DNA of 64,000 nucleotides from an uncultured Nitrososphaerales archaeon (lineage in GTDB: Archaea; Thermoproteota; Nitrososphaeria; Nitrososphaerales; Nitrososphaeraceae), in the NCBI GenBank assembly GCA_963713605.1, contig CAVQMO010000014.1, positions 1 through 64,000 on the forward strand, given 5' to 3'. Of this stretch, positions 1 through 64,000 are shown piece by piece. A program made the position numbers and the translations under genes. Below the pieces are notes generated by a model. The model had not been told where the DNA came from. It worked only from the letters and a program-made list of their open reading frames with translations, and did no database searches. The number at the start of each line of letters is the position of its first letter. Position 1 is the stretch's first letter.

Positions 1-593
1 ATAGGTACACATCTGGAATGCATACATTCAGTTGGTTCAGGCTGTGATTTTCTTGTCCACTTTGCAAGGTTCTCAAGCAATTGTCCCAAAAACTTTTTCG
101 TATTATCGTCAAGCAGTTTGCCATTTGCATCGAATTTATCCTGTGCGAATGTCACTATAACCAGCGGCTTGTTGATTGGGTACATGTTCAAAAATACACA
201 TGTTTGGCGTAGATGGAACTGGGCGTTGGCACCACCCAACATACCTGGAGATGCACTCATTATTGCAACAGGTTTTCCATCAAATGGATTATCCCCATAT
301 GGTCTTGATGCCCAATCAATAGCATTCTTTAGAACCTGTACTGAAAAGTTGTATTCAGGTGTTGCAATAAGAATAGCATCTGCTTCTCTTATTTTTGTTT
401 TGAACTCTTTTACCTTATCTGGCATATTCTGTTCGATATCCTGATTAAATGGCGGAATACCTTCAAGGTCAAAAATTTCCAACTGCATATCGTCTGATAC
501 CAAATCCGCTGCGGAACGTAGGAGTGCTTTATTGTAAGAGCCTTGCCTTAGACTTCCTGCAAAGCCAAGAACCTTTATCTTGTTTTTGTCCAA
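1..593 (-). CDS. NAD(P)H-dependent FMN reductase (flavodoxin-like), 3' end runs off the window
   Basis: Manual translation from TTG at 593: KVLGFAGSLRQGSYNKALL...IATPEYNFSV.VLKNAIDWASRPY...KPVAIMSASPGMLGG; no stop before position 1, so absent from the ORF track. Confidence 0.9.
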   Translation of the reverse strand, partial: MDKNKIKVLGFAGSLRQGSYNKALLRSAADLVSDDMQLEIFDLEGIPPFNQDIEQNMPDKVKEFKTKIREADAILIATPEYNFSVQVLKNAIDWASRPYGDNPFDGKPVAIMSASPGMLGGANAQFHLRQTCVFLNMYPINKPLVIVTFAQDKFDANGKLLDDNTKKFLGQLLENLAKWTRKSQPEPTECMHSRCVP

Positions 594-707
594 TCTATGT
601 CATCACTATATTGGTAAGTTAGGTATAGGTATAGGTTTATGTGTTTTGTAGTAGATGCTTAAAAAGAGCATATTTCTTAATTACATGCATACGTTGTCTC
701 AATTGGT

Positions 708-1126
708 ATGACTTACCAGTTGGAAGAGCCATTTTTCGAAGATAAAGGAAAGATCACGGCTCAGAAAGAAATTGGCGATAATAAAACACAAATGACATTT
801 TCATCTAATGGGACAATTAAGGAAATATAGAAGTAACAAACTCAGGAGATCTTGTAAGTCTATCTAAAGGTAACAAGGGAACTTCAGCTCAAGGAAAAGG
901 AGTAGTGACTACAAAGGATGGTAGTGAAAAGGCAAATTATACTTTTCTACAAGTAGGAAAGACAACCACTAAAGATGGTAAGCCAGTATTACGTGGAGTT
1001 GGGAGCGCGGTCTGGAGTACAGACTCTACTGGCTAGTTAGCATTTCTTGATAATATGCTATCTTTCTTTATTATCGAAGTAGATGAGAAGGGGAATTTCT
1101 CAAGCAAAGATAGAGAATTGAAGTAA
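708..1126 (+). pseudogene. Disrupted hypothetical beta-rich protein
   Basis: MTYQLEEPFFEDKGKITAQKE..., frameshift near 820-830 and in-frame TAG near 1034; reading continues to TAA 1124-1126. Confidence 0.5.
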
Positions 1127-1311
1127 TAATGTACCTACTACCAATCCCAAATTTTTTCTGAAGGAGTTCCTTCAGCATGTGACGCTGCTAGGAGGCTCTT
1201 GAGTCTAACTATTCGTGTGCTATTTCTATCTGATTCTAACCTCTGGATTTCATTTCAATAACATTTGATCTCCTCCATTGCACTTGTTCAGACTTTGTCT
1301 GCAAGAAGCGA

Positions 1312-1882
1312 TCATTGGATTTTTGGGTACAGCCATCGTCGCAGCAATCTACTCAACAAAGGCATTGCGAAATATGTAAGACCTATGACCAGTATTATAT
1401 TCATAAACAAATTAAAAAGCAATGGTTGCAATCCTAAGAAAGATCTAAGAATAAACGAAGTGAGCAAGTCTGATGCAATATGCTCCAATAAACGCGACTA
1501 TTGCCATTTTCCATTTAGGAGGAGGGACTATAGCTTTCAAGTCAGGTAGAGTAAACCATGTCTCCAAACCAGTCGCCTTCTGTAGGTAAGGAACAGAGTA
1601 TTTGTTTGCTTCTTCTGTTTGTTTGTGCAAGTCTTCTGAATTTTCCCATGCTTCAAGAGAGGCCTTGTCTCTAAATCTGTGAATTATATGTCTCGCACTT
1701 GAATCTGGGCCTGTTTCCATTATCGTTGTTGTTCCTAGGTAACCAGGTACTTTCCTTTGTAATATCAAAAAGCGTTCAAGCCATTCGTCATAATCCTTTT
1801 CACAACCAGGCTTTATTCTTAAATTAACGACTACAGTAACTTCTTTTGAGGCAAGCTCAGTATCTTGGTTTTCTCCACCCAT
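1312..1882 (-). pseudogene. Antibiotic biosynthesis monooxygenase (ABM)-domain membrane protein, frameshifted near 3' end
   Basis: ORF 1445..1882 has ABM-like IKPGCEKDYDEW...PGYLGT...GLETWF...PPPKWKMAIV; the typical C-terminal TM tail ...YFAMPLLSRLLRRWLYPKIQ* is in another frame ending at 1312. Confidence 0.75.
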
Positions 1883-2050
1883 TGTTAGAGTTTAGGGTGG
1901 ATAAGTTAATAATTCTAACCAGATGCCCTTGGTTATTTTTTGGTAAAGTTTTGCTTTGATGCACATTAACCTAATAACTAAGCTAACAAGTATGATGCTG
2001 ACAAGGTAAGATGGCCGAACACTTGTCCGAGTTCACAAATTACTCCTAAT

Positions 2051-2410
2051 TCATTCTCCTGAAGAATTCGGAAATTTGTGCCCGAACATAGGAAGTCCGC
2101 TTTTTGACTGTTCCTGGGTGGCCTCGTCTTGAATTACATCCCAGTGCTCAACCAGAATCCTGTCCGTGATGCGAAGGATGTGAGCTGCAATCCAATTTGC
2201 AGGCTGCTCGAAACCTGAATACCGTCCGTAGACAATTACGAAATCTTCATTGGCCACAATCGTTCCCGGTTCGTACTCGAGTGTCGGCGGGTTGCTCTTG
2301 ATGAGGTTAAAACAGGCCCTCGCGACCAGGGGGTATATGAGCACTGTGTTGAATATATTTAGGCGAGAAATACTGTTCAGCCGCTACATTATGCTCTTGA
2401 TAAAGAGCAT
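2051..2410 (-). pseudogene. SnoaL-like / NTF2 family protein, frameshifted
   Basis: AAEQYFSPKYIQHSAHIPPGREGLF in one frame, continuing as ...GRYSGF...LVEHWDVIQDEAT...SKSGLPMFG in ORF 2051..2344; 5' boundary approximate. Confidence 0.7.
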
Positions 2411-2784
2411 GGTTCATATATTGATTGATTTTTGTTGCAGTTCTGAATTATTCTGACGGGGAAACAAATGCACGTACGCATCGTCGGATACACCAAGAGA
2501 TAGAATATCAGCTTTCGACTAAACGATAATCAAAATGGCCATGATGCTGTATAGAACCCAGATGAATATGCAGACCCCATTCACGATCCCAACGTTAATC
2601 GAGTTACAATGCAATGAGCTCATAATTAATACAATTAACAGAGAACTGACTACCAATGAACCATGTCCTGACGCAAACCCAAGCATGACTATTAGACTAT
2701 AAGCATGTAAGTTGGATCCGCATCCTTATATAGAATGGATAGTAAATCAGGCGGCATGTTTTTCTATACAAGAAAGCGGCGATT

Positions 2785-4428
2785 ATGATTGGTTTATTCA
2801 GTTTTGCTTTACTTGTCCTCAGCAATAATAGCCCCCCAATACTTTTGCATTACTCAGCAGCCAGCGGAGCTCAACAATACAAAAATAGCGGTGATCTAGG
2901 CATAACACACGGTATTGCAAGTGGAGATGTTACAAATGATAGCGCAGTGATATGGTCTCGTGCTAATGGGGAAGCAGAAATGCATGTGGAGTATGATACC
3001 GATGCTGATTTTTCACACCCCACTTCAGTACAAAGCCTGTTACCTGCCAATCAAACAACAGATTATACAGGGCATGTAAAGCTTAAAGATTTAAGTCCAG
3101 ATGCTCTTTATTATTATCGTGTATGGTTTGTTTCGGCTCATGGGAACAAAACAGAATCTCAAATTTCAGATACTTTGACTGGCTCTTTTAGAACCTCTCC
3201 AAATACTTCAGAATCAGAATCAGAGCGTGTTAGACCTATTAGCTTCGTATTTGCTGCTGATCTTGGAGGACAGAAACATTGTCGTCAAGTCGATAAAGGG
3301 GGTTATTCCATCTTTGAAAAGATGCAAGAAAAATTGCCTGATTTCTTTATTGCAAATGGTGATATGATATATGCCGCCGACCAATGCCCTGTAGAAGGCC
3401 CTACTAGCAACTGGCACAATATTAGAGGGAATTTCTCCGGCATAACTGATCCAGACATCAATTGGACTAATATAGATCAAGTACGCGATGTCTACATAAA
3501 ACATTGGCAGTATAATAGAGCTGATCCGTACCTTCAAAGCTTTCTTCAAAACACTTCAATGTATTCTCAATGGGATGATCATGAAGTAATTAATGACTTT
3601 GGAGCCTTATGGCCATATTGGAATTCTATTAATGAAGATAGAGAGGGCTATCATAACATAGTAAAGGAAGGCAGGGGCGCGTTCTTCAATTACTCGCCTA
3701 TAGATAGGAATCATGATGACATAAATCGAATCTATAGATCATTTAGCTGGGGACCTAATCTTGATCTGATAATTTTGGATGCAAGGTCATATCGAAGTCC
3801 TAACAATTTGGCTGATACAGTCGAAAATAATAAAACGATGCTTGGTATTGAACAGCTGAAATGGTTAGAACAGAGCCTGTCAAATTCTTCAGCAACATGG
3901 AAAGTTATAAGTAGTGATGTTCCTATCTCAGTTCCCACCGGTGCCAATGCTTCAATCTTGGGCAGGGATGGCTGGGCCAATGGAAATGATACAGCAAGCT
4001 TCTCAAATAAAACTGGCTTTGAGAGGGAATTCCATGGACTGTTGAAGTATCTTGATGATAATAATGTTAAGAATATAGTCTTTGTGACCACTGACGTTCA
4101 TTTTCCAGCTAATATAAGATATGAAGTGGATGCCAATAATGATGGAGACAAATTAGTATTCCATGAAATTATCTCTGGTCCCCTTAGTGCGTTTCGGTTT
4201 GGAACTCCAGGAGGTGTGCCCATTCCTCAATTAGATACTACTTTCGAACCTCAGATATTATACGAAGAGGGCGGTATCTTTAACTTCGGTTATATACGAA
4301 TTCAAAGCATGGGAGAAGATGATGATGATGTTAACGATGGTATTGATAAAGTACACCTTGTTTCAGATATAATAGGAGAAGACGGGGTTCCAAGATCAAA
4401 TTCCCATTTGGATATTGCACCCCAATAA
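2785..4428 (+). CDS. phoD: Alkaline phosphatase D (PhoD family), secreted
   Basis: HGIASGDV..SAVIWSR, GDMIYAD, QWDDHEVIND, LDARSYRS, TMLGIEQLKWL, TTDVH motifs; hydrophobic N-terminus. Confidence 0.93.
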   Translation: MIGLFSFALLVLSNNSPPILLHYSAASGAQQYKNSGDLGITHGIASGDVTNDSAVIWSRANGEAEMHVEYDTDADFSHPTSVQSLLPANQTTDYTGHVKLKDLSPDALYYYRVWFVSAHGNKTESQISDTLTGSFRTSPNTSESESERVRPISFVFAADLGGQKHCRQVDKGGYSIFEKMQEKLPDFFIANGDMIYAADQCPVEGPTSNWHNIRGNFSGITDPDINWTNIDQVRDVYIKHWQYNRADPYLQSFLQNTSMYSQWDDHEVINDFGALWPYWNSINEDREGYHNIVKEGRGAFFNYSPIDRNHDDINRIYRSFSWGPNLDLIILDARSYRSPNNLADTVENNKTMLGIEQLKWLEQSLSNSSATWKVISSDVPISVPTGANASILGRDGWANGNDTASFSNKTGFEREFHGLLKYLDDNNVKNIVFVTTDVHFPANIRYEVDANNDGDKLVFHEIISGPLSAFRFGTPGGVPIPQLDTTFEPQILYEEGGIFNFGYIRIQSMGEDDDDVNDGIDKVHLVSDIIGEDGVPRSNSHLDIAPQ

Positions 4429-4541
4429 TTTGCCTATCATTACACCTAAACCCATCACTATGAAAACCATGTAATCAATATTGTTGTTTATCATAAACAA
4501 CGGTGGTGGCGTTTCTGGTGTCATATAGAGCTTTGTAGATG

Positions 4542-4594
4542 AGATATCCCATGGATATCTATACAATATCCTATTATATCCAATAGATATCTAT
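4542..4594. promoter_or_regulatory. Palindromic operator-like sites upstream of the AbrB-like gene
   Basis: AGATATCC-cat-GGATATCT (4542-4560) and perfect palindrome ATAGATATCTAT (4583-4594). Confidence 0.5.
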
Positions 4595-4601
4595 AGGATA
4601 T

Positions 4602-4754
4602 ATGGAGCTTAGACTAAAACTACGGAAGGTAGGCAGCAGTTTTATGATTGCTGTACCTTCACAGGTTGTTAAGGATTTGAAATTGAAGCAAGGAGATAAC
4701 ATGCTTCTTGATGTCAACAATTCTACAATAACAATAAGAAAAGAAAGCCAATAG
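4602..4754 (+). CDS. AbrB/MazE/SpoVT family DNA-binding protein (50 aa)
   Basis: Manual translation MELRLKLRKVGSSFMIAVPSQVVKDLKLKQGDNMLLDVNNSTITIRKESQ; below the ORF-track cutoff. Confidence 0.85.
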   Translation: MELRLKLRKVGSSFMIAVPSQVVKDLKLKQGDNMLLDVNNSTITIRKESQ

Positions 4755-4878
4755 CCAAGATGAATTAGATGAATTAGATTAGAAATTATTTCTAAAGTTG
4801 GGCATCTGTTCGCCGCTGATTCTCTAGATACCATATGATTAATTTCATAAAGGCCTCTAGTCCAAGGGCAAACTAAAA

Positions 4879-6816
4879 CTAAAAGTAGACTCCTTTTCCA
4901 TCACTATTATTCTCACACCAGATTCTGCCGCTATGTGCGTCAATGATACTTTTGGAAATATAGAGGCCTAACCCTGTACCTCCCATTTCAGACTTTGAAG
5001 CAAACTTTGTGAATAGTCTAGGTACCATTTCTGGATCAACCCCAGTTCCTGTATCGTTCACAGAGACGATAACAACATTTTTATCAGCCTCTTTATTTCG
5101 TTCAACAGAAATAAGTATATCACCTTTTTCTTCTGTGAACTTTATAGCGTTACCAAGAAGATTGGATATGGCCTGTGATATCCTGCTTTTTTCCCCTACC
5201 ATGTTAATCTCATCCTTGGAGTCGAGTATTATTTTCTTGTCACTTTGTTGCCTTTCAATTTGATTCTTATGTTCCAAAATTATATTTGATACCAAATCAT
5301 TTAAATTGAATCTCTGCATCTTCAAATGTAGAGACTGGCTCTCAATTTTTGTTACATCCAAAATATTTTCGATGAGTTGTTGTAACCTTTCAGCATTTCT
5401 ATTAATGACACACAACAACTCCGGGCGTTCCCAACCTTTTTTCTCGGTGAGCAGGACTTGAGATAGACCCAGTATTGGTTGTACTGGAGTTCGCAATTCA
5501 TGGGCTGCTATATTGATATCGATTACTATTATACCGATCTGAGTCTGTAAACTCTTATCCAAGCCTCTAATCTCTAGTTTTGGCAAGGCCAAATCTAACC
5601 CATTCATTAACTCATCAATTTGTTCCTTATCGGCAGGGACGAGTATCCTTACGCTTATACCATGTTCTAGTACTTCCCTGAACAAATGTAATGCGCCGAT
5701 ACGGACTTGGGAATCCGTTGAAAGATGAATATATTCTTAATACCTCATGCCTTGCTCCTTTAATGAGTTGACGAGAAAATATTACTGCTTTTTCAGGATT
5801 TCTGATGATCTCTATTTTAGGCGATTCAATTCCTTCTTCAATCTCCTTTATTTTTACTGCTGCATCAATACCGTCTTCCCATAATTCTTGGAAAACCGAC
5901 GCAAAATGTTTTAGATACTGAGGTTCGTTACTTAAAAGAAGACTTTGAACTAATTTACCATCCTCCATCTTTTCTATAGTTAGTGCAATTTTCTTGTCTG
6001 AGATAACAAAACTCATCAATGGCAGGTTCTGAATATGTTTTACTTCAATACCGGAATCTAAGTATAGTCTGATAAGGTTAAGATTCTGATCATCTATGCG
6101 AGTAATGTATTTGATACCCTTATGTTCTTCTCGTTTTTGCTTATCTAATAGCTTTTTCTTTATTTCAAAGAAATATTTATGACTATAAATGTATACCACC
6201 TGAAGTAAGACAAGTAACCAGTTCTCTTGAATTGGCAGTGAGATGAGAAATCTCCTTGATGATCTCCTGTGGGTTTTCTATAACGACCGTTTCATACCGT
6301 ATTGCCCCTTCTTTGATCTCTTTTATTCTTTGGTCTGCTGGGAGACTCCTGCTCCAAACAGTCTCAAAAAGATATTGAGCCTGTTCAACAACCTCTTTGA
6401 CATTGCTGTATACTACATTTGAAGCCGGTTTTCCTTCTTCGTGAATTGCCGCAGGTGACACATATTCATTTTCACTAACATAGAAGTTGCCTTTAACGCC
6501 ATCAAAATGACGCAACTCACTTACACTGGACTTTATTATCTCTGCAGTGAGTAATGTTATCATCTGTTATTTCCGTAACAAACCTTATTTTTACACCTCG
6601 CTTTCTTGCCTCATTAAAGGCCATCCTTAGTGCTTCAATGTCATTAAGCAACAAAGGACGGGTTTGGTCTACGCAACCATCAATTCGCCCAGTAGCATTA
6701 TCTATAAAATCTATTACAGTGCTGACTACACGAGAGGGATTATAATATACCTCTGTTTTTTCAGTGCCTCTTCCTTTCATAGCCTTACGATAGCCATTTA
6801 GACAAAATAAGCTCAA
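4879..6816 (-). pseudogene. Cytoplasmic sensor histidine kinase (repeated N-terminal domains + HisKA + HATPase), split into four overlapping ORFs
   Basis: ORFs 6517..6816, 6183..6563, 5627..6199, 4879..5685; INIAAHELRTP H-box, NLLGNAIKF, DTGTG, GGTGLGLYISK; apparent internal deletion at GIIVID|INIAAHE. Confidence 0.85.
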
Positions 6817-7332
6817 CTGCTACTTATGAATTACTAATAAAAGGTGAATAGTAGGCAGCTGTTGCTGATAAGGTTTCTTTGACGAATATCAATTATTGTT
6901 GTGGAAGGTCAACGTTCTGGAATAACGACAATGTTTTTAGAAACTTAGAATTCACCAAGGGATAAGGACTTTATTCCGCTGAACAGAGCTCATCGAATTA
7001 TGTATACGAGAATAATCATAGTAACGATTATCCATATGAATCCAGCTATCATGAATGTTGCACCTATCATTGTTCCTGTCACTCCTTCAGGTTCGGATCG
7101 AGCTCAGCATCGATAGATATGGTTCGAATGGTGTGATGCATGAAATTAGATAATTCACTTACAGTAATTTGCCTGATCAGTTGGATTCTTACCATTTTAG
7201 GTATTATTTGATATCTTATTACGGATTTGGGGTAGTATATATAACTCTTATTTAACATTTCAGAAACTCTACTATATTTCCCCGATATGTTTTTTGATTC
7301 TACAACCAAATTTCGAGACAGCAGTATTACTA

Positions 7333-7494
7333 ATACAACGATATTTCTCAACAATCTATGATACAAGAAAACTTAAGCAAGTTCTCTTCATAACAGCCGT
7401 GATAATCGAATCACCGTCTCTAACAAATAGGTGTGCTGTCATAGATGCGACAAGACTTATTGTAATTGGAATACAGGTGATTATGATTAGATGA
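7333..7494 (+). repeat. Duplicated promoter/leader module, copy 1 (copy 2 at 11657-11821)
   Basis: About 160 bp shared with 11657-11821, near-identical over the central ~105 bp. Confidence 0.92.
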
Positions 7495-7976
7495 CGATAT
7501 ACATAAACGCATTTGAATCTTCATTTGATGAGAGAAGAATAGTAGCTAGAGATTATACCATCGTAGTAATTTTGATGATTCTTGCTGGCTCTTTTGGCTT
7601 CAGTACAATTGTAGCAATTCCCGCAATGTATAGATCTAGCTTTTTTACCAACCCACTATCTTCAGAAGAAGTAGCGCCAGCACTACCAAATATAGATCTG
7701 GGTAGTGTAAATGGTTTTGTAATGAGCTCAGATGACTTGCCAGTAGATGGAGCATCAGTAGCTGTCTACAAACATACGGGATTAATAGATTCAGCAGATA
7801 AGAATCCAGGCTATTCTACTTCTGTTATAACTAAATCCGATGGCGCTTATTCATTTGGTGACTTACCATCAGGTGTATACAAATTTATAGTGACATACCC
7901 AGATAGTACTATCCAAACAATAGATAACTATGCAGTATGGCCCAGCTCGAGTTCTTCATATGTCTTTAAAGAGTAA
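7491..7976 (+). CDS. Membrane-anchored carboxypeptidase-regulatory-like (beta-sandwich) domain protein
   Basis: N-terminal TM; GSVNGFV..DDLPVDGASV...TKSDGAYSFGDLPSGVY; paralog of 9044..9583. Confidence 0.75.
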   Translation: MTIYINAFESSFDERRIVARDYTIVVILMILAGSFGFSTIVAIPAMYRSSFFTNPLSSEEVAPALPNIDLGSVNGFVMSSDDLPVDGASVAVYKHTGLIDSADKNPGYSTSVITKSDGAYSFGDLPSGVYKFIVTYPDSTIQTIDNYAVWPSSSSSYVFKE

Positions 7977-9030
7977 CCGAAAATATACCCATCCATTCAG
8001 GAAAGAAGGAAATATGTCAGTTGTTCTAGTAATAGCCATTATTTTGCTCTCCTCTGCTTGTCTGATTATGCTACATTTACCGTATACAAATACTTACGCA
8101 GATGCTGACAATAGTATGGTAGAAATAGACGCAAAAAAGCCTTTTGCAGGCGCTGACGGCAATATAAAACTGATGGGAGTAGTTCATAACACCGGAGATA
8201 TACCACTAGAAATTAAACTTGGAGCAAATATCACGAATAATTATGGTAATACTATATCAACAACATTAATGGAAGAAACCACTGCTTATAGTAGAGTTCT
8301 TTACCCTTATAGCGTTTCTCCATTCAAGTTTTCGATCAATTCGATAGAACAAGAGAACCAATCTGTGTTAATTGGAAAGCCATTTATTCTTGGGATAGAG
8401 AAGCTATCAACACCTAACTATGATGAATTACTATTTTTGGACTACAATAATATTCCAGTTGGAGAGAATGCTGCTCTTGTTGGAACTGCCAAGAATACAG
8501 GTCCATTCGACCTACATAATGTTACTGTGTACGCATCTGCTCATGATAAGAATATGTCTCAGATAGATTCGGTTAAGAGCAATGTAATTCCAGTTATAGA
8601 ACCCGGTCAAGAAATGGCTTTTACTGCTATTCCAGATCCTGCCATTAAATCTCAGGTAATATATTTTAGCTGTGCAGGTGTTGATATGAATCCTCAGATG
8701 AGTAAATTGGTTGTAAGCGATAATAAATTCGTAAAATATGATCTTGAAGGTCCGGTGGCGATCAGTGATTTAAAATATATTAATGCTACTGACAGTATAT
8801 CTTTTGGAGTAAGGCATTATAACCCAGATGGAGGACCGATGGTTATCAAGTTAGCTTATAATGAAAATTCAGCAAATCTAACTCCTGTGTCGATCATACT
8901 AGATGGCAAAAATCTGTTCGATGAGAGATCGCTACCAACGACTGATGGAAAAGTACTAACCATGGATGTTATGATTCCTCCGAAGGATCATGAAATACAG
9001 ATCGACGGGATTAGGAGCTTAATATCATAA
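7930..9030 (+). CDS. Secreted/surface protein with Ig-like (FxLYD-type) repeats; true start probably near 8014
   Basis: Signal-like MSVVLVIAIILL; two G.V.NTG repeats (GVVHNTG, GTAKNTG...V.ASAHD...VIEPGQEMAF). Confidence 0.7.
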   Translation: MQYGPARVLHMSLKSNRKYTHPFRKEGNMSVVLVIAIILLSSACLIMLHLPYTNTYADADNSMVEIDAKKPFAGADGNIKLMGVVHNTGDIPLEIKLGANITNNYGNTISTTLMEETTAYSRVLYPYSVSPFKFSINSIEQENQSVLIGKPFILGIEKLSTPNYDELLFLDYNNIPVGENAALVGTAKNTGPFDLHNVTVYASAHDKNMSQIDSVKSNVIPVIEPGQEMAFTAIPDPAIKSQVIYFSCAGVDMNPQMSKLVVSDNKFVKYDLEGPVAISDLKYINATDSISFGVRHYNPDGGPMVIKLAYNENSANLTPVSIILDGKNLFDERSLPTTDGKVLTMDVMIPPKDHEIQIDGIRSLIS

Positions 9031-9043
9031 AAACTCCATCGGT

Positions 9044-9583
9044 ATGGAAGGAGGTAAGACTACTGTGAGCCTGAAGTTACCTAAATTGGACAAGATTAAT
9101 TATTATATTCATATTGATACAGCGACCATATGGTACTCCAAAATAGGGATTGGCAGAACAACACGGAGCCACACATCCCGTACTGATTTTGGTGTTATTG
9201 GAGCAATAACATCAATAATCGTACTCGCCGGATTTGTTGTGAGTGGAATAATGATGCCCAATGACGACAAAGGAGGTACAGCACCAACATTATCAGAATC
9301 GTTAGACATGGGAGAAGTTGAAGGGAAAGTGATTAGTCATAATGGACATTCTGCAATTGGCGCAACAGTTATGGCATACAAGAGTACCGGATTTTCCACT
9401 TCACTAGAAAAAGACGGTGGATACACTGCAAAATCTTCTGTTTCAATTGACAATACATTCAACTTAGATCTGCCTTCCGGAGTTTATGATCTAATAGTAT
9501 TTTATCATGATGGAACACATGACGTAATTAAGAATTATGCGGTATGGCCGAATACAAGTAGGACAATTGTTTTTAATTATTAA
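9044..9583 (+). CDS. Membrane-anchored carboxypeptidase-regulatory-like domain protein, paralog of 7491..7976
   Basis: TM segment; shared GA.V..YK.TG, LPSGVY..IV.Y.D and NYAVWP motifs. Confidence 0.75.
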   Translation: MEGGKTTVSLKLPKLDKINYYIHIDTATIWYSKIGIGRTTRSHTSRTDFGVIGAITSIIVLAGFVVSGIMMPNDDKGGTAPTLSESLDMGEVEGKVISHNGHSAIGATVMAYKSTGFSTSLEKDGGYTAKSSVSIDNTFNLDLPSGVYDLIVFYHDGTHDVIKNYAVWPNTSRTIVFNY

Positions 9584-9794
9584 CAAAAGTATAGACAATT
9601 AGAGAACTCTTCTGCGGTCTGTATACACCTTGGGCTCTAAAACATTTATTGCTAATCGATTATTGCACCGGTGACGAACGTCGATCCTTTGTACCCATGC
9701 AATGATGGCAGACAGGTAAAAGATTGGAAAGATTGTGACAAAAGTGAAGGCGGCTTCTAATAGAAGACGGCTGCAGCCCATTTGATCCTAGATG

Positions 9795-9908
9795 CTAATG
9801 CCAAAACTGAAGCGATAATCTAAAAGCATCAAATAAATCATAATGTGAAGTAGCATCCTTATCTAGCATTTCTTGTCCATTTTCAACTGCAGTCCTTAAA
9901 GCAGTCAC
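9795..9908 (-). pseudogene. C-terminal relic of a terminase-large-subunit-like protein
   Basis: Manual translation VTALRTAVENGQEMLDKDATSHYDLFDAFRLSLQFWH*; resembles the H-D-D-x-x-D-A nuclease motif; homologous to 25110-25222. Confidence 0.6.
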
Positions 9909-11087
9909 GCTAGGGTTTTACTAGAATTTTTCTCTAGCCGTCTACCTTGTTATTAATCCAAATCCTAAAACCTAAAGTATTAGCAGCCATTAACCCCGCA
10001 AGAAAAGCAGTATAAAGCCTAGGCCTTGGAGCCTATAAATATAGCTCATACTTGTTTCTGATTTGTTCTATTAACTGTTGATTTATTCAAACGATAATTG
10101 AGTAGACTAGTAATAGTTTCAAATGAATGCCATCAATATGTTCAAGGCAACAAAATTTAACATTTGTGTAATCGGAATGATTGTTGGTATAGCCCTTATT
10201 AGTATGCTTCCCTTTATGGGATTAACATGCAGATGGTGTACCGCGGCGGCTAGCCAACTCTGTTAAGCACGGTACTCCCCCTACCCTTTATTAGCAGCCA
10301 TCACCATCATCCTTACTACAATATTTCCATTTGTAGTCTGCTACGTTCATTCTAGTGTTTGATCTAAGAGTAACTGATTCGGATGGAAGAATAGGATATG
10401 TTGCCAGTACTATGCATATATCTAAATGGCTTACCGCTTCTGGTGCAATTTATCTAGTTATCACCTTGATATTCATCTTTTTCCATGCGGATGTGACGGG
10501 GTCTTCCGGCATTGTTAGTCAGGTTCAGAACTTAACAAGACAGCTAAGTTAAGTCACTTTCCAAGTCCAACAAAAATATTCACTTCGGCGAATATTTTGC
10601 AGAAGACTGTCTGCGTCAGTTTTTATCCGACTGTGTCCACACCGGGGATTTACGGACTTGTCAACTTAGTTGACACGCTCGTAGACCCGATGATTACACA
10701 TACCACATCTGGTCTTGCAGAATTTCTTCCAGGGGCCTCTCTATTCATGTTAAACGGCATTGATACAATTAATGTGTTTCAACTATCTAATAAGCTAGGG
10801 TGATTTATCATTATTAATACAAATTAAACAGACTGGGTCGCTCTATTTTTCCTTATCATGATATTATGATATTATATAAAAATAAGTTATGCGATGATCT
10901 TAATACTACTGTTAATCTCTGTAGGTTCATGGTTGACGAGTTAACACTAATTCCAAAAGCCTTTCCGTACCGATCATTTATTTCGTTCGGAAACTTCATC
11001 AACCTATTTCTGCTACTCTGGCTTATTGGATCGACCTTTTCCATGCAGAGCATTGGATATAACCTTTGTGCTTGCAGATACACTGTA

Positions 11088-11146
11088 TCACAAGCGATAT
11101 CTTGATACTTTTACGCTCAGGACTTCGTTGCTCTCTAACTAGTAAC
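11088..11146 (-). repeat. Dispersed ~60-bp ACTAGT-bounded element, copy A
   Basis: Aligns with 33768-33823 and the reverse complement of 42610-42669. Confidence 0.8.
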
Positions 11147-11656
11147 GTCAATCCATATAAGCATCTCGACCCTCATTTGAACCAGAGCCATCAATTTCAT
11201 CCATGAACACTTTTACAAATGCTGGGCTACTTACTACTACTCTACGCTCATTTGCAACTGTTCCACTGTCATTAGTCATTACTTGTTCTTAAGTACATCA
11301 TCGATGTTTATGAATGGGTTGAAAGAATAGCAAATAAGATATGAGATATCACATAAGACAGCACATAAGATATGTGATGATCGAGTAGTCGCATAATACT
11401 GAATGGAAAATATACTGCTATTATCGTCGAATCTAATGATGTTGGTGCTTTGGCTTGGTTAGACTATCGAGCGACATCTAAATTATATTCCATCTAAGTT
11501 GAAGCCAATTTTTCGGAAAATTCAGGACGATATAAATTTGGAAAGATCGTAATAGTAGATCAGATTGACAGATATGTAATACTTATAGTATCTATTTCTA
11601 TAGCAATCAGTTATTGAGCCAAAATAATTAACAATCTTAAAGACTACAACTTCAAC

Positions 11657-11821
11657 ATACAATGATATTTCTAATCAATCTATGATACAAGAAAACTTAA
11701 GCAAGTTCTCTTCATAACAACCGTGATAATCGAATCACCGTCTCTAACAAACAGATGTGCTGTCATAGATGCGACAAGACTTGCCGTGTTTGAAGTGCAG
11801 GTGGTGATTCGAATTAGATGA
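11657..11821 (+). repeat. Duplicated promoter/leader module, copy 2
   Basis: Matches 7333-7494. Confidence 0.92.
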
Positions 11822-12369
11822 CATTATCCATAAAATCACGATGCGATGAAAAGAAATTAGTGATGAAAGGATTCATTATATTATCAATAACTCTAATTAT
11901 AAGTGGGCTTTCTATCTGGGGAAATTTGGCACATACGATCCAAGAGTTTATGGTAGGTTCTCAATTAACACGCGATCACCACGACTCGGAGGTTGCTAAA
12001 GAACTATTTCATTACTTGTACAATGTGATGATTCTAGGTTTGCTAATTACTTTGACATGGTTTCTGTTTAGAAATTCATTTTTTAAGGATATGCGATTGG
12101 TTAAGTCATTTATTGTTGTTGCGCTAATTAGTCAATCTTGGAATTTCATAGTTGCTGATTCTGCAGGAATGGAACAATATCTCTATGTAGTGACTGGCTG
12201 TATTTCATGTCTCGATAAGCTCGACAGTGATATATATTTGAGCCCGTCATATTTCATCTACGACCTTATCGTATTTCTATCATTGATAGTTGGATACATA
12301 GCTTATTTTCATCAATCATGTCCTTATGTAAGATATAAAGAGACTTCTATACCCACATCTCTAAAATAG
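11818..12369 (+). CDS. Hypothetical 4-TM membrane protein with His/Cys-rich loops
   Basis: Four hydrophobic segments; AHTIQE, DHHDSE, GCISC. Confidence 0.7.
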   Translation: MTLSIKSRCDEKKLVMKGFIILSITLIISGLSIWGNLAHTIQEFMVGSQLTRDHHDSEVAKELFHYLYNVMILGLLITLTWFLFRNSFFKDMRLVKSFIVVALISQSWNFIVADSAGMEQYLYVVTGCISCLDKLDSDIYLSPSYFIYDLIVFLSLIVGYIAYFHQSCPYVRYKETSIPTSLK

Positions 12370-12496
12370 AGAAAAGTTCTTAAATCTCATTTTTATGCCT
12401 TAATCAACTCTGATCGTAGTATTTTATTTCAGATGGAGTTAACTTTCTCAAAGATATTATATGAGCTATACAAAATGCAGACTAACTTATTCCTGC

Positions 12497-12572
12497 CATT
12501 CATTTGGGATAACCGAAACTGATTCATTCATGTGGGCACTACTGAATGTTCATGTGTATGCATTCATGTGGG
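12497..12572 (+). repeat. Four direct repeats of CATTCATGTGGG upstream of the sensor kinase
   Basis: 12497-12508 (1 mismatch), 12525-12536, 12548-12557 (partial), 12561-12572. Confidence 0.7.
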
Positions 12573-12627
12573 AATTAAAGGATAAATAGTTCAAAGTTGG
12601 ATAATTGACTAGCAATGACGACCTATA

Positions 12628-14224
12628 TTGAGAGACGAGCCTAATATACTGAAGGCAATACGTTCCAAAATAGGCTTAAAAATAGGACTTCTAGTAGTAA
12701 TTCAAATTACCTTTGTAATTTGTAGTCTTTAGTGTGCTTTCTTATTATGAATCACAAGGCACGCATTTAGGAAACTCAATAAATATTGCGGGGAAGAATC
12801 GATTCCTCACTTCTAATCTTCTGTTACAGATATCAGAATATTTTTCTGAAGGAGGTAATAGCAGTGACCCGTCTAAAATCAATTCTGCAATGGACCAACT
12901 TGAATCCAACATGTTAGCATTAAAACAAGGTGGAATGATTTCAGATATTGATTTAAGGCCATTACCATCAATGTTTTTGGAAGATTGGGATAAAATTTAT
13001 CAGGAATGGGTTTCCCTAAAAGGGATTTTGACAAATAGCGTAATACAACCTAATGAAAATATCAATTTAGCAGCTGTAACAACATTGGCATCTGTTCCAG
13101 TTCTAAAAATAACAATTGAAACTAGTGGATCATCATTACTGAATTCGTCTAATGCATTAGTTACAGAACTAGGAGAATATGCAAGGGTCAGCTCACAGAA
13201 TTTAATGATTCTGCAGGGGATATTTGCGATTTTAAACATTGCGGTTGCAGCTATAGTACTATATCTTGTTTTAAGAATCTTGAGACCAATATTTGATTTA
13301 ACCTCTGCTACATCCGAGATAGGTAGAGGAAATCTAGAAGTATCACTTAAAAGCAGAGGAAATGATGAGCTTTCGGTTCTAAGTAACTCATTTAATTCAA
13401 TGGTAAAATCTCTAAAGAGTTATGTGAAGAAACAGAGTGAATTAACAAAGCAATTAGAAGATGCAAATGAGCAATTAAAATATAGAGACAAGCTAAAAGA
13501 TGAATTCATAAACGTAGCAGCACACGAGCTTCGAACACCAATACAGCCAATTCTTGGGCTTACTGAATATCTACACTTCTCAAAAGTGGGACCTAATGAG
13601 GGCAGTGGGAGCAAGCTCTCCAATGACCGTTACGGCAGGAAGAAATTAGTACTGGATATTATTCTTAGAAATTCTAAAAGATTAATGCAACTTACTGAAG
13701 ATATATTAGATGTTACGAAAATTGAGAGCGGATCTTTTCATTTAAAGAAAGAAAAATTTGACTTCAACAAGATGATCATGGAAATCTTGGATGAGTACCG
13801 TCAAAGAATTGACAGCAACGGAGACAACGTATCCCTGTATTATGAAGGTATCGAAGGTGTTCCAATAATTATCGAAGGCGACAGAAGCAGGCTCTACCAA
13901 GTTGTTATTAACTTGCTAAGTAATGCCTTCAAATTCACAACTAAGGGAAGCATAAGAGTTTTTATTGATAGATATGTTAACAGCAACACGATTATTGTTA
14001 AAATAAAGGATACAGGAATTGGAATACATCCAGATATATTGCCAAAGCTTTTTACAAAATTCGCAACAAAATCTGATACAGGAGGGACTGGGTTAGGTCT
14101 ATTTATCTCTAAAAGCATAATTGAAAAACATGGTGGCAGGATATGGGCTGAAAACAATAATTTCAACGGAGAAACGGGAGCAACTTTCGCATTTAGTTTG
14201 TCAATTGACATTAATCTGAAATAA
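12628..14224 (+). CDS. Membrane sensor histidine kinase (NarX/PilJ-like sensor + HAMP + HisKA + HATPase); first TM offset by a frameshift near 12730
   Basis: INIAGKNRFLT P-box-like motif, HAMP ND.ELSVL..SFNSM, FINVAAHELRTP, GGTGLGL; upstream frame TTG 12628 encodes TM1 KIGLLVVIQITFVIC. Confidence 0.88.
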
Positions 14225-14277
14225 GAATAATTTGAATCGACTAAAAAATTCATGCCGGGACGTAGACCTAATTATAT

Positions 14278-14758
14278 CTACTCTAATTCTGCTCTAATGC
14301 GTTTTATCAGTTGTTCTGCAGAAATTGGCTTCTTAATGAAACAGCCTATACTCTTGAGGATGCACTTCTCTTGCTGCCTCCATATTAATTTCGCCAGATG
14401 TCATAAAACAAACCCTGACATTGAGGTCCCTCCGTAACAAATTATGGGCTAATTGAAACCCGTCCAATAAAGGCATGTTAACGTCAATTAGTAATAGATC
14501 GTAAAAATTAGGTCTAAATTCTACTAATGCAGTTACCGGACTATCGTAACCATCGACCTGTATAGTCGGATCACTTTCTAGTCCGACTTGTAAGGTAAAT
14601 ACAATATCAGGGTTATCGTCAACCACCAAAATCCTCTTATGCTGTTGGCGTTCAGAAGATAATAGTGATGAGGTCGATTTTATGGAGTCTGGTTTTAACT
14701 TCCCAGTATGGACAGTTCCATTCTTCGACGCTGGATTATCGGTAGAAACGTTGTTCAC
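14278..14758 (-). CDS. Response regulator receiver protein; frameshift near C-terminus
   Basis: ILVVDDNPD, LLLIDVNMPLLDG, FMTS; the KKPISAEQLIKRIRAELE* tail is in another frame ending at 14278. Confidence 0.85.
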
Positions 14759-15692
14759 GTTTTCGTGACGTCCATTGTTTATATTCCATTATAACCATCC
14801 TACGATAAAAATTTTATGATTTTTTAATAAATAATATTGTTTTTACAACTAGTAAAAGTTCATATAAGATTCTTTAATCATTTTAAGACATTTTTACAAA
14901 TCCCTGCTCCAATGTTACTGCTTGGCAAGCCAGAGTACTCATCTAATACCGGGAATTTCCATAACCATAGGATATAATCCTCCTTCCAAGCAGTAGCAGA
15001 TCTCGACAAAATGTACAATACCATTTTCATATATTGTTCCCTCTCTCAGCGCAGTTTGCATTCCTTCATAAAATATTTGATTTCTTGCCAACGATCCAGA
15101 GTTTAAAGAATTGGCTAGCCTTCGTTTGTTATCAGATTTCAACTTATATTTGATATAATACCGCATACTACTTATCCGACTATAATACAATAGTCGTGAA
15201 AAGTCAATTTAAGCATTGCAGCAACTGCCAATCATATTAAACAAGTTCTCGATTCGATGATCTATAAAAGTACATAATGGCCCTTGTTGTAAGTAGATAG
15301 GAAGGCGGCTAGAAATGAAGATCTAGGCAAACTAACGACTAGCCGGAATTGGCCGCCATCCCTATCTGATATGAAGCACTTCTATCATAAAATGCACAAT
15401 ATTGTATAAGAAAGTTCAAATCTATGGAGTAGTAGATCAAGTGAGTTAGACGTGGCAGAAGGGTTAAAACAATTGTTAGTAGATGCCGGTGAATCAACAA
15501 TAAGACTTGGCAGTATCAGAAATATTGCATATAGAAAACTCGCCACTCCAAATTATCCAATGTATACATCACTATTATCTATTACAGAACCCCATCACCA
15601 TTATCTCAGTATAAGTAGCGTGTTACGCCGCACATCTACTATCATTAATAATGCATGAAGAGTTCAATCTGAACCGTATTGTATACTATACT

Positions 15693-15785
15693 ATGTACGT
15701 AGACAACTCAGGCGGTCCACTCTTCAAAGACAATAGCGCTTATTATGTGATATCGGGTCATGAAACTATCTCAAAATACTTCTAA
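15693..15785 (+). pseudogene. Possible N-terminal relic of a DUF3800-type protein
   Basis: MYVDNSGGPLFKDNSAYYVISG resembles the Y-x-D-E-S-G start of this family. Confidence 0.35.
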
Positions 15786-15859
15786 ATACTAAACCGCACT
15801 ACTGGTCAGATTCCAATCGATTATTATAACAGAACGTAGATAAGTATTTAGAAAAAATA

Positions 15860-16622
15860 ATGCCTGACCTTCTAAAGGATCACAAGGTTATTTCTGAAGA
15901 AGAGTGGGTCGAGGCTCGCAAGGAGTCGCTCAAGAAGGAAAAAGAGTTCACGGTCTTGCGCGATCAACTTAGCCAGCGAGCAACGCGAACTACCATGGGT
16001 AGCCGTCAATAAGGAATATGTCTTTGAAGGACAGAATGGGAAACAGACTCTTTCAGAACTTTTTGATCGTAGAAGCCAACTAATAGTCTATCACTTTATG
16101 TTTGATCCAAGTTGGAACGCAGGATGTCCAAGTTGTTCCTTTTGGGCGGACAATTTCAATGGAATAATTGTGCATTTGAACCGGAGAGATGTGACCATGA
16201 TTGCTGTTTCTCATGCGCCATACAGCAAGTTGGCGGCATACCAAAAGCGGATGGGCTGGGATTTCAAGTGGGTTTCTTCTTACAATACAGGTTTCAATTT
16301 CGACTATCGTGTGTCTTTCACACAGGAAGAGTTAGCCAAGAAGGAAGATTCATACAACTATACTGACCAGGCCTGGATGTCAGAGAGGGAAGGAATCAGC
16401 ATATTTTACAAAGACCCTGCAGGTCGCGTGTTTCACACCTATTCAGCTTATGCACGTGGCATTGATATGTTAAATGCGGCATACAACTATTTTGACCTAG
16501 TTCCCAAGGGCAGAGATGAGGTTGGTCATGACTTTCCTCAATTCTGGGTGCGTCGCCATGATGAATACGGAGATCCCCGTCGCATTGACACTGAGTATTA
16601 TGATGTGACAAAAAACCTTTAA
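15860..16622 (+). pseudogene. DUF899 thioredoxin-like family protein, frameshift near 15978
   Basis: EEWVEARK..LKKEKEFTVLRDQL (frame 1), then RELPWVAV...SQLIVYHFMF..GCPSCSFWAD...HTYSAYARG...PKGRDE. Confidence 0.88.
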
Positions 16623-16724
16623 CGATTTGGGACTTATACTATGTGGCGACTTAACTTTTTTTCTAACATAGAATGAAAAATAGAATGATAGGATAGCCTA
16701 CGTGAGCAGCTATTTCTCCTAACT

Positions 16725-16870
16725 ATGTTGACGGTACTTTTACGGCAAAACTTACTACCATCAAAAAAGATGGAAGTCCTCATATTGTTCCAATTTGGTT
16801 TGTATTAGACGAACAAAAGGATAGAACAACTAATAAAATAGGAAATATTATTTACTACAAAAATGCATGA
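16725..16870 (+). pseudogene. Fragment of PPOX-class (pyridoxamine 5'-phosphate oxidase-like) oxidoreductase
   Basis: TAKLTTIKKDGSPHIVPIWFVLDE. Confidence 0.6.
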
Positions 16871-17073
16871 CGTAGATTTTTCACAGTATCTATAAACTCA
16901 TCAGTGCCTCTAAGCTTTCCACGGATGGGATCTACTTGCGACTCATGATTAAAATACTGAGGGCTTATGAATTCATGGACTCTACTTACGTCGCCAGTAT
17001 TTAGAGCCTCAGTTACTTGCCGAACCGTTTCGATATTCTTTTTCTCATTGACTAGATCGAGCGATCTTTCATT

Positions 17074-17454
17074 TTGTATTCTGTCATAATCACTAGTAAA
17101 TGCAATTGTCAGGCCGATAAGTCAATCGAGAAGGCAATAGATGAAGTACTGAAAAAATCAGGCGTCAAGACTAAGGAGGCCATGCGTTCACATGCCTTTA
17201 GGAAGGGATTCAAATCAATCTGTGAACAGTCTGGAATGAAGTCGATAAATGTTGAAATGTTGTTAGGTCATGATATCGGTGTATCAGGATACTACTACCG
17301 ACCCGCTGAATCTGACATCTTGGAAGATTACATGATTCATGCCGCCGATGCTTTGACGATTGACCCAACTCAGAGACTGAAGCAGGAGAATGCCGATTTA
17401 AGAATGCGACAGAATGCAGAGTCAGATACCCTTTGGTCACCATGGAAATGCTAA
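17074..17454 (+). pseudogene. Tyrosine recombinase/integrase, C-terminal catalytic relic
   Basis: HAFRKGF (HxxR), EMLLGH, GYYYRP catalytic Tyr region; N-terminal part absent. Confidence 0.8.
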
Positions 17455-17515
17455 CTCGCTTATTTTCAATAAAGAGATACTGGAAAAGCTCAAGATGACA
17501 TATGAAGTTTCTATT

Positions 17516-17840
17516 GATGGGATAGATGGGGACGATGGGGATGATTTTAGATATGGAATGGATGGATATGTCAATAATGTCAATGAGAATACATCAACTG
17601 AAAACACAGACGATAATGATAATGTATCAAATCAAAGTTCAAACGCAAACACAAACGAAATAGTCAAAATCTGAAGACAATAGTGCAAATGGGATAGATG
17701 GGACGTTGGGATAGATAATGCTAAAGATGTAGATAATGGAGATTTAAACAGCCAGCCAGATAGCTATACTAATCATCTATCATCAGAAGATAACATTCAA
17801 TTAAAATTTGAAGATCTATCCCATCTATCCCAAGTATCCC
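17516..17840. repeat. GGGATAGAT repeat cluster, direct and inverted
   Basis: GGGATAGAT at 17519, 17691, 17708; reverse complement ATCTATCCC at 17814, 17823. Confidence 0.7.
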
Positions 17841-17988
17841 AACAAGTTCGAAGCGTACATTTAGAATCTATCGAACATCATATGAAGTACAAGCACCCAT
17901 GCATAAGTTAGAAATCTTAAAGTTGCTAGACATTCAGAATTCTGTTCGTCAGTAATTTAATAAAAAATATGGAAGCCAATCAAACTTT

Positions 17989-18183
17989 TTATGATTGCTT
18001 GATTAGCTTCCGGAAGTTTTCCGAATTCTTTGCGATTTCTTCATTCCATGTTTCTTCTGTGTATCCGTGTACTTCTATTCCATGCTTCTTTGCATTGGCA
18101 AGAAGTTCTTCTTCTGTTTCGCCATACATAGTATGAGTACATACTGGGTCGCCGACTTCTTTACAATTCAGACTCAATGTCAT
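17989..18183 (-). CDS. DUF1059 small metal-binding protein
   Basis: LNCKEVG..CTHTMYGETEEELL..AKKHGIEVHG. Confidence 0.85.
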   Translation of the reverse strand: MTLSLNCKEVGDPVCTHTMYGETEEELLANAKKHGIEVHGYTEETWNEEIAKNSENFRKLIKQS

Positions 18184-18403
18184 GATTATTACCGGTTTAA
18201 GTCTCGGTCGCTTTTATCTTTTTAAGAAAGCTGGATTATATGCTGCAAATAGGTAATCGGGTTAGCATATTTGGCTAAATTACGACTCTTCAATGTATGA
18301 AATCCAATAGAATAGTTATCTGATTTTTTTCATTAAATCGTAAAATATTTTGTTAATAGAAGTACAAACATGATCCAAACTCGCTACATCAAGTACGGTA
18401 CAA

Positions 18404-18748
18404 ATGACGGGACTTTTGTTACTGTGTGCTATCATGATAAGCACCAGCGCCATTGAAGATAGTCTCTATGCACAGATAACTCCGATACCAGAAAAATCGG
18501 GGGAAAGCTCTTCAGATACAGATGGCAGTAGCAACAACGATGATTCTTCTGACTCATCATCATCTGGATCTGACGATGATGATAATGACAATGGATCTTC
18601 TGGTTCCAGTGACTCATCAGACACAACCGGAGAGCAAACTAATGATATGACGACGTCAGAAGTAGAGACCAATCCATTATCAGATGCTATTGTAAAGAAT
18701 GTCACTGATGAATTAACCGCAACTGGAATGACCGATTTAGGATTCTAA
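18404..18748 (+). CDS. Secreted Ser/Asp-rich hypothetical protein
   Basis: Signal-like N-terminus and low-complexity S/D core. Confidence 0.6.
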   Translation: MTGLLLLCAIMISTSAIEDSLYAQITPIPEKSGESSSDTDGSSNNDDSSDSSSSGSDDDDNDNGSSGSSDSSDTTGEQTNDMTTSEVETNPLSDAIVKNVTDELTATGMTDLGF

Positions 18749-18802
18749 AAAGTAAACCCAATATTTTTTTGATATTTAACTACTATTGCGCTTAGCGTAA
18801 AG

Positions 18803-19057
18803 TTACACAGCTGAAAAACATTTCAACAAGAATTTGCAGTGTTCGCATGTGTACGCCAACTTATCGAAACTGGAGCACAATTCCATAATGTCATTACATC
18901 TGGGACATTCCATTTCCATGTCTAGCTCAGACAACACCGGCTCTCCTTTCTGCTTCGGTACACTAGATTCTTCTAATGTTTCAAGGGCTTGACTTTTTTC
19001 CGGCTCCGTTTTTGGGGGAACGAGTTTAGTACGGCTTTGTCTTAGCATATCTAACAC
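18803..19057 (-). CDS. Small Zn-ribbon protein
   Basis: CPRC...CEHC. Confidence 0.7.
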   Translation of the reverse strand: MLDMLRQSRTKLVPPKTEPEKSQALETLEESSVPKQKGEPVLSELDMEMECPRCNDIMELCSSFDKLAYTCEHCKFLLKCFSAV

Positions 19058-19205
19058 TTATCAAAAATGACTATTATATGCCCAGCTGACTTTCGGGCGG
19101 GGGAGAGTGGTGTACATGTATATTTTCAATTATTTTAAGTCCCATACCAGTAGTCATTTCATTTGGCTCAATTGCATGATATTCAAACATGTGTAGAATT
19201 GTGTT

Positions 19206-19763
19206 ATGAATGACTCTTTCTTCGCTGATTCCATAAATAGTGCAATTACAGTAGAGTCCAACATCTTCGCAGCGTTGGGTTTGTCTACATATACAGAAAA
19301 CTTAGGTGGGTTGTACTGTGGCGATTTACAAAGAGAGTCAGGTAAACATTACATTTCTTTCATTATTAATTACTTTCCTCCACGTTATACGCAAGTTGAT
19401 AACCAGTTACAGACTTCAAATAAAGGTACCTTGTATGAGATAGTTAGATGCGGGCTAGTGCATGAATATTTTATGAAGGTTGAATCCACCATCACTATTG
19501 GAACTACTAATAAGGTAAGTTGTGGAATAATCTATGATCCTTCAAAGCGTCCAGCATTAATATTTGTAGTCGATGAATATTTTGAAGACTTCAATAAAGC
19601 ATTCAATAACTATTATAATGATTTGCTTGGTACTACTAACAAAACACCGAATGTTGGATTGCAAAGCAAATTTGACGCAGCAATTAATGGAATGAAAGTA
19701 GGTCCTTTTAGTTCATCTGCAGGTTTAAAGGGTGAAAGCGGATCCGGTATCAGTCTTACTTAA
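19206..19763 (+). CDS. Hypothetical protein with HEPN-like Rx4H motif
   Basis: LYEIVRCGLVHEY in a helical context. Confidence 0.55.
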   Translation: MNDSFFADSINSAITVESNIFAALGLSTYTENLGGLYCGDLQRESGKHYISFIINYFPPRYTQVDNQLQTSNKGTLYEIVRCGLVHEYFMKVESTITIGTTNKVSCGIIYDPSKRPALIFVVDEYFEDFNKAFNNYYNDLLGTTNKTPNVGLQSKFDAAINGMKVGPFSSSAGLKGESGSGISLT

Positions 19764-19869
19764 ATAGTAGGACTATTTGTTATCGATGTAAGAGTAACAA
19801 AGTCTTGTGCTTGTGTCGCTAGCGATACTATAACTCAAGTATTACGCTCATAACACGACACGGTTTCCT

Positions 19870-20133
19870 TTACTTTAATGCTAAAGAAACCATTTCTATA
19901 AAAGAATCACTCAACTGTTGATCATGAAAGAGGATCTGAGATAACAGGTCAGTAGCGTTTGATTCACTTATTTGCATCTTATCAATTAACGTGAATAACA
20001 CATGACATGCGGCACAACCATCTTGTCTAACTTCTGAAGGGCTATCATGTACATTTTGTACTTCTCTCAGAATTATTTCTTTAGCCTCTATCTCATTCCC
20101 ATTTTCGGATCCATTATTATTCGATCCTCTCAT
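19870..20133 (-). CDS. Hypothetical protein with CxxCH motif, possibly C-terminally truncated
   Basis: DGCAACHVLFTLIDKMQISE. Confidence 0.55.
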   Translation of the reverse strand: MRGSNNNGSENGNEIEAKEIILREVQNVHDSPSEVRQDGCAACHVLFTLIDKMQISESNATDLLSQILFHDQQLSDSFIEMVSLALK

Positions 20134-20408
20134 ATCAACTAATTAATAGATGGTACAGAAATATATTGTTAAGATATATTGAGAAATATATTGTTAAGAT
20201 AGTCATCTTTCCGTGTTATACTGAACCAAAGGCTTTCCGTGTTATAGTCGATGCACGTGAATGCTTTTGATCAGAAGGTATTTTGAAGGTTTAAACTAGG
20301 GACTTGTATTAGCCAAGTGCTATTGGCGTAATGGATTCCATGCTTTTTCACAGCAATACCGCTCCAGCAATATGGTAGGAATAATTCAAATTATATAAAT
20401 ATAACTGA

Positions 20409-21422
20409 TTGTCACATCATTTAGACATGTCAAACTTTTCCAGAATTCGTGTTGAATCAAGTGCTCAATTTTCTAAACCACATGGCACAGCGCTGATATT
20501 GATGTTCCTTCCTCTAATATTCCTTATTGCCCTGTCTTCTTCCTCATCCACCGCTATGGGTCAAGATAATAGCACCGGAAATATCCAGGTGTGGGGATCA
20601 AAGGGTTCCAACCCGGGTCAATTTAATGATCCGGCCGGAATAGTGTTGGACCCTAAAGGCTTCGTCTTTGTGGTAGATTCTAATAATAACCGAATACAAA
20701 AATTTGCCAGTAATGGAACCTTCCTGGACGAATGGGGAACTGCAGGAACAGGCCCCGGTCAGTTTAACCAACCAATTGGAATTACAATGGACTATACTAA
20801 AGGACATATTTATGTTACAGATACCGGTAATGATAGAATACAAAAATTTGCCAGTAATGGAACCTTCCTGGACGAATGGGGAACTGCAGGAACAGGCCCC
20901 GGTCAGTTTAACACAGTAATTGGAATAGATGAAGACGATGATAAACAAAATGTCTATGTTACAGATATAGGTAATAACAGGGTCCAAAGATTTACTAATG
21001 ATGGTTTGTTCGTTTCAGAATGGGGAACTGCAGGAGCAGGCCCCGGTCAGTTTAATAATCCTGGAAGAATCGCACTGGATCCCTCAGGTGACCTGTTTGT
21101 TGCAGACTTTGGTAATAATCGCATTCAAAAATTTGACGAAAATGGTGATCTAATTACTACATGGGGAACTGCAGGAGCGGGCCCCGGTCAGTTTAATAAT
21201 CCGACAGGTATGACAGTCCAGTTTCCACAAGGGAACGTATTTGTAGCAGATAGTGGAAATAGTCGTATCCAACAGTTTGATGATGCTGGCAATTTCATTA
21301 ATGAATATAGCATTGGGGAGGGTATTGGAGATATTACAAATATAGATTTAGATGTAGATTCGGATGGCAAGATCTACCTTACAGATCGTGTCCTAGATGT
21401 TATCAAGGTGATCTCTCCTTGA
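20409..21422 (+). CDS. Secreted NHL-repeat six-bladed beta-propeller
   Basis: Signal peptide; repeated WGT.G.GPGQFN.P.GI...V.V.D.GN.RIQKF. Confidence 0.92.
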   Translation: MSHHLDMSNFSRIRVESSAQFSKPHGTALILMFLPLIFLIALSSSSSTAMGQDNSTGNIQVWGSKGSNPGQFNDPAGIVLDPKGFVFVVDSNNNRIQKFASNGTFLDEWGTAGTGPGQFNQPIGITMDYTKGHIYVTDTGNDRIQKFASNGTFLDEWGTAGTGPGQFNTVIGIDEDDDKQNVYVTDIGNNRVQRFTNDGLFVSEWGTAGAGPGQFNNPGRIALDPSGDLFVADFGNNRIQKFDENGDLITTWGTAGAGPGQFNNPTGMTVQFPQGNVFVADSGNSRIQQFDDAGNFINEYSIGEGIGDITNIDLDVDSDGKIYLTDRVLDVIKVISP

Positions 21423-21982
21423 GCCTATCTAGAGAAAGGCTACAAGAATTAGAACTTCCGAAAGCAAGACTCCAAATACTAGCAGTTAGACCCTCCTGAA
21501 TCACCCTACAATGTCAATAAGGAGTGTAGAATTGTTGCGACTCCTGGTATGATTACACCAATCTTTATAGTATGTTCTCAATACACTTGTTGCTGCGACA
21601 AGAATCCCGAGGCTGAAAGATTTTTTACAAAGTTGTGTCAGGATATCTCCGAAACTGGAAATAAGCCCTTTACATACAGGAATCAAACCCCTTTTGGATA
21701 CAGCTGTAATGAAATACCCCACAGCCATTTTGGCACTCTCATTCTAATGTAAGTAACAATAATGCTCTACGCTATAAGACACTGACTTCCCCATTTAGTG
21801 CTACATTGTCATCATGGAAATTACTTTGAGAAGCATTTCATTCTATTTCCACTCATATCCAGTTGCCTTGAATTTTTGGGACTCCTCGTAACGGCGAAAC
21901 ATTTCAGGACAGGCTACGGTGGGCAGTAACAATTCAGAACATCCAATCCGACCTAGGACTTCAAAGAACATCGTTTCCAACT

Positions 21983-22264
21983 TTGGGACTAAATGGCGAT
22001 TATATCTTTACATATAATGAATCCAAACAAATGGAGTTAGAAGATCTGGATAATGAATTATTTCTTAAAGAATGGAAGAAGAAAAGACGTGCGCCTATTC
22101 AGGAAATAGTAGATGCATCTAAGTTAACAGAACAAGAGAAAGAGTGGATGAAGGAATACGCGTCACATTCTCTTATGCATCAAACAGATGGCAACGCGAA
22201 TAGAAGTGTCGAAAGGGTGATTTTGCCAAATCACTTTGATGTGCGAAGGAGTTATCATGACTGA
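21983..22264 (+). CDS. Hypothetical protein or fragment
   Basis: Charged helical ORF, no recognised motif. Confidence 0.3.
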   Translation: MGLNGDYIFTYNESKQMELEDLDNELFLKEWKKKRRAPIQEIVDASKLTEQEKEWMKEYASHSLMHQTDGNANRSVERVILPNHFDVRRSYHD

Positions 22265-23302
22265 ACGTGCGTATTCATAATGTACGCAGAATTTTCGCGC
22301 ACAAGTCGTAATTCAAGAACTAAAGGATTTAGACTTTGTTTTAGATAATTTATGGAAAGATAGCCATGAAATAGGACAAGGCATACAAATAGCTTCTTGG
22401 GAAATAGGCTTATCTCGGAGTTGCAGGTTATTTTGCCACTGGTGATCTACTGGGTGGCGTGACAACAGGCCTTTTAGCATCTTTGGGATTCACTACCGCA
22501 GACAGGATGATAGATGTGAAAAGCTTCCCTCTAAGAGAAAGGATTGTAAAAAGATTCAAAAGTGGATATCTTTGCACTATGATTTCGACAAAAAGTATCA
22601 TCTACAAGAATGCAAAATTTGATCCTGCTACTTTCGGTCAATACACCTTAGTCTGTTTATTCCCAATGGTAATTAGAAAAATAAGTTAACATTTGCGCAG
22701 AACTATATAGTCACGTAGATCGTCAAGTGCACCTCTTTCTTATTCGAATTATGAAGAAAATTGCATATAATATGTGTCTCGACTAGCCAAATAGAGTTCC
22801 CATTCGTTTGGTCTGAGAACTATTGACATGACCATATCCATATCATAAGTTCAGTTTTCAAGGTAAAACACTATCTTCAATTATATGAAAGAATTATAAC
22901 ACGAATTAGATTCAACAAGGGAGAGAGATGTTACTGCAATGAATCAGTTCGACAGAATATTATTCAATATGCTATATTATGATAGATAAAGTTTATGCAT
23001 TACAGGAAGAAAAAAGGTTATGCAGTATTTAGTATTAGTATCAAATATCGTACTCTGAACATATACTTACTACTAGTTACTAAGATGAATTTAAGGTTTA
23101 ATACAATACAATTCAAATCTTATTCATGTTCAGTTGAATAGAAATTGGAGGTTATGCATCAAATTTTTACTAAGTACAAAAAAAGAAGGTAATCTTCTTA
23201 GATATCTAGATTTCAAATTCTGGGTATTATTGTAAATGTTAAAAGTTTAAATAGCTTTATATGTGAAAATGATGACATTTTAGTGGGATAGTGAAATAAC
23301 TG

Positions 23303-23488
23303 GTGGCTGTGACGGAAGACCCAGAGGAGGGAGGATATATTGTCAAGTCAAATACAAACAAGAACCGAACTTATAATGTCTATTTTAGTATTAGAAAGCA
23401 ACGATATCTTTGTACATGTAAATGGTTTGCGATTAAGCAAACAGAATGTTCACATATTAGAAAGGTAAAAGAAAGAAATACCCAATAA
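23303..23488 (+). CDS. Small SWIM zinc-finger protein
   Basis: YIVKS...TYNV...YLCTCKWF...ECSHI (CxC-xn-CxH). Confidence 0.75.
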   Translation: MAVTEDPEEGGYIVKSNTNKNRTYNVYFSIRKQRYLCTCKWFAIKQTECSHIRKVKERNTQ

Positions 23489-23615
23489 TGTCTGAGTTTT
23501 CGAGTTTAAAACTTCTAAAGATAAACAATCTTAATGCAAAAACGCAAGCCTAACGTTAGAGATCCTACGAAAAATGGCTTACGTTCTTAACTGGGTCTTC
23601 ATGATCTAGTTAAAA

Positions 23616-24686
23616 ATGATCCAGGCACAGGGATATGGAGCTCAGCAGGCAAAAGCACCTCTTCATCAATATTCTTTTGAAAGAAGAGATCCTCGAGATA
23701 ATGATGTAGTAATTGATATCCAATATTGCGGTATCTGTCATACAGACATACATCAAGTAAATGACGAATGGGGAACATCAACGTACCCTATGGTACCCGG
23801 GCACGAGATTGTAGGTATAGCGAAGGAAGTTGGTCCAAAGGTAACACGTTATGCAGTAGGCGACATAGTGGGTGTTGGTTGCTTTGTCGATTCTTGTCGT
23901 AAGTGTGGCCCTTGCCTTAAAGGACTTGAACAGTATTGTATAGAGGGACCTGTTTTGACCTATAATGGAGTTGAAAGAGACGGACAGACTCGAACTCAAG
24001 GTGGATATTCCAACAACATCGTGGTCGATGAAAATTATGTCCTTCGTATACCTGATAATCTTCCAATGGATTGCGTAGCACCGCTTCTCTGCGCCGGTAT
24101 TACCATGTACTCTCCTCTTATGCATTGGAAAGCGGGTCCTGGAAAAAAAGTTGGCATAGTAGGTTTTGGTGGATTGGGTCACATGGGGGTAAAGATCGCA
24201 CATGCACTAGGCGCAGAAGTCAGTGTGTTAAGTCACTCCCTCCGAAAACAAGACGAAGCCAAGAAGATGGGAGCAGATAAATTTTATGCTACCACTACTG
24301 CTACTACTTCATCATCAAAGAGCCAAGATAGTTTTAATGAACTGAAAGGATATTTTGATCTAATTCTCAATACACTTTCAGTTGACATTGATTGGAATCG
24401 TTATCTTAATTTGCTAGCCCTAGACGGGACTATGGTCGTAGTTGGGCTTCCAGAGAAAGAAACGCCGCTTAGCGCCTCTCCACTTATCAATGCTCGTCGT
24501 AGTCTTGCAGGCTCTGGTATAGGTGGAATAAAAGAGACTCAGCAGATGCTTGATTTTTGCAGTAAATACAATATTGCCAGTGACATCGAGCTTATTCCAA
24601 TTCAAAAAGTAAATGATGCTTATCCACGAGTTGTGAACAGCGATGTTCGCTACAGGTTTGTTATCGATACAAAATCGCTCGATTGA
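23616..24686 (+). CDS. Zn-dependent NAD(P) alcohol dehydrogenase (cinnamyl-ADH/YahK-like)
   Basis: CGICHTD, PGHEIVG, structural Zn CRKCGPC...YC, APLLCAGIT, GFGGLGH, DVRYRFVID. Confidence 0.95.
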   Translation: MIQAQGYGAQQAKAPLHQYSFERRDPRDNDVVIDIQYCGICHTDIHQVNDEWGTSTYPMVPGHEIVGIAKEVGPKVTRYAVGDIVGVGCFVDSCRKCGPCLKGLEQYCIEGPVLTYNGVERDGQTRTQGGYSNNIVVDENYVLRIPDNLPMDCVAPLLCAGITMYSPLMHWKAGPGKKVGIVGFGGLGHMGVKIAHALGAEVSVLSHSLRKQDEAKKMGADKFYATTTATTSSSKSQDSFNELKGYFDLILNTLSVDIDWNRYLNLLALDGTMVVVGLPEKETPLSASPLINARRSLAGSGIGGIKETQQMLDFCSKYNIASDIELIPIQKVNDAYPRVVNSDVRYRFVIDTKSLD

Positions 24687-24745
24687 TTGGTTGTCAGTAT
24701 TATCTATATACGTTACTAATTATGCCGTACGTTATCAATCACATG

Positions 24746-24798
24746 ATGAATGATATACCTGATATATCATTCATGATATATCTTATGTGAATGATATA
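24746..24798. repeat. Perfect 12-bp inverted repeat with 5-nt spacer plus a third arm
   Basis: ATGAATGATATA-cctga-TATATCATTCAT (24746-24774); TGAATGATATA again at 24788-24798. Confidence 0.75.
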
Positions 24799-25109
24799 TT
24801 ATCGCAATAAGTCTCCTGATTTGAGGGTGGATAAATGAAATCGATTACCTAACGTTCCCGCGTTACTAGTGATATTTTGATCCATCCTTAGTAAGGGAAT
24901 AGCTTTACTATGCTCTACTATACAAATAAATGTCAATAAACGGGATACCCCCAAGTCAATTCATATTAATTCATTATAAAAATTTCAACAGCAAAGGCTA
25001 TGGCAATCATATTGCATTGGTTGGAGACCTAGAGAGATATGATCACCATAGTCGCACCTGAACCTCCTCCTCTATTTGAACATGGTACGAATGGTCGGAT
25101 ATCACAAGA

Positions 25110-25222
25110 CTAATTACTGCGTTAAGGACTGCAGTAGAGAAAGGCGATGGAACCCCGGATAAGAAAGCAACTTCACATGACGGTCTGCTGGATGCTTCAG
25201 TATATCTCTTCAGTTTTGGCAC
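25110..25222 (+). pseudogene. Second C-terminal relic of the terminase-like protein
   Basis: LITALRTAVEKGDGTPDKKATSHDGLLDA-(frameshift)-SLQFWH; homologous to 9795-9908. Confidence 0.6.
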
Positions 25223-26107
25223 CGAAGTTCGTGATTGGATGATGGATCTACCTACTCCCCAGCCTAAGTCTAGTATGACAGCACCGGCATACTATATCAT
25301 GAGTCTCTACTCTAATCTGACACGTTTTACACATCGGCCCATATTTATAATTTGAATGAGTAGATCTTATCCTGTTATATAGTCTGCCACACATGCCTTT
25401 ACAAAAGGTCATTATTGGTTAGTTTTACTTCACAGTGATATAATCATATTGAACACACTATGGAGGATCTCTGCAGTACTTTGACTCGTACCTAACAAAT
25501 GGCAGCAGAAATCCCAAAGAAAAGGACCTACAATAAGAATTACTGGATTCAGTGAAAGAAGAACCAGAAGAAGAGCAAATGAAGAGAATTTACAAGAAGA
25601 TGATGAGTAAGGTAAAATGTGTCGTACATCGGATGCATAAAGGTTAAGAGCATCAAGAACTACAATAATACTACTTCATTCATTCTATAATGCATGAAGG
25701 AAAGCACTAGATTCCATCTGGGGGGGTATAACTAGATACCTGTCTTAATGGTCTAGTTATGTCCCACTAGTTGCTTCAACAATGACCATAGGTCCTGAAG
25801 CGATTACACAAATTCTTGAAATGCAGTAGGCCTGTACTAATTAGAACTGGAGTACATGCACAGAAAATCTTGGTTAAGAGCATTTGAATAGTAGATGGGC
25901 TAGCCTAAGGAATGATACGATCTACTTTTGTATAGATGATCTTTCCCCTCCATGGCAAGAAGATCTAATAAGACCAAGGAAAGCTATAAAATAGTTAAAT
26001 AGCAATGACAATATTAGACGTTTGAATCACTATGATTATGGCTATGATGATTCATTTTGGCCTTAAGAAAATTCTGCAGTTACCTTTTGACATTTCATCT
26101 TACTGTA

Positions 26108-26878
26108 ATGCTTCGGCATCGATTGGAATTGATCTCTGCTTTCCTACTTGTTGTAATTCTTATCCCCCAAACTGCTACTTCATTAGACTCAAAGTACATC
26201 TATAGAGAATATAGGGAATAAAGAAAATAATTTCAATACTACGCTAAATGTAACAGGAAACGCAATAACAAAGATAAAACCTGATAGAGTATTCATTTCA
26301 CTTGGAGTCGAAACAACGGATACTACAGTAAATGGATCTCTCGCTGCAAATACCTTGTCAATGAATAAGGCCATTTCTGCACTAAGAAATTTAGGTATAA
26401 TGGAGAACGAAACTAATACTTCAGTTTTCAATATCTTTCCAAATTATAACTATACAGAATCTGGAACAAGGTTAAACATCACTGGTTTTACCGTTACTAA
26501 TTCTATTCAAATAGAAAGCTCTAAAATTGATAAAGTTTCAAGATGGATTGATACAACCGTTGCAGCCGGAGCTAACAATATAAACACTATTGAATTCACG
26601 ATTTCTAACAAGAAATTAGAGGATACCAGGAACATGCTTATCGGGGAAGCAATCTCAAATGCAAGACAAAAGGCAGATATTGCATCGGCAGCTATAGGGT
26701 AAAGGTAATCGGAGTAAAATCTATTGTTGTTGAAAGATTTGCCAATATCCCTCCACCAGTACCCTTCATGGCACGAGAGGCTTTAGCCCAGCCAGCCAGT
26801 GGTCCTTCCCCCACACCTATCCTAGTTGGGGAACAGCAAGTATCAGCTAATGTAGGTATGGTGTATTTGATTGGATAA
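26108..26878 (+). pseudogene. SIMPL/DUF541 family protein, two frameshifts
   Basis: TLNVTGNA..KIKPDRVFISLGVET, GFTVTNSIQI, AGANNI, AISNARQKA, GEQQVSANV; breaks near 26185 and 26700. Confidence 0.85.
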
Positions 26879-26958
26879 TGGTAATCAAAGTAAAAGAAGT
26901 TGCTTACATTATACCACAGAGTCTATAGAAATAATTTCATAAATATGGGTACAAGTAT

Positions 26959-27538
26959 ATGAAAGAATATTTCTAGCAAGTTTTGAATCTATTTGATGGA
27001 AAATCATTAGATGGTTGGAAAAATAGCTGGAAAAGGTAACTTCAATATCCTTCAGGAAGAGAACGTGCTTCAGACAGAAGGAGGAATGGGTCTACTCTGG
27101 TATTACAGGAGAAAATTCAAAGACTTTACTTTGGAATTAGAATGGAAGGAATCCAGTAGGAAAGATAACTCTGGAGTCTTTATCAGATTCCCAAATCCAA
27201 GAAATGATCCTTATGTTGCTGTCAATGAAGGATACGAGATACAGATTGATGATCTTGCTCGACCTAATGGTAAGCTTGTTCATGGAACAGGAGCAGTTTA
27301 TGGGTTTGCTGCTCCATATATGATAAACAAAACCAATAGGGAATGGAATAGTCTTAAAATAGTAGCAAATAAGCAGAAGTATTCTGTTATAACCAATGAT
27401 GTGAAAGCAGTATCTGATTTTACATCATGAGGAAACAGATTACTTGAAAGCTACATCGGACTACAGAATCATGATGATAGATCAAAAGTATCTTTTAGAA
27501 ATATCAAAGTTAGTGAGATGCTGCGGAGAAGGTCCTGA
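26959..27538 (+). pseudogene. DUF1080 (3-keto-disaccharide hydrolase-like) protein, frameshift plus in-frame TGA
   Basis: LFDGKSLDGW, DFTLELEWK, NSGVFIR, GYEIQI, TGAVY, IGLQNHD..KVSFRNIKV. Confidence 0.85.
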
Positions 27539-28082
27539 TTACTAAGTTAAATCCAATGTAATGCTTTATCTTATTCTCTTTTATGATTGTCTGAACTCGT
27601 CTGCTTCTTCTAATCTACTTTGACTTTAATACTTACCAAGAAGCATATTTAGCGCCTCAAGCTTAGATACCCCGATATCTTTCGTTATCTACTCAGCTGC
27701 TCTTTCGATGTCCTCTTCAGTATCCAACTCTGTTTACCCCACCTTTATTGACCGATTTTCCAACCACTTCTAGTATGGAATTGAGCAAGATGGCTTTGAA
27801 GTAGAAAGAGGCTATTATATACATCCAGATCTTTATGGTCAGGCAGCTGACAGAGGAATAAGCTACTTACGCTTTCCAAAAGACAAAGGAATAGGCCGAC
27901 GGCTCTCAAAAATAAAAACATGAGTTACTCATGATTGAGGGGAAGCTTGCCTGATGGAAGTACATAAGAGATTAGTACCAGATCTAAGAGAAGCTGATAT
28001 AAGTGTATGTGATCAAAAAAACAGGTTTGGGCAGCGGTTTATAGGTAAATAGTTCTCCTTAATTGAGGGTGGAATTCAAAAG

Positions 28083-28147
28083 TCACTAGTAGTATTTTAT
28101 CAATTTTACACCCAGGACTTCACAATTTTATTTTTTGTTCACTAGTT
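28083..28147 (-). repeat. Degenerate ACTAGT-bounded element, copy D
   Basis: TCACTAGTagTATTTT...AC.C.CAGGACTTC...CACTAGTT. Confidence 0.55.
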
Positions 28148-28571
28148 CCTAGATACCAGAATATTGTAGATAATCAATAAAGCAAGTTAATTCACTTTTC
28201 TCAAGTTTTTGTTAGACATCTAAGATAGAGGAAGGCAAGCAGATGATGACGATGTGAGAAATGGGATAGCGAAATTTTGGCAAGGAGGATAAAAAAAGAT
28301 GATGATAGAAAGATTGATGCCTCAAGAATGATGCCGGAACTGGATACGTTGATAGATCGGCAGCGGATCTTGCTTCAATCATGAGACCATTGGTGTGCTC
28401 AGAGCCCACATACTGGGATGCCTTTCAGGATTAATGTTGTTACTATAAGAAGGACCAGAGCTCGCATATATTAGGATAGTAGTCAATGCCAGAACTTCAG
28501 TGATAGACCAATAGCGTCATTTTTCAAGTCCGTAGTATTTTTAAGCGAAATCGGCCAGGTACAACTGAAAA

Positions 28572-28811
28572 ATGAATGCTGAGGAAGCCAAGGCATTGTT
28601 GAAAGAGAGATGTATATCAGTTATGAATGTGCCTCACGGCTATATGGTAAAAGTATCCAAAAGGGAAGGCAGTCCGTCACGCCGTATCGATTTGGATGAA
28701 ATGAATGCGATCCTGGCATTAGGCATGATTAGACTGCTTGCAGTTGAGGACACTGTTGGAGACATCCTTATCGAAGTACTAAATAGATTAATGCCAGAAC
28801 ATCAAAGATAA
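28572..28811 (+). CDS. Hypothetical protein
   Basis: ATG ORF about 25-30 nt after a TTTTAAG TATA-like box. Confidence 0.45.
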   Translation: MNAEEAKALLKERCISVMNVPHGYMVKVSKREGSPSRRIDLDEMNAILALGMIRLLAVEDTVGDILIEVLNRLMPEHQR

Positions 28812-28917
28812 TCTAAACACGTCCATTAGATCATCATGGCTAGTTGCTTCCTTGTCTATGAGCCTTCTCCATTACCAAAGGCTGTCTGACCAAAGAGAAG
28901 ACTAATAATCTAGGCTT

Positions 28918-29316
28918 TTGATTTGGTTCATTAAGATATTGGATGATCAAGAAATACGTGCTGCACTGGAACGTCACTGGGAGGCCACAGTGGCTCTTGA
29001 TTTAGACAGAGCGCACGACATTTATCATGACGACCTCATAGTTGAATTTCCACAATCTGGCGAACGTATCTTGGGTGAACGCAATCTATACGAACTCAGA
29101 GCGCACTATCCTGCCAAACTTACTTTCAAGATCCTGCGAATACGGGGAGAAGGCAACCTCTGGATAACTGAATTAATTATCACATATGATGGGCGTCCAG
29201 TCAATGTGGTAACCATCATGGAGTTCAGAGATGGTAAGATCGCACATGAAACTCATTACTATGCAGATCCTTTCGAACCACCTGAATGGAGATCTCAATG
29301 GGTCCAGAGAATGTAG
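28918..29316 (+). CDS. NTF2/SnoaL-like family protein
   Basis: HDIYHDDLIVEFPQSGERI.G, IMEFRDGKIAHETHYYADPFEPPEWR. Confidence 0.9.
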   Translation: MIWFIKILDDQEIRAALERHWEATVALDLDRAHDIYHDDLIVEFPQSGERILGERNLYELRAHYPAKLTFKILRIRGEGNLWITELIITYDGRPVNVVTIMEFRDGKIAHETHYYADPFEPPEWRSQWVQRM

Positions 29317-29506
29317 TTATCAGTGCCAAAACTGCAGAGGCATTCTGAATGCATCCATCAAATCATCATGATTCGTTGCCTACTGGTGACGTGGTGCAGG
29401 TCTACGGGTCTTCGGGAACCCTTTATTCATTATTTTGTATGACAAGCCTGTTGATATTCAGTCAAATAGCGTGTATTTACCGGTGCATCGTACTATCATT
29501 TAATCC

Positions 29507-30991
29507 ATGTTAAACAAATACGATGGTCTAAAAATAGTATTATGTGCAGCTTTCATTTCCGACGCGTTTTTGTTAGGTGTACCGTATTCATTACAAGAGA
29601 TAATAAATGCGAATGCTCTACAGGAAAGAAATTATCCTGAAAGTGCCATCCCTTCGCCTCAAGGACCTCTCGTAAGAGATCATACTTTAAAGGTGGAGTT
29701 AGTTCTTAAAGGACTAACATACGCTACTGATATGGCATTTCTGGATCCTGATAACATTTTGGTTACAGAAAAAGACACAGGAATAGTTCGAAGGATACTA
29801 AATGGGGTAATGTTACAAAAACCTTTGCTTGATGTTAATGTTGCAACCTACGGACACCGAGGAATGTTGGGTATTGCCATTAGTAACAACAATAGTAATA
29901 CCTTCGGTAACGATAAAATTGGCACCAATAATAATTGCAGTAGTAGAATTTCATCTCCAAATAACGCAAATGTAATATCCAAGTATGTTTTCGTATACTA
30001 TACTGCGGCTCAAAGAGAAGATGGCGAAGATACACAACCAATAGGCAAAGATACACAAGGTAAACAACCAATAGGCAATGTTGTGTATAGATATGAATTT
30101 GTAGATAACAAGTTGATAAACCCTAAACTATTACTGGATCTGCCTGCTACTCCGGGAGCTATCGGAAATGGCGGCAAAATTCTGGTCGATCCAAAAGACA
30201 AGAATTTGTATCTAACAATTGGTGGGGTTGGTGTCGACGGTCATAGAACCAAGGCCCAAAATGTTAAGAATGGACAAGAGCCAGATGGAACAAGTGGCAT
30301 ACTAGTCATTGATCTGGATGGAAAGGTTGCATTGCAAAATAGTACTCTTGGAATGAAAGACCCGCTAAATAAATACTATGCATATGGATTATGGAACAGC
30401 TTTGGAATAGATATTGATCCGTTAACTGGAAACATGTGGGATACAGAAAATGGCGTAGTATTTGGTGACGAAATCAATCTTGTTTATCCTGGCTTCAACA
30501 GTGGATGGAATAAGATTGACGGCATATGGCTAAGAGGATATGATATTGAAGATACTGAGACGCATATAGCTTCAAACCAGACGATAAATAGTTCTCTAGC
30601 TGATTTTAATGGAAAAGGCAAATACAGTCCACCCGAAATTACTTGGTTTGAAGATGTTGGTCCTACCGCAATCCGATTTCTTAATTCTGACAAGCTAGGT
30701 GAGCAATATGAAAATGACATGTTTGTGGGGGATATTGTCAACGGCAATATTTATCATTTTGACTTAAATAAAAAGAGAACAGAGTTACTATTGTCGCCCA
30801 ATAGTCCTCTTTCAGATAGGGTTGTTAGTAGTAACGAAACCACATTTAATAATGAAATAGCATTTGCCAAAGGGTTTGGTGGCATTACAGACATAGAGGT
30901 TGGTCCAGATGATGGTTATTTATACATACTTGCGTTTAATAATGGAGAAGGGACAATTTATAGAATAGTACCTAGTAAGAATCTGAGGTAG
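29507..30991 (+). CDS. PQQ-dependent glucose/sorbosone dehydrogenase (YliI/GdhB-like propeller), secreted
   Basis: T.MAFL.PD.ILVTEK, RGMLGIA, YAYGLWNSFG..IDP.TG.MWDTENG, DEINLV.PG.N.GW, GITDIEVGPDDGYLY. Confidence 0.9.
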   Translation: MLNKYDGLKIVLCAAFISDAFLLGVPYSLQEIINANALQERNYPESAIPSPQGPLVRDHTLKVELVLKGLTYATDMAFLDPDNILVTEKDTGIVRRILNGVMLQKPLLDVNVATYGHRGMLGIAISNNNSNTFGNDKIGTNNNCSSRISSPNNANVISKYVFVYYTAAQREDGEDTQPIGKDTQGKQPIGNVVYRYEFVDNKLINPKLLLDLPATPGAIGNGGKILVDPKDKNLYLTIGGVGVDGHRTKAQNVKNGQEPDGTSGILVIDLDGKVALQNSTLGMKDPLNKYYAYGLWNSFGIDIDPLTGNMWDTENGVVFGDEINLVYPGFNSGWNKIDGIWLRGYDIEDTETHIASNQTINSSLADFNGKGKYSPPEITWFEDVGPTAIRFLNSDKLGEQYENDMFVGDIVNGNIYHFDLNKKRTELLLSPNSPLSDRVVSSNETTFNNEIAFAKGFGGITDIEVGPDDGYLYILAFNNGEGTIYRIVPSKNLR

Positions 30992-31353
30992 TGCTGTTTA
31001 CTTACATTCTATCTGAACTAAAGCTACGAAAGACCTGGCTAGAAGGGGAGGGACTGAGCAAGACAGTTATCAAGAAGGTTCTTCGTATTTGAATCCATCT
31101 AATCCAGATAGTCCCAATGCCTTTCCAATGAATCTAAGATGTCATTCGTTAGTTGTCTGGCAAACAAGTTTGTATCTGGTGGATAAGATAGTGTGCCCCG
31201 AAGAGTGATCGAGAAGTGTGGCAACTTCTTTAGTATGAAGCGCATAGTAAGAGTGAGAGAAGATATTGTATGACTAAATCCTTACTAAAAAATTGATATT
31301 AGCTAACTTTATCTCAATAACATTCTGTATTATCATGATAAACGGTCTAAGCC

Positions 31354-33688
31354 TTACACTATTTGCTTTATCCTTACACAAAATGTCTTTCCATCATGAT
31401 ACAATTCCGATACCGCTTTAAATTCAGTTCCCTTCTTGAGAAGATATCTAGGTCCCTCATAATCATAATGGTTTAATCTAGCATGCCATTTTCCATCTAT
31501 CATAGCCAGCGCAATTCCAGATAGTATATTTTCAATGTATATGTCATGTACTTCTCCAGGTATATGTTTCAGATTATCAGAGAGCGCTATCGTTACATCA
31601 TCTAACCATTTTATTCTTTTCAGCTTCTCAAGTTTCTTCAACGCTTCAACTAGTAACGTTGTTATCAAAACCCAATGTATCTCTAATGATATCGACATCC
31701 TCTCCAGACCGCCCTTTTTTTACTAAGAATGAATGAATCTTTCTTGCAGCATTGTTGACATCCCTAACAAATTGTGTTGTATAGCCTCTGTCCAACAATG
31801 ATATCCATTTGGGTACTCCTCTAGTGAGTGTAGACGTCATCTGTATTTCTATATCCTTTTCCATCTTTACTTCCGATTTTGCTCTATTAACTTCCATAGA
31901 GTATATTTCCTCGCTTGTCATATTATCCAGAATCGGAGTAGATGAACTTGTTCGATTTACGGATTTAAGGACAGATTCAATAGTACTCAATGTTTGATTC
32001 ATCTTTGCCATACGTCTATTGCTTGCATTAAGATGGCGTTCGTCTATAGTGTCTTTAGCTGCAAGAATAATTACTGAGCCAGAGGATCGCCTTCCAGTTC
32101 TTCCTCTTCTCTGGATATACCTAATTTCGCTAGGTATAGGCTCATAAAATATAACTAGATCTACTTCAGGAATATCAAGGCCTTCTTCAGCTATTGAAGT
32201 TGCTACTAGCACGGAGAACTCGCCTCTTCTAAAGGCTTCTAATATTTGTGTTTGTTCTTCCTGTTTCATTCCTACATCACCTTCTTTCTTTGCTTGGCCA
32301 ACAAATCTTGCTGATTTTATACTGTTACTATTTAGAGTATCAACTATGTGCCTTGCTGTGTCACGATACTGAGTAAAAACAATAGCCCCTGTCGTATCAC
32401 TATTCTTAATAGGAACAGTAATATCGATATTGGGGTTACTATGAGTGAAACTCTTAACTTTATGGTTCTTGTTATTGTTGTCGTCATTATTATCATCAGT
32501 TTGGACAAGAGGTTGTTGTGCAAGTTGTTCAGACATTTTTCCTCTTAGGATTTCTACTAAACATTTGACTTTTGGGTGCTCTATTTTTAAAGTACTAAGA
32601 AGTGTCCTAATTTCCTTTATTCTCGGATCATTTATCAATGATTTTTGAGTCTTACTACTTCCGCCTCCTGCAACGCTTCTACTAAAAGTACCACTATCTT
32701 TTTCAATTCTATCTAGAAAGGCCTTTAACGAAGCAGATCCTTGGCTCTCTATGAGCTCCACGCAATACAAAAGACTAAGGGCTAATGATTGTTGCATTAA
32801 AGCAAAATAAAGTGAAGCCCTTGTCTCCTCTTGAGACAATTCTAAATTATATCGAATTTCGGCACCTATATCAATCAGATCTCGTTTAAATATCCATCGA
32901 ATGCCTCCCCTTTTTCTAAGCAATCCATGTTGAAAGAGCCATCTCAGCTTATCATCAAGCATATTTTTGAGAATCGCACGTATGTAATTATATTCTGAAC
33001 TCAAACTGACCCATTGCCAGTTAACGTTTATAGAATTGATGTACGGCTTTACATCTATATCCTCTTCTGTTCTATATTCTATATGTTCAATGAATAGATT
33101 TTTACATACATCATGTATTCTTTTTGTGTCAGAACCGGGACTAGCAGTCATAGCCAAGATCACTGGATGTTCTGACCGACTGACGTACTGGTTTGCTATT
33201 GCAGTATATGCATAATCTTTAACAGCTCTATGTGCCTCATCAATGACTAATAAACTAAAGTCATTCAAACTTAATCTATTATTATGTAAATCATTTCTTA
33301 CTACCTCTGGAGTGGCGAATACAAGTCTGATATCTTTATTATTCCATATTGCTGTTCTCGGTAAAGGAGGAGTTTTACCCGTAATTTCGGCTATTTTGTC
33401 TTGTGATAGTTTTAACACTGAAAAGAAAGATTTCATATGCTGAAGTACGAGTGGTCTGGTGGGAGCTACTACCATAACTCTTTTATGTCTATAAGCATAG
33501 AGTGCATGCGCAGATAGCATTATTGCTATGGTCGTCTTGCCAAGCGCAGTTGGAAGAACCACAAGTGTGTTCTTATCGTAAGCAGATTCAACAATATTCT
33601 TTTGGTATGCTCTAGACTCAATGGATTCCTCATAAATAAGCGCTTGAACAATATAACGAGAATCTGGATATTGGTTATTAATAATCAT
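31354..33688 (-). CDS. Hef/FANCM/Mph1-like SF2 DEAH helicase; C-terminal part offset by a frameshift near 31650
   Basis: RAYQ, LPTALGKT, DEAHRA, MTASPG, FVGQ, ATSIAEEGLDIP, QRRGRTGR; overlapping ORF 31354..31698 continues the protein; no ERCC4 ERK motif seen. Confidence 0.9.
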
Positions 33689-33767
33689 ATTATTGAATTC
33701 TTTCCTTATAACGAATGTCTAGTTATACATTGCTTTATTTAACATTCACTAGCACTAAGTTATCAAT

Positions 33768-33823
33768 TCACTAGTGATATTTTAATACTTTCACGCTCAA
33801 GACTTTGTTACTGAACTAGTAAT
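33768..33823 (-). repeat. ACTAGT-bounded element, copy B
   Basis: TCACTAGTGATATTTTAATACTTTCACGCTCAAGACTTTGTTACTGAACTAGTAAT. Confidence 0.8.
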
Positions 33824-34919
33824 GCGTTTTGGGTTTGGGTCGTTTTGGAAGCAGTCTAATACATTCGCATCTCACAACTCTTGCAAGCGCATGTTATTGG
33901 AATTTTTCTCTAACGACAATCTCGACTTACTTGCATAATATATGAACCACAATATGTCTTTTTAGTATATATAGGTAGAACAATCAGGAGGCTAACCGGA
34001 AACCTGGTTGCCTACCGCGTATTCCCCTCATGACAGTGAGTTCCTTAAGAGTGATTTAAAGGCCCCAACTGCCAAGCAATCTACTGCACTACATGTTATA
34101 AAAAGGGTGACTAGAAAAGTTAGGACGACCAGGTCATTGAACAACTGATTACTGGTACATATCGCTCATATCCAGGCTTTTTCCAAAGCTACCTTGTATG
34201 TAAGTACCGTACCCCCGTTTAAAACCATGAGAGTACAATCAGCACTAGAAATACGGTTTTTCTACTAAATTATTTTAGATAATTAGAGCTTATAATTCAA
34301 AGGAAACTATATTTCAAATTCTTTCAATAAAGTTTTTGAAATATTAAAATAAACTTCATTATCGCGATAAAGATTTAATTTTGACTATGTCCACATCTTA
34401 AACTTCCCTGACGTTTTGCAAAAATTAGATTAGAGTCATAAGAAATGGATCTAATTTCTTAAATAGAGTATGGATTGTAAGAGTGACAATACGGTCAAAA
34501 TTTAAGTTAAGAAAGAGTATGGGGAACTTAAGTCATCGGAACAATACAATACTTATATTATATTATCCACCTTTGCATCAACGTACTTCAACAAGCTGGT
34601 TGACAGGCTTGCCCATCCTGTCATCCACCCCCTGGTCATGGTTATTCTATAGCGTTTAACACGCAAAAGATTCATTCTATAAATCACATCGAGTAATACC
34701 TCATGTTTTCCATAATATATCAAGAAAGTTCATGCGGCTGACTGATCAATGGTTCTAGAAGAGCTCCGATGTCGTCGCAAATGCAATCGTATGGTGGGCT
34801 GATGGCATATTTTCACAGAAAAGCTTATGCTATTAAGACAAACATGGTCGGAAGAAGAACGCAAAGCAATGCGTTAACTCGAGGCAGTTTGTTCTATGAG
34901 AAAAAACTTAGATAAACAA

Positions 34920-35354
34920 CTATTGTCTATCACTTCGAGTTAAAAAAAGTCTTTCTAAATCAGCTGAAAATGAGATATCAAATTTATTTAGAATATCAAT
35001 CCCCAACACACTGGGAACAGCTGGGCACAATCTACCATCAATAGTAAGATAGTTTGAGAGACTAAGGTCACCCGCAACTAGATTAAATATACCAGTATTT
35101 GTATAAAAAAATAAACTGCATTCTGGCAGGATGAACGTTCTAAAGCTGCCACCCATTGTGGTATACATTCTGTCTTCGCGTAGATTTGTCTGAAGTGTCG
35201 TATACGGTACTTCATTCCAACTAAGCAGTGTAGTTGGTGCACCGGTATCCACCAAAAAATTAATCTTAAAAACTAATTCTAGCTGTTTGGAAATTACAAA
35301 CGCAGGTACGTAGTATCTCTTGTCATTAAAGCCTTGAAAGCATTCAATATACAA
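34920..35354 (-). CDS. Retropepsin-like (clan AA) aspartyl protease
   Basis: FLVDTGA..T and VLGIDIL motifs. Confidence 0.88.
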   Translation of the reverse strand: MYIECFQGFNDKRYYVPAFVISKQLELVFKINFLVDTGAPTTLLSWNEVPYTTLQTNLREDRMYTTMGGSFRTFILPECSLFFYTNTGIFNLVAGDLSLSNYLTIDGRLCPAVPSVLGIDILNKFDISFSADLERLFLTRSDRQ

Positions 35355-35356
35355 GA

Positions 35357-35593
35357 CTATATTTCATTTCTTTTATCTCTTATAAATTCAACTACGACAT
35401 CCAAGCGGTCTATGTTATTTTGCTTTAATTCACGTTCAAATTCATTCATCTCTTTGTTATGTGTCACTATAGCACGGTTTTTTATTGCAACATATTCTAA
35501 ATAAAATTCTTTTATTAGTTCATTGTAATTTTTATGGAGCCATTTGCTATCGTCAATGAATTGCTTAAACCGTTCGTCTGTGACTATTGACAT
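35357..35593 (-). CDS. DUF5678-like small protein
   Basis: WLHKNYNELIKEF..EYVAIKNRAIV pattern; 2 nt upstream of the protease. Confidence 0.75.
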   Translation of the reverse strand: MSIVTDERFKQFIDDSKWLHKNYNELIKEFYLEYVAIKNRAIVTHNKEMNEFERELKQNNIDRLDVVVEFIRDKRNEI

Positions 35594-35660
35594 GTGATGT
35601 ATTACAAACGGAGAATATTTACATCTTTTTAATTTGAATTCTGATTAATCTTTGAAACGT

Positions 35661-35981
35661 TTAAAACTCAAATTCTTTTAATGACAAGTCTGAAATATTA
35701 AGATAAATTTGCTTCTCATCAAATCGATCTATCTTATTTTTCGGTATCAAATATTCATGCTCTTTCTTGTTCTCGCCGTCTATTACAACTAGATTGTCTT
35801 TGTATTCTGCGAATACTTTTCCAATTTCTTTGGTATGAATAGTGCTCTTCCCATCATTGCTGATGATCTTCTTGTTTATAATTACTGGAATTCGGTAAAG
35901 AGTATAATAATTCCATTCATATGGATTGTTGGTAATTCGCACGTCATTATTCTTGAAACCGATATTATCATCACTCATCAC
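35661..35981 (-). CDS. Hypothetical protein (PRC-barrel-like)
   Basis: IGKV...LVV.DG...HEYLIPK.KI..FD...YLNI. Confidence 0.6.
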   Translation of the reverse strand: MMSDDNIGFKNNDVRITNNPYEWNYYTLYRIPVIINKKIISNDGKSTIHTKEIGKVFAEYKDNLVVIDGENKKEHEYLIPKNKIDRFDEKQIYLNISDLSLKEFEF

Positions 35982-36481
35982 AGGTACTACTCAAAAAGTT
36001 ATTTAACTATTATGTAATGTATAAACTGATCAAAGTTTAGTTAGAAGATACTATATCATAATGATTCATGATTATTCTTAGGGAGAAATTGAACATGATA
36101 GCAATCACAAGCTTGCTGACGAAATCCCCCGTATATAATACAGGTGGAGGATGTCGATGATGATGAATCTTCGTCTAATGTGCTGGCAGTTAAAGGAGAT
36201 GAAGATTGTGCTGCAAGAATTGTGATCATAGTCGTAAAGAATGCAAATATTGAAAGTAAGAAGATCATCCCAGTCAACGAACTGACGTTAAGAACATAGT
36301 ATAAAGACGTGTCAGCTGGAATCATTATGGTGCAATCTTAAATAGATAGGCAGTAAAATTTGTAGTAAGGGTTGGCCGGTGAATCGTATACTCAGATACA
36401 CTAACCAATCCACGTAGTAAAAAACTTTACACTATCTCAATTTTTTAGCAGGTTTACGTATAACTACAATTGGCAAGTCAT

Positions 36482-36613
36482 GGAGTAATTAATTCTTTCT
36501 TACTCCTTATCGGCATTGAGGCACTGTTTAGTCTACAGACTAGACTAAATTATAGGTTAGGTAATAGTGTTGCCCGTCCTGCGTTAGCCTTACGTAGGAC
36601 AAGCCTAACCTAT
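36482..36613 (+). ncRNA. Candidate structured non-coding element (four helices)
   Basis: GGAGTAA/TTACTCC; TTTAGTCTA/TAGACTAAA; ATAGGTTAGG/CCTAACCTAT enclosing GTCCTGCGT/ACGTAGGAC (one G-U pair on + strand). Confidence 0.45.
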
Positions 36614-36661
36614 TTGTAAAGAATATTTTAATAATTGTAACGAACATTTTACTTCTGAAAG

Positions 36662-36976
36662 ATGAGATTCTTAATACGTGCAAAGATCCCTACAGAGGCA
36701 GGAAACAAAATGGTACAGGACCCAAACTTCTTGAGAAAACTTGAAGAATATATAAACAAAGTCAAGGCTGAAGCGACTTATTTCTTTGAAGCGGATGGCA
36801 ATAGGGTGGCTGCCTTTATTGTTGATATACAAAGTGCAGACCAGATACCAGTCATAGCTGAGCCGCTGTTTAGTGGAATGGATGCTCATGTAGAGTTTCA
36901 CCCGGTAATGAGCCTTGATGACCTAAAGAAAGGAATACCACAAGCCATAGTTGAAGCAAATTTCTACCGCTACTGA
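36662..36976 (+). CDS. Small ferredoxin-fold hypothetical protein (DUF3303/GYD-like)
   Basis: IPTEAGN...KAEATYFFEADGNR.AAFIVD...IPVIAEPLF...VEFHPVM..DDL; TATA-like box 36626-36634. Confidence 0.8.
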   Translation: MRFLIRAKIPTEAGNKMVQDPNFLRKLEEYINKVKAEATYFFEADGNRVAAFIVDIQSADQIPVIAEPLFSGMDAHVEFHPVMSLDDLKKGIPQAIVEANFYRY

Positions 36977-37208
36977 AACATAATCTTTCGTGAGACTGTA
37001 CTCAGATCCACGATCCTTGAACCTAAAACGACTCCTCCTATGTAGCCTATCAGTGCAACGAGAGCACCTAAGCCAAGTGGAACATTCCCAGTGCCTATTG
37101 CGAGCCCAAGCCTGGATTTAGTAACGTAATAGGTGGACAAGAACTTCCTGCTCATAATATAATTAATCAATCGGGGTGGGCCATATCTAGATTTATGATT
37201 TATGATAA

Positions 37209-38388
37209 TTATTTGGAGTAACGATGCAAGTCTTTGATGACTGGCCACTTTTCTTTGCGCAATGCGCCCATCGCGATCTTGTTTAGATTCAAATGTGCCT
37301 GTACCAACTCTGGAGGAGTCAAAGCCATCCATTGATTGAGCGAGAGATCTTCGAAATGTGGGCTCCTGAACATCTCTAGAAAACGGAGAGGCGTGTTACC
37401 GATGTTCTCAATATAATGTCCAAAAGCAAATGGGACTGTGCCGACATCGCCCGCTCGAAAGTTGAAAGTTCGAGCATTCCCTTCAGACGCAAATACGCCC
37501 ATTCGAGCACTTCCCTCTATGTAATATTGCCACTCTTCTGAATTAGGATGCCAATGCATCTCTCGCATACCTCCTGGTTCGACCTCCACAAGCCCAGCTG
37601 CAATAGTCGAAGCAGCCGGAAAGGTAGTTGAATCAATGATTCGTACACTGCCTCCACTTGTCTTCACCGATGGCTCGCGTCGAGAAATGATAGCTGAAAG
37701 ATCGCTGGCCCGAGGGATTCCTTACCTTGTCAGATGAGAGAGGCGGCGGAACCTCGCCCTGAAAGATATACCGTGTACGATCTACGTCCGTAGGAAGATG
37801 GGCGAAATCGCATTCCGACAGGCCGAAATTCTTTGCAAGCACCTCTTTTGGCGTATGAGCGAACCAATCTGTAATCAGAAATGTTGCATCTTCCGAAAAG
37901 GCACCATCATCGAATACGAGAAGGAATTCACAACCTTCCTCCAATCCCTGAATCGAATGGGGTATACCAGCAGGAAAATTCCATATATCTTCTGCTCCAA
38001 CGTCATCAACAAAGTTCTTACCTTCCTGGTCAACTGCAGTGATACGGGCCCTGCCGTACAGCATATATGCCCATTCCGCTTGTTTATGCCAGTGCAATTC
38101 TCGAATCCCTCCCGGATTAAGGCGCATATTCACCCCTGCCAATGTAGTGGCAGCCGGTAACTCACGTATTGTCACTTGGCGTGCCCATCCTGCTCCCTGA
38201 AGTCGATTGTGTGCCAAACTAAAGGAAAATTTCAAGTTCGGGAGGGTGCCATGATCGGTCCTCGGTGGAGTGAAAATATCTGGGTTCTGTCGATCTAATT
38301 CTACGTTACGCGGGCCAGGATCAGTACCACCTACGTTACCTTGAATGGGTTCAGGCGGAGCTTCTGCCTTCATCTTAAAACATAGCAC
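37209..38388 (-). pseudogene. oxdC: Oxalate decarboxylase (bicupin), frameshift near 37670
   Basis: [44 protein letters not shown] lid, second cupin [12 protein letters not shown]...GHYIEN. Confidence 0.9.
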
Positions 38389-38921
38389 CTAATATCAGAA
38401 TGCCCGAATTGCGTATGAGGTAAGAATTTTACTGCGTCTTCTATCATCCTTTAGTGCTACTCTACTGTATGCTTCATGGCATAATTTATTAGATAGACTA
38501 GTTGTTGCTTCTGCTACCAATCTAGATAAGGTTAAACAACATCCGAGTAACTTAAAAAACTTATTATTTGAAAAAAGTAGGCTCTAAATCTTCTGTTATG
38601 ATGGAAGATTCTGAATTAATTTATGGCTACTCTATTTCACACCATAATTAAGATGACTAATTTGACTAGGTATTATGATTGATACCGCAGGAAGCGATAT
38701 AGTTGCCCTAATTAATGTATATTTAATTTGGACCTCATATAAAGTCTTAGTAGAAATGATTGATTATTTTATACACTTGAACCTTTATCTGAGCTTTGAA
38801 GAATTAACACTACACTTTCGGCTGAATGACCATGTCATAAGATGTTGGATATTTTAGCCGTTCTCTATTTGTAGAGCTACTTTTAAATTAAACTCTTATT
38901 GTACTTTTCTGGAAGATATTA

Positions 38922-39639
38922 TTGTATGGTAGCATTTCGGTATTTGTAGCTAAAAAGGTAATAACAATGGATCCTGGATGGCCTAGTGCTACAGCAATAG
39001 CAGTGAGGGATGGCAAGATCCTATCTGTAGGATCTATGGAAGATCTAAGTCCATGGCTCAAGAACTCTCCATACGAAATTATCGATACCTTCAATGATAA
39101 GATTATCCTGCCTGGCTTTATTGAACCACATTCACATCCTATCATGGGAGGATTGATGCTCTCTCTACCACTTCTTAGTTACTTTGACCAGCCAAATCCG
39201 TACGGCTCTTCATTTAAAGGGCTCAAATCTAAGGCGCAAGTACTTACGAAACTTATAGAATATAACAACAATATAGCAGATCCAAACCAATCATGGTCTT
39301 TGGAATAATTTACCAGGTCAAAACATCTTTAATCTAGTACTCCCATGGTGGTCAGCAGGGTTCCATATTCATGTTCATACAAATGGAAATGAGTCACAAA
39401 ATGTCATTATAGACATGTTGTCTTCATTACAAGATATTAAACCTAGATTTAACCATCGTTTCACCTTCGAACATTTCGGTATAGCTACTCAAGACCAGAT
39501 CAAAAAATTAAAGGAACTTGGAGGAGTAGTTGGTGTCAATCCGTACTATATTTATCACCGTGGCGAGATTAATGCTGGTCATATTGGTACAGATCTCGCA
39601 TACAAGGCATTACCGAATGGACCGCTACAGAAGCAGTAA
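38922..39639 (+). pseudogene. Amidohydrolase_3 (YtcJ-like) fragments with large internal deletion
   Basis: ATAIAVRDGKILSVG, ILPGFIEPHSHP; later HVHTNG and RFTFEH fragments. Confidence 0.75.
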
Positions 39640-39676
39640 TGAATCCAGCTTCACCACGTTTTGTGAGGGGTTCAGT

Positions 39677-40191
39677 TGTCCCTAGATGGCTCCTTTGAAG
39701 GACCAAATAAAGAGTTGGACTGGCATGTATGGGATGATGAAATGGAAAAGTAAATGAACGATTTTCTGAATACTGTGGATGCAATTTTATTGGGACGTGG
39801 TGCCAATCAACTTTTGGCAGCTTACTGGCCATCCTTAACTGAGAACTAGCTCCCAAGTTGAATAACTTACCCAAAATAGTTTTTTCAAAGACATTGGAAA
39901 AGGTTGAATGGAAAAACTCAGGACTGATCAAAGAAAATATCAGGGAAGAGATCTTGAAAATTAAACAACAGCCTGGCAAAGATCTGGTTCTATTTGGTGG
40001 TGCCAATATTGCATCTACACTCCTGCAACTCGGTTTAATTGATGATTATAGAATCATAGTCAATCCTGTCGTCTTGAGTAATGGCAAACCATTTTTAAGA
40101 CATGAAAGATAGACTTAGCCTGAAACTTCTCAATACAAAGACGTTTAATTGCGGAAATGCTATTCTTTACTATGAACCACTCAAGAGATAG
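39677..40191 (+). pseudogene. Dihydrofolate reductase/RibD C-terminal family protein, disrupted
   Basis: SLDG.FEGP..ELDW, DAILLGR, AYWP, PKIVFSKTL..VEW, GKDLVLFGGA, GLIDDYRIIVNPVVL..GKP. Confidence 0.8.
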
Positions 40192-40580
40192 CAATTCGAT
40201 GCTTTCAGGAAGTCTCTACAGTTCTGGTATTAATTCGTCTGTCTTATCAATGATTCAAATTTAGAAGATAGTCGTAAATAAAGGTACAAACAGACAATAT
40301 CGAAATAGAGTGCGATGGTAACGCATTTTCTTCCCATCGCTCTTCATGACGCAGAACTTCGTCCTCTAACCATTTCAACTCCTGCAGCGCATTCTTCTTC
40401 CTTCCTGGCCATAGAGACAATCGGCCAAGTCAGTATACCTATCATTAAAAAAGAAATAAAGAGGTTAGAGAATGTTGAACATCTATTATGAGACCTACTT
40501 CTGACTATTTCCAAGTGCGATCATGCCATCATTGGTCCAATATCTCTCATCATCATCAATCCGCTGCCACAAGTTTTGTT

Positions 40581-41519
40581 TTATCTCGATCTATGCAAAA
40601 CCGGGCGCAGTAATAATCTGTTATTAATTTCCTTCATTATCCAATCGTCGTAATATTGCAATTTGGTAAGTATGTAGGCATCTGCACTTTTAACACCTGC
40701 AAAAGAGTTCACCCTGGCCAGAACATAATCAACCACAAACACATTTTCGCCAAAGAGAATGAAAGTCAACTGATCCTCAGGTTGGATTACACTAGGACTG
40801 TACAAGATATTTGCTTGAAATTCTGAGTACATGCGTTCAAGTATATTGTGATATTGGGATTTGGCAACTGTTATTGGAATAACAAATTGAATATATCCTA
40901 TCATAGCAGCTGGACTGCATTGAAGAGAGAAATCTAATAAACGCATCTCCTTCATCTTATTGAGGCGTCTTGTTGTGGTTTTTTCAGAGATGCCAACTTC
41001 TTTGGCAATATCAGATATCTCTATTCTAGCACCTGATAGCAGCAGACATTTTATTATTCTCAAATCTGTTTCGCTTAGGTCAGTAGATGCAACAGATAGT
41101 TCAGTAACAGAAATGCTTACAACGGTAGCAGGTTTTAGGCGATCATTTAATGACTGGATAATCTTCTCATCTAATGGTTTTTTGATGATTAGGGCAGCCA
41201 CAGAAGTTCTTCCCACATGATGCACATGATATGCAAGATCTCCAAATTCCTTGACACGTTGGATGATATCATCCTTAGTTATTCCATTACTAGTCCTGAT
41301 TAGCACAATAGCTGTTCTATAACCAAAAGCTGCAGGATTAACTCTAACTACAAACCTTTCTATGACTCCACTGCGTACCATCTTTTTCACTCTCGCCTTT
41401 ACACTCTTTGATGTTAAGCCAATCTGTGAGCCTATACTGCTATAAGAAGTTCTACAGTCCCTAGCTAAAGTGGGGAGAATAGTAAGATCATTTTTATCGA
41501 GTATCATTCTGTTCTCCAT
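40581..41519 (-). CDS. Lrp/AsnC-family regulator with two HTH modules
   Basis: LDKNDL.IL..LARDCRTSYSSIG..IGLT.KSVKARV and LSETDLRII...ARIEISDIAKEVGISEKTTTRRL. Confidence 0.88.
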   Translation of the reverse strand: MENRMILDKNDLTILPTLARDCRTSYSSIGSQIGLTSKSVKARVKKMVRSGVIERFVVRVNPAAFGYRTAIVLIRTSNGITKDDIIQRVKEFGDLAYHVHHVGRTSVAALIIKKPLDEKIIQSLNDRLKPATVVSISVTELSVASTDLSETDLRIIKCLLLSGARIEISDIAKEVGISEKTTTRRLNKMKEMRLLDFSLQCSPAAMIGYIQFVIPITVAKSQYHNILERMYSEFQANILYSPSVIQPEDQLTFILFGENVFVVDYVLARVNSFAGVKSADAYILTKLQYYDDWIMKEINNRLLLRPVLHRSR

Positions 41520-41623
41520 CTAGAGTCATACTTTTATTATTACATCTATGTGTAATAAAGTTGTCCGATATCGGAAGTTTCGCTTCCCCTAAGGATAAGT
41601 ATCCGCAACTGTACTATTCCAGT

Positions 41624-42209
41624 ATGAAAAGTATTGAAATAGATGAAAAAGTTGAACGGCACTTATATACTAATGAGAAACGGAACGAAAAAATACTGAA
41701 TACTGAATCTAAAGGAACAATAACCATTGAAGAGGAGTACGGAACACTAAAGTATGAACGACGACTTTCTCATCCAAGAGAGATAGTATGGAAGGCGATT
41801 ACAGATCCAAAAGAGATATTCAGATGGTTGCCCGATTACAGAGGAACCTTCGACGGGTACAATGGTGGTGCAATTGATCTTGTCAATACTGTATCAGGAT
41901 CCCACGTAACTGGAAATATTCTAGTCTGGGATCTTTACCGCGTTTTTGAGTATGAGTGGCATATCTCTCCTATTTCAATGTTCCCTCATGGAGAACCTGA
42001 ATCTGTTATCCGGTGGGAGCTCAAGCAGGACGGCGATTCAGATACACTCCTTATTGTGACTCACAGCCGCCTCACCAAATCGACAGCTTTACGTTTAGCC
42101 CCTGGTTGGCATGCGTACCTCAGATCGGCTTGAAGGCATTCTAAATAATCAAGTACCACCAGATTGGGCGCGTCGGTTCGCAGAGGTCAAAGAATTATAT
42201 CCATCATAA
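41624..42209 (+). pseudogene. SRPBCC/AHSA1 domain protein, frameshift near 42120
   Basis: ERRLSHPREIVWKAITDP, IRWEL, T.LIVTH, PGWHAYL, then DRLEGIL...RFAEVKELYPS* in another frame. Confidence 0.8.
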
Positions 42210-42318
42210 CCTATTCAGCACCAACTACTAATGAGCTTGAAGATAACAATTAAGAGAATTAGTACCTGCGATGACCAGTGGAGAAGTATACGCCAATTAA
42301 GGTATCGAGAATGGGTAA

Positions 42319-42591
42319 TTGTGCAGGTTTGACGTTGATTTGTCCAGTTCCTCATTTGGTTCTATTCGGTCAGTGCCAGTATTGAAGGTTATTATGGTTT
42401 TGGGCCCGTGCAAAAGTGTACATGTCCAGGCCCCCAACGTAGATGTATCATTTAGTGTACCTGACGATGAAACCAATTACGAGGTTTGTACCTGGGGCGG
42501 GCTAGCGTCAGCTATATTTTCAAACTGCCATAGGTATGATAACCCAGATTCGAGTGACCAGAGGGTTACTGGACAATCTGTAGGTAGCTAA
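42319..42591 (+). CDS. Hypothetical Cys-containing protein or fragment
   Basis: ORF only. Confidence 0.35.
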   Translation: MCRFDVDLSSSSFGSIRSVPVLKVIMVLGPCKSVHVQAPNVDVSFSVPDDETNYEVCTWGGLASAIFSNCHRYDNPDSSDQRVTGQSVGS

Positions 42592-42609
42592 ATCGGAGGC
42601 TACCTTTAC

Positions 42610-42669
42610 GTTACTAGTTGGAGAGCAACAAAGTCCTACGCTTGAAAGTGTTTAACATATCACTAGTGA
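42610..42669 (+). repeat. ACTAGT-bounded element, copy C
   Basis: GTTACTAGTTGGAGAGCAACAAAGTCCTACGCTTGAAAGTGTTTAACATATCACTAGTGA. Confidence 0.8.
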
Positions 42670-42872
42670 CTATCGACGGACAAATATTTGTCCGTCAGTG
42701 AATTTGTTATCATACCTTTTAACAGTATACTAACTGTTCTTAAACACAGTACAAACCAAAATCGAGCACCTTCTAGATTCGGTGCTGTATTTATTTCTTT
42801 TGCAGTTGTTTCCTTATTTCTTGTTCCTTTTACAACTGTCATACATCGTAATTAACTTAAACTCTTAATTTA

Positions 42873-43493
42873 TCACACCATCGTTCGAAAGGTCAGGTTT
42901 ATTCTTGCTTGAGTGATTTTATTAGACTTAGGTAAGCTGTGCAACCAATTCATTTGTGTAGCATCTTTCATAACAAGCAAACTGCCGTGTTCAAGGACAA
43001 GCGATACCGTTTGTTTAGTTTGTTTGTGCTTGAATGAAAACTTTCGTTCTGCTCCAAAGCTTAATGATGCAATAGGAGTATTCTTTCCCACTGATCTTTC
43101 ATCATCGCTATGCCATCCCAAGCCTTCATTCCCGTTATGATATAAGTTTAGCAAACAAGAATTGAATCTTGCTCCTGTAATTTGTTCTACTAATCGCTTA
43201 AGCTCTAAAAGTTCTTTAGTCCATGTTAATGCCTGCTTTGTCGCATTTGAATAAGTATACAAGTAATCAGAGTCACCATACCATGCTACTTTTCTTTTCG
43301 TAGTGATATGTTTACCGAGAATGATGGCTTCATCATTTTTCCACAGAATATTTTTCAATAATAAATCAAAATATCTATTTGCTTCTTTGCATGGCATGAT
43401 TATCCCATAATTGTGTGCTGTTCCGTCCTTGAGCAGAAGATTAGCTGTCTCGTCCACATCAAACATATCTAATTTTCCATTCATTACAATCAT
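42873..43493 (-). CDS. alkB: AlkB-family (ALKBH2/3-like) 2OG-Fe(II) DNA demethylase
   Basis: RKVAWYGD, FNSCLLNLY, GWHSDDE (HxD), IASLSFGAER, WLHSLPK, RINLTFR. Confidence 0.95.
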   Translation of the reverse strand: MIVMNGKLDMFDVDETANLLLKDGTAHNYGIIMPCKEANRYFDLLLKNILWKNDEAIILGKHITTKRKVAWYGDSDYLYTYSNATKQALTWTKELLELKRLVEQITGARFNSCLLNLYHNGNEGLGWHSDDERSVGKNTPIASLSFGAERKFSFKHKQTKQTVSLVLEHGSLLVMKDATQMNWLHSLPKSNKITQARINLTFRTMV

Positions 43494-43495
43494 TA

Positions 43496-43729
43496 CTAAG
43501 AGGTCAATCTATCTAGGTAATATCCCTGAAATATTGCTTCCTTTTCCGAAAAATTGTACACATTATCTTTTTTCATTTCATTTCTTCTTGTTTGATTAGC
43601 AGATCTGCATTCGGTTTCGAATGATTCAAAGAATGCTCTTTCGTTAAAGCAAAATCTCATTTTCCTTACTTCATCTCTTTTGATTATAGTACTTCTAATC
43701 TCATCTTGTTGTAGTATAGATGTATACAA
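43496..43729 (-). CDS. Small ORF resembling a degenerate Ada metal-binding-domain protein
   Basis: MKKDNVYNFSEKEAIFQGY resembles the Ada-Zn ...EN.VFF.S..EA...G(F/Y)RPC segment but lacks the C-terminal CxxC; abuts both neighbours. Confidence 0.45.
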   Translation of the reverse strand: MYTSILQQDEIRSTIIKRDEVRKMRFCFNERAFFESFETECRSANQTRRNEMKKDNVYNFSEKEAIFQGYYLDRLTS

Positions 43730-44452
43730 TTAATTTAAAGCATCATGGAAAATAATTCCAAGAACGTGTCTCTCTCCATCATGCACTTCGCTTACACCAT
43801 GTCTCATTTGTGCTCGATAATAGCCCTTGCTCCCTTTCACGGGCCTAAAATTCGTAGAAATTATCAGCATACCACCTTTACGTGGTCTCAATACAATGAC
43901 TTTTGACTGTAACCTTGGAATTTGCTGGGTTAAAACAAATTCTCCACCTGTATAATCATCATCAACCTCATTTAGAAAGAAAACTAATTGGAAAGGAAAG
44001 AAAAAGTCTCCGTATAGATCCTGGTGCAGTGTATTATGACCTCCCTTGCCATATTTTAGAATGAGAACGGTAGGTTTTATTTGATTATTCTGATGGCATA
44101 ACTCTTGAAGCTCATCAAACTTGTCCGGATAATTTCTTTCTATGTTTAACCTCTTCATCCACATATTCGCGATTGGTGCAAGTTTTGGATAAATCGCTTC
44201 CCTGATGGTTTGGATAAGATCCGGTAATGGATATTTGAAATATTTGTATTGACCTAATCCAAAACTATGCCTCTCCATTGTAATAGTCTTGCGATATAGA
44301 TCTGCGTTATCATATTCATCAATAAGTTCTTTGCAATATTGATCATGAAGAAATTGCGGCACCAAATTGTACCCTCTTGCATTCATTTCATCGGATACAG
44401 ACTGCCAGTCAATCTCTGAAATCTTTTCCTTTAAAACACTGGTGGTATTCAA
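43730..44452 (-). CDS. 2OG-Fe(II) oxygenase, DUF2086 / Oxygenase-NA family
   Basis: MERHSFGLGQYKYF.YPLP, PTVLILKY, NTLHQDLYG, YTGGEFVLTQQ.PR.QS, RHGVSEV, GIIFHDA. Confidence 0.92.
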   Translation of the reverse strand: MNTTSVLKEKISEIDWQSVSDEMNARGYNLVPQFLHDQYCKELIDEYDNADLYRKTITMERHSFGLGQYKYFKYPLPDLIQTIREAIYPKLAPIANMWMKRLNIERNYPDKFDELQELCHQNNQIKPTVLILKYGKGGHNTLHQDLYGDFFFPFQLVFFLNEVDDDYTGGEFVLTQQIPRLQSKVIVLRPRKGGMLIISTNFRPVKGSKGYYRAQMRHGVSEVHDGERHVLGIIFHDALN

Positions 44453-44458
44453 CAGTTT

Positions 44459-44908
44459 CTAATCTCTGTCTTTGTTGCCATGCGGGTAAACTCTGACATT
44501 CTTAAAATTCCGAACGATTCCATTGGTAAATGATACGCCCTCATTTTCAAGTAGTTGTCTTTTCTTAGCAGTTCCATAGGCGTAACCTCCTACTCGGCCG
44601 TTAGACATAACTACTCTGTGGCACGGCACTTTAATGGGGTTTGGATTTTCGCCAAGTATTCTACCTATTGCCCTTGAAGCTGATGGACTTCCCAGGGCTC
44701 TTGCTAGATCCCCATAAGTTGAAACCTTTCCTTCAGGTATTTTTAGAAGCAGGTCATATACATCGCTATTTCTTATCGGCTTATTAGTGGTGATCCTGGT
44801 CGCTTTGATTGAAGAAGGTTTTTTCACATCATGATTCAAGTACTTTACATCATCATCTTTATACATATGATGTGATACCATGATAGCGTTATATAAGTGT
44901 ATATTCAT
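44459..44908 (-). CDS. ogt: O6-methylguanine-DNA methyltransferase (C-terminal domain only); probable start 44866
   Basis: IPEGKVSTYGDLA, SRAIG, NP.PI.VPCHRVV with active-site Cys, K..LL..EG. Confidence 0.9.
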   Translation of the reverse strand: MNIHLYNAIMVSHHMYKDDDVKYLNHDVKKPSSIKATRITTNKPIRNSDVYDLLLKIPEGKVSTYGDLARALGSPSASRAIGRILGENPNPIKVPCHRVVMSNGRVGGYAYGTAKKRQLLENEGVSFTNGIVRNFKNVRVYPHGNKDRD

Positions 44909-44939
44909 ATTGCTATCTTGATAGCAGTATCTATATATA
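44873..44939. promoter_or_regulatory. Divergent promoter with palindromic operator
   Basis: TTATATAA 44889-44896 and TATATATA 44932-44939 flank TGCTATC-TT-GATAGCA (44911-44926); half-sites TGATACCA/TGATAGCG at 44873-44888. Confidence 0.65.
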
Positions 44940-44963
44940 CTTCTTAGGAAGATAGTTTATACA

Positions 44964-45710
44964 TTGACGCACAATCTCATCGTTAGAGGTTTCGACGATC
45001 AAATTCATGAGAAATTAGGAGAAATAGCAAATCAAAGAGGAGTTTCTATAAATTCAATAGTGAAAGACGCTGTCGATATCTGGCTAAAGAAACAACAATC
45101 AGAAGTACCTAGAAAGCATCATCTAGTGATCTATTCAGATGATGAATCCATGATGCGGCTACTAAAATCTATGGATAAACTAGCAAAAGAAGGTAACTTA
45201 TTTAGATGTTTCTTTGGACCGCCGCGAAATCCATCTAGCGAACTTTTGTCTAAACTTAAATGGTATGACGGTACAGTAAAACCTTATCCTTATTCTTTTG
45301 CAATACAGTCTAAGGATGAACAGCACGGGCTATCATTACAACAACAAACACAAGTTCAGGCTCAAATTCAAGTCCAAAGTCAAAAAAACATCATTAAATA
45401 TTGTGGTAGAGTAGTAGAGAATGTTATAAGGAATGCAAATAACAAGCAGGTATGCTGTATGGATTTTGTAATTAATGATGTAGGAAAAGATTCACTGAAA
45501 CACGCACTGATTGTAGAAAAAGCATACGATGACAACAGAATAGCGGGGCTGATGTATTGTACATATAAAACAGATAACTTACTGAATTCAGAAATAAAAG
45601 ATCTGATCGAGTTATTCGAAATGCATGATCAAATCTTCATATTAAAAGAAGACGAAGTATACAAACTCCATATAACAAAGGAAAATGTTCACAAGTTATT
45701 TTTGAGCTAG
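44964..45710 (+). CDS. Ribbon-helix-helix regulator fused to a MEDS-like sensory domain
   Basis: NLIVRGFDDQIHEKL...RGVSINSIVKDAV (RHH); HHLVIYSDDE...E.AY...MYCTY...HDQIFIL (MEDS-like). Confidence 0.75.
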   Translation: MTHNLIVRGFDDQIHEKLGEIANQRGVSINSIVKDAVDIWLKKQQSEVPRKHHLVIYSDDESMMRLLKSMDKLAKEGNLFRCFFGPPRNPSSELLSKLKWYDGTVKPYPYSFAIQSKDEQHGLSLQQQTQVQAQIQVQSQKNIIKYCGRVVENVIRNANNKQVCCMDFVINDVGKDSLKHALIVEKAYDDNRIAGLMYCTYKTDNLLNSEIKDLIELFEMHDQIFILKEDEVYKLHITKENVHKLFLS

Positions 45711-45740
45711 GCCTAAAGATCTATCTACTTTAACGGTCAT

Positions 45741-46283
45741 TTATTTAGGTAGATCCCTTATCTGTTGCTCTATATTTCCTCCAGCCTCAAGTTGTACTGA
45801 CTTGGGAAATCCTTCCAAATTATACCTTGTAATTACTGTCAATTCACAATCCATCTTGCCTGTATCAATCATTGTAAGACAAACCTTTAACTCATCCCCA
45901 TCATGTAATAAGCTAGAATTTATATTGATAGGAACTGTCAATGCAACTGGATTACTTTCGCTAGCAAAATCCTGTTGAGCTTTAGAGAACAAGTCAATTG
46001 TTGTATTACTTGTTAATGATTCCCCTTCTGCACCAGCGATCGATATTGTGGAATTTCTAGTTTCACTGTTAACCCCTAGCACGTCGATGTTAAGTGTAAA
46101 ATTACCTATCATGGTTTCTGATAGAATTTGTTGCTGATGTTCTTGTGCATTCGCTAAACCCCCTGTACTAATAATCAATCCTGTAAATGTAAAAAGTATC
46201 GTAATACATAGTATAATTTGTTCATATCTTAATTTGCCAATATCGGTGCTTAACATACTTGTACTTATCTTACCCGTTGACAC
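45741..46283 (-). CDS. Secreted hypothetical protein
   Basis: Signal-like segment ending ANA; GDELKVC...C pair. Confidence 0.65.
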   Translation of the reverse strand: MSTGKISTSMLSTDIGKLRYEQIILCITILFTFTGLIISTGGLANAQEHQQQILSETMIGNFTLNIDVLGVNSETRNSTISIAGAEGESLTSNTTIDLFSKAQQDFASESNPVALTVPININSSLLHDGDELKVCLTMIDTGKMDCELTVITRYNLEGFPKSVQLEAGGNIEQQIRDLPK

Positions 46284-46841
46284 GTTATATTATTTTAAAT
46301 AGACCATGTATGTATGTTTCTTTGTATTTAATTCGTTATCCTTCTTACCTATTTTTTAAATTCTGAATTCGCCGGAATTTGACACGTCTTATCTCAAACT
46401 TGAATATTGGAAGCTTTTATCTATGGGCAAAAAATAATGCTTTTTTGATATTACTTGTGCAGATCCAATTCAAATAAAGGGCGCTTTTCATTTCTTTCCT
46501 GGGTAGATGGCTACATTATTCTTCTCTTCAAATTAGTTAGTGTTACCAATGCGATAACCTATCTAATTGACTCTATATTTAACCAACCAACCAACTATGT
46601 TGCCATTATACCGAGACGAGACCCAGTAGAAAAACTACTCTAATAGCAAGAATAAGAAAAGCGAAAATAATTATGTTTGCTTATTTTTATATTTCTAATA
46701 TGACAAAATAAATAAATGTTACAAGATAGCGCCATTTTTTGAAAAATGTGTAAAAGTGATCTTATTTATAGTATAATCATCGGTCGCTAACTATGTTCAT
46801 CATTATATAAATAGCAATGATATTAATATCTATTATTATTA

Positions 46842-47259
46842 ATGTATGACAATCGTGATGTACATGAAATTGCTGACTCCAAAGCTCATGAAGAAACCAT
46901 TTCAAATGTTACCAGAAATAACATTTTAACATTGATGGATAATTTCATCGAACAATTATTCCAGATTAGGAGAACTCTGCTCAGAGTTTCGATTTGTGTA
47001 TTAATACTTTATCCAATTGCAATAGGTCTATCTGTAATCTTGTTAAGACATCCTTCTTTTTTCTATATTGGAAATTCAAAATGAATTCGGAACTATCTTA
47101 GGTTTTTTACTTGCAACCATGATTAGCATATCCTCCATATGGCTTATTGCTGGAACAAGACAATACAAAAAAATTGGCTCATGGAGTAGGAGTTATAAAG
47201 AATTCATGTCAGAGAAAGAACAGATGGACAGAAAACTTGCATTCAAGTTTGGATATTGA
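46842..47259 (+). pseudogene. Two-TM hypothetical membrane protein, frameshifted
   Basis: Overlapping ORFs 46842..47084 and 47068..47259, each with one TM. Confidence 0.6.
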
Positions 47260-48021
47260 TAGGAGTAGCTTTCATTTTTTACTAATTTTTGGTGGTACTA
47301 TAGTTTGAATCCTCGGAAATGAAATCAATTCACAATCCTTTAAATTATTGTTTCGGACTATTGAACTATAAAGAGAGGACAAAATATATCTGCTTCATGA
47401 AATGGAAGAGGTAGATAGAGGTAAGCAAAGCCACTTAGAACATTTCACATCCTGCTCGGCGTCGTAGCAACTTTTTCCCCCATTTGCAGATTCTTAGATA
47501 TTGAGTAAATCAGGCTATACGGAATATGTCATGATATTCGCCTTTATTGCAGCAGCTTCTGTTGCACTAATGACAGCGTTTAACAATGGAGAAAAATCAA
47601 ATAAACTTTCGAATTGCGTGGCGCTTCTTAATGTCTCTATAATTAAGTCTAATCAAGATTTTGGTGAGAAGAATGATGTTATATATGCATGTACGAAAAG
47701 GGGAAAGGCTTATCGGGGAAGTGATCTATCAACAAACAAAATAAGCTTAAATGTTTGACAATTCATATTCGCGGATACCATAACAACTAGTGCAAACGTG
47801 GATAATCCTCATCGGAGAAGAAAATAATGTACTTAAGTTATATTAACTTTATCAGTTGCTGTGATTTATATTATCTGCCTTTTGTATGCCATCTTTCTTA
47901 TCTTTATCCATTTTTGAGTGCGAGTATTTACTCTTTCGGTATCCCTGGACAACATCCAGATATTCTTTAAATATTAAAAAATATATCCTGGGATCGACAC
48001 AAGAAGAATAGAATTCATAGA

Positions 48022-48804
48022 ATGAGGTTTAACTATAATACTGTTTTTGGTTTCACTTTTTCTACTCCGTGTTTATTGCTTGCTTTCATTCTACTATTAT
48101 TGTCTGTAATTCCTTCAGTAACAATAATTTCATTTTCGATATCGGTAATGGCATCCGTGGACGATAATCAGGGAGAGAATACTGGAGAAGAGGATGATGA
48201 AGATAACGGCAATAATGATGATACAGATCTTGACGAAATGAATCTATTGCAAATATGTTGTGCGTGGTCAGACAAGATTTCAGATGGGGTACTAGAATAT
48301 AAAATAAGTGATGAAGGAGATGAAGATAGCAAACAATCTGTACGTAATGCAATACAAAACTGGGATCTATTGATTGATAATTTGATTTTTGTAGAAAAAC
48401 AAGATGACAGCGGGGCTGACGTAGAAATAGGATTTTCTGATAGCGATGAAGATGCAAACGACGAGGAATTTGATTATGGAGATCCTATAGCAGCTGGAAA
48501 AACAGAATTTAGATTTGATACCAAAGGATTTATTGATAGTATTGAAGTAACACTTTCTGGGGGCATTTTTGGTAATGGATTTCAGAATTCTGAGTTAGAA
48601 CAAATCGCACAACATGAAATAGGACATGTCCTAGGACTAGGACATGCGAATTTTGATGGCAGCCTTATGTCTGAAAGTACTGATGTTGGGACAGAAAACA
48701 TATCTAGTTGTGAAATCAATGGGGTACTCGCAGCAAATTATTGGAGACTTGTGGCTGTCGGTAACAATCCAGAATATCCAGAGGCAAATTTCGTAGTATG
48801 TTGA
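48022..48804 (+). CDS. Matrixin (peptidase M10-like) zinc metalloprotease, secreted
   Basis: HEIGHVLGLGH plus Met-turn SLM; N-terminal hydrophobic segment. Confidence 0.9.
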   Translation: MRFNYNTVFGFTFSTPCLLLAFILLLLSVIPSVTIISFSISVMASVDDNQGENTGEEDDEDNGNNDDTDLDEMNLLQICCAWSDKISDGVLEYKISDEGDEDSKQSVRNAIQNWDLLIDNLIFVEKQDDSGADVEIGFSDSDEDANDEEFDYGDPIAAGKTEFRFDTKGFIDSIEVTLSGGIFGNGFQNSELEQIAQHEIGHVLGLGHANFDGSLMSESTDVGTENISSCEINGVLAANYWRLVAVGNNPEYPEANFVVC

Positions 48805-49008
48805 TGTTAATGCTGCATACAAGCACAGATGCAGAAGCTGGCATTCATAAATATGTGAGTTTCCTAAATGTATGGCTGTCATTATGTCAGACATAAGAAA
48901 TACTCTAATGGCATAACTGTATAAATAGTATAGTTATTGCATGAGTTTTTATATGTTACCAAACACTTTCTAAAAAGAATCTGTCCATCAAACTTTGAGA
49001 AATAATTA

Positions 49009-49608
49009 TTAACTCATGCCCTTAAAAATGGCTCTTATTGTTTCCTTCCATGCTTGTTTGTTACTAGATTCACTCATGCCGGATATTTTGCTTATAGATA
49101 ACCCATTGAAAAGTGAGACAAGACCAGCAGATATAGCTTTGATATCTACATCCTTGGCAAAAAGATTTTTTTCCACTTGCAAATTTAGATACTCTGTTAC
49201 TATATCAATTATTCTTAATCTGTGTTCATAAAGCATTCTTTTTAGCTTAGGGTTACGTGATGATTCAGCAATTATTTCAAAAAATACTTTATCGAAATCT
49301 TGTCCAGTTTCGTTGTGAAAGTTTTCATAAAACTTTTCTGCATTTGATGCCAATTCTTCTTTCCTACTTGCCATTAATGTAGATAACTGTTCCTTTAATC
49401 TTAGAATATTTGTTTCAGATATAGCATAAAATAATTCTTCTTTACTTCTAAAATAAAGATATAACGTGCCCTTGCTCACCTTAGCAGCCTCCGCTATATC
49501 ATCCATTCTGGTCTTATCATATCCATACTTTGAGAAAGCAATTAATGCTGATTCCACTATTTTACCTTTAACTTCTATTTTATACTGAGCAGACACTTTT
49601 GGACACAA
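49009..49608 (-). CDS. TetR/AcrR family regulator
   Basis: FSKYGYDKTRMDDIAEAAKVSKGTLYLYFRSKEELF. Confidence 0.95.
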   Translation of the reverse strand: MCPKVSAQYKIEVKGKIVESALIAFSKYGYDKTRMDDIAEAAKVSKGTLYLYFRSKEELFYAISETNILRLKEQLSTLMASRKEELASNAEKFYENFHNETGQDFDKVFFEIIAESSRNPKLKRMLYEHRLRIIDIVTEYLNLQVEKNLFAKDVDIKAISAGLVSLFNGLSISKISGMSESSNKQAWKETIRAIFKGMS

Positions 49609-49723
49609 AGTATTTTTACTCTCTCCTCTTCCCTTCTCGTTTCTTATCCTTGCCTTTCATGCTCCAAACAACATTTATGCTGAACAAGTATCCTTTTTAA
49701 GATGCCTTATTTGGCTCGTTTCC

Positions 49724-50905
49724 TCATTTTTCTTGCAGTATGAATTTAGATGGCTGTAATTGTTGCTTTTGAAAGTTAGGAATAGTTATCTTCTTTGAAA
49801 CAAAAAGAGCTCCTAACAATCCCATCAATGCTGCTGGTACTAACGTTATTGATATCATAACAGGTAATGTACTAAGAAAGTTAGATGTTAAGTTAGCTAC
49901 TGCTAGCATTCCTTGTTGATTTGCTATTGGCATATCGAGAGGAATTGCAAAGGCCCATGTAAGCAAAGGGTAATTGAATATATAGAATACTGAACTAACT
50001 AATATCCCAACTATTAATTCTGAGGCTCTGCGTCCTAGCTTTGGTTTTATGACTGGATTATACAAGAGAATATCCGCAATTAGTGCAGGTAAAATAGCTA
50101 TTATAGAATACCATGGTAGAATAGAGCTCAACATACCTTGACTAGGAATAATATTTGCAAAAATATTGATGCCAACCACCAAAGCTGAAGTAATAGTTCC
50201 TGCACCAAACCTTCCAATACTCCTGGATGCTGTAAGGAATATGATAGAGCTGAGCAGGGGTAATGTAACAATTGCAATTAATGAAGCAATGTTAGGATTC
50301 AGATTAAATTGAAAGTTTTCTCCATTCGAAAAAGGAAGAGAGAACATATAAACATACCAAGTAGTTGTGAACCATAATGCCGCAAATGCAGGAACCATTG
50401 CAGCCTTAGTCAATCTTTGTCTAGAAGGTGAAGTTATACGCACAGCTATCCTTTCAAGGCCTAAAACTGCGGCAACTGCGTTTATCAGCATTCCGGTAAT
50501 CAATGCCAAATGTGGTGGACTTAACAGCCCATCAACACCAAAGGTTTCATGCCAAAGAAAGTCAGATGGTCCAGCTGCCAAAGAAATTGTTGATCCTATA
50601 ATAAGAAGCTTCAATGGCGTAGCAAGTGACTTTCCTCGAAGTTCATTATTTCTAATCAATAAAATTACACTTATTCCGGCTCAGACTGTTAGCAAACCTA
50701 TTCCAGCGTAAAGAACCGCATGCGATGGCGTAAAGAAAGTCTCAGGTTCTTCCATGATATGAGAAGTAACATCCCAACTTGTACCGGCTATTTGCAAGAA
50801 TGAGCCAGAAGTAGCTATAATTAGTATAATCATGATTATGGTCATATTGTGTTTCTTAGAAAAAATGCTGTTAAGAACCATGACTTTGTCTCTTGCTGGT
50901 CGCAT
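49724..50905 (-). pseudogene. Multi-pass membrane protein with two DxxxH-x12-H motifs; single in-frame TGA at 50681-50683
   Basis: ORFs 50681..50905 and 49724..50659 are in the same frame; WDVTSHIMEEPETFFTPSH and SDFLWHETFGVDGLLSPPH. Confidence 0.8.
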
Positions 50906-50931
50906 AGACTGTTATATAGAATGCCAGTTAA

Positions 50932-50961
50932 TAAACATAACTGACTGGTCAGTTATGTTTA
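50932..50961. promoter_or_regulatory. Perfect palindromic operator (14-bp arms), TetR-like
   Basis: TAAACATAACTGAC-TG-GTCAGTTATGTTTA between divergent genes. Confidence 0.8.
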
Positions 50962-50994
50962 AATAAAGGAGCTCTGTAAATTCAAATATCATCA

Positions 50995-52038
50995 ATGCAA
51001 AGCAACGGAATGAATGAACAAATAATTTCAGATACTATTACTAATTCAGACTCTTTAGTAACAGAGAATTCTATAATAACAACCAGCAACAATTTCCGAA
51101 ATTTTCGAGTCTTAATAATAGGTCTAGGTCAACTCGGTCTTCCTATAGCAAAATATGTCAAAGAGAAAGGATTTGATACATTTGGGTATGATATTAGTCA
51201 GAAAGCAATACAGCGTGCAGAGAAAATAGCATCAATAAAGAGAGCAGATAGTTTCAGTGATTTTGATGTATATATTGTTTGTGTGTCTACACATAAGCCT
51301 GATGACATTTTCACACCTCAGATAGATGGATTACTATACGTAGTAGAGGAAATTTCAAGGAAAGCCAAGAATGGTGCTATTGTCTCAATAGAGAGTACCA
51401 TTCCTAGAGGAACATCAAAGAGAGTGTTTGAAATGCTTAACCACAGATTACATGTTGTACATGTACCGCATAGATGGTATGCTTTAGAAGAGATGGAACA
51501 TGGAGTTAATCAACTGCGTGTTATAGGAGGAGTCCATGATTGCTGTCTTAGAGCTGCTTTGCAATTCTACGCTGGAGATGGTAGTAGAAGTAGTAGTAAT
51601 AGTAGTAGCAGTGAAAGCGGTAGGAATGATAATAGTAATAATAGCAGTAACAATGACAATGAAAATAGAAATCTGAGTATTCCTTTGCATCCTGTATCAG
51701 ATATAGAAATGGCAGAGATAACTAAGATTGCGGAAAATGCTCATAGATACTTGCAAATAGCATTTGCTGAAGATCTCTACCTGTACTGTAAAACAAATAA
51801 CCTAAGCTTTCCAGAATTGCGTGAAGCCATCAATACAAAATGGAACGTAAACATACTTGAGCCTAGAGATGGAATAGGAGGACATTGTCTACCTAAGGAT
51901 ACCAGGATGTTTCTACAGTCATCTAAATCAATAAAGAGTAAGATATTGACAGCGGCATTAGAAGTAGATCAAGATTACAAAAGACGCAGACAATCTAGAG
52001 ATGAGCTAGAGGTATTGTGTAAGGGCATAGTCAAGTGA
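50995..52038 (+). CDS. Nucleotide-sugar dehydrogenase family protein lacking the C-terminal UDP-binding domain
   Basis: IIGLGQLGLP, SIESTIPRGT, AEITKIAEN.HR..QIAFA, GIGGHCLPKD. Confidence 0.85.
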   Translation: MQSNGMNEQIISDTITNSDSLVTENSIITTSNNFRNFRVLIIGLGQLGLPIAKYVKEKGFDTFGYDISQKAIQRAEKIASIKRADSFSDFDVYIVCVSTHKPDDIFTPQIDGLLYVVEEISRKAKNGAIVSIESTIPRGTSKRVFEMLNHRLHVVHVPHRWYALEEMEHGVNQLRVIGGVHDCCLRAALQFYAGDGSRSSSNSSSSESGRNDNSNNSSNNDNENRNLSIPLHPVSDIEMAEITKIAENAHRYLQIAFAEDLYLYCKTNNLSFPELREAINTKWNVNILEPRDGIGGHCLPKDTRMFLQSSKSIKSKILTAALEVDQDYKRRRQSRDELEVLCKGIVK

Positions 52039-52066
52039 TACAACAACCACAACAACAAAGCATGAG

Positions 52067-52297
52067 GTGCTACTACTGCTGAAACAGCAGCACAAGAAAT
52101 TATTATTACCATGCGATTGCTTGCTAAGATGGAATGATGTAGAAACATCGTTGATAATGTGTAGGAAACATTATAACGATTATGATCATATAGACATGGA
52201 AGAGGATATGAACTATAAAACAGAACAGTTCATAAAGAAAGTAGTTGATCCCTCAGACTCCCAATTTTCTGCTAGATTGTTGAAGGAATTAAGATAG
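52067..52297 (+). CDS. Small hypothetical protein with Cys/His cluster
   Basis: LPCDC...MCRKHY. Confidence 0.45.
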   Translation: MLLLLKQQHKKLLLPCDCLLRWNDVETSLIMCRKHYNDYDHIDMEEDMNYKTEQFIKKVVDPSDSQFSARLLKELR

Positions 52298-52617
52298 ATA
52301 TACTTGGATTCAATTGGTCGTGTTACAATTTGATCATATAACTAACAATGATATGCCGACGTGACGAGACGACGATACAACACTAATTTAATGGCATAAT
52401 GTAAAAGAAGTTGTGCGGGTGACTGTGACTGAAATTAATCCTAGATGAGCAATTAAGCAATATTAAGAGTCGGGATTATGATATGGCTAGTCATTACAGC
52501 TGAAATTGGATTTTTACTAATGAAGAGAATATAGATGAGTACGTCATATTTACTAATCACCATAATTAAAAAGTTGGATGTATATCTTAGTGACTATGTT
52601 GAGTATGATTAGTATAT

Positions 52618-52863
52618 TTAGCCCTTATCTATTGCTCTCATAAAGAAAGCATCTAGCTTCCGTTTATCGATCTGTCTCCTGTGTATCTCGTCAATTTTTT
52701 CGCGTACTGCGACGGTTACAAAATCAGTAGGATTTCTTAGAATCCACTTTCTTCTATGCTTTTTTTGAATGGCGTGAATAATTTTGTCATTGACATTAAC
52801 AGCGGTAAAACCCTCGGCATACACCTGGTATAGGCCCAATCTATTTATCTTTTTTTTATCCAT
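52618..52863 (-). CDS. Small putative RHH-like DNA-binding protein
   Basis: FTAVNVNDKI...RNPTDFVTVAVREKIDE. Confidence 0.55.
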   Translation of the reverse strand: MDKKKINRLGLYQVYAEGFTAVNVNDKIIHAIQKKHRRKWILRNPTDFVTVAVREKIDEIHRRQIDKRKLDAFFMRAIDKG

Positions 52864-53287
52864 GCTCTGAGTTTTTATAGCAGGATGGCACTGACATTTT
52901 TAATTATTTATTTATAGAGTTTTGCGAATAAGATTCCAGTCGAATCAATTGCTCTATGGAAGAATGGACTAAATCACAAACGAAGTCAACATTGTTCATA
53001 AAATTATTGATATTAGGAAATGTGATATGATAAGTTTGATGATGGGTATTTGAATTAAAATAAATCTAATTTCTGGTTGCGATCAGGACGATTATCGAAT
53101 TCGAGGTCAAAACAAAAAATATACATAAAAAAATGCTTGAAACTATACGGTGGGAACGGTTTCAGGTTACTAGTGGCTTAATAAGTTTATTGGAGTATAT
53201 ATATCCCTCAGAAATTGTTTTGCACTTAATTTGCTCACTATATAATGGAAATGTAGCTTTATTTATTATGTTAGCTTATTTTATTTA

Positions 53288-53476
53288 ATGCCTACCAGAA
53301 ATTTCTGTCTATGTGGACATGGCAGAGAATATCATGAACAATGGTACTATCTTTCCTCTAGGCACATAGATATAACTGGACGATGTATGTATTCGCTATA
53401 TAACAGATCATGTCCTTGTAGTAATTTTGTTCCATTAAACAAAGGACGAATTAGTTCGATACTAAAAGAGGCCTAA
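53288..53476 (+). CDS. Small Cys/His-rich zinc-binding protein
   Basis: CLCGHGREYH...GRC...CPCSNF. Confidence 0.65.
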   Translation: MPTRNFCLCGHGREYHEQWYYLSSRHIDITGRCMYSLYNRSCPCSNFVPLNKGRISSILKEA

Positions 53477-53514
53477 GGATTCTTTTATTAGGACATAATT
53501 TATATACTGACCTA

Positions 53515-53710
53515 ATGAAATCTGGAGCAATCATTACATCAAAGCCTAACTTGGGCATAATAGATGATTATATCATTGCCTTACGGACTGAAATTAACCT
53601 TACAAAGGCATATAAAGAATTTAAACATATAGGCGCTTAAAAAATTATCACGATTCCTGAAGGATAAACTTTTACCAAGATAACAATAGAGGAAATCGTT
53701 GCATATTTAG
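53515..53710 (+). pseudogene. Relic of an integrase N-terminal (core-binding) domain
   Basis: IDDYIIALRTEINLTKAYKE / ALKKLSRF / ITIEEIVAYL across frameshifts. Confidence 0.5.
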
Positions 53711-54289
53711 TATTTGAAACAAAAGCAATAAAATTGAATCAATCTTCAAAAGTAGTAGGGAAATCACCGGTTAAATGACCAGTAGGGAGGTACAGTGTCG
53801 TTATTCTCTTCGAACTCATCCTCGACCTCTTCAAATTCATCGTCAATGTCTACTTAAACATCTTCTTCAAAACCATCGTTCTCCAGCACTTCCCTATTAC
53901 GATTATACCTCGTTCATGTCATAGTAATAACTGCCTAGTTTGACTTATAGTCTACCATCCAGATGGCTCAATTGTCATAATATCCTCAGGGTCACACAAC
54001 CAAATTTTCCTCTGTTTATGTGATCAGAAGATTCCCTAATGAGTTATGGATTACTTTCCGGGTTCTTCCATATTTGTGACACTACTGACAAAGACAAGAC
54101 GTATCCCTCATTTTGATGAAAGTGTTAGGTGTTATAGAATCAAAAAATTTGCGCGTTATCTGAACATGATCTTTCCCCAGCGGCAACGAACTAATCAACT
54201 TTCCCGCGTCTATTTTGTTCCTTACGATTGTAATATATCTCTGATCCTTAAGTCAAATAGGGGTAACTTTCCAAAGTAGTTTATAATAG

Positions 54290-54571
54290 ATGATCAATCC
54301 CTTAAAACCGTTATTATTTTCCATTAGATCGCCCTCATTATCTAGAGGGGCCTCAATCTTTTTCCTCATTTTACTCTCTGGATTTTTTGCCATCGCGTTT
54401 GGTGGGCTTGACCATATCTATGTACAAGGGTCTGTAGATTGCGATCGTCAAACATTTTCACTAGTAGATTGTCCAGAGTCATCTTCAGTAGAGGAAGGAC
54501 CTAATAATAACGATGATGACAACGGACAAAACATTGAACTACAAATTCCTTTTGTAATTCCATTTCCGTAG
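54290..54571 (+). CDS. Small secreted hypothetical protein
   Basis: TM segment, acidic tail ending IPFVIPFP. Confidence 0.55.
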   Translation: MINPLKPLLFSIRSPSLSRGASIFFLILLSGFFAIAFGGLDHIYVQGSVDCDRQTFSLVDCPESSSVEEGPNNNDDDNGQNIELQIPFVIPFP

Positions 54572-54669
54572 TTCTAATATTGTAACAGAAGAATCGTGAT
54601 GTTCTCCTGAATAATTTTTGCGCGCAAAAAATTAGATTACTTGACTACCAAGCCTAGTATATTAATACA

Positions 54670-54939
54670 CTAGACTTGTGTTCTAACCAACAATTCATCC
54701 ATCTTATTGTATGTCTGCATTGCCTGCATTCCTTTCGGAGTAGTTTTGAACGCCCTTTCTTCTACTATATACTCGATAAGATCACACTCAAGCAGATAAA
54801 CCAAGTACTCTTTTAGTAGGTTGTATGAAAGATATGTTTTGAATTGGATCTCCGTTTTGCCTACCTTGTTACCGTTGGTCACTTCAAGAATAGATGAAAT
54901 TATTTCAGATCTTGATCTATGTTTAAGTTGTCTTGGCAT
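54670..54939 (-). CDS. Archaeal winged-helix transcription regulator (COG3432-like)
   Basis: RSRSEIISSILE, KTEI.FKTYLSY..LKEYL..L, FKTTPKG. Confidence 0.88.
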   Translation of the reverse strand: MPRQLKHRSRSEIISSILEVTNGNKVGKTEIQFKTYLSYNLLKEYLVYLLECDLIEYIVEERAFKTTPKGMQAMQTYNKMDELLVRTQV

Positions 54940-55112
54940 TGCTTATACTATTTTAGTGAAGATATCTATATATATTTATGACTAACCTAAATACTAGAAG
55001 AATATTGTACAACCAATCTCTGTAGCCAGTGGGCGCGCACCAGGCTTTGATGATATCCTAACTTGCGAATCTCCTACTACACAGAAAGACCAGTCATAAT
55101 TGACAAATTAGG

Positions 55113-55262
55113 ATGAGAGTAAGAGCAATGATTCCAACTATTGCAGGCAATAAGATTGTCAAAGACCCTAATTTCTTGAAGAATCTCGAAGACTACATTC
55201 AAACGGTACTTGGACTATGGTCTTTGTTTTGGATTTGCCAAGTCCAGACATGATACCTGCCA
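55113..55262 (+). pseudogene. Decayed paralog of 36662..36976
   Basis: RAMIPTIAGNKIVKDPNFLKNLEDYI...MVFVLDLPSPDMIPA vs RAKIPTEAGNKMVQDPNFLRKLEEYI...AFIVDIQSADQIPV. Confidence 0.75.
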
Positions 55263-55431
55263 GGTAAACAGGTTGCATTGCTTTCTGAAGATGTAAATAA
55301 GGAATTCAAGGATGCAAATGTGGTATGGATCCGTGATTATGCATAGGTAGTGGCGCGCGAATTTTGCCTTTGTCTTTTGAGTATAAATTTACCGGGCGAT
55401 ATCAACTGACTAACCTGTGAAGATCCAGGCA

Positions 55432-56411
55432 TTAACGTGGACTCCCGCTAGTCGATTGCATCCATAAATTCTCAAATATAGAGGTAATAGAAAGAACTGT
55501 TGATTTGCTATTTGAGTATGTTGCTAAACCAATTGCATCTTCATTTTCCTTTTCTTCTATCAATAACGATAATTCTCCATCTCCTACTATGGTCGTTAGT
55601 TTGGTTTGTATTGACTTAAGAAGATAACGCAACTCTATACGCGGATATCCCTTCAATGACTCTTGGGCCTTTTCCTTTAAGAGATTATCGGTACCAATAA
55701 GTATTCTCACTACGATTTCTTGTTCTGCCTTTCTTTTCAGTAGATCTAATATGCCATATTTTTCGTATTGATTCAATATGTTTACTTGTGAAAATATTAT
55801 TAATATTTCATCAGTTGTAGATGATAGAACTTTTGAAACAAGGATAAGAGTTTCTTCGGAATCTTGAATTGTTTCTATAAACTCTCTTTTTAGATCTTCT
55901 TCAATCTCCTTGATTCTCTGCTTGGCAGGAATCGCCTTTTTCCATAACATATCAAAAAAGTTACCTGTTGTACCACAAAGGTACCCATCGTCCTGTAAAT
56001 AGATTCAGTAATGGGTTCTAGTTCAAGTTTTTCAACCTGGCCTTCGATTAATGTAACCCTAGAAAAATCCCCAACTGCTGTTGCTTGGTAAATTGATCTA
56101 TCAGATATTGTAAAATTTCCCTTGACGTCTTCTAGATGTCTTACTTCAGTAGTCAATTTAATTAATTCTTTACAGTATGAAAGATTATCCTTCGTAATTT
56201 CAGTAATTAGTCTGGTCTTAATTCCTCTGTTTTTGAGGTCAACTATCGCAGTTACTATTCGGTTTTGAGTCATTATTGTTTTAGGATTGTCCCTATCTAC
56301 ACACGAATCAAGCGTATGCTTTGTAAGAGAAAATCGAGTAAGTGTAGCCTTAATAATATTGTCGATTCCGCGTATAACCTCCGTTTTTCCCTCTGGAAGG
56401 TATTTATCAAT
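55432..56411 (-). pseudogene. Kinase-less homolog of the N-terminal domains of the 4879..6816 kinase, frameshifted
   Basis: KTEVI, DSCVD, RLITEITKDNLSYCKEL, VRHLEDVKGNF, LWKKAIPAKQRIKEIE, ATYSNSKSTV..SIFENLW; no H-box. Confidence 0.75.
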
Positions 56412-56531
56412 GCCTATCGTACTGAATAAGGGCAGTTATTCCTTTAATATATATGACTTGGGTAGGCGGCTACACGATTCAGAGATTTTTGTGCGCGTCA
56501 GAAATTATTCACATACCGGTCTAGAACTATC

Positions 56532-56771
56532 CTATTCCGCGGTCATTTTGACTTGGGTAATCCATTCGCAATGCATCCCAAACTTTGAGTGATGTCTCTC
56601 CACTGCATCCCTATCTGGGGCATCTACCAAACAAAACATCATGCCTGATTCCAAGTCGTAAAAGATATTGAGGACTTGAACTCCTAACTCATCTCTAGGT
56701 TCCCTCTGGCCTTTCTTCAGATCATCTTCTGTAAATCTTCCTATTGAATGAAAGTCTAGGAATGTGGGCAT
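56532..56771 (-). CDS. DUF4242 family protein
   Basis: MPTFLDFH...FCLVDAPDRDAVERHH...CEWITQV. Confidence 0.85.
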   Translation of the reverse strand: MPTFLDFHSIGRFTEDDLKKGQREPRDELGVQVLNIFYDLESGMMFCLVDAPDRDAVERHHSKFGMHCEWITQVKMTAE

Positions 56772-57284
56772 CTATATGATGGTATATCTACATGTCTGTT
56801 CGATGCCTTAAGGATTTTCCTGAGTCTTCTGTTATCAGCGATGTCCATGGCAGTTTACACTTCCTATATTCGCGACATTAGTACAAAAAAAGGTCCTTTA
56901 AGATAGGTGCGTGGCCAGATCTGTAGATTGCATCGGAAGTAAGAGTAACCTCAGATACAAATGACCTAGGATACATTTTTTGGACGTCTAGAATCTTCGA
57001 CTATGATTTTTCGCGCAAGAATATCTATATTGAAGATTACTAATGACCGTGAAGAAATTTCATGATGTGATAACAGGCCTCATCAAATGCAAAAAGTATC
57101 TTTTTCAAGACTAAAATCCTTAATCAGATTTTCGCGCGCAGAACTAACCTGTAAGACAGACTCTAAGACATTGAAATTCCCTACTTATATGCATTTAAGA
57201 TAATCATTTCTGATCCAAAATCATATCTAACTCGTTATTCGGACAATATTCATCATAAATAAGGAAGAGAAAAAATACTTATGG

Positions 57285-57632
57285 ATGGAAGAGTCTGCAT
57301 CTGATCTAAAATACCCATCAGTCAAACACATCCATGACAAAAAACTGAATAAGGTGATCTACATCGATACTGAGGGTACGCTTCGTCCTCAAAGAATTAT
57401 AGAAAATTGCGCGGTCCAGACACTTACAAGTAAACGAGATAGTCGGAAATATCACACCATTCTAGGCCTACAGAATGTTTCCATTGACTTGACAAACATA
57501 AAATCAGTAAACTCACAGATCACTCATTCAGAATTTAAAAAAAGTCAGTTCACCTATCCCCCTCAAGCCTTTGATACATTCATAAAAATAGCTCAGAATA
57601 ACAATATTTTTCGTCTTTCAGAAAGATATTGA
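57285..57632 (+). pseudogene. Fragment of a RadA/Rad51-like protein
   Basis: KVIYIDTEGTLRPQRI; no Walker A motif. Confidence 0.55.
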
Positions 57633-57841
57633 AGGAAGTTTAGAAAGAAAATTAGTGAGACAGGGCGATCATGATTCGGTTTATATACCCATATATATCA
57701 ATGCTCAGGATGAGAAGGAGTTAGTTTGGTCGGCAAACATGGGAACTAAATCATATGGCAAATCGTTTAGCCTTGGCCTTGGACTGGGCATCCTTTCAAT
57801 CGGACCAAATTATCATTCAGAATTTTTAGAGGCTTCTAGTT

Positions 57842-59232
57842 TCAAATAGATATTCTGTCCTTTCTTGCGTACGCCTCCCTTGCCACGTTTATGGCACCCT
57901 TTCTGAGTAGCATAGCTCTATATACTACTTGTTGTGACAACTCAATAGCAACTTTTCTTGGATTTACAATTTCCAAATCTAATTCTCGAACGGATCCTGT
58001 CTGCATCAAGGCCTCTACCAGAACCTGTCTTATGTTTTTGGTTATCTTATATCTGATAAGTTCAAACGCTTCTTTTTCTGTCCTTCCTTGGTATTCTACA
58101 AAGGATCCTATAACACCACCTGCGTTAGCGAGAAAGTCAGGTATAATCAAGATCCCGTTCTTAATTAGGGTACTCATCGGCGCTGGGAAGCGTTGGAATA
58201 TTTGCAGCCTCTACTATGATCTTTACACCACGTTCACGTAGTTTGGGCGCAGTTTTGTCATTTATGACTCCTCCCAAAGCTGCTGGGATGAATATATCAG
58301 CATCCACATCAAATATTTCGTCTTTATCCCTAATATCGTATTGATGTGCACGCGCACTGTTGCTATTAGAATTGGAAGAACTATGTTTAGATGAGGAAGT
58401 GTATTGGTCTGTAGATAATTCGGACAGTTTTGTCTTGCCTTTCATATCCGTCATTAATCTAGGAATATTTAGCCCCTTCCTGTCATAAATGAAAGCAGAG
58501 ACATCGCTCACTCCGACGACTTTAATCCTTGGTAAATCATCCAGAAATTTTGCAGTAAAAGATCCAACATTACCAAAACCTTGTATGGTTACGGTCCTTT
58601 CTCGTCCTCCCTCTGACCTGTCACCCAGCTCTTTAAGTGTAGATTGTACCCGAGTCAAGTTTGATGATGGTAGCCTATCTAGCACCTCCAGAGACGCCTC
58701 TAATGCCACGCTTACCCCATAACCAGTAGTACCTAGTTCATGTGGAATTCCACCCAGTTCTGAGGGCTTGCCAGTACAAGCGCGCATGTCTCCTATCTCA
58801 TGTGCGAATACCGCCATCTCTAACTCTGTGGTTCCGACATCAGTAGCAGCAATATACTGAGATGGACAGTACGGCTTGATCATTTTTGCAAATGATTTCA
58901 TCCAGGATACTCTATCAACTGCATTTGGATTAGCAACTATTCCGCCTTTTGCACCGCCAAAAGGTAGCCCAGCTGCCAGCACACTTCCATGTCATGGTCC
59001 TTGCCAATCTAAATACTTCTAGAGGGGTTACACTTTCTGCAAATCTTATTCCTCCTTTGCCTGGGCCTGTGGATGTATTGTCAATTACCAAGATGCCCTT
59101 CATACCCGTATCAGGATCGTAAACCTGCAGTACTTTCTCAGGTCCCCACTCATCCATCTCTTCCCATGCAGAAGAAGATGAGGAGAACAATGATCTTTCG
59201 CTCTGACTAGAAGATGATGGGTTAGATTTCAA
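57842..59232 (-). pseudogene. gdhA: Glu/Leu/Phe/Val dehydrogenase (glutamate dehydrogenase), two frameshifts
   Basis: GPGKGGIRF, MTWKC, GGAKGGI, TDVGT, TGKP.ELGG, IQGFGNVG, EAANIPT, PDFLANAGGV. Confidence 0.9.
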
Positions 59233-59842
59233 TTTTTTGCCGATCTTACTTGCTGATCATCTAGTTAATTACTCTTGTGGAATGTAACTAAGGTACACAA
59301 AATGATAGATTCTTATTCGTGCTAACGTGTTGTCGGATGTTCTTACGGAAGAGTTTCTTCCTGCTTTTAGTTTGGATCGCATTATGATGGCCTGAAGATA
59401 CGTTATAATATTCATCAACCAGGACTATAGCTTAGTTTGCTCTTCACAGCTTTTCCCGTGTTCCAGACTTCACATGTGGACACACAGTTATATATGATTA
59501 TATATATGGTCACATATAGTCTCAATATTATAGTTGCTAATGTAGATGAGTATTACGTGGAAGTTGCTATGTCATTTCTCTCAGGTAGAAATTCAACGAT
59601 AAGCCTTTGCTGACTTACTTACTTGACTCAGCGACATTAAATACGATGTGGATAAGTCTAAAATTAATATCACCATATTACGTCTCACCAGATCAATGAC
59701 TTTCCGTATATAAGTTCAGATATCCATAATGTAATTATGGCTGAGCACAGCCATGTCGTTAGCTATCACCGCAGAATCGCCTCAACTAATTTCATGGAAT
59801 GTAATGTAAGGTGATTAAATTGCATAAACCTAATTCATGATC

Positions 59843-60424
59843 TTAAGAATACAAGAGACTCCTTACAACATCGGCTGCGAATCCGTAAAAATTCTGCCTA
59901 AGCGTACGGTTTTCAGCTTCTTTGCTTAGTTCATGCATTAAGTTATTAAATGTCATTTTCAGCTCTCCGTCGCCGCTTGCTAACGCAAAGATTTCTGTCT
60001 TGAAGCCTTTGCTTAACCAAGAATCGATCTCGTTTATAATGAATAACATAACTTTCCATTCCCCGAGGTTGTCAAAGGTCCATTGATCGTTGGCTCGTAG
60101 ATAAAGGTAACCACTATTTTTAACCATAAAGCCTCTGAAGACGCCACCTTGATACCAATTATTTCCCACTCTACAAATCAAGGAATTCTTGCGTAAGTGT
60201 TGTACGGGATAACCTTTCGGTGTTTTATTATCCTCGCCATCTGCGTCCCTTACGGCAGGCGTGAAAGGCGCAAACGTTACTTTACCTAGGGCCACAGTTA
60301 TCACAAAATCATTGAGATTAACATGCAGACCAGTTGTGACAAGATCTCCCTTGACTGGGAGAGGATCTTCAATTTTTTGATAAGATGTTTGATCCAGGAA
60401 TTGGAAAACGTGGTCTAAAAGCAA
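59843..60424 (-). CDS. Hypothetical protein with a LecA/PA-IL-like beta domain
   Basis: TGLHV...ITV..G.V, SLICRVG, SGYLYLRAND...DNLG. Confidence 0.55.
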   Translation of the reverse strand: MLLDHVFQFLDQTSYQKIEDPLPVKGDLVTTGLHVNLNDFVITVALGKVTFAPFTPAVRDADGEDNKTPKGYPVQHLRKNSLICRVGNNWYQGGVFRGFMVKNSGYLYLRANDQWTFDNLGEWKVMLFIINEIDSWLSKGFKTEIFALASGDGELKMTFNNLMHELSKEAENRTLRQNFYGFAADVVRSLLYS

Positions 60425-60764
60425 TTTATGAAGTCCAATTTAGTAGGATTTAAGTTTTGTGCCTTATGGCTCTAATCTTACCAGATATTTCAATTAGATT
60501 AATGAATAAAGACAAAATAATGCCTTTAGACGCGTCACGAATCCCGAATGACATTTGGGATAATCTTATCGTATTGCTGAACTCGGAAGCTACTAATTAT
60601 TATAATATACCTTAAAGTTGAAGCCATAGTGATTTTTCCAATGAAAGTTCCTGTCTTTTAAAGGGCAAACTGATATAGGAATAAGGCAAGATAGTTTCCT
60701 TCTCATGCACCACCAATAGGTATATATGCCAATCAGTATACAATACTTATAGAGAAAAATAAGA

Positions 60765-60941
60765 ATGCCAATGCTTATGTTAAAATGCAAAACCTGTGGC
60801 GAGGTTTTTCCAGGGCTATATGTTCCCGAAGGAAGTACAGATGATTTTACGGCGAATGTTACAACTTCTGATACTTCACATACATGTTCTAGAAAACACT
60901 CGAATGAATACGTCACTGTAGATTATATGGATTTGTCTTGA
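60765..60941 (+). CDS. Small Zn-ribbon protein (58 aa) upstream of hflX
   Basis: Manual translation MPMLMLKCKTCGEVFPGLYV...HTCSRKHSNEY...DLS; stop followed by GAGGT and hflX ATG. Confidence 0.7.
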   Translation: MPMLMLKCKTCGEVFPGLYVPEGSTDDFTANVTTSDTSHTCSRKHSNEYVTVDYMDLS

Positions 60942-60945
60942 GGTA

Positions 60946-62139
60946 ATGAATTCCGCCAAAGTTATACTTGTAGCATATCCAGATAACTTTAGTCTTCAAG
61001 AAGCACAAAGTTTAGTAGAGTCATCCTCGCCTTCGATGGCTGCACAACCTCAAATTGTAAAGGTTTTTACACAAAAGTATCTGAATCACGCTCGCTATGG
61101 GCTTGGTTCTGGTAAAGCTGAAGAATTGAAAGAATTTGTGAAACAATCTAAAGCAGATCAGATAGTTGTTGATGAACACTTAACTCCAAAACAGATTCAC
61201 AACCTAGAGAAGCTAACAGGCGCACAGGTAATTGACAGAGAGAGACTAATACTTAACATATTCCATTCAAGAGCTACCACGATAGAGGCAAAATTGCAGA
61301 TTGAACTAGCTGAGGTCAAATATGAAATGCCACGTGTAAGAGAAAATGCGAAACTGACATCAGGGAGCACTGAAAGACCTGGAAAAGGAGGTATGGGGGA
61401 ATACACAGTCGATGTGAAATTTAGAGACCTAAAAAGACGCATGTCTTTTATCAAAAAGAAGCTTGCTGACGCCCACACAAAACGTGAGCTTTATCGTCAG
61501 CAGAGGTTGAAAACTAAAATGCCGATTGTTTCATTAATAGGTTATACAAGCTCGGGAAAAACCACACTCTTCAACTTGCTTACCTCTGAAAATAAGGAAA
61601 TATCTAGTAGTCTATTTACAACGCTTTCCACAACTACAAGAGCATTTAGAATTAATAACGAGAAACAGGAGAGGGAATCATCGTTACTTCTTATTGATAC
61701 AGTAGGTTTTATTAGTAGACTTCCTCATTACATGATAGATGCATTTAAATCGACTTTGCAAGAATCACTGGCAGCTGATTTAATTCTACTTTTAATAGAC
61801 GCCTCTGAAAAGCTCGAAGACATTAAGATAAAATACGAAAGCTGTTGGAATGTTCTGGATGAACTAAAAGTAGACAAATCTAAAGTTTTTGTTATCTTAA
61901 CTAAATGTGATGGCGTCATAGGCTTATCAGAACGCATTGACAATATTGCAAATGATTTGAGTGTATCTAACCCCATAATCATATCGTCTAACACTGGGTA
62001 TGGGATTCGTAAGCTAAAGACTATGATTGCTCACAATCTACATTCTCAATCCCCTTCTAGTGAGGAACACTTAACAAATGTAAAAACAGTGGCAGAAGAA
62101 GGTGCATATATAATCGCGGCAACAGACCTTCATACCTAA
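60946..62139 (+). CDS. hflX: Ribosome-splitting GTPase HflX
   Basis: GSGKAEEL, VIDRERLILNIF..RA, EAKLQIELA, GYTSSGKTTLFN, LFTTL.TTTR, DTVGFI..LP, AFKSTL. Confidence 0.95.
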   Translation: MNSAKVILVAYPDNFSLQEAQSLVESSSPSMAAQPQIVKVFTQKYLNHARYGLGSGKAEELKEFVKQSKADQIVVDEHLTPKQIHNLEKLTGAQVIDRERLILNIFHSRATTIEAKLQIELAEVKYEMPRVRENAKLTSGSTERPGKGGMGEYTVDVKFRDLKRRMSFIKKKLADAHTKRELYRQQRLKTKMPIVSLIGYTSSGKTTLFNLLTSENKEISSSLFTTLSTTTRAFRINNEKQERESSLLLIDTVGFISRLPHYMIDAFKSTLQESLAADLILLLIDASEKLEDIKIKYESCWNVLDELKVDKSKVFVILTKCDGVIGLSERIDNIANDLSVSNPIIISSNTGYGIRKLKTMIAHNLHSQSPSSEEHLTNVKTVAEEGAYIIAATDLHT

Positions 62140-62145
62140 AGTAAT

Positions 62146-62283
62146 ATGTCAAAACAGAATCGGAAAATAGACTCTATGACATTCGAATATACCGTGAGAA
62201 AATGCGGTATTTCTTCACATATTATTCTCCCAGCTTCAATGGTTGGACAAAGGGTTAAGATTAGTATTGAAACGCTCGACTAA
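62146..62283 (+). CDS. DUF2080/AbrB-like small protein (45 aa)
   Basis: Manual translation ...FEYTVRKCGISSHIILPASMVGQRVKISIETLD. Confidence 0.65.
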   Translation: MSKQNRKIDSMTFEYTVRKCGISSHIILPASMVGQRVKISIETLD

Positions 62284-62811
62284 GAGATAAAGAGTGGATT
62301 ATTGACAACATAACTTCCGAATACAACCTGTTATCTGAACCTAAAGATATCTTTATTTCTCCTATACCGCATTGTTAAATGCATAATCAAGCCTACTATA
62401 TTTCTTGATGGTCTTTTCTACCAGTAATCTTACATTATCTCCGTTTGCCACATCGGTTCTACATATAATATTATAGTAGTAGGAGAATCAGATTTATAGT
62501 ACTAGCAATGATTGAAATATATCATTACACAGACATATGGAATGCAAATGAGCTCTATATGAGATTCTTAAGGCAAATAATAAATGTTATTTAACTTAGT
62601 GATGGTAAAATGATAATGGAGAAGCTGGAGATATCGGTGAGTGCACTATTAACATAGAAGATTCAGAACTCTGAACCCTAATCTTTTTTTATACTAGTTC
62701 CTAATTTGCAGAGAATATAGACATTTATCTCTAACCATGACAACTAATTGATTATTCTTCGAAAAGATTCCTTTCTTTTATATATATGTATAATGAAGAT
62801 GCTGTTGAGAA

Positions 62812-63105
62812 ATGGCTATACTTAGAATATACAAGCAAAAACCAGCAGACATGGATCTTTCCAAACTGGTGGAGACAATTAGTGAATCAGGTTTAGAAGA
62901 TGGATTGCAAAAATTTTATGATAAACCTCTTGAGAAGGAAACTAAGTGTATTGTAGCAGGACCTAGTTTTCTGCAGTTCCTAAGTAAATTATTTCGAATC
63001 CAGATATCTGGCGGAGACATCATACAGTTTGAACATAAGGGTCATGGTAAATACTATATGCTTTCAGCAACAGGAACATGGGACGAAATAATAAAATTAA
63101 GTTAA
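62812..63105 (+). CDS. Hypothetical protein
   Basis: ATG ORF downstream of a TATA-rich box. Confidence 0.65.
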   Translation: MAILRIYKQKPADMDLSKLVETISESGLEDGLQKFYDKPLEKETKCIVAGPSFLQFLSKLFRIQISGGDIIQFEHKGHGKYYMLSATGTWDEIIKLS

Positions 63106-63783
63106 TAACAAGAGAAGAGCAAAACGAATGTCTTTTGTCCATTTTCAATGTCCCATGATTTATCTATCCCATTACTTTACAACTCGCATGACCGCACATT
63201 CTCTCTATTTCAGAAATATTGTAATTCAAAGTGCAACAACAATAATATATAGAACAATTTCTCTTACCGATACATACACTCAATAGATCAGCAGTGTACA
63301 TGAATGGAATAAAGCAGCTTCTTTAGATCCATGCTAAGGAGCTTATAAAACTGCAAATAAGCCTTTGGAGCCTCTTTATTAGTAACGGAAGTAAAGTGGT
63401 AGATATGACAGAGTTTGGAAAACCCCAACCCTGCCGCAATAAATGCGGTGCCTGGATCTATTTTCATTCTAGAAGTTGTTCAATTGATATTTTCTTAGTT
63501 ACGTCTACTTCAAAATATGGACTCAACATATGAATTATTACTGGCTCTTTGCAACCTGCATTCTTCGGGTTAGTTGATACATACTATCATGACATTGACA
63601 TTCGCAAATTCTTGTTATTTTTGAACTATTGACTAATATTTCGCCTTCGCATAAGCCGTGTTCGTTTTGCATACACTTTTCCGATTTATATCCAGCCAAC
63701 TAGACTCTTTATCTCTTTATTCTATATATGTATAGATCGAAAAGATATCAATATATAGCGAAAGGGCCAGAGACATACAAAAG

Positions 63784-63924
63784 ATGGCAAAATGTACAAA
63801 ATGCGCATCCGACATACAATCAAATGGCTATGATATCGAAGAATTAAGTCTCCCTAAAGCTACATGTTACTTGGTTTCCTGTAAGCAGTGTAAGACCATT
63901 CTTGGAATTGTTCAAGAGAAATAG
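63784..63924 (+). CDS. Small Zn-ribbon protein (46 aa)
   Basis: Manual translation MAKCTKCASD...LVSCKQCKTILGIVQEK. Confidence 0.7.
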   Translation: MAKCTKCASDIQSNGYDIEELSLPKATCYLVSCKQCKTILGIVQEK

Positions 63925-64000
63925 CTCTCCTGCTCCCGCGAGAACACCTTCCTAATACATTATCATCCACGAGAAAATATTGTTAGTGGAGGTGTCAATG

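Follow-up and report, generated by a model that had tools for sequence, protein, structure and literature searches.

In one Nitrososphaeraceae lineage, genes for MGMT, a DUF2086 oxygenase and an AlkB-type oxygenase face a regulator gene in head-to-head orientation, with a pair of conserved predicted operator sites between them. The best reading is that the regulator represents an undescribed DcmR-like family of RHH-MEDS repressors. We lean towards a one-component repressor with two operators that is released by a small reactive molecule and has been co-opted for MGMT-DUF2086-alkB. The window analyzed here is a 64,000-nt stretch of DNA from a Nitrososphaeraceae archaeon. As originally predicted, four minus-strand ORFs with short gaps (0-6 nt predicted; 6, 0 and 2 nt found) diverge from the regulator gene at 44964-45710. 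The identities proposed for three of them, MGMT with PCHRV, the oxygenase and AlkB, correspond to PF01035, PF09859 and PF13532, respectively (Table 1).

Table 1. Features of the regulator and repair-gene region of the window.
Feature	Position	Strand	Remarks
AlkB-type (PF13532) 2OG-Fe(II) oxygenase	42873..43493	-	206 aa; HxD...H...R motifs; 66% identical to the L203 copy
Ada zinc-binding (PF02805) pseudogene remnant (77-aa ORF)	43496..43729	-	Cysteine motif gone; open frame not conserved
DUF2086/Oxygenase-NA (PF09859) 2OG-Fe(II) oxygenase	43730..44452	-	240 aa; 61% identical to the L203 copy
Short MGMT (PF01035)	44459..44866	-	C-terminal domain only, with intact PCHRV; 135 aa if counted from the likely start
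Operator site 2	44873..44888	.	Predicted; between the repair-operon TATA and the MGMT start
Repair-operon TATA-like box	44889..44896	-	Abuts site 2 directly; from sequence and relatives
Operator site 1	44911..44926	.	Predicted; TGCTATC-TT-GATAGCA, two 8-bp boxes in tandem; 5 nt ahead of the regulator TATA
Regulator TATA-like box	44932..44939	+	24 nt ahead of the TTG start; position conserved in relatives
RHH-MEDS regulator	44964..45710	+	248 aa; RHH-like residues ~1-45, divergent MEDS ~49-240 (MEDS from profile comparison and fold)

In Pfam searches, the N-terminus of the regulator matched FitA-like_RHH (E 0.0014) and ParG (E 0.0024), both sub-threshold. FitA-like_RHH matches below the cut-off recurred in 21 of 24 regulator rows, and one of 20 relatives passed the RHH_1 cut-off. 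The Pfam families found at the N-terminus were of RHH type only, and an N-terminal HTH as in DcmR was not among them. This part was modelled as two helices (residues 12-25 and 29-45), with residues 1-6 at a pLDDT below 50 in the monomer. For the C-terminal domain, neither Pfam nor NCBIfam returned a MEDS (PF14417) match; the regulator is absent from the six Pfam MEDS matches of its genome, MEDS is not among the best 25 of the 33 Pfam families listed for the regulator rows, and it was scored in one of 20 relatives (E 0.12). When the domain was compared by hhalign with 31 Pfam-positive MEDS domains, a match of 95.8% was obtained (E 7.6e-9, 147 columns); an earlier comparison with only five MEDS domains gave an uninformative 11%. 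An HMM of the same 31 domains scored the regulator domain at 10.7 bits, against 1.0 for the best reversed control. In the hhalign alignment, the consensus MEDS histidine of strand 1, the C-x-Y motif and the terminal histidine fell on H52, C199 and H221. These residues and W100 are invariant in the regulator family, the former three in 27/27 rows down to ~25% identity, and two further cysteines near C199 are well conserved. The top structural matches of the regulator model (pLDDT 76.8) were KaiC-like and RecA-like, the best being 2ekd (Z 12.7, rmsd 2.9, 151 aligned), and no GxxGxGK (Walker A) motif follows strand 1. The ESM Atlas returned only the unnamed clusters of the family itself, all below 0.9. 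As judged from profiles and the predicted structure, the C-terminal part is a divergent member of the MEDS domains, with an inactive KaiC/RecA fold. The RHH-like plus MEDS-like architecture of the original prediction, for which structure prediction and profile comparison had been suggested as a check, is supported, with MEDS recognized by these two approaches rather than by Pfam and RHH by sub-threshold Pfam matches.

The palindrome previously noted between two TATA boxes was recovered as site 1. The "extra half-sites" reported near MGMT are present, but they form a full second 16-bp operator, site 2. The operator, two tandem TG[AC]TA[GT]CA boxes (16 bp), was found ahead of 77 of 78 related regulator genes, which bears out the conservation of the palindrome, with a consensus built from the same loci in which it was counted and with kin loci that are not independent. 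Both sites are kept in 17/17 MGMT-linked loci. Of the 50 loci where a divergent ORF begins 70-135 nt upstream, 49 have two sites, versus 11 of the 25 loci that lack such an ORF. A same-genome paralogue of the regulator shares this two-site arrangement, its box being a variant. Of the 60 loci with two sites, 44 have a start codon 4-6 nt past site 2; in eight of nine re-examined exceptions it lies exactly 6 nt past the site. In the window, an ATG at 44908 is upstream of the minus-strand TATA box, and the alternative MGMT start at 44866 is 6 nt past site 2, as in relatives; for both reasons the latter is the likely start. With the divergent TATA box on one side of site 2 and a start codon 4-6 nt from it on the other, the geometry is that of a repressor. 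From the sequences, site 1 is likely to be an autoregulatory operator and site 2 the repressing one, and the regulator transcript is likely leaderless. MetJ/Arc-type RHH repressors bind tandem 8-bp boxes, and the two palindromic 8-bp boxes of each operator are those expected for RHH dimers bound side by side, so that two dimers per operator are likely; unlike the regulator, MetJ lacks a separate sensor domain, and its box sequence differs. No genome-wide regulon was found: nine sites scored at least 16 versus 6.0 in shuffles, with a single strong site outside the locus. Action in trans on unlinked repair cassettes was not supported either, since no site within two mismatches was present at 26 of 29 examined loci (75 had been fetched). 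The best off-locus site of the genome precedes a pyridoxamine-oxidase-like gene.

We propose that the 248-aa protein, bound to the two 16-bp operators of the shared promoter, would repress the MGMT-DUF2086-alkB operon as well as its own gene, and that the promoter would be freed by a small, reactive molecule, which is probably an electrophile. Occupancy of site 1 would likely block TFB at the regulator's own promoter, and occupancy of site 2 would likely block initiation between the TATA box and the leaderless start. A small electrophile is favoured as the ligand because the characterized MEDS systems in the available part of PMC11197473, DcmR and EtnR1/EtnR2, respond to such compounds. DcmR of Methylobacterium/Methylorubrum DM4 is the HTH-MEDS repressor of dichloromethane dehalogenase. 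In that paper DcmR is described as a stand-alone repressor, and EtnR1/EtnR2 of Mycobacterium NBB4 as responding to ethylene oxide; in the available parts of PMC11197473 and PMC11507031, EtnR1/EtnR2 and an HTH-MEDS protein of Methylohalobius crimeensis are MEDS regulators tied to ethylene oxide. Like DcmR, which has a detoxification-type target, the regulator is of the one-component kind, its probable DNA-binding domain at the N-terminus being followed by a MEDS domain. It differs from DcmR in having an RHH-like domain instead of an HTH, archaeal TATA promoters, a MEDS domain below the Pfam cut-off, and repair and stress genes as targets. Unlike the regulator, EtnR2 lacks a DNA-binding domain and acts together with an activator, and the Etn targets are epoxide catabolism genes.

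The divergent partner is most commonly OsmC-like, in 25 of 74 regulator loci, versus MGMT in 16 of 74; the others include SAM-methyltransferase, SCO4226-like and further genes, and at three Nitrosopumilaceae-type loci a nitroreductase is next in line. These OsmC-like and nitroreductase neighbours, the off-locus site ahead of the pyridoxamine-oxidase-like gene, and the conservation of C199 and the two cysteines near it would suit a redox or thiol-stress sensor, in which the His-Cys-His triad is a metal site or thiol switch and oxidative or nitrosative stress induces the repair genes. We consider such a sensor unlikely, however, given that the triad is a general MEDS signature found in non-redox systems too, and that the SAM-methyltransferase and SCO4226-like partners give no redox pointer. 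The regulator likely responds to the same signal as its OsmC-linked relatives, and not to DNA alkylation as such.

This partner distribution also bears on the original proposal of a dedicated archaeal Ada analogue, in which the MGMT-linked branch would be specific for alkylating agents or alkylated DNA. In a regulator tree obtained by a quick search without bootstrap and rooted on long branches, the 16 MGMT rows fell within one 18-row group (support 88), nested among OsmC-linked rows, and MGMT linkage required 3 changes versus 14.7 when shuffled. The tree omits L087, L096, L097 and L105 (broken regulator frames), L070 and L100 (truncated) and the window's row; L060 and L072, labelled "other", are SCO4226-like, which leaves the MGMT group unaffected. 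On this tree, MGMT linkage appears as one derived group, and the synteny that was predicted is conserved in one lineage, but other partners are commoner across the family. Only positions 23, 25 and 65 separate the 16 MGMT-linked from the 25 OsmC-linked proteins; the sensor domain has almost no MGMT-specific change. A dedicated alkylation regulator is not supported, because MGMT is a less frequent neighbour of the family and its operator than OsmC-like, SAM-methyltransferase, SCO4226-like and other genes are, and because 5/5 other MGMT-DUF2086 cassettes lack both the regulator and the operator.

What speaks for an Ada analogue is the repeated gathering of repair genes behind MGMT: in 17 linked loci, DUF2086 follows in seven (one a fragment), alkB in seven and AlkA in one (L039). 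The MGMT, AlkB-type and DUF2086 genes behind predicted site 2 would be direct-reversal targets as in Ada/Cada2 responses; Ada of Escherichia coli and Cada2 of Caulobacter likewise control MGMT, AlkB-type and AlkA-type genes, and a Cada2-like gene stands ahead of the DUF2086-alkB cassette at locus L203. Furthermore, a search of the 87%-complete assembly recovered the window MGMT and no further MGMT-domain gene, be it Ada or Cada2, in agreement with the predicted Ada independence; the Ada-Zn gene is dead. Ada and Cada2, however, are AraC-type activators triggered when their own repair cysteine becomes methylated, whereas Pfam and NCBIfam found neither a methyl-accepting repair domain nor an AraC-type HTH in the regulator, and its operator geometry suits repression. 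Since the sensor domain hardly differs from that of OsmC-linked relatives, the operator is identical everywhere, and two rows within the MGMT tree group have other neighbours, we regard this proposal as quite improbable.

The 77-aa ORF, previously counted as an operon gene, is a remnant of an Ada_Zn_binding gene. Its frame is broken in 4/4 relatives of one comparison and in 7/7 close relatives of another. It gave no tblastn match to the intact Ada-Zn gene of L203 (DNA z 1.5), and was tied to that gene type through less decayed remnants. The bacterial-type locus L203 has the order Cada2-like/DUF2086/Ada-Zn/alkB, and its Cada2-like gene carries the SPFHFQR, RLHD and PCHR motifs given for Cada2 in the available part of PMC10957082. 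Of the bacterial-type repair operon said to have been acquired, a bacterial-type origin is supported by sequence for DUF2086 and alkB, but MGMT looks not to have come from the donor operon. A search of sequencing runs gave no more than small shares in RNA runs (0.05-0.12), which are evidence of neither expression nor habitat. In the history that we propose, the regulator family would first have guarded OsmC-type stress genes. One lineage would then have put MGMT behind the operator, bacterial adaptive-response pieces (DUF2086, Ada-Zn and alkB; AlkA in L039) would have gathered behind MGMT, and the Cada2/Ada-type control of the imported cassette would have been left behind or have decayed.

It is also quite improbable that the domain with the inactive KaiC fold takes no small ligand and serves as an oligomerization or protein-docking module, with expression being fixed or partner-controlled. 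MEDS-like domains are abundant in Nitrososphaeraceae (27 of 31 genomes, with six other Pfam matches in the genome of the window) and may take protein input rather than small molecules. The regulator resembles archaeal inactivated-KaiC domains (MEDS, DUF835; PH0250, PDB 2ekd) in having a RecA/KaiC fold without Walker A. In the available part of PMC5847659, Nitrososphaera MEDS domains are listed as iKaiC, alone or with REC (receiver) domains; unlike these, the regulator fuses MEDS to an RHH-like N-terminus. The invariance of H52, C199 and H221 over 27 diverse sequences (~25% identity), on the other hand, fits a binding site. That the regulator controls only itself, or activates the divergent gene with MGMT a passive neighbour, is very improbable: site 1 stays without a nearby divergent gene and, upstream of both TATA boxes, is open to an activator, but site 2 spans the TATA-to-start stretch at a constant 4-6 nt from the start codon, and it tends to be gone where no divergent gene is near.

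We return to the co-opted RHH-MEDS repressor. More tentatively, ammonia-oxidizing archaea could use it to sense the alkylating chemical itself, e.g., an epoxide or alkyl halide produced or encountered in monooxygenase co-oxidation, rather than the DNA lesion as Ada and Cada2 do, and its family could mark a wider Nitrososphaerota electrophile-stress regulon. In the available part of PMC5751216, Saccharolobus ogt RNA rises after MMS, and no archaeal regulator of alkylation repair was found in the literature searched. The RHH-MEDS regulator is a directly testable candidate for this role, and would let cells induce repair without the bacterial Ada sensor. Being small and soluble, with DNA binding as a read-out, this MEDS protein may also be useful for identifying archaeal MEDS signals. 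In our reading, the locus offers a traceable example in which a bacterial repair cassette, once imported, parted from its sensor and was rewired to a host regulator. It provides a candidate transcription-factor family, a precise predicted operator and candidate targets in globally abundant archaea whose gene regulation is barely mapped.

The four minus-strand ORFs, spaced by 6, 0 and 2 nt and head-to-head with the 248-aa regulator gene, were packed as in the original prediction, and Pfam upheld the MGMT, DUF2086 oxygenase and AlkB identities (see table); no real Pfam match was found for the 77-aa ORF. In the host assembly (4.09 Mb, 15 contigs, 87.5% complete; the window is contig C14) tblastn (E 0.01) returned one match each for the MGMT, DUF2086 and AlkB-type proteins, so that no MGMT-bearing Ada or Cada2 turned up, in agreement with the proposed Ada-independence of the locus. 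By tblastn the regulator has one paralogue in this assembly, on contig C10 (29% identity). Directly past the repair operon lies a double-HTH AsnC-type regulator gene divergent from an AHSA1/SRPBCC gene. Elsewhere in the window cupin, amidohydrolase-like and reductase-like pieces appear split or frameshifted, as does a topoisomerase-like gene on contig C1; these may be assembly indels or decay.

Features of the locus and of the comparison sequences
Feature	Location	Strand	Pfam match
Regulator gene	window 44964..45710	+
Operator site 1	window 44911..44926
Operator site 2	window 44873..44888
MGMT	window	-	PF01035, E 2.3e-31
DUF2086	window	-	PF09859, E 2.8e-76
AlkB-type gene	window	-	PF13532, E 2e-33
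AsnC-type regulator and AHSA1/SRPBCC genes	window 40581-42133
Split-looking genes	window 37633-40112
Topoisomerase-like gene	G000:C1 about 409558-414598
Regulator paralogue (L028)	G000:C10 about 944560-945384
Exact operator match	G000:C12:351836-351851
AlkA-type gene	L039:3282-4471		AlkA_N, HhH-GPD
116-aa RHH-like gene	L019:1345-1695

The predicted RHH and MEDS-like domains were recovered in part. FitA-like_RHH matched the regulator N-terminus in 21 of 24 aligned rows, but below cut-off, and of 20 distant relatives one passed the RHH_1 cut-off. The Pfam MEDS profile gave no match to the regulator; its AlphaFold model (pLDDT 76.8, pTM 0.67), however, resembled KaiC-like and RecA-like structures (best 2ekd, Z 12.7, rmsd 2.9, 151 residues), and the Walker A motif is absent from the first strand of this domain. 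An extract of PMC5847659 describes MEDS as an inactivated KaiC-like domain that occurs in Nitrososphaera. A profile of 27 C-terminal domains matched 31 MEDS domains that Pfam recognises in Nitrososphaeraceae genomes with 95.8% probability (E 7.6e-9, 147 columns), and with 11% when 5 MEDS domains replaced the 31. With an HMM of the MEDS set the window domain scored 10.7 bits, versus at most 1.0 for reversed controls, and the weakest forward row 1.1. H52, W100, C199 and H221 were invariant in 27 rows of diverse C-terminal domains, and the invariant H, C and H line up with the H, C and H of the MEDS consensus. On this evidence the C-terminal domain is a MEDS homologue that has diverged beyond the reach of the Pfam cut-off. 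It may instead serve as a protein-docking module.

The perfect palindrome noted originally is present, but it is one of two operator sites. The operator consensus is two tandem TG[AC]TA[GT]CA boxes; a match was counted when it had no more than 3 mismatches and lay within 130 nt upstream of the regulator. Among the best 80 of 166 loci, two of them incomplete, 77 of the remaining 78 carried at least one match, which bears out the expected conservation, although the consensus was derived from the very loci counted and kin loci make the counts overstate independence; hence controls were needed. By chance the host genome should hold 0.028 exact matches, and in 26 of 29 regulator-free loci no operator within 2 mismatches was present in 480 nt. 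Site 1 lies directly 5' of the TATA box of the regulator, and site 2 follows the divergent TATA box without a gap. In archaeal promoters, a site spanning the region from TATA box to start has the geometry of a repressor; from this geometry we infer binding and predict repression via site 2. Across 75 loci with at least 200 nt of upstream DNA, two sites were found in 49 of the 50 that have an ORF of at least 60 aa starting divergently 70-135 nt away, versus 11 of 25 without one; nine of these 11 exceptions were re-read, and eight have an ATG exactly 6 nt past site 2 and a short or broken ORF. A divergent ATG lies 4-6 nt past site 2 in 44 of 60 two-site loci, and this spacing places the probable MGMT start in the window at 44866, rather than 44908.

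Short conserved ORFs (~55 aa and 42-44 aa) begin 6 nt past site 2 in L101, L104, L108, L109 and L110 and in L062, L064, L069 and L073, ahead of OsmC-like or SCO4226-like genes; they are candidate unannotated small proteins or leader peptides. The box sequence differs with the paralogue: L028, divergent from an alpha/beta hydrolase gene, has the two-site layout with AGATATCT boxes. Similar TGATATCA-type boxes lie upstream of the RHH-like gene of L019, whose neighbour is integrase-like and whose genome belongs to another family.

Run on the host genome, a matrix of 54 distinct sites from related loci recovered both window sites along with a single perfect site, intergenic, on contig C12; weaker matches were near shuffle level. 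The C12 site, the only exact consensus match in this genome, lies behind a TATA-like run and 99 nt ahead of an ORF that, judged by eye and from its resemblance to a neighbour of L056, is pyridoxamine-oxidase-like; it is a possible distant target. Control by the regulator seems confined to its own locus, apart from at most this one target.

Partner labels were assigned at 74 loci, with L097 omitted for its broken regulator frame. The divergent partner was OsmC-like at 20 loci, an unknown gene followed by an OsmC-like gene at 5, MGMT at 16, SCO4226-like at 6, a SAM-methyltransferase at 5, an unknown 137-aa family at 5 and another gene at 9; two were too short, and at 6 loci, which have site 1 only, the partner was a distant metallophosphoesterase. 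L097 is a 17th MGMT locus, and both sites are kept in 17 of 17. In a 77-row tree (quick search without bootstrap, long-branch root; the window row omitted and represented by relatives of 87-91%), the 16 MGMT rows fell inside one 18-row group (SH-aLRT 88). Around this nested group stand OsmC-linked rows, and these also include the Nitrosopumilaceae and Nitrososphaera branches. The MGMT label required 3 changes, versus 14.7 when shuffled. Synteny with MGMT is conserved in this one lineage, but the OsmC link is commoner (25 of 74 versus 16 of 74). MGMT-linked and OsmC-linked proteins differ consistently only at positions 23, 25 and 65. The nesting and these few positions suggest that the regulator predates its repair-gene link and that its sensor domain bears little sign of specialisation. 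It may instead be a dedicated sensor, specific to alkylation. The regulator belongs to a compact family of 782 proteins, with 154 representatives at 50% identity; it was matched in 16 of 24 genomes from the host's own family versus 2 of 16 from other families. Its nearest named relatives (87-91% identity, best 80 of 166 loci) are Nitrososphaeraceae/Nitrososphaerales MAGs, and the host is accordingly assumed to be a member of the Nitrososphaeraceae.

Of the 17 loci, 7 have DUF2086 behind MGMT (a fragment in one case), 7 have alkB, 3 have both and one has AlkA; in 3 nothing further follows MGMT, and 3 stop at a contig edge. The AlkA gene, in L039 together with a DUF2086 fragment, would add a second piece of the bacterial adaptive response to those behind this operator. 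The order regulator-MGMT-DUF2086 occurs in 14 of 75 metagenome loci of DUF2086. In five MGMT-DUF2086 loci without the regulator the operator is absent (at least 5 mismatches), which argues that the link is not obligatory. In L162-L166 and L195, loci without a regulator match, an MGMT fragment is visible ahead of DUF2086 in every case except L166, and an operator-like site (2-3 mismatches) lies 228-275 nt upstream; this is possibly a decayed copy of the arrangement.

Acquisition of a bacterial-type operon gained support for DUF2086 and alkB. L203, a bacterial-type contig of 92 kb, has a 293-aa gene carrying SPFHFQR, RLHD and PCHR motifs, described for Cada2-like regulators in an extract of PMC10957082. 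This gene is followed by DUF2086 (61% identical to the window copy), by an intact Ada_Zn_binding gene of 79 aa that scores above the PF02805 cut-off, and by alkB (66%). The archaeal MGMTs of regulator loci share 40-47% identity with the L203 methyltransferase domain, so MGMT likely did not arrive with the cassette. Remnants in L161 (z 12.4) and L171 (z 11.5) can be aligned to the spacer that the window has at the Ada-Zn position, and the L161 remnant to the L203 gene (z 19.1); the spacer against L203 directly was not significant (z 1.5). The 77-aa frame is interrupted at differing places in 4 of 4 relatives and, in a second comparison, 7 of 7 close relatives. The 77-aa ORF is therefore what is left of an Ada-Zn gene after decay, and not a conserved gene of the operon. 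Overall, the original observation was partly confirmed, with three corrections, and its interpretation partly supported.

Epoxides alkylate DNA, and ammonia monooxygenase can produce them; an AOA-specific paper was not found among the literature matches listed. Nor did the matches listed, or extracts of PMC13006922, PMC10779285 and PMC11784639, describe an RHH-MEDS regulator, this operator or an archaeal alkylation-repair regulator, although the architecture may be tabulated in Makarova et al. 2017 or in paper supplements. Bacterial repair genes flowed into Nitrososphaerales, according to an extract of PMC7554672 that does not mention alkylation, and MMS induces ogt in Saccharolobus (PMC5751216, in extract). 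In an extract of PMC11197473, DcmR is a stand-alone repressor and the MEDS protein EtnR2 is required for a response to ethylene oxide; according to an extract of PMC11507031, an HTH-MEDS gene neighbours the epoxyethane genes of a methanotroph, and copper membrane monooxygenases co-oxidise related substrates. The regulator may answer a redox signal. Most likely, it would act as a DcmR-like repressor, freed by a small reactive molecule.
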